From contig JALWHQ010000435.1 of NCBI GenBank assembly GCA_026983525.1, forward strand, positions 1 to 34,842: DNA of 34,842 nt, written 5' to 3'. The stretch is from Anaerolineae bacterium (GTDB lineage Bacteria > Chloroflexota > Anaerolineae > JAADDB01). The translations under genes and the position numbers were made by a program. Below are positions 1 to 34,842 of the stretch, in pieces. The notes beneath the pieces were generated by a model. The model was given only the letters and a program-made list of their open reading frames with translations, searched no databases and was not told the DNA's origin. Numbering within the stretch: the first letter of the stretch is position 1; the number at the start of each line of letters is the position of its first letter.

Positions 1-409
1 GCACATCTATAGAGAGCATCCCCTGGCTTAACTCCTCAACTTCCTCTCGAGTCATGGTGCCTAATCGACGAAAGGTGCCGGGCAAATCCCAGCGATGGTT
101 GAAGACGTGGACACCCGCGTATCGGGTATTCATATCCTCAACAGTGACCCCCAGGTGTTTGTGGATCGCTTCTTCGGGCATGGGCTGGTGAGTGCCCAGG
201 GCAATAAGGTAGTCCAGGGCAGCAACCTCACCCCAGAGGATGTTGTGAAAAAGGCGGAAGAACAAATCGGCAGGGCCACTGCGGGTGCCGTCGGGGATGA
301 TCACGAGCACGCGTTTTCCTGCGAGATCCAGTTTCCCCAAGCCTTCCTCGAGGATTGCACGCACTTCCGCTTCTGTCAAAACTCGGTCGGTCACGCCCTT
401 GCCAACCAT
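1..409 (-). CDS. LarA-family (nickel-pincer lactate racemase-like, DUF2088 N-terminal domain) protein; 5' part only, runs off the window start
   Basis: Absent from the ORF track because it is open at the window edge. Reverse-strand translation from ATG at 409 gives MVGKGVTDRVLTEAEVRAILEEGLGKLDLAGKRVLVIIPDGTRSGPADLFFRLFHNILWGEVAALDYLIALGTHQPMPEEAIHKHLG... This matches the LarA N-terminal pattern as I recall it from L. plantarum LarA (IVIISSDHTRPVP ... ILVATGFHRP). AGGAG lies about 10 nt upstream of the ATG. The + ORF 95..529 is its antisense shadow. Confidence 0.6.
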   Translation of the reverse strand, partial: MVGKGVTDRVLTEAEVRAILEEGLGKLDLAGKRVLVIIPDGTRSGPADLFFRLFHNILWGEVAALDYLIALGTHQPMPEEAIHKHLGVTVEDMNTRYAGVHVFNHRWDLPGTFRRLGTMTREEVEELSQGMLSIDV

Positions 410-427
410 GGTGATACACTCCTTTCG

Positions 428-545
428 GGTTACAGGTTACAGGTTACAGGTTACAAGTTAAAGGTTAACCGGCGGCAGTTGCCGCCAGCCAACGTCAACC
501 GCGTTCAGCCTTCAACTTTTAACCTTTAACCTGCAACCTGTAACC
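428..545. repeat. Long imperfect palindrome built from tandem heptamers (GGTTACA family) around an inner GC hairpin
   Basis: 428-469 is six head-to-tail 7-mers: GGTTACA x4, AGTTAAA, GGTTAAC. 511-545 is five 7-mers: TTCAACT, TTTAACC x2, TGCAACC, TGTAACC. These are the reverse complement of the first five, with 31 of 35 positions pairing. The loop holds GGCGGCA-gt-TGCCGCC (471-486). The element sits between the SDR stop (552) and the larA-like start (409). Confidence 0.85.
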
Positions 546-551
546 ACCTTT

Positions 552-1379
552 CTATACGCCGCTGAAGGCCGAGAAGCCGCCGTCGATGGGGATGACCACG
601 CCCGTGACGAACGCAGACGCGTCCGATAGCAGCCAGACTACCGCGCCGATGAGATCTTCGGGGGCCCCGAAGCGGCCCATAGGCGTGTGGTCGATGATAG
701 TTTTTCCGCGTGGGGTGAGATCACCGGTTTTCTCGTCGATAAGCAGGAAGCGGTTTTGCTGGGTGAGGAAGAAGCCGGGCGCGATGGCGTTCACGCGAAT
801 GTGAGGGGAGTATTCCTGGGCCATGTGAACAGCCAGCCATTGAGTGAAGTTGCTCACCGCTGCCTTGGCCGCGGAATATGCCGGAATACGCGTTAACGGT
901 CGGAAGGCATTCATGGAAGATACGTTGATGATGACCCCTTGGCCTTGTTCGGCCATGACTCGACCAAAAACCTGCGAGGGAATAACGGTCCCCATGAAAT
1001 TTACGTCGAAGACGGTGCGCATAGCCTCGACGGGTAGGTCAAAGAATGAATGGTCGGGTGAAGTGGTGGCTTGAGGGTGGTTTCCGCCCGCGCCGTTGAT
1101 GAGTGCATCAACGCGTTCCCAGTGTTCCAGAATGATTTCGCGCGCTCGCTCCACGGACTCACGGTCGGTGACATCCACGCTCAGGGCGATGGCCTTACCC
1201 CCCTTCCGACGGATTTCGTCGGCAACCCGCTGTCCTTTTTCTGGGGTACGATTAAGGATAGCGATTCGCGCGCCCATCTCGGCCAGCCGTTTGGAGATGT
1301 GTCCTACCAATACGCCGCCGCCTCCGGAGGCGACGATGACTCGATCCTTTAAATCGAACAAATCCTTTGAATCCGCCAT
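552..1379 (-). CDS. SDR-family oxidoreductase (short-chain dehydrogenase), sugar-acid reductase-like (UxuB/mannonate-fructuronate type)
   Basis: 275 aa. Rossmann motif VASGGGGVLVG; NGAGGNHPQATT; catalytic region SSMNAF...YSAAKAAV (YxxxK); C-terminal PMGRFGAPEDLIGAVVWLLSDASAFVTG typical of classical SDRs. The subfamily guess is from remembered similarity only. Confidence 0.9.
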   Translation of the reverse strand: MADSKDLFDLKDRVIVASGGGGVLVGHISKRLAEMGARIAILNRTPEKGQRVADEIRRKGGKAIALSVDVTDRESVERAREIILEHWERVDALINGAGGNHPQATTSPDHSFFDLPVEAMRTVFDVNFMGTVIPSQVFGRVMAEQGQGVIINVSSMNAFRPLTRIPAYSAAKAAVSNFTQWLAVHMAQEYSPHIRVNAIAPGFFLTQQNRFLLIDEKTGDLTPRGKTIIDHTPMGRFGAPEDLIGAVVWLLSDASAFVTGVVIPIDGGFSAFSGV

Positions 1380-1423
1380 GGATTATTTCTCCTCGCAATA
1401 CATGGGTCTGCATGAAAGGGGAT

Positions 1424-1469
1424 AGCACACGTGTGCAAAGAGTATACCGCGGAGAGTGCCGCCGAGCAA
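1424..1469 (-). promoter_or_regulatory. Putative sigma-70-type promoter plus palindromic operator for the SDR-larA operon
   Basis: On the - strand: TTGCTC (1464-1469), 17-nt spacer, TATACT (1441-1446), one nt, then TTTGCACACGTGTGCT (1424-1439, core GCACACGTGTGC is a perfect palindrome). The same 16-mer, with one difference, follows the TATACT box of the ABC promoter at 6084-6099. Confidence 0.5.
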
Positions 1470-1610
1470 ACGTAATACTCAAGTTGCGCTTTGTGGAGAG
1501 TGTTTCTAACTTCCCTCTAATATTCAACTAATGCCCGTCTAACGGTTGGTTGGCAGAATAGGAAGCGGAATGGAAAGAAATTTTGCCGATTTAAGAAAGG
1601 AGGTGACACT

Positions 1611-2063
1611 ATGGCGGCTTTGGTACGTTGGGATCCGGTGCGGGAAATGCGGGTCCTGAGGGATATGATGGATAGGATCATGGAAGAGACCTTCGGCCCC
1701 ATTGCCGAGCGAGGGCGTGTAGTGGAAAGTTGGGCGCTGTTGCCTCGGGTAGATGTTTATGAAACCGATACCGATGTCGTCGTAAAAGCTACTGTGCCCG
1801 GGGTAAAACCTGAGGACTTGGACATTACTCTGACGGGCAATGTCCTGACCATCAAGGGAGAAGTCAAGGAGGAGGATACCGAAGAAAACGCGAACTTCAT
1901 CCGCCGTGAGCGTGTGTTCGGCACTTTCCGCCGTGACCTGACGCTGCCCGTTGATGTCGACGTGGAGAAGGCAGAAGCTACCTTTGAGAACGGTGTTCTG
2001 ACCTTGCGCTTGCCCAAGGCAGAGGTGGCCAAGCCCAAGCGCCTGACGGTCAAGGCCAAGTAA
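1611..2063 (+). CDS. hsp20: Hsp20/alpha-crystallin family small heat-shock protein
   Basis: 150 aa. Alpha-crystallin domain: PRVDVYETDTDVVVKATVPGVKPEDLDITLTGNVLTIKGE ... FGTFRRDLTLPVDVDVEKAEATFENGVLTLRLPK. AAGGAGGTG SD 6 nt before the ATG. Confidence 0.93.
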   Translation: MAALVRWDPVREMRVLRDMMDRIMEETFGPIAERGRVVESWALLPRVDVYETDTDVVVKATVPGVKPEDLDITLTGNVLTIKGEVKEEDTEENANFIRRERVFGTFRRDLTLPVDVDVEKAEATFENGVLTLRLPKAEVAKPKRLTVKAK

Positions 2064-2072
2064 CCTGATGGA

Positions 2073-2110
2073 GGGACGCCGTGAAAACCGCTACGGCGTC
2101 CCCTTCTTTA
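2073..2110 (+). terminator. Rho-independent terminator after hsp20
   Basis: GGGACGCCGT (2073-2082) pairs with ACGGCGTCCC (2093-2102), followed by CTTCTTT. Confidence 0.7.
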
Positions 2111-2145
2111 GGTTCCTGAAGATCGCGAGTCATGGGCATGCTGGT

Positions 2146-2174
2146 TTGTCGTTGGAGGGACGGTGTAGTATACT
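2146..2174 (+). promoter_or_regulatory. Candidate promoter (TTGTCG-N17-TATACT)
   Basis: TTGTCG 2146-2151, 17-nt spacer, TATACT 2169-2174. Downstream are two hairpins before the 2294 start: a 14-bp one at 2206-2236 and GGGG-aggtt-CCCC at 2246-2258. Confidence 0.3.
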
Positions 2175-2293
2175 CTATGAGGTCGGAACGGAAGATTCCA
2201 TAGGCAACAAAGCGACGGCATAGCCGTCGCTTTGTTCGTAAGGTATGGGGAGGTTCCCCGGAATTTGTGCCTCTTGTTTGTGATGGAGGACGT

Positions 2294-2929
2294 ATGCGTG
2301 GAGAGCGATGGCAGGTTGATCAGGTGCTGCGCCACTTCGTGGAAGTGAAGGAGATTGCCGACACGACCCGGGAAGCCCTGGCGAAGGCCATCGTTCAGGA
2401 ATTGCTTTCTCAAGCACGGAAGCGTGATTTGAAAGGGTGGCGCGAAGCATTGGACTACCTGGCTGAGGTCCGAGAAGGGTTCGTATTGAGTGTGCGAGCG
2501 GAGCAGGTTCGTGATGCTCGGGAGTTGATGTATCTGGTGAATCGCCTGCTCATGGACTGGGATTGGCTTCGTGATCTGGGCATCGAGATGGCACCTTTAG
2601 AGGAGATCGAGCGAGTTGGGCGTCAACTCGTTGCTTTCACCATGGCCGCGGTCGCGTTTGCCCTTACCCCTCAACTTCCGGCCGAGGCCGTGACATTTCC
2701 GTTGCGCGATTTCTTCCCTCAGCCCACTTACTCTGACATTCCGGTGCCTCGTTCGCCTGCCGAGCTTTGGGAGCGAATCGAGGAGGTGGAACGGGTGGTG
2801 TATGCTGCCGGGATTCGGCCGTTGTCTTCACTGCCTGCACCGGGATTGCGTCGAACATATGCCTTCTTCGAGGCGAACGCGTGGGTGGCCGACCAACAAA
2901 TGGCGCGATTCCTGGGGACTGAGGATTAG
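2294..2929 (+). CDS. Hypothetical protein (no domain recognised)
   Basis: The ORF track gives 2267..2929. I prefer the in-frame ATG at 2294 because GGAGGA (2285-2290) precedes it. Acidic/Arg-rich, helical-looking sequence with coding-like composition. No motif I can name. Confidence 0.6.
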   Translation: MRGERWQVDQVLRHFVEVKEIADTTREALAKAIVQELLSQARKRDLKGWREALDYLAEVREGFVLSVRAEQVRDARELMYLVNRLLMDWDWLRDLGIEMAPLEEIERVGRQLVAFTMAAVAFALTPQLPAEAVTFPLRDFFPQPTYSDIPVPRSPAELWERIEEVERVVYAAGIRPLSSLPAPGLRRTYAFFEANAWVADQQMARFLGTED

Positions 2930-3055
2930 ATTCTGATCTTTTGCTACAAGGAATCTGGGCTGACGTGTTGGATCCCAGATATCGAATCTCTTGGAGATCA
3001 CAGAAGGTGAGCAGAGAACGGTCGCACGCTATTCTGTAGTTAGGAGGGATGACCC

Positions 3056-3313
3056 ATGCCGATCTACGCGTATCGTTGCCGGGTGTGTGGTGCGGAGTTT
3101 GAGCGGTTACAATCTTTTTCCGATACGACCGTGCCTAAATGCCCGGAAGGGCACGAGGACGTGGTACGACTTTTGAAGCCACCGGCCATTCACTTCAAGG
3201 GAACAGGTTGGTATATCACAGACAGCAAGCGTGGTAATGGGAAGAATCCGGCCAGCCAGCCCACGAAGGAAAAGAGTATGTCTGGCGATTCAGAGAGCAG
3301 CGAGAATGAATAG
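3056..3313 (+). CDS. FmdB-family zinc-ribbon protein (CxxC...CP type putative regulatory protein)
   Basis: MPIYAYRCRVCGAEFERLQSFSDTTVPKCPEGHEDVVRLL is the characteristic FmdB/CxxC_CxxC_SSSS N-terminus. GGAGGG lies 8 nt upstream. Confidence 0.8.
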   Translation: MPIYAYRCRVCGAEFERLQSFSDTTVPKCPEGHEDVVRLLKPPAIHFKGTGWYITDSKRGNGKNPASQPTKEKSMSGDSESSENE

Positions 3314-3361
3314 ACGATAGACGATGGACATATCCCCCTCGGGCGTCCATCGTCTATCGTC
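3313..3361. terminator. Perfect 17-bp hairpin between convergent fmdB-like and trpB2 genes, arms made of GACGATR heptamers
   Basis: GACGATAGACGATGGAC (3313-3329) pairs with GTCCATCGTCTATCGTC (3345-3361), 15-nt loop. It starts on the last base of the fmdB-like stop codon. On the - strand it is followed by TATTCATTCT. Confidence 0.7.
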
Positions 3362-3375
3362 CGTTGCTGCCTTCC

Positions 3376-4740
3376 CTATACTTGGGGAAGGTGCCGTAAG
3401 GCTTCTTTGATCTGTTCTTCTGGGTATTCGTAATCCTCCAATTCGCCCCGTAGATATGCATCGTACGCGGCCAGATCAAAGTGGCCGTGCCCCGAAAGGT
3501 TGAAGGCGATGACGACTTTCTCTCCACGCTCTTTGGCAATGAGGGCCTGTTCCATAGCAACACGTACCGCGTGCGCGCTTTCTGGCGCGGGTACGATTCC
3601 TTCGTGGCGCGCGAAGTGCACGGCCGCTTCGAATATGGCATTTTGATGAACGGCTTGGGCTTCGATCAGTCCCTTGTCGTAAAGTGCGCACACTTGCGCG
3701 GCCATGCCGTGATACCGCAGACCGCCCGCGTGGATAGGGGGCGGCATGAAGGTGTGCCCGAGTGTGTACATCTTGATGAGGGGCGTCATCTGGGCGGTAT
3801 CACCGAAGTCATACGCATATAGCCCTTTGGTGAGTGTGGGGGCTGCCGTGGGCTCTACCGCGATTATCCGGTATTGTTTGCCCTCGCGAATCTTATCCCG
3901 AATGAAGGGGAACGTGAATCCGGCAAAGTTGCTTCCTCCCCCAATGGCTCCGATCAAAATGTCGGGTTCTTCGCCGGCCAGTTCGAACTGCTTTTGTGCC
4001 TCTAATCCGATAATGGTTTGGTGCATGAGCACGTGGTTGAGCACAGAACCCAACGAGTAGCGGGTGTCGTCATGGGTCGCGGCGTCCTCTACAGCTTCGG
4101 AAATGGCGATGCCCAGGCTGCCAGGGCTGTCAGGATCTTTGGCCAGAATGCGTCGGCCTGCTTCCGTGTCGGGGCTTGGACTGGGCACGACCTGGGCGCC
4201 GTAGGTTTCCATGAGAATGCGGCGATAGGGCTTTTGCTGGTAACTGACCTTTACCATGTAAACTTTGAGGTCGATGCCGAAGACACTACAGGCAAATGCC
4301 AGTGCGCTCCCCCATTGACCGGCACCGGTTTCCGTGGTCAAGCGGCGAACACCTTCCTGGGCATTGTAGAAGGCTTGGGCTACGGCAGTGTTGGGCTTGT
4401 GGCTTCCAGAGGGACTTACGCCCTCGTACTTGAAGTAGATGTGGGCGGGGGTGTCCAGGGCTTTTTCCCAACGTCGAGCGCGAATTAGCGGGGTAGGGCG
4501 CCACATGCGGTACACGTCCAGCACGGGCTCGGGAATATCAATGTACCGCTCGGTACTCACTTCTTGCATGATCAGCGCCATAGGAAAGAGTGGGGCCAAG
4601 TCATCCGGCCCGATGGGTTGGCCGGTCCCCGGATGCAGGACGGGCGGCATCTCAATGCCTGCCGCGGGGAGGTCGGCAGCAATGTTGTACCATTGTTTGG
4701 GGAGATCCTTCTCGCTGAGAATGTACTTTTTGCTTTCCAT
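3376..4740 (-). CDS. trpB2: TrpB2-type tryptophan synthase beta-like PLP enzyme (stand-alone, no trpA nearby)
   Basis: N-terminus [28 protein letters not shown]-lysine motif [11 protein letters not shown], then [13 protein letters not shown] and [11 protein letters not shown]. Length about 454 aa fits TrpB2. Start moved from 4821 to the ATG at 4740 because AAGGAGG (4749-4755) lies 8 nt upstream of it. Confidence 0.9.
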
Positions 4741-4873
4741 GGTCATGACCTCCTTAAATGAGTTTGAGCAACTGCCGGTCGAGATGCGCGTGTACACGCG
4801 GGAAGAAAGGGACAATGACAAAGCAGAGGGTTGAAGAATTCAACCTAACGGAAGAGACTTATGGGTGGGGTAA

Positions 4874-4966
4874 TTACATCGCGCGCGGCCGGGCCAAGCC
4901 CGGCCACCAGGACCAGGAACGAAGGAGGACAACGAACGGGGCTACGAAAGTGCCCAAGAACGGCAT
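4874..4966 (-). CDS. Candidate Trp-rich leader peptide (30 aa) upstream of trpB2
   Basis: Hand translation: MPFLGTFVAPFVVLLRSWSWWPGLARPRAM*. Trp codons at 4913-4915, 4907-4909 and 4904-4906. GGAGCAGGAGCA lies upstream of the ATG. The ORF lies downstream of the predicted promoter at 5000-5028 and 134 nt upstream of the trpB2 start. Confidence 0.5.
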   Translation of the reverse strand: MPFLGTFVAPFVVLLRSWSWWPGLARPRAM

Positions 4967-4999
4967 ACGTGTACGTGCTCCTGCTCCAAGGATTGTGCT

Positions 5000-5028
5000 A
5001 TTATACGGTGCTCCTGGTGTCGAGGCAA
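5000..5028 (-). promoter_or_regulatory. Putative promoter of the trpB2 leader transcript
   Basis: On the - strand: TTGCCT (5023-5028), 17-nt spacer, consensus TATAAT (5000-5005). Confidence 0.5.
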
Positions 5029-5043
5029 ATTTCGCCTTGAAGG

Positions 5044-6018
5044 TTGAAATGCGCACCTGCTCGGAGGATGGACGTGACCACACAGCGTGAACGTAAAGCA
5101 CCTCAATCAATATATACGGCACGTTTTCCCGTGGACTTGCAAGTGCACACGACTTGTTCGGATGGCACGCTGCGACCCGATCAGGTAGTGGCACTGGCTA
5201 AAGAGGTTGGGGTATCGGTTCTGGCCATTACCGACCACGATTCGGTGGACGGGGTGGATGTGGCAGTGGAAGTGGGGCGTTCGCTGGGGGTCACGGTCAT
5301 TCCGGCTGTGGAAATTAGTCTCCGACACGAACCGGAACGAGACTTTTTCGACATGGATCTCCTGGGATACTGGATCGATGTCCATCATCCCCTTCTGGTT
5401 GACACACTGCGGCAGGCGCGAGAAGGGCGCATCCTGCAGAAGAAGTTGCAAGTGGAACGTCTGGCCTCCCTTGGGTACGATATCACGTGGGAGGACGTGG
5501 CCGCGCGCGCTCGCGGCGTACCCGGCCGCCCCCACATAGCCGAAGTGCTTGTGGAACGTCACCCGGACGAGTTCCCCTCCATTGACGCGGTGTTCGAGTC
5601 CGTGCTCAGCATCCACAGCCCACACTACGTGCCTCGGCCCAGCGCGCCCTCCCTTGAGGAAGCGGTGAGGCTGGTGCGGGCCGCGGGCGGGCTTCCCGTC
5701 CTCGCGCACCCCGGGTTGTACACCGACGCGCGCGATATAGACGACGTTATCGCACGCGCGGCTCAGGCCGGCGTGATGGGCCTGGAAGTGTGGTACCCCT
5801 ACCACAAGACGAGCGTGTGCCCTGGCTGTTCGGAGGCCGAGTTGCAGCGCATGTTCGATTATTTCGAGGCCCTGGCCGACAGGCTTGGGCTTGCCAAGAC
5901 CGGCGGAAGCGATTACCACGGAGAACGTAAGGACATACAGTTAGGGGAGCAGGGATTGACATGGGAGCGTTTTAAGGCATTGCAGGCGTACGTTTCAGAG
6001 TTTCACCATAGATCATAA
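5044..6018 (+). CDS. PHP-domain metal-dependent phosphoesterase, TrpH/YciV-like
   Basis: FPVDLQVHTTCSDGTLRP, LAITDHDSVDG, VIPAVEIS, LPVLAHPGLY and GGSDYHG match the PHP motif set, and the overall layout matches E. coli TrpH/YciV as I recall it. Start is uncertain (5044 or the ATG at 5068). Confidence 0.85.
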   Translation: MKCAPARRMDVTTQRERKAPQSIYTARFPVDLQVHTTCSDGTLRPDQVVALAKEVGVSVLAITDHDSVDGVDVAVEVGRSLGVTVIPAVEISLRHEPERDFFDMDLLGYWIDVHHPLLVDTLRQAREGRILQKKLQVERLASLGYDITWEDVAARARGVPGRPHIAEVLVERHPDEFPSIDAVFESVLSIHSPHYVPRPSAPSLEEAVRLVRAAGGLPVLAHPGLYTDARDIDDVIARAAQAGVMGLEVWYPYHKTSVCPGCSEAELQRMFDYFEALADRLGLAKTGGSDYHGERKDIQLGEQGLTWERFKALQAYVSEFHHRS

Positions 6019-6051
6019 GAAAACGACGCGCATCTTCCCCTATTTTGGAAC

Positions 6052-6099
6052 TTGACAGGATGTAGGGGTATCATTATACTGGGTTTGCAAACGTGTGCA
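6052..6099 (+). promoter_or_regulatory. Near-consensus promoter plus operator of the ABC transporter operon
   Basis: TTGACA (6052-6057), 17-nt spacer, TATACT (6075-6080), 3 nt, then TTTGCAAACGTGTGCA (6084-6099). The core TGCAAACGTGTGCA is a 14-mer palindrome with one mismatched pair. Confidence 0.6.
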
Positions 6100-6175
6100 C
6101 TTCTCGTGAGTAACGACATCCCCCAAAATTTGGCAGGTTCTTGTCTGAGAAATCCATGAAAAGGAGGAGGAGGCC

Positions 6176-7678
6176 ATGAAACGTTGGTTACTTCTCGTCA
6201 CAGTCTTGCTTCTTGCTTCCTTGGTTTTGGCAGCATGTCCTCAGCCCACGCCTCAAGTAGTTAAGGAAACGGTCGTGGTGACCAAAGAGGTCGAGAAGGT
6301 GGTGACCAAGGAAGTCGAGAAGGTGGTCACCAAAGAGGTAGAGAAGGTTGTCACGAAAGTTGTTGAGGTCGAAAAGAAGCCTGAACTTCAGGTCATCAAG
6401 TTGACAGCGTGGACCATCGGCCCTGATGAGCCGTCCTTCTATCGACGCGACAACCTCATAGAGGCGGCCAAGCGTCTGAACAAAGATCTGGAGGCCCTTG
6501 GCTCCAACGTGCGGGTGGAACTCGAGGCCACCTTCGACACGGGCGATTGGGGAGACTACAAACAGAAGTTCATCCTGGCCGCACAGGCGGGCAACGCCCC
6601 TGACATTATCCTCAGTGGTCACGAGGATGTCGCGCCCTGGGGCGATGCCGGCTACATCATCCCGCTGACGGATTACATCCAGCAGTACTGGGAGGAGACC
6701 TATCAGGACATCATCCCCGCGCTGTGGAAGTCCGTGGAGTACAAGGGTGAGCGCTGGGCAGTACCGCAGGATACTGAGGCCCGCCCTATGTACTTCAGCA
6801 AGAAACTGCTGCGAGACTGGGGTTGGAGCGAGGATCAGATCAACGCGCTGCCCCAACAGGTACGCGCGGGTGAGTTCACCCTGTACGACATGCTCGAACT
6901 GGCCAAGAAGGCTCAGGACGAGGGTGTGGTAGAGGAGGGCTATGGTTACTGGACGCGCCCCAAGAAGGGTGGTGACTTCTACCACATCTACTTCGCGTTT
7001 GGCGGTGAGATGCAGGATCCCGAGACGGGCAAACTGGTCGTGGTGAAGGACGCGCTGCGCAAGTGGCTCCAGTTCCACTACGACACGGTCTTCACCTACA
7101 AGACCACGCCCGAGGGCTTCATCGGCACCGACTGGAAGATCTGGCACGAGACCGTGAGCAAGGCGGACAAGGTCCTCTTCTGGAACGGTGGTACGTGGCA
7201 CTGGGCGGAGTGGACGCAGAAGTACCTGGATGGCAACGAGGACTACCTGTGGGAGAACGTAGGCTTCATGCTTATCCCCGCGGGTGAGCCTGGCTTGAGC
7301 CCGACCACCTTGTCCCACCCGCTGGTCTACATGGTCTCCAGCAACTCCAAGAACCCGGACCTGGCCTTCCGCATCATCACCCTGGCGACCACTGCGGACC
7401 TGAACAGCCGTCACGCGGTGAACTCCGGCCACCTGGCCATCCTGCAGTCTCAGTTCAACCATCCGGCCTACAAGGCCAACAAGTTCCTGCAGGAAGCGGC
7501 CTACATGGTCGAGTACACCAACTTCCAGCCCAACAGCCCGGACTACGGAGAGTATGACCGCATCCTGTGGACCGCGCTGTCGGCTGTGATGGCCGGAGAC
7601 ATGAGTGTGGACGACGCGGTGGCTTTTGTTGAGGACGAGATGCAGAATTCCTTGGGTGACAAGGTTATCTTCAAGTAA
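6176..7678 (+). CDS. ABC transporter extracellular solute-binding lipoprotein (family 1, carbohydrate type) with a repeated linker
   Basis: Signal peptide with lipobox LVLAAC. Linker (VVTKEVEK)x3 plus a degenerate copy. The remaining ~420 aa has sugar-SBP character (W/Y-rich, PDIILSG, FWNGGTW). GGAGGAGGAGG SD. Confidence 0.85.
   Translation: MKRWLLLVTVLLLASLVLAACPQPTPQVVKETVVVTKEVEKVVTKEVEKVVTKEVEKVVTKVVEVEKKPELQVIKLTAWTIGPDEPSFYRRDNLIEAAKRLNKDLEALGSNVRVELEATFDTGDWGDYKQKFILAAQAGNAPDIILSGHEDVAPWGDAGYIIPLTDYIQQYWEETYQDIIPALWKSVEYKGERWAVPQDTEARPMYFSKKLLRDWGWSEDQINALPQQVRAGEFTLYDMLELAKKAQDEGVVEEGYGYWTRPKKGGDFYHIYFAFGGEMQDPETGKLVVVKDALRKWLQFHYDTVFTYKTTPEGFIGTDWKIWHETVSKADKVLFWNGGTWHWAEWTQKYLDGNEDYLWENVGFMLIPAGEPGLSPTTLSHPLVYMVSSNSKNPDLAFRIITLATTADLNSRHAVNSGHLAILQSQFNHPAYKANKFLQEAAYMVEYTNFQPNSPDYGEYDRILWTALSAVMAGDMSVDDAVAFVEDEMQNSLGDKVIFK
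6275..6346 (+). repeat. Three tandem 24-nt repeats inside the SBP gene encoding VVTKEVEK
   Basis: Units at 6275-6298, 6299-6322 and 6323-6346, with a degenerate fourth unit to about 6370. The units differ only at synonymous positions (AAAGAG/AAGGAA, GTCGAG/GTAGAG). Confidence 0.9.
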
Positions 7679-7688
7679 GTGAGTCCTT

Positions 7689-7742
7689 GCGCTGGGGCAC
7701 ATCCCAGATGTGCCCCAGCGCATCCCCGTCCCCTTTTTCTTC
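7689..7742 (+). terminator. Intercistronic 15-bp hairpin plus T-run between SBP and first permease (attenuator or mRNA stabiliser)
   Basis: GCGCTGGGGCACATC (7689-7703), loop cca, GATGTGCCCCAGCGC (7707-7721), then CCCCTTTTTCTTC. Confidence 0.6.
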
Positions 7743-7761
7743 ATTTAATGAGGTGAAACCC

Positions 7762-8733
7762 ATGACTCAGCAGACTGTGACTGCGCAGGTTACACCCCAT
7801 ATGGACGTCTCCTGGCGGGCCCGGCTGCGCCGTTTTACCACGCCGGCGTTTTTCACAGGGCCAGCATTCGTACTCGTCTTCCTCTTTTTCTTTTTGCCCG
7901 TCATATTGACCATTCTCATTAGCCTAACAGACATGAGCGTTGCGACGATCTCGGATATAAAGTTCGTCGGCTTGAAAAATTACATTCGCATTTGGCGCAG
8001 CCGCACCACATGGAAGATCTTACGGAACACCTTTATCTATGTAGGCTTTACCCTGACGTTCTTCAACGTGGGGTTGGCACTCGTCCTGGCCCTGATCACC
8101 ACACACATTCCGGACCGCTGGGGAACAGCCTTTCGGACCTTTTGGCTTCTGCCCCGTATTACGCCGTCGGTTATCTACGCCATTATGTGGACGTGGTTCA
8201 CAGCCGATGCACCCTACGGCATTGTCAATCAATTCCTACAGATTTTTGGCGTTGAACCGAGAAATTGGATGAGTGCTCAACCGTGGCTGGTGGTCATCGC
8301 GGCCAACGGGTTTGTGGGAGCCTCATTTGGTATGATCATCTTCACCTCCGCGATTCGCTCCATTCCTGTGGATTTCCTTCGGGCGGCGTTGGTGGACGGG
8401 GCGTCTACGTGGCAGCGCATTCGCTATGTGATTCTTCCCATGATTCGATGGCCCATTCTGTTCGTAGTATCCTATCAGACGCTTTCCCTCCTGGCCTCGT
8501 TCGAATACATCTTGCTATTGACGGATGGGGGGCCCGGCTTTTACACGACGGAGGTGTGGAGTCTCCACGCGTATCACCGGGCCTTGTCGAACTATTTCGG
8601 CAATGTGCAATTCGGTTACGGCGCTGCCCTGGCGGCCATTTTGGTGGTCATCGGCGTCATTGCCTCTGTCATTTACTTGCGGGTATTCCGGTTTAATGAA
8701 ATGGTGGCAGAACCTAAGATTGAGGTGATCTGA
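7762..8733 (+). CDS. ABC transporter permease (MalF/UgpA-like)
   Basis: Multi-TM protein with EAA loop LRAALVDGASTWQRIRYVILPMIRWP. Start moved to the ATG at 7762, which has GAGGTGA upstream and lies after the hairpin. Confidence 0.85.
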   Translation: MTQQTVTAQVTPHMDVSWRARLRRFTTPAFFTGPAFVLVFLFFFLPVILTILISLTDMSVATISDIKFVGLKNYIRIWRSRTTWKILRNTFIYVGFTLTFFNVGLALVLALITTHIPDRWGTAFRTFWLLPRITPSVIYAIMWTWFTADAPYGIVNQFLQIFGVEPRNWMSAQPWLVVIAANGFVGASFGMIIFTSAIRSIPVDFLRAALVDGASTWQRIRYVILPMIRWPILFVVSYQTLSLLASFEYILLLTDGGPGFYTTEVWSLHAYHRALSNYFGNVQFGYGAALAAILVVIGVIASVIYLRVFRFNEMVAEPKIEVI

Positions 8734-9575
8734 TGACTGAACATGCAGGTAGCCGGTGGATTCAGGTATTTCTCATTATACTCGTTGCCCTGTTGTGTGT
8801 CCCCTTGGTCGTGATGTATATCTGGTTGCTTGAGGCCGCCTTTGCCAAACAGACCTACGGCATCGTGCCCTCGGGGTTTACGCTCAGTAACTGGCGCTTT
8901 CTGTGGGAGGGCTTCAAGAATATGCCCTCTATTTGGCGTATCACGTTTAATACCTTGGTCTTCGCTGCCATCGTGACTGTGGCGGAAGTCTTCTTCGCCT
9001 CGCTCACGGGGTATGCTCTGTCCCGCATGAAGTTCCCGGGGCGACGAATTTTCCTTTCCTTTACGCTTGTGCTTCACGCGTTTCCCGCGGTGACGCTGCT
9101 CATTGCCATTTTCTACGTGCTCCTGGTCATGGGCCTGTACGATACTTTGCTTGGAGTGATATTGGTCAAGGCTGCCTTGGAACTCCCCCTGGGTGTGTGG
9201 ATCATGAAGGGCTTTTTCGACGGCATCTCGTGGGACATGGAGATGTCGGCCCTGGTGGATGGGTGTTCCCGGTTCCGGGCCTGGTGGGAAGTGCTTATTC
9301 CGAACATTCGTCCGGGTATCGCCGCTCTAAGCATTTTCTCCTTCCTCTCCGGGTGGAGTGAGTTCTTGTTACCCTATATTTTCACCAGTAGTTTCGAGAA
9401 CTTTACTCTTTCGGTAATGCTAAGGCGCCTCATCGGCGATTTTCGCTTTGTCGACTACGGTTTGCTCACGGCAGCGGGCCTCTACTACATGCTGCCTGTT
9501 CTCATCTTTTTCATCTTCACTCAAGAATACTTGTTGAACATTTACGCCGGTGGTACGAAGGGAACGCAGATATGA
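8733..9575 (+). CDS. ABC transporter permease (MalG/UgpE-like)
   Basis: EAA loop EMSALVDGCSRFRAWWEVLIPNIRPG. One-base overlap with the upstream permease: the A at 8733 ends its TGA stop and starts this ATG. Confidence 0.85.
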   Translation: MTEHAGSRWIQVFLIILVALLCVPLVVMYIWLLEAAFAKQTYGIVPSGFTLSNWRFLWEGFKNMPSIWRITFNTLVFAAIVTVAEVFFASLTGYALSRMKFPGRRIFLSFTLVLHAFPAVTLLIAIFYVLLVMGLYDTLLGVILVKAALELPLGVWIMKGFFDGISWDMEMSALVDGCSRFRAWWEVLIPNIRPGIAALSIFSFLSGWSEFLLPYIFTSSFENFTLSVMLRRLIGDFRFVDYGLLTAAGLYYMLPVLIFFIFTQEYLLNIYAGGTKGTQI

Positions 9576-9614
9576 TGGGAGTGGCAGATAGGGGAAAGCA
9601 GATGTGTGGATGAT

Positions 9615-9635
9615 GGTTAGCGGTTAGAGGTTGGG
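9615..9635 (+). repeat. Three tandem heptamers GGTTAGC GGTTAGA GGTTGGG inside a C-depleted spacer
   Basis: Read directly. Same GGTTAnn unit as the palindrome at 428-545, but I see no inverted partner nearby. Confidence 0.7.
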
Positions 9636-9749
9636 AATTCATCAGTGGAATGGTAAGGAAGGTTGAGCGGGGATAATTCATCCGCATGAATGACCGGGCG
9701 GCTCGTAGGCCGTTGAATTGACAATCCGACTACCCGACGAGGTGTAATT

Positions 9750-10835
9750 ATGGAGGTCCGACTTGTACACTTGAGCAAGTACTTTGGTGAAGTAAGGGCG
9801 GTTAATGATTTGAATTTGGAGATTAAGAGTGGGGAGTTTGTGGCTCTTCTGGGGCCGAGTGGTTGTGGCAAGACGACAACTCTCCTCATGATCGCGGGCA
9901 TCTACATTCCGACCGAAGGCGAGATATGGTTTGGTGACCGAATTGTCAATGATCTGCTGCCCAAAGATCGCAATATCGGCATGGTGTTTCAGTCCTACGC
10001 GTTGTACCCTCACATGACGGTGTTCGAGAACATCTCGTTCCCCTTGAAACTGAAGAAGGTGCCTATGGCGGAACGGCGTAAGCGGGCCCAGCGTGTTGCC
10101 GATATGATGCAGATTGGGCACCTGATGGACAGAAAGCCGGCCCAACTCTCGGGGGGGCAGCAGCAGCGTGTGGCCCTGGCGCGCGCCCTGGTGAAAGAAC
10201 CCGATATCCTCCTCTTCGACGAGCCCTTGAGCAACCTGGACGCCAAACTCCGCCTGACCATGCGCGGGGAACTCAAGCGCCTCCAGAAGGACTTGGGCAT
10301 TACCTCCATCTATGTGACCCACGACCAGGTCGAGGCGATGACCATGGCCGACCGGGTGGCCGTACTGCGTGATGGACGCTTGCAAACCTTCTCCACCCCT
10401 GATGACCTGTATAACCGACCTCAAACGTTGTTCGTGGCCGGGTTCATCGGTAGTCCGCCTATGAATTTCATCGATGCTACTCTGGTACAGGAAAATGGAA
10501 AGGTCGTTGTAAAAGCTGAGGGAATGCGGATAGAGTTGCCAGATGAGTTGGGTAAACGTGCATTGGCCCGTGCCAAGAGTGACCGGGTGGTGTACGGTAT
10601 TCGACCGGAGCACGTCCACCTGGATCCCGAAGGGGACATCGAGGCCGAGATTTACGTCGTTGAGCCCCTTGGTCGTGAGGACTTGCTCGACTGCCGTCTG
10701 CTGGGAGGTTCGGTCATGGGGGTGCTTGCCCCCGCGGGCCAGCCCGTGGGTCCTGGGGACAAGGTGCGCCTGCGCTTTGAGGCCGAGCATAGCCAGTTGT
10801 TCGATCCGGAAACCGAGCACACTTTGCTCTGGTAG
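9750..10835 (+). CDS. ABC transporter ATP-binding protein (MalK/UgpC/MsmX family)
   Basis: Walker [11 protein letters not shown]-loop, signature [15 protein letters not shown], Walker [14 protein letters not shown]-loop YVTHD, plus a C-terminal MalK-type regulatory domain. Confidence 0.93.
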
Positions 10836-10844
10836 AAATGAAGA

Positions 10845-10876
10845 AGGGCGGGGTATGGAAAACTGTACCCCGCCCT
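10845..10876. terminator. Bidirectional hairpin between the convergent ABC ATPase and clpX genes
   Basis: AGGGCGGGGTA (10845-10855) pairs with TACCCCGCCCT (10866-10876), 10-nt loop. Confidence 0.6.
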
Positions 10877-10909
10877 CCGGTGCAAGGTCCCTCGATTGTA
10901 CGGTTCACC

Positions 10910-12205
10910 TTATGCCGTCTCCGCGCGCTGAGCCTCGTCGCTCCACGCCACGGGAAGCCCGTGGGCATTGAGCAGCAAGGGGCGTTTGCGCCCTCGCACA
11001 ATGTCCCCATTCACCACACACTTGACCACATCATCCCGCCCGGGGATTTCGTACATCACCTCAATGAGCAACGACTCCACAATGGTGCGGAGACCGCGGG
11101 CCCCTGTCTTTTGCTTGAGGGCCTCTTCGGCAATCGCTTCCAACGCGTCGGGGGTAAACACCAGTTCGACCCCATCCATGGCGAAGAGATGCTCGTACTG
11201 CCGAACAATGGCATTCTTGGGCTCGGTGAGGATGCGCACAAGGGCCTCTTTGTCCAGGGGCTCCACACTCACCGTCACGGGGAGACGACCCACGAACTCG
11301 GGGATAAGGCCGTACTTGACGAGATCTTCAGGTGTTACCTGGCGGAGCAATTCCGCGGTGGAAAGCTTGTGCGGCCCGCGCGCCCCACCCGGTACCGCGG
11401 TAAATCCCACCTGTCCCTTCGCCCCAACCCGCTGCGCGACGATTTCCTCCAACCCGGAGAACGCCCCCCCACAAATGAACAGAATGTTCGTCGTGTCCAA
11501 CTGGATGAATTCCTGGTGGGGATGCTTGCGCCCGCCAGTTGGAGGAACGTTGGCCACTGTGCCTTCCAAGATTTTGAGCAGGGCTTGCTGCACTCCTTCG
11601 CCGGAGACATCGCGGGTGATGGACGGCGTATCACCGGTCTTGCGGGCAATCTTGTCAATCTCGTCGATGTACACAATGCCCACACTGGCCCGCTCCACAT
11701 CGTAATCTGCGGCTTGTAAGAGCCCAACAAGGATGTTCTCCACATCTTCGCCCACGTAGCCCGCCTCTGTGAGGCCTGTGGCGTCGGCAATGGTAAAGGG
11801 CACGTCCAGAATGCGGGCCAGGGTTTGGGCCAGGAGCGTCTTACCCACCCCGGTCGGCCCGATGAGCAAGATGTTGGCCTTTTGCAGTTCGACGTCTTCT
11901 CCCCTGTTTTCCGACAAGATGCGCTTATAGTGATTGTACACGGCTACCGATAGGACCTTCTTCGCTTGCTCCTGGCCGATGACGTACTCGTCCAAACGGC
12001 GGACGATTTCCTTGGGGGGAGGCACGCGTTCTAGGGCCGGGAGGGAACGCTTGAGTTCTCCGGTGCCTACCCCTTCCTCTGCGAGGATTTCCACGCAAAG
12101 TTGTACACATTCGTCACAGATGAAGACACCTTCTGGCCCGGCAATAAGCCGGGTGACTTCGTCCTTTGGACGTTGGCAGAATGAGCAATGCTCTGTATGG
12201 GTCAT
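10910..12205 (-). CDS. clpX: ATP-dependent Clp protease ATP-binding subunit ClpX
   Basis: N-terminal zinc finger CSFCQRP...CDEC, Walker [21 protein letters not shown], pore loop and sensor regions typical of ClpX. Confidence 0.97.
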
Positions 12206-12222
12206 GGATACCTCACGGTGTG

Positions 12223-12882
12223 TTATTTGTCTCCTTCTTTCGCGTCCGTTCCCTTTTCCCCTTCTTCCATATCCTGGAACAGGGAATGACCGATAACCTC
12301 ATCGACGATGCCGTATTCTTTGGCTTCCAGGGCGTTCATGTAGTAGTCTCGCTCGAAATCGGCACGAATGCGTTCGATTGGCTGTCCTGTGTGACGCGAG
12401 AGGATGTGAAAGAGGAGGTTTTCGATGCGCTCCAACTCGCGTACTTGGATGCGCACATCAGGGGTATACCCGTGTGCGCCTCCACCGGCAGGGTGCATGT
12501 GGATGGTGGCGTGAGGGAGCGCGTAGCGCTTCCCCTTGCGCCCGGCAGCCAGGAGCACCGTGCCCATGCTCGCCGTCCACCCGACCGCGAACGTCGCCAC
12601 GGGCGCCTGAATCATCTGCATAGTGTCGTAGATGGCTAGTCCGGGGTACACGTGTCCACCGGGTGAGTTGATGTACATGTGGATGTCACGCTCGGGATCT
12701 TCACGATTCAGAAACAGCAATTGAGCAACGATCAGGTTGGCTACCTGGTCGTTGATAGGGGTGCCAAGAAACACAATGCGTTCCTTGAGCAGCAGTGAGT
12801 AGATATCGTAGGCTCGCTCCCCACGGCCGGTTTGCTCGATGACCATGGGGATTAAGGCTCTGGGATCCATTATATCTGTCAT
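12223..12882 (-). CDS. clpP: ATP-dependent Clp protease proteolytic subunit ClpP
   Basis: [30 protein letters not shown], active-site region [11 protein letters not shown] and HMHPAGG. Start set at the ATG at 12882 (MTDIMDP), because the 5' extension in the ORF track overlaps the tig coding region. Confidence 0.95.
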
Positions 12883-12886
12883 GTTG

Positions 12887-14353
12887 TTACGCCTCCCGAG
12901 GGGATGAGGTCGTCGGCTCTTCTGTTCCTTGGTCCGTCTCTTCGGGTGCTTCGGTGCCTGCTGTTTGGGCGTCTTCGCGTGTTGCCGAAGCGTGTTCGAC
13001 TTCCTTCGGGCGTGGAGTTTCCTCTGCATTTGTCTCCGCCTCGGCTACTTCTAGTTTACCCTGAGCGACTTCACTCATGAAATTGAGCACAGCGAGGCGG
13101 AAGAGTTCTCGGAACACGTTGTTTCTGTATTCCTCGTCTGTCTCCATACGATGGTTGAATTCTTCTACCGAATATCCTTGGAGGATCAGGTTGACGATAA
13201 ACTCTTCCCAATCGGCTTCCTTTGGTTCGATATTGTGTTCTTTCGCGATAGATTCCAGGATGAGGTTCTGGCGGAGTTCGCGTTCCGCGTCGGGAAATAG
13301 GTCCTCTCGCAGTTGTTCTTCGGTTTTTCCGGCGAAAGAGAGGTATTGCTCCCATTCCAACCCAAGGCTTTTGGCATACCTTCTCATGGACTGGAGATGG
13401 TCTTCGACCAAGGTTTCCACGAGGAGGGGAGGAAACTCCACCTTGGCCTTTTCTTCCAGGACTTCCATGACCTTCTGACGGTATGCGCGCCTGGCCTCGT
13501 GTTTACGTGCGCGAAGGAGGTTGTCGCGGACGATGTTGCGAAGTTCCTCAACACTCTCTACGTCTGGATTCAATTTCTTCGCAAGTTCCACCGTCAACTC
13601 GGGCAAGGCAAGGCGTTGCCCCTCCTTGATTTCAATGGTAACGTGGGCCTCTTCTCCATGCTCGCGCCAAACATGCTCTTCGGGGATAGGAAGGTCGAAC
13701 TCCAGGGTTTCTCCTATCTTGGCTCCTATGAGTTTCTCCGACAAGCCTGGGAGATATAAGTCGGCTCCTACCTCGACGCTCACTTCTTCATTGTCCACAA
13801 CCACCTCATCTCCCACCTTGATAGTTACTACCGCGTCCAGTAGGTCCCCTTCTTCTATCGACCCTTCAATAGGCTCATGCGTGGCCCAATCCCTGAGCAT
13901 ATCGGTGAGGACTTTGTCCACATCGGCATCGGTAACTTCGGGTTCTTCATAGGGGATGCGGATGCTCATGTAATCTCCCAGGTCAACTTGGGGTTCGAGG
14001 GCCACTTCGAGGAAGAAAGAGGGCCGTTCGAATTCGATGTCTCGTAGGTACGTGTCAATGCTGTCCTGGATCTCCGCGCGATTCAGAGCTTCCTTGATGA
14101 GGGAGTCGATTTCATCCGCGAGGAATTCTCGCATAAGGTACTCTCGTCCAACGTAACGCTCTACGATGGGGTACGGTGCCTTACCAGGACGAAAGCCGGG
14201 GATCCGTACCTCGCGGCTCACCTTTTTGGCTGCCCGTTGCAGTCCTTGCCGAACCGCGTCCTGCCGCACCGTTATCTTGAATTCTCGGGTGCGAGGTTTT
14301 GTAGTTTCCAGTTCTTCTATGAGTATCCGTTCGCTCACGATGCCTCCTGACAT
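12887..14353 (-). CDS. tig: Trigger factor
   Basis: [19 protein letters not shown] signature, and the conserved tig-clpP-clpX order. The true start may be the GTG at 14338, preceded by AGGAGG. Confidence 0.92.
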
Positions 14354-14515
14354 GATTTCTCAAAGGATAAAGGAGAAGATGTCTCCTCCTAAATGTCTTT
14401 GATTCAACATGGCCCCTTCGTTCGCCCTTGTGACCAGAACGAACGGCCAAACAGCATTATACTTGGGGCTCCAACAAGCGAAGAATTTCCGCTACCGAGT
14501 GGTAATGGAATGCCT

Positions 14516-14908
14516 TCAACGCTGACGGGGCTTACGTTTGGCGCGAGCAAGAAAGGCTTTGAACGCCTCTTGGGCCTCTTGGCTAATGGGATAATACTGC
14601 CCCGTATCCTCCAGGGAAATCTCGTAATCTTTCATGACCTGATCAATTACTCTCTGCAGGGCTTCCTTATCCCATTGAGCAAAGGCATCCTCCAGGGCGT
14701 TGATAAAACCGAACTGATCGATAAGACACAGCGATGCTTTCCCCTCCCAGATCTCCACGAACCAGGAGCTGTCCACCACAGGGGCGTACCTGACAAGTAC
14801 CTTGTCCGAGGAAGTTGGGCGGATGTCCATAATCCGTCCACCCAACTTTTTCTCCAGAGCCTGGATATCCTTCAGGTCCGATGAGTCCACAGTTGCTTCG
14901 CGCCACAT
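14516..14908 (-). CDS. Hypothetical protein (130 aa, no domain recognised)
   Basis: Clean ORF with GGGGA upstream and coding-like composition. It is divergent from larE and upstream of tig. Confidence 0.55.
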   Translation of the reverse strand: MWREATVDSSDLKDIQALEKKLGGRIMDIRPTSSDKVLVRYAPVVDSSWFVEIWEGKASLCLIDQFGFINALEDAFAQWDKEALQRVIDQVMKDYEISLEDTGQYYPISQEAQEAFKAFLARAKRKPRQR

Positions 14909-15029
14909 AAGCTTTCCCCATTACAAATGATTGTGAGCAACCACTCGGCATTTTCTCTATTATAGGCGATACGGGATGTCTTGCTAATTTCCAGGAGGGC
15001 TTATGAACATACCTCATCTCTCCAAAATG

Positions 15030-15065
15030 TGTTATAGTTGTGGGCACATCGGTGCACACGTGCAC
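15030..15065 (+). promoter_or_regulatory. Candidate extended -10 promoter (TGtTATAGT) and palindrome GTGCACACGTGCAC upstream of larE
   Basis: TG-t-TATAGT at 15030-15038. GTGCAC-ac-GTGCAC at 15052-15065, 14 nt before the larE ATG. It shares TGCACACGTG with the operator at 1424-1439. Confidence 0.3.
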
Positions 15066-15078
15066 AGTGGGAGGAGAT

Positions 15079-15972
15079 ATGCGCGAGACGAAAACACGGG
15101 TGGCTTTTGTGGAAATGCCAATCCGTGAGCACACGTTTTCTCCAGCCAATTTGGAGGAGAAGCTTGCTCAAATAGAGGCGCTCATTGCCCCTCTAAGGCG
15201 GGTAATCGTGGCCTATTCGGGAGGGGTGGATAGTAGCCTGGTTCTGGCGGTCGCCCACCGGGTTCTCGGTGACGGTGCCCTGGGTGTGATAGCCGACTCT
15301 CCCTCTGTGCCCCGCTCCGAGTTGCGAGAGGCTCTGGAGGTGGCCGCGTCCATAGGCGCGCGTGTACGCGTCATTCCAACGAACGAACTCGACGATCCCA
15401 ACTACGCGGCCAACCCTGTCAACCGGTGTTACTTCTGCAAGTCCCACTTGCATCACGCCCTGTGGGACATTGCCCGAACCGAGGGCTATCGCGCCATCCT
15501 CGACGGCACCAACGCGGATGATGTCGGTGACTTTCGCCCGGGGCAGGAGGCGGCCCGCGAGCGGGGGGTGGTGAGCCCGCTGCGCGAGGCGGGCATTACC
15601 AAAGCCGAGGTGCGGGCCCTGGCCCGCATGTTGGGCCTGCCCAATTGGGATAAGCCCGCGGCAGCGTGCCTGAGTTCGCGCGTCCCTTACGGCACGCCGG
15701 TCACTCGTGACGTGCTGAAACGCATCGAGCGCGCGGAGGAGGGGCTGCGGAATTTGGGCTTCCGCCAGGTGCGAGTGCGTCATCACGGCCCGGTTGCGCG
15801 CATTGAAGTGCCGACGGAAGACCTGGAGCGGTTGCTACACTTGCGGGACGAGGTCATCCGCGGGGTGAAGGCCGCGGGGTACACGTACGTCACCCTGGAC
15901 CTGCAGGGGTTCCGCAGCGGCAGCAGCAACGAAGTCCTGGCCCAGAAGGAGAAGCAGAATATCGCCCGATGA
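15079..15972 (+). CDS. larE: LarE, ATP-dependent sulfur transferase for nickel-pincer (NPN) cofactor synthesis
   Basis: PP-loop VAYSGGVDSS, ACLSSRVPYG (position of the L. plantarum sacrificial Cys), and additionally NRCYFCK. Start set at the ATG at 15079 after GGAGGAG; the track start is 15040. Confidence 0.88.
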   Translation: MRETKTRVAFVEMPIREHTFSPANLEEKLAQIEALIAPLRRVIVAYSGGVDSSLVLAVAHRVLGDGALGVIADSPSVPRSELREALEVAASIGARVRVIPTNELDDPNYAANPVNRCYFCKSHLHHALWDIARTEGYRAILDGTNADDVGDFRPGQEAARERGVVSPLREAGITKAEVRALARMLGLPNWDKPAAACLSSRVPYGTPVTRDVLKRIERAEEGLRNLGFRQVRVRHHGPVARIEVPTEDLERLLHLRDEVIRGVKAAGYTYVTLDLQGFRSGSSNEVLAQKEKQNIAR

Positions 15973-16649
15973 GCGAACGTTACAACGAGGAATTGTTCCC
16001 GGATCACGACCGCCTGGCGCGGCAGGGGTTTCCGGAGTTTGTTTTTGGGGAAGGGAAAACGCCGCAGCAGGTTGTTGCGGCAATACGGGCGTTGTTAGAA
16101 CGACAGGGGGGCGTTCTGGCGACGCGCGTCTCTCGCGAAGCCGCATCCCTGGCGCGAGCGCAGTTGCCCGGGGTTGAGTACCATGAGCAGGCGCGTGTAT
16201 TGCGCGTAGGCATGTTGCTATCCCCAACTACGATCCCATCCCTTCACATCACTATAACCACCGCCGGTACATCCGACACCGCCGTAGCCGAGGAAGCAGC
16301 GCTGGTAAGTGAATTCCTCGGTCATCGTGTCAGCCGCGTGTACGACGTGGGGGTCGCGGGGTTGCATCGCTTGATGGCTCACCAGGAGGAATTAGCCGAG
16401 GCGGACGCGCTCATCGTTGTCGCGGGTATGGAGGGCGCGCTCCCCTCGGTGGTGGGGGGATTGGTCGGCATTCCGGTGGTGGCAGTTCCCACCAGTGTGG
16501 GCTATGGCGCGCACTTCGGCGGCCTGGCTCCCCTCCTCGCCATGCTCAACAGTTGCGCGTCCGGCGTGGTGGTGGTCAATATCGACAACGGCTTCGGCGC
16601 GGCTTTGGCCGTGCACCGAATGGCCCAGATGCTGCGGAGGCATACATGA
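15969..16649 (+). CDS. larB: LarB, NaAD carboxylase/hydrolase for NPN cofactor synthesis (PurE-like)
   Basis: PurE-like core TTAGTSDTAVAEEA...VVAGMEGALPSVVGGLVGIPVVAVPTSVGYG. ATGA overlap with larE. Confidence 0.88.
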   Translation: MSERYNEELFPDHDRLARQGFPEFVFGEGKTPQQVVAAIRALLERQGGVLATRVSREAASLARAQLPGVEYHEQARVLRVGMLLSPTTIPSLHITITTAGTSDTAVAEEAALVSEFLGHRVSRVYDVGVAGLHRLMAHQEELAEADALIVVAGMEGALPSVVGGLVGIPVVAVPTSVGYGAHFGGLAPLLAMLNSCASGVVVVNIDNGFGAALAVHRMAQMLRRHT

Positions 16650-18028
16650 GCAGGATCGCCTATTTCGACGTTTTTGTGGGGGCAAGCGGGGATATGATCC
16701 TCGGGGCGTTGGTGGATGCCGGCCTTCCCCTACACGTTTTACAAGAAACGGTTGAAGCGCTGGGTCTGGGGAATGCTGTGAGTGTCCAGGCCGAGCGGGT
16801 GCACAAAGGAGCCATTGCAGGGACGAAGGTGACCGTCGTTACCCAGGGGGAGCCCGACCAACCCCACGCCCACCTTCGCCTTCCGGCTTCATCCCCTGAG
16901 GAACACGAGCATTCCCATCGCCACGACCACGCCCCCGATCATGACCACGAGCATCACCATGCCCACACTCACGACCACAGTCACGGTCACGAGCAGCACG
17001 AACATCGCGCCCTGAACGAGATTGTCACCCTGATCAAGGAGGCGGATTTGCCCGACCGGGTGAAGGAGCGGGCCATTGCTGTTTTCCGCCGCTTGGCCGA
17101 GGCCGAGGCGCGTGTACACGGCATCCCCGTTGACGAGATCCACTTTCACGAGGTGGGCGCGCTGGACGCGGTGGTGGACATCGTGGGGTGCGTCATGGGG
17201 CTGCACGCGCTGGGCGTGGAGCGCGTGGTTGCCTCCCCCATCCCCCTGACGCGGGGATACGTGGAGACGGCCCACGGCCGCTTGCCGGTCCCTGCACCGG
17301 CGACGATGATGTTACTGGAGGGCGTGCCCGTGCGCGGGTTGGACTTGGAGGCGGAGACGGTGACCCCTACGGGGGCCGCGCTGCTCACGACCCTGGCCGA
17401 TGCGTTTGGCCCTGTGCCCCCAATGAGGGTGGAACGGGTGGGACATGGTGCCGGAACGATGGACCTTCCCTTGCCCAACATGCTGCGCGTGTTGCTCGGT
17501 GCCCCCGTGTCTGCGCAGGATGAAGGCCCTCATGCCCACGCGGTGGTGTTGCTTTCCACCAACGTGGACGACATGCCGGGAGAATGGTTCGGGCCCCTGT
17601 TCGACGAACTGCTCTCTGCCGGGGCTCTGGACGTTTGGTTCACGCCCGTGCAGATGAAGAAAGGGCGCCCGGGTGTCGTCATCTCTGCCCTCACCTCACC
17701 CGACCGGGCAGGGGCTGTGCGGGATCTCCTGCTGCTGCGAACGACGACTCTGGGGGTGCGCGAGGAACTCCTCACGCGGTGGTGCCTCCCGCGCGAGGAA
17801 CAGGTCGTGAACACCCGGTGGGGGCAGGTGTGCGTGAAGGTAGCCCGCCTTCCCAACGGCACCATGCGCGTCAAGCCCGAATTCGACGATTGTCAGGCGC
17901 TGGCTCGCGAGCACGGCGTCAATGTGTGGGACGTGTACTACGAGGCTGTAGCCCGCTGGCGAGAGGTAGGGAATATGGAAGAGAGGGAGCCAGATAGGAG
18001 TGAAGATTCTGTAAGCCACAACATGTAG
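16646..18028 (+). CDS. larC: LarC, nickel insertase (DUF111 family), single unsplit ORF with a His-rich tract
   Basis: MSRIAYFDVFVGASGDMILGAL is a typical LarC start. His-rich tract EEHEHSHRHDHAPDHDHEHHHAHTHDHSHGHEQHEH; IHFHEVGALDAVVDIVG. ATGA overlap with the larB stop, so start is 16646 rather than 16553. Confidence 0.88.
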   Translation: MSRIAYFDVFVGASGDMILGALVDAGLPLHVLQETVEALGLGNAVSVQAERVHKGAIAGTKVTVVTQGEPDQPHAHLRLPASSPEEHEHSHRHDHAPDHDHEHHHAHTHDHSHGHEQHEHRALNEIVTLIKEADLPDRVKERAIAVFRRLAEAEARVHGIPVDEIHFHEVGALDAVVDIVGCVMGLHALGVERVVASPIPLTRGYVETAHGRLPVPAPATMMLLEGVPVRGLDLEAETVTPTGAALLTTLADAFGPVPPMRVERVGHGAGTMDLPLPNMLRVLLGAPVSAQDEGPHAHAVVLLSTNVDDMPGEWFGPLFDELLSAGALDVWFTPVQMKKGRPGVVISALTSPDRAGAVRDLLLLRTTTLGVREELLTRWCLPREEQVVNTRWGQVCVKVARLPNGTMRVKPEFDDCQALAREHGVNVWDVYYEAVARWREVGNMEEREPDRSEDSVSHNM

Positions 18029-18083
18029 AATCTCTTCCTCTCCTTTCTACCTTCCTCCTTCCTTGCTTATGGCCGTCGGGTGT

Positions 18084-18113
18084 TTATCAAAAGTCCAATG
18101 CCTACGGTATAAT
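18084..18113 (+). promoter_or_regulatory. Candidate promoter for mntA-hepT (and possibly lepA)
   Basis: TTATCA (18084-18089), 18-nt spacer, consensus TATAAT (18108-18113). Confidence 0.4.
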
Positions 18114-18215
18114 CGGAATTTACGAGGCAGGAGTGAGAATTTCCGCTTTCAAATGGATGGGACTGTTAATGTTGCCCAACCTGACCTACGGGTTGACGTA
18201 AGTTTGGAAGTACCG

Positions 18216-18653
18216 ATGGGGGCTGACGTCGAAACAGTGGTAGCCCATGTGCGGGACTATCTCTCCACGCAAGAGGATGTGCTGGCCGCATACCTCTTTG
18301 GTTCGCGCGCGCAGGGCCGCGCGCGACCCCAGAGCGACGTGGACATCGCCGTCCTCCTGCGGGAGGACCTGGACAGCGAAGCGCGCCTGTTCCGGCGGCT
18401 GAGCCTGGGGGATGCTCTTGAGCAACGGCTGGGACGACCGGTGGATTTGGTGGTACTCAACGACGCGCCCCTTCGGCTGCGGCACCAAGTGCTTCGACAC
18501 GGCAAACTCATATTCGAGCGGGATCGGGAGGCGCGCGTTGAGTTCGAGGTGCGTACAGGCAAACTGTACGCCGATATGAAGCCGGTGTACGATTTCTACG
18601 CCCGGGCCACGCTGCAGGAAATTAAGGAGGGGCGCTTTGGCGGCAGAAAGTGA
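18216..18653 (+). CDS. mntA: MntA-type minimal nucleotidyltransferase (antitoxin of a HepT/MntA type VII TA pair)
   Basis: GSX10DXD motif: LFGSRAQGRARPQSDVDIAVLL. Start is uncertain: 18216 gives about 145 aa, 18153 is also possible. The track start 18063 lies upstream of the predicted promoter. Confidence 0.8.
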   Translation: MGADVETVVAHVRDYLSTQEDVLAAYLFGSRAQGRARPQSDVDIAVLLREDLDSEARLFRRLSLGDALEQRLGRPVDLVVLNDAPLRLRHQVLRHGKLIFERDREARVEFEVRTGKLYADMKPVYDFYARATLQEIKEGRFGGRK

Positions 18654-19071
18654 TCCCATTATCGCAGAGCGAATAGGGCGCCTGCGGGAGGAAATCGCGT
18701 ATCTGAAAACTGAGCGTGCGACTGTCTCGTCTTACCAGGAATACGCCAGCAACGTACGCCTTAAGAAAGCCGTCGAGCGTAGCTTGCAGGTGGCTATCGA
18801 GGTCTGCCTGGATATTGGTCGCCGTATCATTGCCGTTGAGGGATTGCGTCACCCAGAGGAAAATCGGGAGGTGTTCGTCGTGCTGTACGAGGCAGGCATC
18901 CTGCCTGGAGACTTACTGCCGGTGTTGATCAACATGGCTCGCTTTCGCAACTTGATCGTGCATGACTATGCACGCGTCGATGATTCGCAGGTCTACGCCA
19001 TCCTCAAGCAACATCTGCATGACTTCGAAGCCTATGCGCGGGCAATTGCGCAATATCTGGAGCAACGATGA
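18637..19071 (+). CDS. hepT: HepT (DUF86/HEPN) RNase toxin
   Basis: RX4HXY motif: [11 protein letters not shown]. 144 aa. 17-nt overlap with mntA, the usual arrangement for this pair. Confidence 0.85.
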
Positions 19072-20876
19072 CCCTAAAGCAGGATCACCTTCGCAACTTT
19101 TCTATCATCGCTCACGTAGATCACGGCAAATCTACCCTCGCGGACCGCTTGCTGGAGATGACAGGCACGGTGGACCCGCGCCAGATGCAAGAGCAGGTCC
19201 TGGACAGCATGGACCTGGAGCGGGAACGCGGGGTAACCATCAAGGCCTCACCCGTGCGCATGTTCTACGAGTACAAGGGCGATGTCTACGAACTGAACCT
19301 GATCGACACGCCCGGTCACGTAGACTTTACCTACGAAGTGAGCCGCGCCCTGGCCGCCTGCGAAGGGGCCATCCTGGTCGTGGACGCCAGCCAAGGGATC
19401 GAAGCGCAGACCCTCGCCAATCTCTTCCTGGCCCTGGAGAACGATCTGGAAATCATCCCTGTGGTGAACAAAATCGACCTCCCCGCGGCCCAACCCGACC
19501 TGGTCGCGGGAGAGATTGCCAACCTGTTGGGAATCGATGCGGACGAGGTCCTGCGGGTTTCGGCCAAGGAAGGCATCAACGTCGACAAAGTGCTGGAGGC
19601 AGTGGTGGAGCGCATCCCGCCCCCGCGAGGCAATCCCACCGCGCCCCTTCGGGCCCTTGTTTTCGATTCCCAATACGATCCTTACAAGGGCGTGGTGGCC
19701 TCGGTACGGGTCGTGGACGGCGTGCTGCGCATGGGGGACATGTTGCGCATGATGAGCACCGGCGCGGACTTCGAGCCCCTGGAGGTGGGCGTTTTTGCAC
19801 CGGACATGCGTCCGACCGGGGAACTGCGTACCGGGGAAGTGGGGTACGTGGCTACCGGGCTGAAATCCGTGCGCGATGCCCGCGTCGGTGACACGATTAC
19901 CTTGGCAGCGACCCCTGCCCGTGACCCCTTGCCCGGCTACAAGCACATGAAGCCGATGGTTTTCGCGGGCATCTACCCCGTGGAGAGCGACGATTATAAT
20001 GCCCTGCGTGATGCATTGGAGAAGTTGCAACTCAACGACGCGGCCCTTGTGTTCGAGCCTGAAACGTCGCAAGCCCTGGGCTTTGGGTTCCGCGCCGGCT
20101 TCCTGGGCATGTTCCACATGGAGATTGTGCAGGAGCGCCTGGAGCGGGAGTACGGGTTGGACGTGCTCTTTACCGCGCCCTCTGTGGCGTACAAGGTACT
20201 CACGACCACGGGGGAAGAAATCACCATTCACAGTCCCGCCCAGTTGCCGGAGCCGACGAAAATCGAGGAAATTCGCGAGCCCTGGGTGCGGCTTGAGATT
20301 TACACGCCGGTGGATTACATTGGGCCCCTTATGGATCTGGTGATGAAACGGCGGGGTGTATTCCGGCGTCAGGAGTACTTGGATCAACGCCGCGTGCTCC
20401 TGGAGTACGACATCCCCCTGAGCGAGATCTTGGTGGATTTCTACAACGAATTGAAAGCCCGCTCACGCGGGTACGCGTCCATGGACTATCACTTCCTTGA
20501 GTACCGGCCGGGGGACCTGGTCAAGTTGGACATTCTGGTGGCCGGACAGCCGGTGGACGCGCTGTCCATTATCGTACACCGGGATCAGGCGTACCGCAAG
20601 GGACAAAAATTGGTCTCCAAAATGAAGGAGGTCATCCCCCGGCAGTTGTTCGACGTGCCCATTCAGGCGGCCATTGGAAAGAAGGTCATTTCGCGCGCCA
20701 ATGTGAAGGCCTTGCGCAAGGATGTGTTGGCTAAGTGTTATGGCGGTGACGTTACGCGCAAGCGAAAATTGCTGGAAAAGCAGAAGCGAGGTAAGAAGCG
20801 CCTGAAGATGATCGGGCATGTGGAGATTCCCCAAGAGGCCTTCATGAGCGTGTTGCGGCTGGAGGAGGAATCTTGA
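19068..20876 (+). CDS. lepA: Translation elongation factor 4 (LepA)
   Basis: [33 protein letters not shown], and the LepA-specific C-terminal domain ending [24 protein letters not shown] overlap with the hepT stop. Confidence 0.97.
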
Positions 20877-22426
20877 CCGCGGTGCTCTCCCTCGCGCTGA
20901 CGCCTTGGGGACCGGTGTTGGTGTTGCTCCTTGGCGCGGCGGCCTTGTTCCCGGTCAACGTTCGTCGGTTGCCGCGCGCGGTACAGGTGGTGACCATCGC
21001 CATTCTGTTCCTGGCCTGGACATGGGTGATGGCCTGGAGACTTTTACCCGCCCCTGTGGTAAGCGCCGAAGTGACGCGTGCCCCTCTGGATGTGGCTGTT
21101 TATGCTTTATTTCGAGTGGATACAACGACATGGCCTTTCTCGGCGACGGTAATGACGGTGGGGCTCATCGGCGCGCTCCTTTGGCCCACACGTCCGCCAA
21201 TTGGCCGCGTTTCCGGCCCCAGCGTGGGACTCATGTTTATTGTCGGCGCGTTGCTTATGACTATGGCAGGTAACCTCTTGGCTCTCTTTCTGGGGTGGGT
21301 GGTGATGGATGCGGCCTATCTTGCCTTGCTCCTCGAAGCGCACCCGCGGGCCACCGGGCGCGGCGTTGGGTTGACGTTGTTGGGCGCGCTGTTGCTCTGG
21401 GGCATTGTGGCGTTACTCCCCACCGACGTAAGCATCCAGCCCTGGGAACAACTCGTGCTGCCCGGATGGGCCCTGGGGGTGCTGGGGCTGAGCGTTTGGC
21501 TGCGCATTGGCGTGTATCCCCTGCACCGACCGCGTGACTTGCCCCTGCCCGGATTCCCTCCCCCGTGGTTGTGGTTGGATGTCATAGCCGGAGGGAGTTG
21601 GCTGGTCCGTTGGGCGCTGCTCATCGGTGCGAGCACCTTCTGGCAGAACAGGACGTGGTTGGTCGTGGCGGTCTTCGCCTTCTTTGGTAGCGCGTTGGCC
21701 GCATGGCTTTCCCCCTCTGTGGAGCGTCGGCTGGAATGGGCCCTTATTCATCGCACCAGCGTCTTCCTTTTATTACCCCTCGCCTCCCCCCCACCGTGGG
21801 ATGCCTTGGTCTTGTCCCTTGGGATAGCCATTGTCTTAGCAGGGGGGGCGCTTCTGACCTTGCGACATATGGGGCTTCCATTTGCCCAACAAATTGCAAG
21901 TGTGTTAGCGACCCTCATCTTTTGGGGGATGCCCTTTACTGCGGGAGCCCCGGCACGGCTTGTGATAGCCGGGGGGATGCAGTGGTACGTGTGGGTAGGT
22001 TTCTTGTTGATGTTGGGAGACGCCCTACTGTTGGGGACGCTTTTGGTGCCCGATATAGGACGGGGAAATGATGGGGGGGACTGGCGAGGGGCTTTGCGTG
22101 TAGGTATTTTGCTATTGCCTGTCATCCTCATCCCGGCGTTCCTCCCCATCCCTCCTAAACCGCCGTCCACTTGGCTTTGGGCGACGCTGCTCCCTCTCGT
22201 GCTCGGTGTTCTTGTGGCTTGGCAGTACGAGCGTATTTTCGTGGACGTGCGCGAGTGGGTGTGGGGGATGGAGGTTTTGACGTATCTTCGTCCCCTGGAG
22301 GTGGGGGGCCGCGGTCTAACTGTGTGGATGCTAACAGCCCTGGGGGGCATTGTGACCTTACTCGAGGGGGCGGCATGGTTGGGGTGGATCTTTCTCTTCG
22401 GCCTGGTATTGCTTCTCTGGCGATAG
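20873..22426 (+). CDS. Polytopic membrane protein, divergent NuoL/M/N-MrpD (proton antiporter-like) fold candidate
   Basis: TTG start overlaps the lepA TGA (TTGA) directly after GGAGGAGGAA. By-eye family motifs: [47 protein letters not shown]. 33 Trp and 1 Lys in 517 aa. The CDS is solid; the family call is tentative. Confidence 0.55.
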
Positions 22427-22445
22427 AGATTTGTGAGACCGGCCT

Positions 22446-23099
22446 ATGAACGGTAATGATCTTTGGCATGTACTGATGAATACGCGTTGGCCAGACATCC
22501 CGCGTCTGACGGCGGGATGGGAATGGGCTGCGCTGGGGGTATTGATTGCAGCCGTGGGAGTTCTCGTGTTGTGGGAGGACTGGCGTGTAGCGCTCTTAGG
22601 TTGGGTGGCTGTAGGGGCTGGGATGAGCCTCCTCCTGGTACGGTTGGTGCCGGTTCCTTGGGCACTTTCGAGACTGCTCGTAGTCGGCTTGGAAGGCACG
22701 CTATTTTGGTTGGGGGCGCGTCGTTGGCCTCGTTCCCCGCTACGTCTGGGCGGGGGACTGTGGGCGCGCTTACCTATCCTTGCTGTTGCGGGGATTGCTG
22801 TTTGGCAGTTGCAGCCTTATGTGCGCATCATGTGGCCCGACTCCGGGCGCGGTAATGCCGCGCTGGTTTTGACCATAGGAGGGATCCTGCTCATGGCCTT
22901 GCACGGCGACGGACTGCGAGGCATTCTCGGCCTCCTCCTCTGGCTGAACGCGACGATGCTTACCCTAGCCCAATTGCCCATTCCCACCGATTGGTTCGTC
23001 CTGTTGAGTTTGCTCGACCTCCTGATTGCTACTGTGGGCAGCATTGGCCTTTCCAGTGAAGGCGGCTGGGCCCGGCTGATGCGGAGGGTGACGCAATGA
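22446..23099 (+). CDS. Membrane protein with a C-terminal NuoK/MrpC-like segment lacking both carboxylates
   Basis: ILGLLLWLNATMLTLA compares with NuoK LIGLEIMINASALAF, and IATVGSIGL with AAAEASIGL (E. coli NuoK from memory). 16 Trp and 0 Lys in 217 aa. Weak SD, so the start is uncertain. Confidence 0.5.
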   Translation: MNGNDLWHVLMNTRWPDIPRLTAGWEWAALGVLIAAVGVLVLWEDWRVALLGWVAVGAGMSLLLVRLVPVPWALSRLLVVGLEGTLFWLGARRWPRSPLRLGGGLWARLPILAVAGIAVWQLQPYVRIMWPDSGRGNAALVLTIGGILLMALHGDGLRGILGLLLWLNATMLTLAQLPIPTDWFVLLSLLDLLIATVGSIGLSSEGGWARLMRRVTQ

Positions 23100-24445
23100 C
23101 CGGGGTAGCGTGGCTGCTTGAAGGGGCCATTGTCATTCTGCTGGGAACAATCCTCTTGAGCCGTTGGCCACGATTACAGGGCGCGTGGTGGGTCATCACG
23201 GGGGGATTCTTCTTGTGGGCTTTGGCCACGTGGCCTGGGGATCGGCTCATTCTCTTTCTTGGGCGTCCTTTGTATATGGAGCAACCTTTGACATGGGGGC
23301 ACCTTTCTCTGGCTTTGGATGGCCCCGCGCGCGAGGGCGTACGTATGATCTTGTGGGCCTTTGTACTTTGGGGGGGGATCTCCCTTCTCTTTCCCTCGTG
23401 GGGAGAGGGGGGAGCCTGGGCCAGCCTTGCGTTAATAGGCGGATTATTGGCATTGATGGTGACTTCCCTTTGGGCAGTGGGGTGGGCAGTGGCGATATGG
23501 GCTGCGCTGGTCGTGCTGGTAACATTGGGGGGACATTCGGCTCGGGGACTGGGCGTATGGCAGTGGTTGACCCCTTGGGTAGGCGCGACTCTTATCCTGT
23601 TCCTCCTCCTCATCTGGCCCGATCCGAACACGTCCGGCCCCGAAGCATGGCGAGTGCAATTGGTGGCTGTGGCCTTGGTATTGTGGGCGGGACTTGTCCC
23701 GCTCCATGTCGGTAGCGTCAACCTCACGGCTTTTGCCCGCCCCTTGGGCAGCGCCTGGCTGTGGTGGAGCCATTCTATCGTGGTGCTGACCGTGTTCCAC
23801 CGCGTGGATTTTCTACCGGGAATGGATGCGGCTTTCTGGCGGGCTCAGCCCTTCTTGCAAGTCGTGGGAATTGTGACCTTGGGCTGGGCAGGGATGGCTG
23901 CGCTGGGTGCGCGCGATGTAGGACGTATCACTGCTTACGCCGTGTTGCACAACTGGGCGCTCACCCTATTGTTGTGGATTGCTACCCCACAACGTGAGGA
24001 TGTGGTGCGTTGGGCCCTGGCTGTCCGTTTCGTGGGAGTGTACGTGACTACGTTGGGGTTAACCGCGCTGTTGCGAGAGGAGTATCGTCGTACGTTCGAT
24101 AGTCTGAGCGGTTGGGCGCGACGGCGTCCATGGACGGTGGCAGCATGGACTATTGGGGTAGGCACGTTGGTAGGCGCGCCCTTCACGCCAGGCATTTGGA
24201 CCCAGTGGATGGTCCACCGTTTGCCGATGGAGAGTCCCCTTGTGCCTTGGGGGAGTTTCGTGGGCTCTGCCGGGGTGATGCTCGGAGTGAGTCGGGCTTT
24301 GTTGGTTCTTTGGGGCCCCCTGCATAACCCGCTTTTGGTTAGGGAGGAAGGTTTGGCGCGAGCACTTATGTGGGGTATCGTAATAACTGTGGTCGTACTT
24401 GCTCTTATGCCTTCATGGGCCAACTCTCTGGGCGGACTTCTTTAG
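23096..24445 (+). CDS. Polytopic membrane protein, NuoN/MrpD-like with all four conserved charged residues replaced
   Basis: ATGA overlap with the upstream gene after GGAGGGTG. Compared with E. coli NuoN from memory: [10 protein letters not shown] vs [29 protein letters not shown] vs [50 protein letters not shown] vs [30 protein letters not shown]. 37 Trp and 0 Lys in 449 aa. Confidence 0.6.
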   Translation: [449 protein letters not shown]

Positions 24446-24577
24446 GCTAAGTGAGTCCACAACCTGAATGAATTTCCCTCTTCTCCTTTACAAGTGGACT
24501 TTTCTTACTCAAGACCCACGGCTGTTGACGTTGATCTCAGAAGTGTCACCAGGTGTGGAACCTGAGGGCTAAAACAG

Positions 24578-25621
24578 ATGATGGGACTCTCTGTGCAAGA
24601 GCAGCGTCTCCGCCAGGGATTGCATTACATGAACCCGCGTCAGGATTTGAAGGAGGTGGTCGATCTCCTTCAGGAAGTATTCGCGCCTTACATGGATTCC
24701 GAGGGGCGATACGTCCTTCAGGAGATGCGTCTCATGGCGCGTCTGGCCTCGTGGTTGGGTTCGTGGGCCATGGGCCCCGGCGTGTACGGGAGTGCCCTGG
24801 TTGGTTTCGTGTGGCTGGAAAACGGTCACGTCGTCGGCCATGTGACCGTCCAGCGCCTCGATTATGAAGGCATCCGCTGGCAGATTGCCAATGTGGCCGT
24901 GGCCGAGCCCTACAGGGGACGTGGCATTGGGCGGGCGCTGATGGATGCCGCGCTCGAGCACATTCGCCGCTTGGGAGGCACGTGGGCCGTACTTCAGGTG
25001 CGGGCCAACAACGAGCCTGCGCTTCACCTTTACCGCAGTCTTGGGTTTGAGACTGTTGGAGGCGAGGCCCGGTACGTGTGTACCATCCCTGCCCTCAACA
25101 GGGAACGACTCCAAACCCCACGCCTGGTGTTGCAGCCGTTAAGTTTCGAACACCTCGGGAGTGTGCGGGACCTGTACGCGCGCAGCCTGGGGCCGGACGC
25201 GCGCTGGTGGCGGCGTTCTTACCCGGCTCGTCCGCCCTATCCCGGCCTGAGAACGTGGCTCAAGCGCCTTGTCGGGTGGATCACAACGAAGCGGCTGGGG
25301 TACTGGGAGGGCAACCAACTTATGGCTGTCTTGGACGTCTTCGTGGATCGAAAGCAGCGTGAGGGGATCGCCCATATCGCCGTTGATTCGCGGGCCTGGG
25401 GGCGGTGGGAGGAAGATCTTGTCGCGTGGGCGATGGGCGTGGTAGAGCGTCACGGCGGTACGCGGATGACCATCCCTACGGACCTGGACTATGAGCCGCT
25501 GGTGCACACCCTTGAGGCCGCGGGCTTTGAGGAGGAATTTTGCCTGCTGAATATGCGCTTACGTGTGAAGGAGAGAGAGGGGGAGGAGTTGCTGCTGCAT
25601 CAAAGTGTAGCGGAGCAATAA
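24578..25621 (+). CDS. GNAT-family N-acetyltransferase (N-terminal GNAT domain plus a second GNAT-like half)
   Basis: Acetyl-CoA motif IANVAVAEPYRGRGIGRALMDAAL and LQVRANNEPALHLYRSLGFE. Confidence 0.8.
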   Translation: MMGLSVQEQRLRQGLHYMNPRQDLKEVVDLLQEVFAPYMDSEGRYVLQEMRLMARLASWLGSWAMGPGVYGSALVGFVWLENGHVVGHVTVQRLDYEGIRWQIANVAVAEPYRGRGIGRALMDAALEHIRRLGGTWAVLQVRANNEPALHLYRSLGFETVGGEARYVCTIPALNRERLQTPRLVLQPLSFEHLGSVRDLYARSLGPDARWWRRSYPARPPYPGLRTWLKRLVGWITTKRLGYWEGNQLMAVLDVFVDRKQREGIAHIAVDSRAWGRWEEDLVAWAMGVVERHGGTRMTIPTDLDYEPLVHTLEAAGFEEEFCLLNMRLRVKEREGEELLLHQSVAEQ

Positions 25622-25749
25622 GTCCGCGAAGAAAATTGCAAAGTGTACGTCAAAGACTAAAATTGGAAGAGTGATCCTGAGAACGCATTGGGTTACCCGA
25701 TAGGTGGGATAAAAGATGCTCACCTTATGCTCAGACCGAGGAGGAGCAC

Positions 25750-25992
25750 ATGGCTGTTGACCAGGAACTTCTGGAAATTTTGCGGTGTCCGGCGTGTGTG
25801 CGCAACGGCCCGGACGCGGGCATGCTCGATTTGGTGCGCGATGGCACCTGGCTGGTGTGTCGCGATTGCGGCCGCAAGTACCCTATTCGTGAAGACATCC
25901 CCGTGATGCTCATCGAAGAAGGGGACAAGTGGAAGGACACGCCAGTCGAGGAATTGCCGGAGCCGGGGCCGCTGGTTCCTGAGAGCGCGTAG
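25750..25992 (+). CDS. Trm112/UPF0434-family small zinc-ribbon protein
   Basis: [11 protein letters not shown]...[34 protein letters not shown]. Confidence 0.8.
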
Positions 25993-26000
25993 GATGCCCC

Positions 26001-26891
26001 ATGCCCCTCTTTGGCGGCATTGAGGCCGGGGGAACCAAGTTCGTTTGTGTGGTGGGGAGCGGTCCAACGCGCATCCTCGCGCGCGAGCGCTTCCCTACCA
26101 CTACGCCCCAGGAGACGCTGGCGCGCGTGGTGGACTTCTTCCGTCCCTATGCCGATGACCTCCAAGCCCTCGGCGTTGGATCCTTTGGCCCTGTGGACTT
26201 GCACCCTGACTCGCCCACGCATGGGTTCATCACCACGACCCCCAAGCCCGGCTGGCAACACACGAACGTGAAAGGCTTCCTTGAGGACGCGCTACACGTC
26301 CCCGTAATGTTCGAGACGGACGTGAACGCGGCCGCGTGGGGGGAACACCGCTGGGGCGCGGCCCAGGACGTGGACACGTTCGTCTACGTGACCGTCGGCA
26401 CGGGCATTGGGGGCGGGGCGGTGGTCAACGGCCGCTTGGTTCACGGCTTGGTGCACCCCGAAATGGGCCACATGCGCGTCCCCCACGATTGGGAAGCCGA
26501 TCCCTTCCAGGGTACGTGTCCCTTCCATGGAGATTGCCTGGAAGGGCTGGCAGCCGGGCCAGCCCTTGCCGCGCGCTGGGGCATGCGTGGTGAACTCTTG
26601 CCCGACGACCACCCGGCTTGGGACTTGGAAGCGCGTTATCTGGGCCTGGCCGTTGCCAACCTGGTATGCGTGCTTTCTCCGCAGCGGATCATCCTGGGGG
26701 GCGGCGTGATGCGTCGGACTACCCTGTTCCCCCGTATCCGGCGGGTGGTGCAAGATGTCCTGGCCGGTTATGTTCGCGATCCGGCGCTTGAGGAGCAAAT
26801 CGAGGCTTACATCGTGCCCCCGGCCTTGGGCGATGATGCCGGGGTGTTGGGCGCGCTGGCGCTGGCCATGGACGCGCCGAGCCAGGACTGA
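26001..26891 (+). CDS. ROK-family fructokinase
   Basis: [17 protein letters not shown]-terminus as in Bacillus GmuE/ScrK-type ROK fructokinases. ROK zinc motif HPEMGHMRV...[10 protein letters not shown]. Confidence 0.87.
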
Positions 26892-26933
26892 GTGGGCGGA
26901 TAGAGGTCGGTCGCCATTGGACGCGAGGGCAAC

Positions 26934-27788
26934 CTAACGTTTCACTCCGACAACGCCAAACGCGCGCGGCACCTCTTTGACCTCGAATCCCACGTCCCGC
27001 AAGCGTTGCATGACCCCGCGCGTGACGGAACGGGCCATCTTCTTCTCCGGACTCCCAATGTAATGGAAGAGGCGGCCGCGCGGGCGCAGCACGCGGTGTA
27101 TTTGCGCGTAGAATTCGCGCCCGTAGAGGTGTCCGGCCAGGGAGAACATGGGGGGATCGTGTATCACCACCGAAAACCAGGCGTTTGGCAGCCCCTGTAT
27201 AAGGTCGAAGATGTCGGCCTGGAGCACGTGAATGTTCGGCAGCGCGAAGAGGTCGGCGGACCACGGGTTTTCACGCGCCAGGGCAATGACCGCTGGATCG
27301 AGTTCTACCGTGAGGACGACATCGGCTCGCGCGGCCGCCTGGATAGCCGTGTAGCCCAGCCCCATGCAGGTGTCCAGCACGCGGCCATGAGGTCGGGCAG
27401 AGCGAATCTTGGCCGCGGTATCACGCCACGGGTCGGTGCCCTTGATGCGGTGCATGGGGATGCCCGAAAGGGTGAGGGTGGGCGCACGTCCGGTGGGATA
27501 GAGGGCCACGACTCGGCCTGTCAGTGGTGAGAAAAGTTGCAGGGCGCGAATGCCCTCCCTGGTGACTTTGTAACACACGTTCTCGTGGGTTGCGATGTGT
27601 TCGGCATCCTCCCATGTGAGGAGGATACCGCCGGGCAGGTGAATGCCCGAGGAGGTGAGACGCACACGGCCGCGCGTTTTTCCCAGGTCGAGGGAGACCT
27701 CAACCTCAGTGGGAACCTGTTCGCGTCTTTCTGTGAGAGGCCGCACCTCGTAGTGGGAGAGGACGTACATGTTTGCCAACGGTATCAT
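26934..27788 (-). CDS. Class I SAM-dependent methyltransferase with an N-terminal extra domain (COG2521-like)
   Basis: SAM-binding VLDTCMGLGYTAIQAA..VLTVELD and VIHDPPMFSL (DPPxF motif). Its ATG directly abuts the glgP stop (TGAATG). Confidence 0.65.
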   Translation of the reverse strand: MIPLANMYVLSHYEVRPLTERREQVPTEVEVSLDLGKTRGRVRLTSSGIHLPGGILLTWEDAEHIATHENVCYKVTREGIRALQLFSPLTGRVVALYPTGRAPTLTLSGIPMHRIKGTDPWRDTAAKIRSARPHGRVLDTCMGLGYTAIQAAARADVVLTVELDPAVIALARENPWSADLFALPNIHVLQADIFDLIQGLPNAWFSVVIHDPPMFSLAGHLYGREFYAQIHRVLRPRGRLFHYIGSPEKKMARSVTRGVMQRLRDVGFEVKEVPRAFGVVGVKR

Positions 27789-30362
27789 TCACTCGCCTGC
27801 CGCCTCCGCGCGCGTCCCCCACTTCACCAGTCGGAGTTCGAACTTGGTAGGCAGTTCGGGCCGGTATGGAAAGACGCGCACGCCGTAGACGATCTGCCCG
27901 CTTTCCTGGGCCCGAAGGTGTCCCACGTAAGAGGCCGTGCCATCCTGCACCGAGCCTTCCAACTTCATGAGCACAGCGCGCACGTCGCGCATTTCGTCTC
28001 CCGCAGGCCGTCCGTACACCAATTCGACCTGGACGTCATCGGGGCCCAGGCTATCGAGGAAAACCGTTGCCCGCACGGTGACCTCGTCCCCGACGCGCAG
28101 GTGTCCCGTTTCGGGGCCGTAGACGCTCACGTGCACGCGCGACCAGTTTTGCCGCACCCGCGCTCGCCACGTGGCCAGATCCCGGGCGAGCGCGTAGTTG
28201 TTTTCGCTCAGCGCGCGAGCGTTGTTCATAGCGGGAATATAGTACATGCGCAGGTAGTCCTTGAGCATGCGCCGGGTGGAGAAGCGAGGGGCAATGCTCG
28301 TAATCGACTCGCGCACCATCTGCAGCCAGGCATGGTGCTCCCCCTCTTTGGCTTCGTAATAGAGGGGAATCACGTCGTTCTCGAGGAGGGTGTAGAGGGA
28401 CAAGGCGTCGGCTTCGTCTTGGGCTTCCTCGTTGGGGTACTCCTGGCCCTCGCCGATGGCCCACCCATTGTGGCCGTTGTATCCCTCCGGCCACCACCCG
28501 TCGAGAACGCTGAGGTTGGGGATGCCGTTCGCGCCGGCTTTCTGTCCGCTGGTGCCGCTGGCCTCGTTAGGGCGGCGGGGAGTGTTAAGCCACACGTCCA
28601 CGCCCTGCACCAGGTGGCGGGCCATGTTGATGTCGTAGTTTTCCAGGAAGATAATGTGACCCGTGAACCCCTCTTCTTGGGAGAGTTGGTGAATCTGTTT
28701 GATGAGCGCCTTGCCCGGATCGTCTGCCGGATGCGCCTTGCCCGCGAAGACGATTTGTACCGGGCGGTCTGGGTGGGTGAGGATGCGCTTGGCGCGTTCC
28801 TTGTCCCGGAAGAAGAGGGTGGCCCGCTTGTAAGTGGCGAACCGCCGCGCGAATCCGATGGTCATGATTTCCGGCGTGAACAGCCTCTCGGCCTGAGCGA
28901 TGCGCGCGGGGGACGCGCCATGCCGTTGAAGTTGGTCCCGCACGCGACGACGCAAGAAATCGACCAACCGCTGCTTGAGCCTCAACCGCACATCCCACAG
29001 TTCCTCGTCGGGAATTTCCAGTACCGCTCGCCACACCTCGGGGTCGTCCATGCGTTCGTCCCAGTCCGCGGGCAGGTAACGCCGCAGGAGGTCGACCAGT
29101 TCGGGGGCGAGCCATGAGGGCAAGTGCACGCCATTGGTGATGTGCCCTATGGGGATTTCTTCTTCTGGCAGGTCGGGCCACAGGGTACGCCACATGCGGC
29201 GGGATACTCGACCATGCAATTCACTGACACCGTTCACGTAAGCGGCCTGGTTCATGGCCAACACGGTCATGCTGAATTGGGGGCCCCAGGGGTAGTCGTA
29301 GCGCCCCAAAGCGAGGAAGCGTTCCCGGTCCAGGCCCAGTTCTCCCCAGTAGAAGCCGAAATACTTGTCCATCATGGGGAAGGGGAAAGCATCGTGTCCC
29401 GCGGCAACGGGTGTGTGGGTGGTGAACAGGGAGGTCGAGCGGACGACCTCCAGTGCCTGATCGAAGGTCAGCCCTTCCTCCTTGATGAGCAGGCGCAGTC
29501 GTTCCAGGCCGAGGAAGGCGGAGTGCCCTTCGTTCAGGTGGTAGACGGCAGGGCGGATGCCAAGGGCGTGTAGGGTGCGCACACCCCCGATCCCCAGGAT
29601 AATTTCCTGGGCGATGCGCTGTTCGTGATCCGCGGTGTAGAGTCGCGCGGCCAGGTCACGGTCGGCCGGCGCGTTCTCGGGTACGTCGGTGTCCATGAGG
29701 TAAAGGGGAACCCGTCCCACCTGGATGTGCCACACCTTCGCGTACACGCGGCGCCCCGGAAGGTCGACGTAGATGCGGACTTCGTTGCCCCCTGCATCGC
29801 GCGCGGGGCGGGCCGGGACTTCCGAAAAGTCGATTTTCTCGTAGATGGCCTCCTGGCCGCCGTCGGCCCCGATGCGCTGGGTGAAGTATCCCTGCGGGTA
29901 CAGGAATCCCACCCCAACCAGGGGAATGCCCAGGTCGCTGGCCTCCTTACAGTGATCCCCGGATAAGATGCCCAGGCCGCCCGAGTAGATGGGCAAAACC
30001 TCGTGCAGTCCGAACTCCGCCGAGAAGTAGGCGATGATGTGGTCGCGGTGCTCGGGATAGGTGCGCGCGAACCAGGTATCCTCCGCGTTCATGTAGGCAT
30101 CGAAAGCCGCCAGGACGGCCTTATAATGAGCAATGTATCCCGGATCCTTGGTCAGGGCTTCCAGCCGTTCCTGCTTCACCTGTTGGAGCAGTTTGACCGG
30201 GTTGTGGTTGCTTTCCTCCCACAGTTCGGGATCCAGGCGGGCGAAAAGTTCCTGGGCCTCAGGGTGCCAGGCCCACCACAGGTTGTACGCCAGGTCCTCC
30301 AACCGCCGGATGGGTTCTGGGAGGTGAGGGAAGACTGCGAGTCGGCCGATAAGGGTGATCAT
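27789..30362 (-). CDS. glgP: Alpha-glucan (glycogen/maltodextrin) phosphorylase, GT35
   Basis: 857 aa. PLP-lysine region NEASGTSGQKAGANG, YSGGLGILSGDH, and the DUF3417-type N-terminus of bacterial alpha-glucan phosphorylases. Confidence 0.93.
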   Translation of the reverse strand: MITLIGRLAVFPHLPEPIRRLEDLAYNLWWAWHPEAQELFARLDPELWEESNHNPVKLLQQVKQERLEALTKDPGYIAHYKAVLAAFDAYMNAEDTWFARTYPEHRDHIIAYFSAEFGLHEVLPIYSGGLGILSGDHCKEASDLGIPLVGVGFLYPQGYFTQRIGADGGQEAIYEKIDFSEVPARPARDAGGNEVRIYVDLPGRRVYAKVWHIQVGRVPLYLMDTDVPENAPADRDLAARLYTADHEQRIAQEIILGIGGVRTLHALGIRPAVYHLNEGHSAFLGLERLRLLIKEEGLTFDQALEVVRSTSLFTTHTPVAAGHDAFPFPMMDKYFGFYWGELGLDRERFLALGRYDYPWGPQFSMTVLAMNQAAYVNGVSELHGRVSRRMWRTLWPDLPEEEIPIGHITNGVHLPSWLAPELVDLLRRYLPADWDERMDDPEVWRAVLEIPDEELWDVRLRLKQRLVDFLRRRVRDQLQRHGASPARIAQAERLFTPEIMTIGFARRFATYKRATLFFRDKERAKRILTHPDRPVQIVFAGKAHPADDPGKALIKQIHQLSQEEGFTGHIIFLENYDINMARHLVQGVDVWLNTPRRPNEASGTSGQKAGANGIPNLSVLDGWWPEGYNGHNGWAIGEGQEYPNEEAQDEADALSLYTLLENDVIPLYYEAKEGEHHAWLQMVRESITSIAPRFSTRRMLKDYLRMYYIPAMNNARALSENNYALARDLATWRARVRQNWSRVHVSVYGPETGHLRVGDEVTVRATVFLDSLGPDDVQVELVYGRPAGDEMRDVRAVLMKLEGSVQDGTASYVGHLRAQESGQIVYGVRVFPYRPELPTKFELRLVKWGTRAEAAGE

Positions 30363-30387
30363 CGCGTTCTCCGTGGTATGTTAAGAT

Positions 30388-30511
30388 GCGTGATGGTGTA
30401 ATGCGTGATGCGTGATGCGTGATAGCGTAATGATATGAGACGTCACGGTGGCACGTGGTCACGTTATCACGTTGTCACGTCATCACGTTGTCACGTCATC
30501 ACGCTGTCACG
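30388..30511. repeat. Two opposed tandem arrays: six 7-8-nt units (GCGTGAT/GCGTAAT type), then eight 8-nt units (YYRTCACG)
   Basis: 30388-30431: GCGTGAT, GGTGTAAT, GCGTGAT x3, AGCGTAAT. 30448-30511: GTGGCACG, TGGTCACG, TTATCACG, TTGTCACG, TCATCACG, TTGTCACG, TCATCACG, CTGTCACG. ATCACG/CGTGAT complementarity allows a bulged hairpin. The last 13 nt of the array (30499-30511) overlap the stop codon and last codons of the 30499-30897 gene. Confidence 0.85.
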
Positions 30512-30897
30512 TCCCAGCGTTCATAGATGAGTAGTCCTTCTTGGCGTACTCGTGTGGCGAGACGCGGGTGGCGGTTCAGTTCGATGAGGTCCACGATGCG
30601 TCCGGGGATGGCCCAATCGAGTTCCCGCCACAGGTCGAAGTAGTCCTGCGCGCTCAGATCTCCCTCGACCGCGATGTCCACGTCAGAATCGGCGCGGAGG
30701 CCGTAGAGGGCGGAGCCGAACAGGTAGGCTCGGCGCACGGTGGGAAAGCGCGGGAAGATGCGCTGGGCCACGTCGCGCACGAGGGCCTGAACGCGCGCTA
30801 TCTCCGCGCGCCGCCGTGCTTCCCGCTCTGCTTCTCTAGCCCGCCAGTGCGCCCGACAGGTCTCGATGTCCACCCCGAAATCCGCCTGTTTCGCCAT
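30499..30897 (-). CDS. Solitary MNT-type nucleotidyltransferase domain protein
   Basis: LFGSALYGLRADSDVDIAVEG (GS-x9-DxD) after a helical, Arg-rich N-terminus. No HEPN/DUF86 ORF on either side. Confidence 0.75.
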   Translation of the reverse strand: MAKQADFGVDIETCRAHWRAREAEREARRRAEIARVQALVRDVAQRIFPRFPTVRRAYLFGSALYGLRADSDVDIAVEGDLSAQDYFDLWRELDWAIPGRIVDLIELNRHPRLATRVRQEGLLIYERWDVTA

Positions 30898-30956
30898 TTA
30901 TGCTATGCCCTTGCAGGGCCACGACACCACCCTGCCTGACCATGCATTTGCAAGGG

Positions 30957-30983
30957 TAGGGGCGACCCGCCGGGTCGCCCCTA
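30957..30983 (-). terminator. GC-rich 12-bp hairpin just after the mdh stop (no clear U-tract)
   Basis: TAGGGGCGACCC-gcc-GGGTCGCCCCTA. Next to a second nested stem, CCCTTGCA...TGCAAGGG (30908-30956). Confidence 0.35.
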
Positions 30984-30995
30984 CGAAATGTGGGC

Positions 30996-32026
<1,031 letters not shown>

Positions 32027-32041
32027 GGTATGTGACAGATC

Positions 32042-32974
32042 TCAGCCTGCTTCCACACGCGCGCTCGTGGCCATTGGTAGGCTCGCGCTCATCGTCACCC
32101 CGTCGGCCTGAAGGACAGGCACCAGGGCTGCGATGGCGACTTCCAGCATGTCAGGTGTGGGCTCGCGCGTGGTCAGGCGTTGAAGCATGAGGCCGGGTAC
32201 GATGAGCCAGCGTAAAAGAGGGTGTTTGGGTTGGGCCGCGCTCAAGCGGATGAGTTCATAAGCGATCATGGCAATGACCGGAATGAGGACGACGCGCGAG
32301 ATGAATCGCAGCACCACGCTGTCGAAATGAAAAGGGGCGAAGACCAGGATGGAGACAAGGAGCACGAAGAGAAGGAAACTCGTGCCACAGCGCACGTGTT
32401 CCCGGCTGAAGCGGGCCACGCTTTCCGGTGTCAGCGGGGCGCCGGCCTCAAACGCATTGATGGTCTTGTGTTCAGCACCGTGGTAAGCGAACACACGCCG
32501 AACTTCCTCGGAGAGGCCAATGGCCCACAGGTAGAGGAGGAAGAGGGCCATACGAATGATGCCCTCTATCAGGCTGCTCACAAGGGCATTGTGGGCCCAT
32601 CGTTCCATCAAGCGCGCCAGGAAAGAGGGGAGAAGAAAGAAAAGGGCGATACCAAAGGTCAGGGAAAAAGCCAGCGTGCCCCAGGCCACGGGCCCCTTGA
32701 AGGCTTCGCCTCGTTCGCTTTCGTCTTCGGCTATGGCGATATCTGCCGACCACAAAAGGGCCTTCGTGCCCAGGACAAGGGCATCCCATAGGGCAGAGAG
32801 GCCGCGGAAGAAAGGCCAAGAGGCCCAACGCGCCCGATATACGGCCGCGGTTAGAGGGGTCTCTTGAATGACGATTTCGCCCGACGGAGCCCGCACAGCC
32901 ACAGCCGCGCGCGTCTTCCCCCGCATCATTACACCCTCGATAACCGCTTGACCGCCATAGTAAAAATTTGACAT
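32042..32974 (-). CDS. DUF1385 (YqhQ-like) membrane protein
   Basis: [37 protein letters not shown] and LQRLTTREP match B. subtilis YqhQ as I recall it. Start at the ATG at 32974. Confidence 0.87.
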
Positions 32975-33188
32975 GGAGGACCTCGGAAACATCAAAGTGA
33001 TAGCCGAATCCGGTCTCATTCTACCCCCAAGGTACCGGGATGTCAATGCAGACGCAATAGACGGGAAATTGTCTGGGAACAGGTAATGGCATTTGGGCCC
33101 AGATTCTCATGCCCATTCTGCTGGGCATGTTTCCCTTATATACCGTTGGCGATGGATCGCATGGATGTCATCGCCTCCCCATTGACGT

Positions 33189-33233
33189 ATAAAACAAGAG
33201 AGTGGGGGAAGGGATCTCCCTTCTCCCACTCTC
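33189..33233 (-). terminator. Rho-independent terminator after the GDPD gene
   Basis: 17-bp stem 33198-33214 / 33217-33233 with one mismatch. On the - strand it is followed by TTGTTTTATA. Confidence 0.7.
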
Positions 33234-33294
33234 CAACTCCGAGGACTTTTCGTCATTTAGATATCGTATGGCGAAGATGCTGGGGATTTGATCT

Positions 33295-34110
33295 TCATGG
33301 GTCGGCCATGACTTTAGCCAGCCGTTGTGGGTAATCTGTGAAAAGGCCGGTCACACCCCACTCGATGAGGCGGCGCATGTCCTCTTCTTCGTTGACGACC
33401 CAGACGTTCACGTTCTTCCCGGCCTCTCGCAGTCGGCGGATGCGGTCTTCGGTGGCAAGGGAGAGGCGCAGGTTGTACGTGGGGAATTCCAGCGTGTCCC
33501 AGTCCACGTCCTGGGCTTCGCCGTAGCCGATGAGCGCGGCAATTTCCACGCGCGGGTTGCGCTCCCGCGCCTCGCGCAGCCACTGATGAACGAACGAGGA
33601 GAGCACCACGCACTCTTCCGCGTCCTCTTCCTCGATTTCGCGCAGCACATGCTCCACGACGAGGAAGTTCTCCAACGGAGGGGGAAGCGCCTTGAGTTCC
33701 AGGTTGATGCGCCAGTGGTGCTCCTTGGTAAAGCGCAGTGCATCCCGCACCGTGGGAATGTGTTCCCCCCGATAGTGGGCCTGATCCTCCGCGGAGACGT
33801 GGCCCGCGTGAATTTCGCCAAAGGGGTCTGTTTCCACGAACCACGAACCCGCGTCCAGCGTTTCCAGTTCTGCCTCGGTAAAGGTGGTGAAGTGCCACGG
33901 TTTTCGGTCGGGGAAACGTGTTTCCACGTCGGTGGTGCGAGCCAGTGAGTCGTCGTGCATGAGCACCAGGTGACCGTCTGCGGTCACCGCCACGTCCACT
34001 TCCCACATGTCCGCGCCCGCTTCCAGCGCCTTGCGCGCCGCGGCCAGGGTGTTCTCGGGCGCGAGGCTGCGCGCCCCACGATGCGCGATGTTCAACACTT
34101 TCCGCTTCAT
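33295..34110 (-). CDS. Glycerophosphodiester phosphodiesterase (GDPD/UgpQ-like)
   Basis: MKRKVLNIAHRGARSLAPENTL and MWEVDVAVTADGHLVLMHD. ATGA overlap with the upstream permease. The 412-aa track ORF is this gene plus an out-of-frame read of the permease. Confidence 0.87.
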   Translation of the reverse strand: MKRKVLNIAHRGARSLAPENTLAAARKALEAGADMWEVDVAVTADGHLVLMHDDSLARTTDVETRFPDRKPWHFTTFTEAELETLDAGSWFVETDPFGEIHAGHVSAEDQAHYRGEHIPTVRDALRFTKEHHWRINLELKALPPPLENFLVVEHVLREIEEEDAEECVVLSSFVHQWLREARERNPRVEIAALIGYGEAQDVDWDTLEFPTYNLRLSLATEDRIRRLREAGKNVNVWVVNEEEDMRRLIEWGVTGLFTDYPQRLAKVMADP

Positions 34111-34842
34111 TTTTCCGTGCCCAAAGCGAACCCTCGCATAAATTGGTGATGAAGCAGGATAAACACGATGAGCGGTGGAATCATGGCAATGATAGCACCA
34201 GCCATCACCATACCCCAATTTGTGGCCTCGGCCACGACGGTCATGCCGCGGAGGCCGACCTGGACGACTTGGCGGGCGTTTTCGCGGATGATGACGAGGG
34301 GCCAGAGGTACTGGTTCCAGACGTAGATGAACTGGATGAGGGCGAGGGCGCCGATGGTGTTCCAGGACATGGGGACGAGGATGCTCCAGAGGAAGCGGAG
34401 GGGGCCGGCGCCGTCGACGCGCGCGGCGTCGGCGAGTTCGCCAGGGATGGAGGCGAAGTGTTGGCGGAAGAGGAAGACGCCGGTGGCGGAGGCCATGAAG
34501 GGGACGATGAGGGCGAGGTAGGAGTTGCTCCAACCGAGGTCGGAGACGAGGTTGAAGAGGGCGACGATGAGGATTTCGGTGGGCATCATGAGGGTGAAGA
34601 GGATGAAGTAGAAGATGTATTCTTGCAGAGGGAAGACGAAGTAGACGAGGGCGAGGCCGGCGAGGAGGGAGAGGATGGTCTTAGCCACGGTGACGGCAAT
34701 GGCGACGATGAAACTGTTCTTCATGTACATGCCCAGGCTGAACTCATTCCAGGCCGCGTAGTAGTTATCCACCAGCGCAGTGCCCGGCCCAAGGATGGGA
34801 GGGTAGTGAAAGACCTGGGCGCGCGTCTGTGTGGACTGGGAC
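34107..34842 (-). CDS. ABC transporter permease (UgpE/MalG-like), 5' end outside the window
   Basis: EAA loop ELADAARVDGAGPLRFLWSILVP. The reading frame stays open from 34772 to the window end (...AQVFHYPPILGPGTALVDNYY), so the GTG at 34772 is internal. Confidence 0.8.
   Translation of the reverse strand, partial: SQSTQTRAQVFHYPPILGPGTALVDNYYAAWNEFSLGMYMKNSFIVAIAVTVAKTILSLLAGLALVYFVFPLQEYIFYFILFTLMMPTEILIVALFNLVSDLGWSNSYLALIVPFMASATGVFLFRQHFASIPGELADAARVDGAGPLRFLWSILVPMSWNTIGALALIQFIYVWNQYLWPLVIIRENARQVVQVGLRGMTVVAEATNWGMVMAGAIIAMIPPLIVFILLHHQFMRGFALGTEK

Follow-up and report, generated by a model that had tools for sequence, protein, structure and literature searches.

A conserved tryptophan-codon leader upstream of trpB2 in uncultured Anaerolineae, with a possible link to Rho termination

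The region at 4741–5028, on the - strand of the 34,842-nt stretch of DNA analysed here (the window), appears to carry the promoter and leader of the trpB2 gene that follows it. The leader is very likely a ribosome-based tryptophan sensor of the trpL type, because it is conserved in eleven related lineages. In the reading that we favour for the region as a whole, at a probability of roughly 0.4, the leader senses charged tRNA-Trp and transcription is ended by Rho in the C-rich spacer between leader and gene. Sensing through the UGG codons, and its sign (on under starvation), would follow by analogy from established leader-peptide attenuation, and the use of Rho is suggested by the composition of the spacer. 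Leader-peptide attenuation is textbook knowledge in the proteobacteria and actinobacteria. Literature searches gave no description of leader control for TrpB2-type genes, as the initial annotation had supposed, and none of leader-peptide attenuators in the Chloroflexi; the single match in a paper, 'trpB2A' in C. diphtheriae (PMC1262725), is a gene name.

The leader and the gene it precedes

The features are given below in the order of transcription. The positions first assigned to the promoter, leader ORF, UGG codons, hairpin, and trpB2 all proved exact on the - strand.

5000..5028, - strand: promoter TTGCCT-N17-TATAAT, sigma-70-type, 10/12 matches
4978..4987, - strand: Shine-Dalgarno-like (SD-like) purine-rich tract of the leader, GGAGCAGGAG
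4874..4966, - strand: leader ORF of 30 codons plus stop, ATG at 4966-4964 and TAA at 4876-4874
4922..4928, - strand: CCUCCUU, first annotated as an anti-SD, the exact complement of AAGGAGG at 4749-4755
4904..4915, - strand: Trp codons UGG-UCC-UGG-UGG, with UGG at 4915-4913, 4909-4907, and 4906-4904
4887..4905, - strand: all-GC 8-bp hairpin GGCCGGGC-uug-GCCCGGCC, arms at 4905-4898 and 4894-4887
4874..4886, - strand: leader tail G-CGC-GCG-AUG-UAA, with the gap from hairpin to stop codon fixed at 10 nt
4794..4873, - strand: C-rich, G-poor tract directly 3' of the leader stop, 27 C and 11 G per 80 nt
4829..4845, - strand: weak hairpin GGUUGAA-uuc-UUCAACC (7 pairs, 3 of them GC) with the tail CUCUGCUUUG (DNA CTCTGCTTTG)
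4787..4800, - strand: second GC hairpin, CGCGUGUACACGCG, in the distal spacer
4749..4755, - strand: trpB2 Shine-Dalgarno sequence AAGGAGG, 8 nt ahead of the ATG at 4740
3376..4740, - strand: stand-alone trpB2, a TrpB-like PLP enzyme of 454 aa, ATG at 4740

The gene downstream of the leader is of the TrpB2 type. Its product scores 744.9 bits against NF009057 (cut-off 366) and 659 bits against TIGR01415 (cut-off 518.85), and on the canonical trpB model TIGR00263 it reaches 150.9 bits, below the cut-off of 392.45. No other trp genes were found among the larger ORFs of the window, where trpB2 stands alone. The physiological role of TrpB2 is debated, with indole salvage being one proposal.

Between 4500 and 5300 there is one promoter-like site, against 0.3 expected, and the trpB2 leader transcript would start near 4993. 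The spacing of 11 nt from the leader SD to its ATG is rather long. The ORF encodes MPFLGTFVAPFVVLLRSWSWWPGLARPRAM, with W at codons 18, 20, and 21, and the all-GC hairpin, which begins at the GG of the last UGG, codes for (W)PGxARP. This hairpin has a predicted dG of -17.0 kcal/mol for the 8 bp, or -22.5 with two further pairs, and is retained in predicted folds at 65 C; a search of the window for its pattern, with up to 2 mismatches allowed, gives one match on each strand where 0.14 would be expected. The fold of the whole region from 4730 to 4993 has a z-score of -0.68, which is no unusual degree of structure. A cluster of three W in four codons is not rare alone: the window contains six over its six frames, where 2.1 would be expected; the significance of the leader comes from its conservation in the relatives and not from the presence of a Trp cluster in one window.

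Searches of the whole window against Rfam at the gathering score gave no relevant match, the Trp_leader model included, and at E<=10 only SorX, sR60, and RAGATH-36 fragments were matched over 4600–5200. A T-box riboswitch was rejected, with no match in the window nor in 4600–5200 with permissive filters. TRAP-binding leaders have nine to eleven (G/U)AG triplets spaced 2–3 nt apart; here there are five scattered GAG/TAG triplets, with a longest spaced-repeat run of 12 nt and no (G/U)AG array, and a TRAP site was also rejected. The initial annotation had reported no convincing GC-rich terminator, which agrees with the window and with the relatives: no intrinsic terminator is conserved, and in no relative is there a GC stem followed by a U tract. 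The weak hairpin at 4829–4845, to which that annotation had also drawn attention, is indeed present in the window with its tail, but is not conserved in the relatives.

Conservation in related Anaerolineae

Comparison was made with 12 distinct lineages in which TrpB2 is at least 87% identical (17 proteins at this identity). Alignment of the regions upstream of these trpB2 orthologues, which had been proposed as a check on the leader, identified the same short ORF with clustered TGG codons in 11 of the 12, all of them uncultured Anaerolineae, and the pattern TGGCCGGGnnnnGCCCGGCC can serve as a search string for the clade. L002 is a natural deletion in which the leader ORF has been lost. In L171 and L175 the leader ORF had been annotated by gene callers as a 31-aa gene.

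There are 3–4 UGG codons in frame with the ATG in all 11 lineages, mostly as W-x-W-x-W, with the first UGG at codon 18 in 9/11, while the N-terminal 17 codons of the leader diverge freely. The block that follows, TGG CCG GGC nnn GCC CGG CCG CGC, is invariant in the 11 lineages, with the hairpin in a constant register relative to the UGG codons. No change is seen in the stem, synonymous sites included, other than GGC to GGT, which retains a G.U pair; the loop codon exists in 6 variants. As the synonymous sites of the stem are held, the G.U pair is kept, and the loop codon is free, the constraint would appear to act on the RNA. The final CGC, after the hairpin, is found in 10/11 lineages, and the stop codon lies two codons past it in 10 lineages and one codon past it in L169.

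The surrounding signals are also present in the relatives. The promoter is conserved, TTGCnn-N17-TATAAT being legible in the upstream sequences, and the leader SD is a GGAG/GAAGG-like tract 4–13 nt ahead of the ATG; trpB2 has GGAGG or GGAGA as its SD in all cases. The spacer from the leader stop to trpB2 is 128–203 nt, C-rich and G-poor. Ahead of the first UGG, by 1–3 codons, there is a CTC in 9/11 lineages, that Leu codon always being CTC with a C before it.

The DNA sequencing runs containing the region are hydrothermal-vent metagenomes, and among RNA runs none containing it was found. In diverged strains in the vent metagenomes 4882–4918 is the sole intergenic island that still aligns. Should this vent organism grow at high temperature, stable helices may be confined to those that are all GC. 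Neither the exact hairpin pattern nor a covariance model (R1, which scores 69.7 bits on the window) found a further copy, whether elsewhere in the window or across 829 kb from about 150 other trpB2 loci.

Possible coupling of tryptophan sensing to trpB2 expression

In the favoured reading, the mRNA would have a short translated ORF at its 5' end, whose 3–4 UGG codons come directly before a very stable all-GC hairpin. With charged tRNA-Trp available, the ribosome would pass the UGG codons, melt the hairpin, terminate 10 nt past it, and depart, upon which the hairpin would re-form; the naked C-rich spacer of 128–203 nt would then load Rho and transcription would end before trpB2 is reached or translated. 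Were charged tRNA-Trp scarce, ribosomes would stall at the UGG codons and hold the G-rich 5' arm along with the C-CUC, releasing the 3' arm GCCCGGCCGCGC, and the spacer would fold differently. For the freed 3' arm of the window, the CGCG hairpin region at 4787–4800 is a possible pairing partner, and this region may also be a pause site. Polymerase would thus escape termination under starvation and trpB2 would be made.

The composition of the spacer is what points to Rho. In the 80 nt past the leader stop there are 26–33 C versus 10–18 G in all 11 lineages, a C>G skew of 0.22–0.50, compared with -0.02 +/- 0.15 in 149 other, leaderless trpB2 loci, of which 7% reach a skew of 0.22. The start of the spacer, UUnCCCCACC, is semi-conserved and the rest of its C-rich sequence is not. 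A skew without conservation of sequence fits Rho, since a loading site for Rho needs that composition and nothing more, and the tract at 4794–4873 is a candidate rut-like loading site. In L002, from which the leader has been lost, the 5' UTR is still mildly C-rich (skew 0.18–0.28), so that part of the C-richness may be a habit of the clade. A Rho gene was not found in the 34,842-nt window. Attenuation by Rho under the control of an upstream ORF (uORF) has precedents in tnaC, speFL, cruR, and mgtL (PMC12360218), and toiL is a further one (PMC12121999).

A ribosome stalled at the UGG codons leaves the C-rich tract uncovered, and gating of Rho would therefore need a rearrangement of the RNA. The rearrangement sought, between the 3' arm and the spacer, is not general among the 11 lineages: the pairing beats shuffled sequences only in L161 (p=0.00), L169 (0.07), and L171 (0.08), with p=0.31 in the window, and is not significant in 8/11. 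When the last UGG is masked in the predicted folds, the window and L161 both form a duplex between the 3' arm and the CGCG hairpin region; in L161 the counterpart of the second GC hairpin is CACGCG-uca-CGCGCGUG. No common alternative structure was found across the lineages in equilibrium folds at 37 and 65 C. Naively, stalling would lengthen the naked C-rich RNA, as the released 3' arm is itself C-rich, and this counts against the Rho model. In its most novel form, which is somewhat doubtful, the reading would have a starvation-sensing leader with Rho in place of an intrinsic terminator and, as its switch, the invariant hairpin next to the stalled ribosome, a hybrid of trpL (sensing of charged tRNA) and tnaC (Rho output); in a more unusual version the conserved W-x-W-x-W-P-G-x-A-R-P-R peptide would itself arrest the ribosome beside the C-rich tract. 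Two other couplings were tried and rejected. The UGG block pairs with the conserved post-stop CCCACC motif no better than shuffled sequences do (p 0.22–0.83), and hungry-codon frameshifting across the spacer would be cut short, as the +1 and -1 frames are soon closed in several of the lineages (L173, L001, and L175 at -5).

It had been proposed in the initial annotation that a ribosome stalled at the UGG codons would cover CCUCCUU and free the trpB2 SD. In such translational attenuation the C-CUC would pair with the SD and any effect of Rho would be secondary polarity. The 7-nt complementarity of CCUCCUU and AAGGAGG in the window is real, the C-CUC is conserved at the nucleotide level in 9/11 lineages with its Leu always CTC, and the site before the Trp codons ranks first or nearly first among 12-nt partners of the SD in 4/11 (the window, L163, L164, and L167). 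Ribosome-binding sites (RBS) unmasked by stalled ribosomes have been described for the Cys leaders of M. smegmatis (bioRxiv 10.1101/834739) and for toiL (PMC12121999), which lends precedent. The relatives, however, retain only the C-CUC, with 4–5 pairs, and their SD variants are not tracked by the complementarity. Masking of the UGG region gives no consistent rise in the predicted accessibility of the SD, its unpaired probability in equilibrium folds staying the same or dropping (in the window, down from 0.24 to 0.07–0.14), and this part of the proposal was not borne out. The segment covered by the ribosome is no better a partner for the trpB2 initiation region than are other windows, 0.08–0.86 of those of equal length pairing equally well, and the many CU-rich tracts of the spacer would compete for the SD. 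Were the organism a thermophile, as the vent metagenomes might indicate, a helix of 4–7 bp across 170–250 nt would be weak. The invariant hairpin and the fixed 10 nt to the stop codon are also left unexplained. Control of this kind is unlikely.

A classical arrangement of 1:2, 2:3, and 3:4 pairings, with the GC hairpin at 4787–4800 acting as a terminator that lacks a U tract, for polymerase alone or with NusA/NusG, is less probable again, even though its geometry fits: region 1 would be the 5' arm by the UGG codons and region 2 the 3' arm, which is covered by a ribosome at the stop codon. The pairing of region 2 with the CGCG hairpin region in the masked folds of the window and L161 is in keeping with it, as is the better-than-shuffle complementarity in L161, L169, and L171, and a distal hairpin common to L001 and L175 shows, by eye, an apparent compensatory change. 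A U tract is nevertheless absent after all of these hairpins, the distal hairpins of different sub-clades are not homologous, and in the 8/11 lineages noted above the 3' arm and the spacer do not pair significantly.

The layout also resembles that of arrest peptides of the tnaC/speFL/cruR type, in which W-x-W-x-W-P-G-x-A-R-P-R-x-x would hold the ribosome at or near the stop codon when a ligand such as free Trp is present, and shield the Rho site. The Trp residues here, 9–13 residues from the C-terminus, are placed similarly to W12 of the 24-residue TnaC. As in tna the uORF is short and conserved in its C-terminal residues, the distance to the stop is fixed, and an adjoining C-rich tract and a spacer of >100 nt follow (PMC12360218). 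Against this, the synonymous sites of PGxARP are invariant and the loop codon is free, which indicates constraint on RNA rather than on peptide, and the last two residues vary (AM, VR, AL, LV, LA, TK, AR, VK), with L169 having only one. Known arrest motifs (W-x3-D-x7-P-stop of TnaC; RAPP/RAGP) were sought and not found, the C-terminus being WPGxARPRxx with no D or RAPP. Induction by Trp of an enzyme that forms Trp would make little physiological sense, and trpB2 is elsewhere preceded by classical starvation-type attenuators. Arrest by the peptide in response to such a ligand is very improbable.

That the 19-bp palindrome is a DNA operator or the RNA site of a protein, with the ORF and its UGG codons incidental, is hardly credible: both half-sites are invariant without covariation, as for sequence-specific recognition, and upkeep of the ORF is weak evidence when the probability of no stop in 29 codons is ~0.39 per lineage, but in the window the palindrome is ~90–105 nt downstream of the inferred transcript start, an unusual site for an operator, every lineage retains 3–4 UGG codons in frame with the ATG, the hairpin stands in one frame with respect to the UGG codons, the position of the stop is fixed, and the first UGG is codon 18 in 9/11 lineages.

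Known leaders and other trpB2 loci

As in E. coli trpL and the trp attenuators of Corynebacterium and Streptomyces (PMC1262725), there is a short ORF at the 5' end with a UGG cluster shortly before its stop, and, again as in these, a ribosome positioned at the UGG codons would occupy the 5' arm of the hairpin and one positioned at the stop the 3' arm. The GGCC-type complementary blocks in the window recall the actinobacterial gGCC-rGCy-GGCC triples (PMC1262725). Unlike trpL-type leaders, the window has no terminator of GC stem and U tract and no match to the Rfam Trp_leader. In these Anaerolineae the UGG codons mostly alternate (W-x-W-x-W) rather than being in tandem, the spacer is C-rich and 128–203 nt long, the ORF has ~30 codons with the first UGG at codon 18, and the target is a stand-alone trpB2 and not trpE or an operon.

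The uORF, adjoining C-rich tract, long spacer, and lack of an intrinsic terminator are shared with tnaC, speFL, cruR, mgtL, and toiL (PMC12360218, PMC12121999), and output would likewise depend on whether Rho has access. In tnaC, speFL, and cruR a ribosome held by a ligand at the stop codon shields the rut, whereas here scarcity of charged tRNA, rather than a ligand in the exit tunnel, would be the signal and the role of Rho is putative; direct shielding of a rut would be impossible, because the sensing codons are 30 nt upstream of the stop. The mycobacterial polycysteine leaders of the 'Cys ribulon' are also alike in having a codon cluster, no terminator, and a biosynthetic gene downstream, and a stalled ribosome has been proposed to block an RNA duplex there (bioRxiv 10.1101/834739). 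The ORFs of the Cys ribulon are, however, leaderless and their RBS-sequestering duplex has been proven by mutation, whereas no conserved specific anti-SD:SD duplex is demonstrable for the window. With eleven natural variants and the L002 deletion, this element of ~250 nt offers a compact case in which to follow the coupling of uORF sensing to output without an intrinsic terminator.

A strict scan of 148 trpB2 loci, asking for three or more W within 6 codons of an ORF no longer than 50 codons, gave 5 forward matches and 0 reverse. The L077 and L141 matches appear to fall within coding sequence, and at the Caldilineaceae loci L004, L006, and L011 the apparent WW leaders were rejected as a thioredoxin gene read out of frame. 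Two of the forward matches are classical attenuators and belong to other phyla. In L012, from a Gemmatimonadota MAG, the leader RRWWWRS is followed by an 11-bp terminator stem at 2919–2944 and then TTTTTGTTTT, with a neutral spacer skew of 0.07; in L030 the leader is NWCWWNN, and inspection by eye gives two sites that combine a hairpin with a T tract. Their TrpB2-type proteins are 69–71% identical to that of the window, and no sequence similarity was found between their leaders and the element described here. Both resemble it in having a Trp-rich leader ORF ahead of a TrpB2-type gene and differ from it in having canonical terminators. These attenuators support the sign of the response, on under starvation, and the link between Trp sensing and trpB2. 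TrpB2-type genes would appear to have come under tRNA-Trp sensing more than once, and a conserved tRNA-Trp sensor together with two independent classical attenuators provides regulatory evidence of a demand for TrpB2 under tryptophan shortage.

The leader region upstream of trpB2

The initial annotation described a leader ORF with clustered Trp codons upstream of trpB2, and all of its coordinates are correct when checked on the - strand. The 328 nt that separate trpB2 from a PHP-family phosphatase gene, divergent from it, carry the features listed here.

Features of the leader region in the window
Start about 5044/5068, + strand: PHP-family phosphatase gene, divergent from trpB2
5028-5000, - strand: sigma-70-like promoter TTGCCT-N17-TATAAT, the sole such promoter of the region
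4987-4978, - strand: purine-rich tract GGAGCAGGAG
ATG 4966 to TAA 4876-4874, - strand: leader ORF MPFLGTFVAPFVVLLRSWSWWPGLARPRAM, 30 codons
4928-4922, - strand: CCUCCUU, exact complement of the trpB2 SD AAGGAGG (4755-4749)
4915-4913, 4909-4907 and 4906-4904, - strand: UGG codons
4905-4887, - strand: hairpin GGCCGGGC-uug-GCCCGGCC
4845-4829, - strand: weak hairpin

The hairpin at 4905-4887 opens with the GG of the last UGG as its first two bases, and is predicted to have a dG of -17.0 kcal/mol (-22.5 if two more pairs are counted). The spacer between the leader stop and trpB2 also contains a 29-codon TTG-initiated ORF (4754-4843), the TAA of which abuts the trpB2 SD; since no SD precedes it and conservation was not seen in relatives, it is probably a chance product of stop-poor, C-rich sequence.

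The downstream protein is of the TrpB2 type (744.9 bits on NF009057, 659 on TIGR01415) and falls under the cut-off of the canonical trpB model. The gene is stand-alone, its neighbours being the PHP phosphatase, an FmdB zinc ribbon, HSP20 and a sugar ABC transporter, with tig-clpP-clpX, lepA and lar-like genes farther away. Three adjoining ORFs at 15040-18028 match NAD_synthase-like (LarE-like), AIR carboxylase-like (LarB-like) and Ni_insertion (LarC) families, suggesting a cluster for biosynthesis of the nickel-pincer cofactor, unconnected with the leader. At 6176-6400, the N-terminus of an ABC-transporter substrate-binding protein has at least 3 copies of the repeat VVTKEVEK past a lipoprotein-like signal sequence.

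Conservation of the element

Taken alone, the window does not place the element beyond chance, there being 6 clusters of three Trp in four codons against 2.1 expected (six frames, whole window) and a structure that is not unusual for the leader as a whole (z = -0.68). The decisive evidence is comparison with relatives. TrpB2 homologues of at least 87% identity were followed to their contigs, giving 12 distinct lineages, and the conserved short ORF with clustered TGG that the initial annotation had proposed to look for is present upstream of trpB2 in 11 of them, the leader ORF having been lost in the other (L002). In two contigs a 31-codon leader ORF had already been annotated by gene callers. 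The N-terminal parts of the peptides are unrelated among lineages; the C-terminal parts are listed here.

C-terminal parts of the leader peptides, each running to the stop codon, by lineage
Window: LLRSWSWWPGLARPRAM
L161: CSWLWTWWPGLARPRAL
L163: LVWSWIWWPGPARPRLV
L164: LPWSWIWWPGFARPRLV
L166: CWRRFWWWPGAARPCLA
L167: LFWSWTWPGPARPRTK
L169: LRWWSWFWPGPARPRV
L171: LFWTWTWPGLARPRAR
L173: LFWSWTWPGPARPRVK
L001: LYWTWTWPGLARPRVR
L175: LYWTWTWPGPARPRVR

Across the codon table of the 11 lineages TGG CCG GGC nnn GCC CGG CCG CGC is constant, synonymous sites included, with two exceptions, one GGT that retains a G.U pair and one TGC in place of CGC. Six variants occur at the loop codon, the stop lies two codons past CGC (one codon in L169), and 4882-4918 is the sole intergenic island that still aligns in diverged hydrothermal-vent metagenome strains. 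The invariant synonymous sites, free loop codon, fixed stop and aligned island therefore indicate a constraint on the RNA, and on the register that it keeps with the UGG codons and stop, not on a functional small protein. At a probability of roughly 0.85, 4741-5028 would be a Trp-codon leader in which charged tRNA-Trp is sensed by ribosome stalling before the conserved hairpin.

Nine of the 11 lineages have their first UGG at codon 18 (L173 counted from its second ATG), so that exactly 17 codons precede it (window 4916-4966) despite unrelated sequences, a length that would just accommodate a stalled ribosome and one queued behind; C exceeds G in this stretch in 10/11. A 500-nt vent-metagenome contig (run X8) carries the core of UGG, hairpin and tail (window 4873-4915) with 8 differences in 43 nt and unrelated sequence on both sides; it may come from a more remote lineage or be an additional copy before another gene.

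No Rfam family, T-box and Trp_leader included, matches the element, and the leader has no TRAP-type triplet array. With a covariance model built on the core (A1, R1), no other copy was recovered from the window or from 829 kb surrounding ~150 other trpB2 genes, and by these searches the element is restricted to this Anaerolineae clade.

The output step

The element is similar to trpL on the input side and differs from the classical trp attenuator family in having neither a conserved intrinsic terminator nor an Rfam model match; it departs from textbook attenuation at the output step, where the mechanism is one that we infer from sequence. A search for sequencing runs covering the region yielded no RNA run. 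The 80 nt past the leader stop contain 26-33 C and 10-18 G in 11/11 lineages (skew 0.22-0.50), while the same region in 149 other trpB2 loci has a mean skew of -0.02 +/- 0.15, with 7% reaching 0.22, and is neutral (0.07) in L012, a locus from another phylum with a real terminator. This composition is kept without sequence conservation. A C-rich, G-poor, poorly structured tract beside a uORF stop is the signature of Rho-dependent attenuators, e.g. tnaC and speFL (PMC12360218). The output may tentatively be read as mainly premature Rho-dependent termination within the C-rich spacer.

Directly past the leader stop, 4858-4873 carries a semi-conserved UA(A/G)UUyCCCCACC(A); six of the 11 lineages have CCCACC or CCACCC there, and pairing of this motif to the UGG block, when tested, did not exceed chance.

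A ribosome stalled at the UGG codons falls short of the C-rich tract, and therefore an RNA rearrangement would be needed for stalling to prevent termination. When the last UGG occupies the A site, the ribosome would enclose the 5' arm of the hairpin and leave the 3' arm GCCCGGCCGCGC free; in the window and L161 this free arm may pair with another GC hairpin region, at 4787-4800 in the window. This pairing is available there in the predicted folds, all of which are equilibrium predictions, and complementarity of the 3' arm to the spacer exceeds that of shuffles only in L161, L169 and L171 of the 11 lineages. Coupling by frameshift readthrough was tested and rejected.

Mainly translational unmasking is unlikely. 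The initial annotation had proposed that stalling covers an anti-SD and frees the trpB2 SD; only C-CUC of the CCUCCUU:AAGGAGG pairing is conserved, the trpB2 initiation region shows no preference for pairing with the segment under a stalled ribosome, and masking that segment gives no rise in predicted SD accessibility. The Leu codon in C-CUC is always CTC, which by comparison of the sequences is a nucleotide-level constraint. In a sub-clade, a conserved 5'-terminal stem-loop with loop CTCCTACGRYAG lies between promoter and leader ORF (L002:2859-2894, L001:2676-2711, L175:1178-1213, L171:1178-1213, L166:1137-1172); it has an anti-SD-like CUCCU in the loop, is kept in L002 and is absent from the window.

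A classical terminator lacking a U tract is less probable still. No intrinsic terminator is conserved in the window and relatives. Peptide-mediated arrest of the tnaC/cruR kind is very doubtful: the element resembles uORF/Rho attenuators on the output side but lacks their arrest motifs. That it is not a translated sensor at all is scarcely credible.

Trp leaders before trpB2 in other phyla

When 148 trpB2 loci were scanned strictly for short ORFs having 3 or more Trp within six codons, there were 0 antisense and 5 sense-strand matches, the latter including L012 and L030 besides the present clade. As leader ORFs, L004, L006 and L011 were rejected as a thioredoxin gene read out of frame, and L077 and L141 as matches that appear inside coding sequence.

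In L012 (Gemmatimonadota MAG, 2830-2944) the leader MNPLRTHIRRWWWRSRQSSGRSVEFSAV, ending at a stop, precedes an 11-bp GC stem and TTTTTGTTTT, the terminator upstream of trpB2 being GCCCGCTGCAG-cgat-CTGCAGCGGGC and then TTTTTGTTTT; AGCAGTGGG within the leader is able to pair with the terminator 5' arm. Judged by its sequence, this is a classical attenuator. L030 (bacterial MAG X2_MetaBAT.32, 1500-1720) is probably a second, independent one: its leader MSGKEISYNYDSNWCWWNNYITRDLSTPLIR, likewise ending at a stop, contains NWCWWNN, and after it, some 300 nt before trpB2, come two hairpins with T tracts, read by eye as their loops are longer than the scanner's limit. Together these putative attenuators argue that TrpB2-type genes have been put under tRNA-Trp sensing more than once, and the logic of the trpB2 leader is expected to be expression under starvation.

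Follow-up and report, generated by a model that had tools for sequence, protein, structure and literature searches.

What are three tryptophan-rich membrane proteins, encoded directly behind lepA in an Anaerolineae genome, descended from, and do they serve LepA (EF4)? The window analysed here, a stretch of 34,842 nucleotides, carries the three genes, designated A517, B217 and C449 (Table 1). A sequence-only reading had taken their products for a charge-dead module of the complex I and Mrp antiporter type that is dedicated to lepA.

Table 1. Features of the lepA-trio region
Feature	Position	Strand	Basis
lepA (EF4), 602 aa	19068..20876	+	TIGR01393 lepA, E 4e-294, above cut-off
lepA/A517 coupling junction GGAGGAGGAATCTTGA	20859..20876	+	sequence reading
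A517, 517-aa gene, TTG start	20873..22426	+	ORF and AF2 fold
B217, 217-aa gene	22446..23099	+	ORF and AF2 model
C449, 449-aa gene	23096..24445	+	ORF and family profile
GNAT acetyltransferase, 347 aa	24578..25621	+	rimI TIGR01575, E 1.8e-14 (below cut-off); PDB GNAT matches

The 3' end of lepA reads CTGGAGGAGGAATCTTGA. The lepA stop codon TGA and the TTG start codon of A517 share a 4-nt overlap (TTGA), and a Shine-Dalgarno-like run, GGAGGAGG, lies 4-11 nt 5' of this start within the last lepA codons (LEEES and stop). The TTG start is backed by the N-termini kept in homologues, MT.(V/L)..., with T10, P11 and P14 invariant. A spacing of 19 nt (22427-22445) separates A517 from B217, and B217 and C449 overlap by ATGA; all three junctions are exactly as first described. 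The residue counts given at that time are likewise exact: A517, B217 and C449 contain 33, 16 and 37 Trp (6.4, 7.4 and 8.2%) and 1, 0 and 0 Lys, so that the 1183 residues include just one Lys. For comparison, the Trp and Lys contents of three further predicted membrane proteins of the window are 2.4-3.7% and 1.4-2.1%, and from the latter about 17-25 Lys would be expected in the trio. The bias exceeds genome Arg preference or hydrophobicity alone. The neighbouring proteins had been called Lys-rich, which holds for LepA (33 Lys, 5.5%, and 1 Trp); the others are only moderate (1-5.6%). Both traits are kept throughout the core family (5-9% Trp, 0-4 Lys per protein), and C449 contains 25 invariant Trp.

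The trio is rare (12-16 clusters in a set of 5.8 billion proteins, three GTDB species representatives), and its host is a member of the Chloroflexota (Anaerolineae and relatives) wherever the source organism is named. The order A-B-C is kept in every sufficiently long locus among about 30 distinct loci, including those of a sister family with 23-35% identity. At 40-73% identity the ORFs are intact and share many invariant Trp, Arg, Pro and Gly positions, which argues for purifying selection. Each locus has exactly three collinear genes, flanked by unrelated genes such as lepA, coaD, an M48 peptidase, GNAT, PBP1 or HMG-CoA reductase. Among the linked genes, neither MrpE/F/G nor MrpC/NuoK was detectable at any trio locus.

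The AF2 model of A517 (pLDDT 83, pTM 0.82) gave 180 Foldseek matches in the PDB at E<=0.001, among them 7d3u_A and 9a6h_B, and the best were ND5, NuoL, NdhF and MrpA chains (E 1.5e-11, TMq 0.6-0.72). By its predicted fold, A517 is an antiporter-like membrane protein of the NuoL/ND5/MrpA type. The model shows a beta-hairpin (residues 62-82), a TM7 and a TM12 that are broken (213-229 and 352-359), and at the C-terminus a long helix and a terminal TM, with residues 460-510 at low pLDDT (50-64). At the level of sequence, the A517-family profile weakly matched the MBS subunit 6u8y_X over the N-terminal 120 residues (E 3.4e-4), and none of 15 family members matched Pfam. In the alignment columns of about 20 A-like proteins, no Lys or Glu stands at a canonical position. 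A517 has R211 and R362 in place of the TM7 and TM12 Lys, and its D146 lies close to where TM5 canonically has Glu. Arg occupies the TM7 position in 11 of the 15 family members (Y/F in one subclade) and the TM12 position in 14 (Q in the sister family); the TM5 Glu position itself is hydrophobic, with Asp or Glu one turn away (+3) in 11/15, and the TM8 position is V/A, adjoining D236. Of the claim that A517 is charge-dead, the loss of the canonical Glu and Lys therefore stands; with these Arg and Asp residues, the protein is better described as Lys-to-Arg substituted.

C449 is tied to the same superfamily by its family profile, which matched MbhH (6cfw_H, E 6.7e-10), NuoN (8e9g_N, 1.1e-6) and ND5 and ND2 chains in the PDB. 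PF00361 was matched by 6 of 11 C449 orthologues (best 8.6e-8) and by a sister-family C protein with 36.7 bits (gathering threshold 21.5); the window proteins on their own, C449 included, matched no Pfam model. At the level of the family, C449 is a PF00361 relative. The NCBIfam MrpD/NuoN models ('monovalent cation/H+ antiporter subunit D') matched C449 at E ~2e-5, and hhalign aligned it collinearly with A517, at E 0.15 only. The initial view that both large proteins are antiporter-like is thus borne out, for A517 by fold and for C449 by family profile. Profile alignments also recovered the motif alignments proposed for TM5, TM7 and TM12 and place no canonical Lys or Glu there. C449 has A131 (TM5), W197 (TM7), S227 (TM8, adjoining the semi-conserved H226) and Q370 (TM12). 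The family columns read A/G for TM5, W/L/V/T for TM7, S/T for TM8 (preceded by H/Q/R) and Q for TM12, where the sister family has H/R. More than 20 C-like proteins were compared, and none carries Lys or Glu at a canonical position. One pairing, DVGRITAY with NIKRLLGY, had been misassigned to a proton-path Lys; it is the D-x-K-R motif, 79 residues after the TM7 Lys, whereas the central TM8 Lys follows the TM7 Lys by 30 residues and aligns with S227. As judged from these profiles, C449 is an MrpD/NuoN/MbhH-type antiporter-like protein devoid of any canonical Lys/Glu.

B217 had been likened to NuoK/MrpC, and both the HMM and the fold tests spoke against this. PF00420 was not matched at E<=10 by B217, 12 orthologues or 30 distant relatives (0/43), and B-family profiles found no NuoK, MrpC or ND4L chain in the PDB at E<=10. 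For the AF2 model, with seven helices (pLDDT 87), Foldseek found nothing in the PDB at E<=0.001, and the best 50 matches include no NuoK, ND4L or MrpC chain, a test whose reach does not extend to a local three-helix resemblance. This assignment is therefore not supported. The sole PDB match of a broad B-family profile was MbsD (6u8y_D), weak at E 0.0097, with query residues 19-101 covering the entire chain. B217 matched Pfam MbhD at E 0.21 and one relative did so at 0.017, both under the 27.2-bit gathering threshold. The invariant DWR motif of the B family aligns with EWR of MbsD, and the position of MbsD Glu58 is taken by an invariant Arg (R76). On these alignments, the N-terminal three TMs of B217 may weakly resemble MbhD/MbsD (DUF4040, PF13244); the four helices that follow them have no assigned family.

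By sequence profiles and predicted fold, A517-B217-C449 is an uncharacterised conserved Chloroflexota trio descended from the Mrp/complex I antiporter module. With Mrp (Mnh/Sha/Pha) it shares the collinear order of an L-type subunit, small subunit(s) with a possibly DUF4040-like segment and a D/N-type subunit, and A517 matches MrpA in fold and C449 the subunit D models. In contrast to Mrp, it consists of three genes, with no MrpE/F/G and no detectable MrpC/NuoK at its loci; its possibly DUF4040-like part is a separate gene with four extra helices rather than the MrpA C-terminus, all canonical Lys/Glu are replaced, and Trp is extremely abundant and Lys extremely scarce in the proteins. At the level of sequence, the PDB chains that match best come from the membrane arms of Pyrococcus furiosus MBH and MBS (C, 6cfw_H; A, 6u8y_X; B, 6u8y_D). 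MbsD is a 3-TM subunit packed beside an antiporter-like subunit, and the function or structure of Mrp, MBS and complex I hinges on the Lys/Glu chain, MbsD E58 and helix HL (PMC7684303). Unlike MBH and MBS, the trio has no hydrogenase or sulfane-reductase peripheral-arm genes nearby and no MbsM/NuoH-like anchor; MbsD Glu58 aligns with R76 of B217, and the MbsH/MbsH' proton-path residues are missing. NuoL/M/N (ND5/ND4/ND2) of complex I share the 14-TM fold in which TM7 and TM12 are discontinuous, an Arg closing TM8, the motifs P-(F/L)-H and G-x-P-x-x-x-G and the L-type C-terminal extension, but the trio has no nuo context, its Glu-TM5, Lys-TM7, Lys/His-TM8, Lys/Glu-TM12 chain is gone, and the lateral helix of A517 is far shorter than that of NuoL and poorly predicted.

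The question whether such a module still moves ions depends on what replaced the chain. Polar or ionisable residues lie near the old positions (H226, Q370, H374 and H204 in C449; D146, R211, D236 and R362 in A517), and judging by their placement they could form a non-canonical ion path. The trio would then be an active minimal Mrp, conducting cations or protons along Arg, Asp, His, Gln, Asn and water, perhaps with cation-pi sites at Trp. The retained antiporter fold, with broken TM7/TM12, PLH and G-P-x-T-x-G motifs and beta-hairpin, is compatible with this, as are the His beside the TM8 position in C449 and the His at the TM12 position of sister C proteins. Both members of the TM5 acid/TM7 base pair D146/R211 of A517 have been lost in a single subclade (N/H with Y/F), which is the pattern that an interacting pair would give; since the loss is limited to this subclade, the covariation counts as one evolutionary event. 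However, both large subunits lack every canonical Lys in all members, Arg is unable to act as a proton shuttle, what stands in C449 at the TM5 and TM7 positions is hydrophobic or small and varies even within the family, and MrpE/F/G and an MrpC/NuoK-like subunit are absent from all loci. We regard an active minimal Mrp as doubtful, though deserving of some credence.

A second alternative starts from the genes downstream. Core-family trios most often have a GNAT gene as their 3' neighbour; it directly follows the C gene in the window and in loci L001, L004/5, L008, L010, L011 and L017 (seven of some 11 independent core loci). In the window its product combines a RimI/NAT-like N-terminal domain with a C-terminal half of no assigned family. 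In the sister family, HMG-CoA reductase and synthase are the usual followers: the reductase, alone or accompanied by an HMG-CoA synthase-like gene, lies directly or very near 3' in at least nine loci. The gene coaD is directly upstream in L004. Since all of these are CoA-linked enzymes, the trio might serve GNAT in the core family, or HMG-CoA reductase/synthase in the sister family, as a membrane anchor or as a channel in a process that depends on acyl-CoA or relates to isoprenoid lipids. We consider this improbable. The neighbour sets of the two families do not overlap, and each may therefore be gene order inherited within a single lineage; some loci have neither neighbour (L009 with PBP1, L002 with AFOR on the opposite strand, L030 with recA); and we know of no need of GNAT or HMG-CoA reductase for an antiporter-like partner. 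Lys depletion is as strong where GNAT is missing, so it is no adaptation against self-acetylation.

The proposed dedication to lepA fares worse. EF4 has been reported to be membrane-associated in E. coli, and the trio might act as a membrane dock or ionic-stress sensor that holds or releases EF4. The TTGA overlap, the Shine-Dalgarno-like run inside lepA and a 19-nt junction identical in the window, L001 and L011 agree with such a role, as does the apparent inability of the trio to pump by the canonical route. However, lepA is upstream only in these three of the about 30 loci, which are close relatives (A517 identity 66-73%), and neither this junction nor conserved synteny with lepA extends beyond them. 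No lepA precedes the trio in L004, L006/L016, L008, L009, L010 or any sister locus; other upstream genes are coaD, a divergent M48 peptidase, the RNR small subunit and a VIT-vWA protein. To our knowledge all bacteria have lepA, whereas only a rare lineage has the trio. Between the window and L001, LepA is 93% identical and the trio proteins only 55-66%, and there is therefore no sign of co-evolution. Because the tie is confined to three closely related genomes, the trio is probably no EF4-dedicated system, and we judge a docking or sensing role very improbable. The coupling looks like a lineage-specific operon fusion. In E. coli, lepA is co-transcribed with lepB, the gene of the membrane protein signal peptidase I. 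Both arrangements place integral membrane protein gene(s) of unrelated function after lepA; they differ in that an antiporter-like trio stands in place of signal peptidase I, with a 4-nt overlap and in three genomes only. That the trio consists of pseudogenes in decay, or of ORFs wrongly called in a T-rich stretch, as the unusual composition and the lack of Pfam matches of the window proteins might suggest, has next to no probability. This reading is refuted by the intact collinear orthologues of about 30 loci, with identities as low as 23%, by dozens of invariant residues and by the confident AF2 models of A517 and B217.

We thus lean towards the trio being an autonomous degenerate Mrp-derived complex that probably does not pump canonically and whose coupling to lepA is lineage-specific. 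Its origin would be that part of complexes of the Mrp, MBH and MBS types which comprises MrpA, the MrpA C-terminus (DUF4040) and MrpD. As in Mrp, A517 (L-type), B217 (small) and C449 (N/D-type) would lie side by side in the membrane, and the C-terminal amphipathic helix and terminal TM of A517 would tie the subunits together. The canonical titratable chain is lost, with neutral A, W, S and Q in C449, Arg/Asp in A517 and Arg for the MbsD-type Glu in B217. Because this chain is gone and Arg/Asp cannot shuttle protons, there is most likely no H+ or Na+ translocation by the Mrp/complex I mechanism. By elimination, the trio is probably a platform in the membrane, static or conformational. Within a small clade to which the window belongs, the module would have been fused behind lepA with a 4-nt overlap and would be co-expressed with EF4, and the identical coupling in three genomes could be functionally meaningful within that clade.

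The three membrane proteins encoded 3' of lepA, A517, B217 and C449 (numbered by their length in residues), are a degenerate variant of the Mrp/complex-I antiporter module rather than a categorically new system. An ORF map and direct reading of the junctions bore out every detail of the gene linkage described in the sequence-only reading, and a residue count did the same for its composition (Trp 33, 16 and 37, Lys 1, 0 and 0 in A517, B217 and C449). Neither hydrophobicity nor the Arg preference of the genome accounts for this bias, as far milder values were obtained for three further membrane proteins predicted in the window (Trp 2.4-3.7%, Lys 1.4-2.1%). Relative to this background, Trp is two to three times higher and Lys at least ten times lower in the trio. 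The AT skew of about -0.33 to -0.36 across the trio (window 21000-24000; roughly 0 elsewhere) is the footprint of T-rich second codon positions, encoding hydrophobic residues on the coding strand; as these codons suffice to explain it, it was ruled out as a separate feature. Consensus scans for promoters and terminators between lepA and the trio, and between the trio and the following GNAT gene, found none above shuffle expectation.

Features of the window and neighbours of the trio in other loci (L numbers)
Feature	Locus and position	Strand	Remarks
LarC	window 16553-18028		
MntA/HepT pair	window 18063-19071		HepT ORF ends at 19071
lepA	window 19068-20876		TIGR01393, E 4e-294
A517 gene (517 aa)	window 20873-22426		TTG start inside lepA 3' end, ...GGAGGAGGAATCTTGA
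A517 residue 146	window 21308-21310		TM5-adjacent acid
A517 residue 211	window 21503-21505		TM7 Arg
B217 gene (217 aa)	window 22446-23099		19-nt gap after A517 gene
C449 gene (449 aa)	window 23096-24445		ATGA overlap with B217 gene
GNAT	window 24578-25621; also L001, L004, L008, L010, L011, L017		commonest core-family downstream neighbour
Trm112-like and ROK pair	window 25750-26891; L011 6503-7650		after GNAT
coaD	L004		directly 5' of trio
922-aa gene	L008	divergent	upstream of trio
M48-family peptidase (divergent) and formiminotransferase (FTCD)	L009 6718-7854; L010 6670-7854	minus	directly 5' of trio
RNR small subunit	L013		upstream of trio
VIT and von Willebrand factor A protein (874-922 aa)	L026 1554-4319; L028 1863-4484	same as trio	directly 5' of sister trio
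HMG-CoA reductase	L015, L020-L024, L025, L026, L028, L031, L034, L035, L037		after C-like gene

Single-sequence searches with A517 and C449 were nearly blind: neither protein matched Pfam, phmmer returned no PDB match for either, and recognition took family profiles or a predicted structure. Homologue searches yielded 12-16 clusters per trio protein, all unnamed or 'hypothetical', which formed the basis of alignments of the C, A and B families (A1, A2 and A3, respectively). For C449, weak MrpD/NuoN matches in NCBIfam (about 2e-5) were joined by PDB matches of the A1 profile to MbhH (6cfw_H, 6.7e-10), mycobacterial NuoN (1.1e-6), an MBS subunit (5e-6) and ND5/ND2 chains, spanning C449 residues 189-446. 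PF00361 matched 6 of 11 C-family members (best 8.6e-8), in agreement with the antiporter resemblance proposed from the sequence; its threshold was passed outright by one C protein of the sister family, a more distant set of trios. The profile alignments reproduced those made by eye at TM5, TM7 and TM12. Within the C family, Ala or Gly occupies the TM5 Glu position, Trp, Leu, Val or Thr the TM7 Lys position (located by the Pro of P-L-H, five residues further on), and Gln, in 10/11 members, the TM12 Lys position (G-x-x-x-K). The central Lys of TM8 aligns with S227 of C449, and the adjoining H226 is semi-conserved (His in 7/11, Gln in three, Arg in one). A further pairing by eye, of DVGRITAY with NIKRLLGY, turned out to compare the D-x-K-R motif, whose Lys in the NuoN chain comes 79 residues past that of TM7; the TM8 Lys comes 30 residues past it. 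Judged by alignment, C449 has no Lys at the D-x-K-R or TM8 site and a His beside the TM8 position.

Sequence evidence for A517 is thin, the A2 profile matching the MBS subunit 6u8y_X (3.4e-4, A517 residues 64-180). Its AlphaFold2 model (pLDDT 83, pTM 0.82), searched with Foldseek, matched 180 PDB chains at E<=0.001, headed by ND5/NuoL/NdhF/MrpA (E to 1.5e-11, TMq 0.6-0.72). The model contains a periplasmic beta-hairpin (62-82), broken TM7 and TM12 helices and, in a region of low confidence, a helix of 40 residues (431-470) leading into terminal TM helices, the C-terminal extension of L/MrpA-type subunits. Paralogy of A517 and C449 was not significant by hhalign, the two being collinear over 307 columns (E 0.15, probability 0.4). 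The trio had been called charge-dead. C449 lacks the canonical Lys and Glu residues, but A517 is not charge-dead: in the A family the TM7 position is Arg in 11/15 members and the TM12 position in 14/15, and 11/15 have Asp or Glu one helical turn past the TM5 Glu position. Since Arg would be expected, from established chemistry, to stay protonated at physiological pH, these substitutions would still argue against a canonical proton relay. In A2, the orthologues P0020-P0023 have lost both the TM5-adjacent acid (residue 146; N/H) and the TM7 Arg (residue 211; Y/F). This joint loss of D146 and R211 is what would be expected if the two had kept an ion pair between TM5 and TM7, the counterpart of Glu-TM5/Lys-TM7; as proof of such a pair the covariation is weak, all four cases belonging to a single subclade.

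Concerning B217, the proposed identity with NuoK/MrpC received no support. PF00420 gave no signal in any of 43 members searched against Pfam (B217, 12 orthologues and 30 distant relatives from an exhaustive representative search), the B-family profiles found no NuoK/MrpC chain in the PDB, and the predicted structure (pLDDT 87, seven helices) had no Foldseek match there at E<=0.001. A broad profile of 41 sequences (A5) matched exactly one PDB chain, MbsD (6u8y_D, 'DUF4040'), along the entire chain (E 0.0097), and sub-threshold matches to Pfam MbhD within the B family agree with it. In this alignment the invariant DWR motif of the B family meets the EWR of MbsD, and the invariant R76 (B217 numbering) stands opposite Glu58, which the MBS structure paper picks out as a key conserved charge (PMC7684303). 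B217 is best, if still weakly, described as a DUF4040-like N-terminal half with four further helices that match no family. Five distant B217-like proteins in the cluster of P0047 (P0085, P0087, P0094, P0095 and P0098) are named 'phosphate/sulfate permease' in JGI/IMG; the name has no Pfam support and is probably a propagated mis-annotation.

Locus contexts were collected by exact-protein look-ups, a GTDB scan and a metagenome scan, all genes being labelled by local HMMs. All loci long enough to display it, about 30 distinct ones, have the order A-B-C. Those of the sister family are among them; its C proteins share 23-35% identity with C449, and the one member found with a name belongs to the Anaerolineae. 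The gene order matches mrpA...mrpD. A small helical subunit is always encoded together with two antiporter-like proteins, and all three are under purifying selection and lack the canonical titratable residues; compared with the Mrp/complex-I module, core and sister families have kept the fold and shed the entire Lys/Glu chain. The trio would assemble as MrpA, the small subunits and MrpD do, would have lost Mrp-type ion translocation, and would now serve as a platform in the membrane or a conformational element, a reading which on balance we favour. Continued ion movement along a non-canonical path, for which the charged positions of the A family and H226 of C449 may be considered, appears rather unlikely.

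Downstream of the trio, the core family (the orthologues of A517, B217 and C449) carries a 330-347-aa GNAT in 7 of about 11 independent loci. It is a two-domain protein with a RimI/NAT-like N-terminal half, below the rimI cut-off, and a C-terminal half without family match; a true RimI was rejected because the score is 54 bits, below the 86.4 required, and the protein is twice as long as RimI. In L009 a class A PBP (transglycosylase/transpeptidase) begins 4 nt past the C gene, in the slot held elsewhere by GNAT, and in L004 the trio is flanked by CoA-related genes (coaD and GNAT). In both the window and L011, the genes after GNAT encode a Trm112-like zinc-ribbon protein and a ROK-family fructokinase, and therefore synteny with the closest relative reaches past the trio. 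In the sister family, HMG-CoA reductase (PF00368, E down to 2e-102) follows the trio in at least 9 loci, usually with an archaeal-type HMG-CoA-synthase-like gene of roughly 350 aa; A-B-C-hmgR-hmgS is a conserved block joining the module to mevalonate-pathway genes. Lys depletion is no adaptation against acetylation by GNAT, because sister C-like proteins without a GNAT neighbour are as Lys-poor as the core (0-1 Lys). Trp richness was likewise discarded as a family hallmark, being confined to the core family (6-9%; sister proteins 2.9-4.9%). That the trio is tied in function to its GNAT or mevalonate-pathway neighbours, as these arrangements might indicate, we regard as improbable.

Upstream, the neighbours vary. 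Among about 30 loci, lepA precedes the trio only in the window, in L011 (A protein 73% identical) and in L001 (66%), and these three share an identical 19-nt junction, CTGGAGGAGGAATCTTGAC. Between the window and L001, LepA is 93% identical and the trio 55-66%. Beyond this immediate clade the linkage is absent, an outcome that the sequence-only reading had itself named as refuting its proposal, and the module is probably not dedicated to lepA; a dock for EF4 (LepA), whose basis is an operon arrangement that only three genomes have, is very improbable. L009 and L010, fairly distant core-family loci, share the same M48/FTCD pair. Directly 5' of lepA in the window lies a type VII toxin-antitoxin pair, the MntA adenylyltransferase antitoxin (E 2e-32) and the HepT RNase toxin (E 6e-35), the HepT ORF overlapping the lepA start by 4 nt. 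The pair is missing before lepA in L001 and therefore seems to have been inserted into the leader of the operon. The preceding LarC (nickel-pincer cofactor biosynthesis; LarC1 and LarC2 domains) has a long His/Asp/Glu-rich insertion, HEHSHRHDHAPDHDHEHHHAHTHDHSHGHEQHEH, presumably a metal-binding region.

Our literature search found no account of such a trio or of an operon of lepA with antiporter-like genes. Neither Pfam nor NCBIfam has a model for the A or the B family, and trio proteins appear in databases as 'hypothetical protein' or under the spurious permease name. Work on antiporter-like subunits has dealt almost wholly with their role in complex I, Mrp, MBH and MBS as modules that translocate ions, and the Lys/Glu chain is regarded as their hallmark. 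More speculatively, and with considerable doubt, the trio may represent an unrecognised class of non-pumping, repurposed Mrp-derived complex with an invariant Trp/Arg lattice in place of the Lys/Glu proton wire, a platform or sensor recruiting EF4 in this clade, GNAT in the core family and mevalonate enzymes in the sister family, or acting on the isoprenoid/lipid membrane phase. For EF4 biology the outcome is mostly negative, as the link largely dissolves. Left standing is a conserved antiporter-like module stripped of its Lys/Glu chain, a worthwhile structural and functional target. With the fold maintained under purifying selection without relay residues in two families, it constitutes a natural 'charge-swap' experiment, which could reveal what the fold does without a proton relay, be it scaffolding, membrane shaping, sensing or new transport chemistry.
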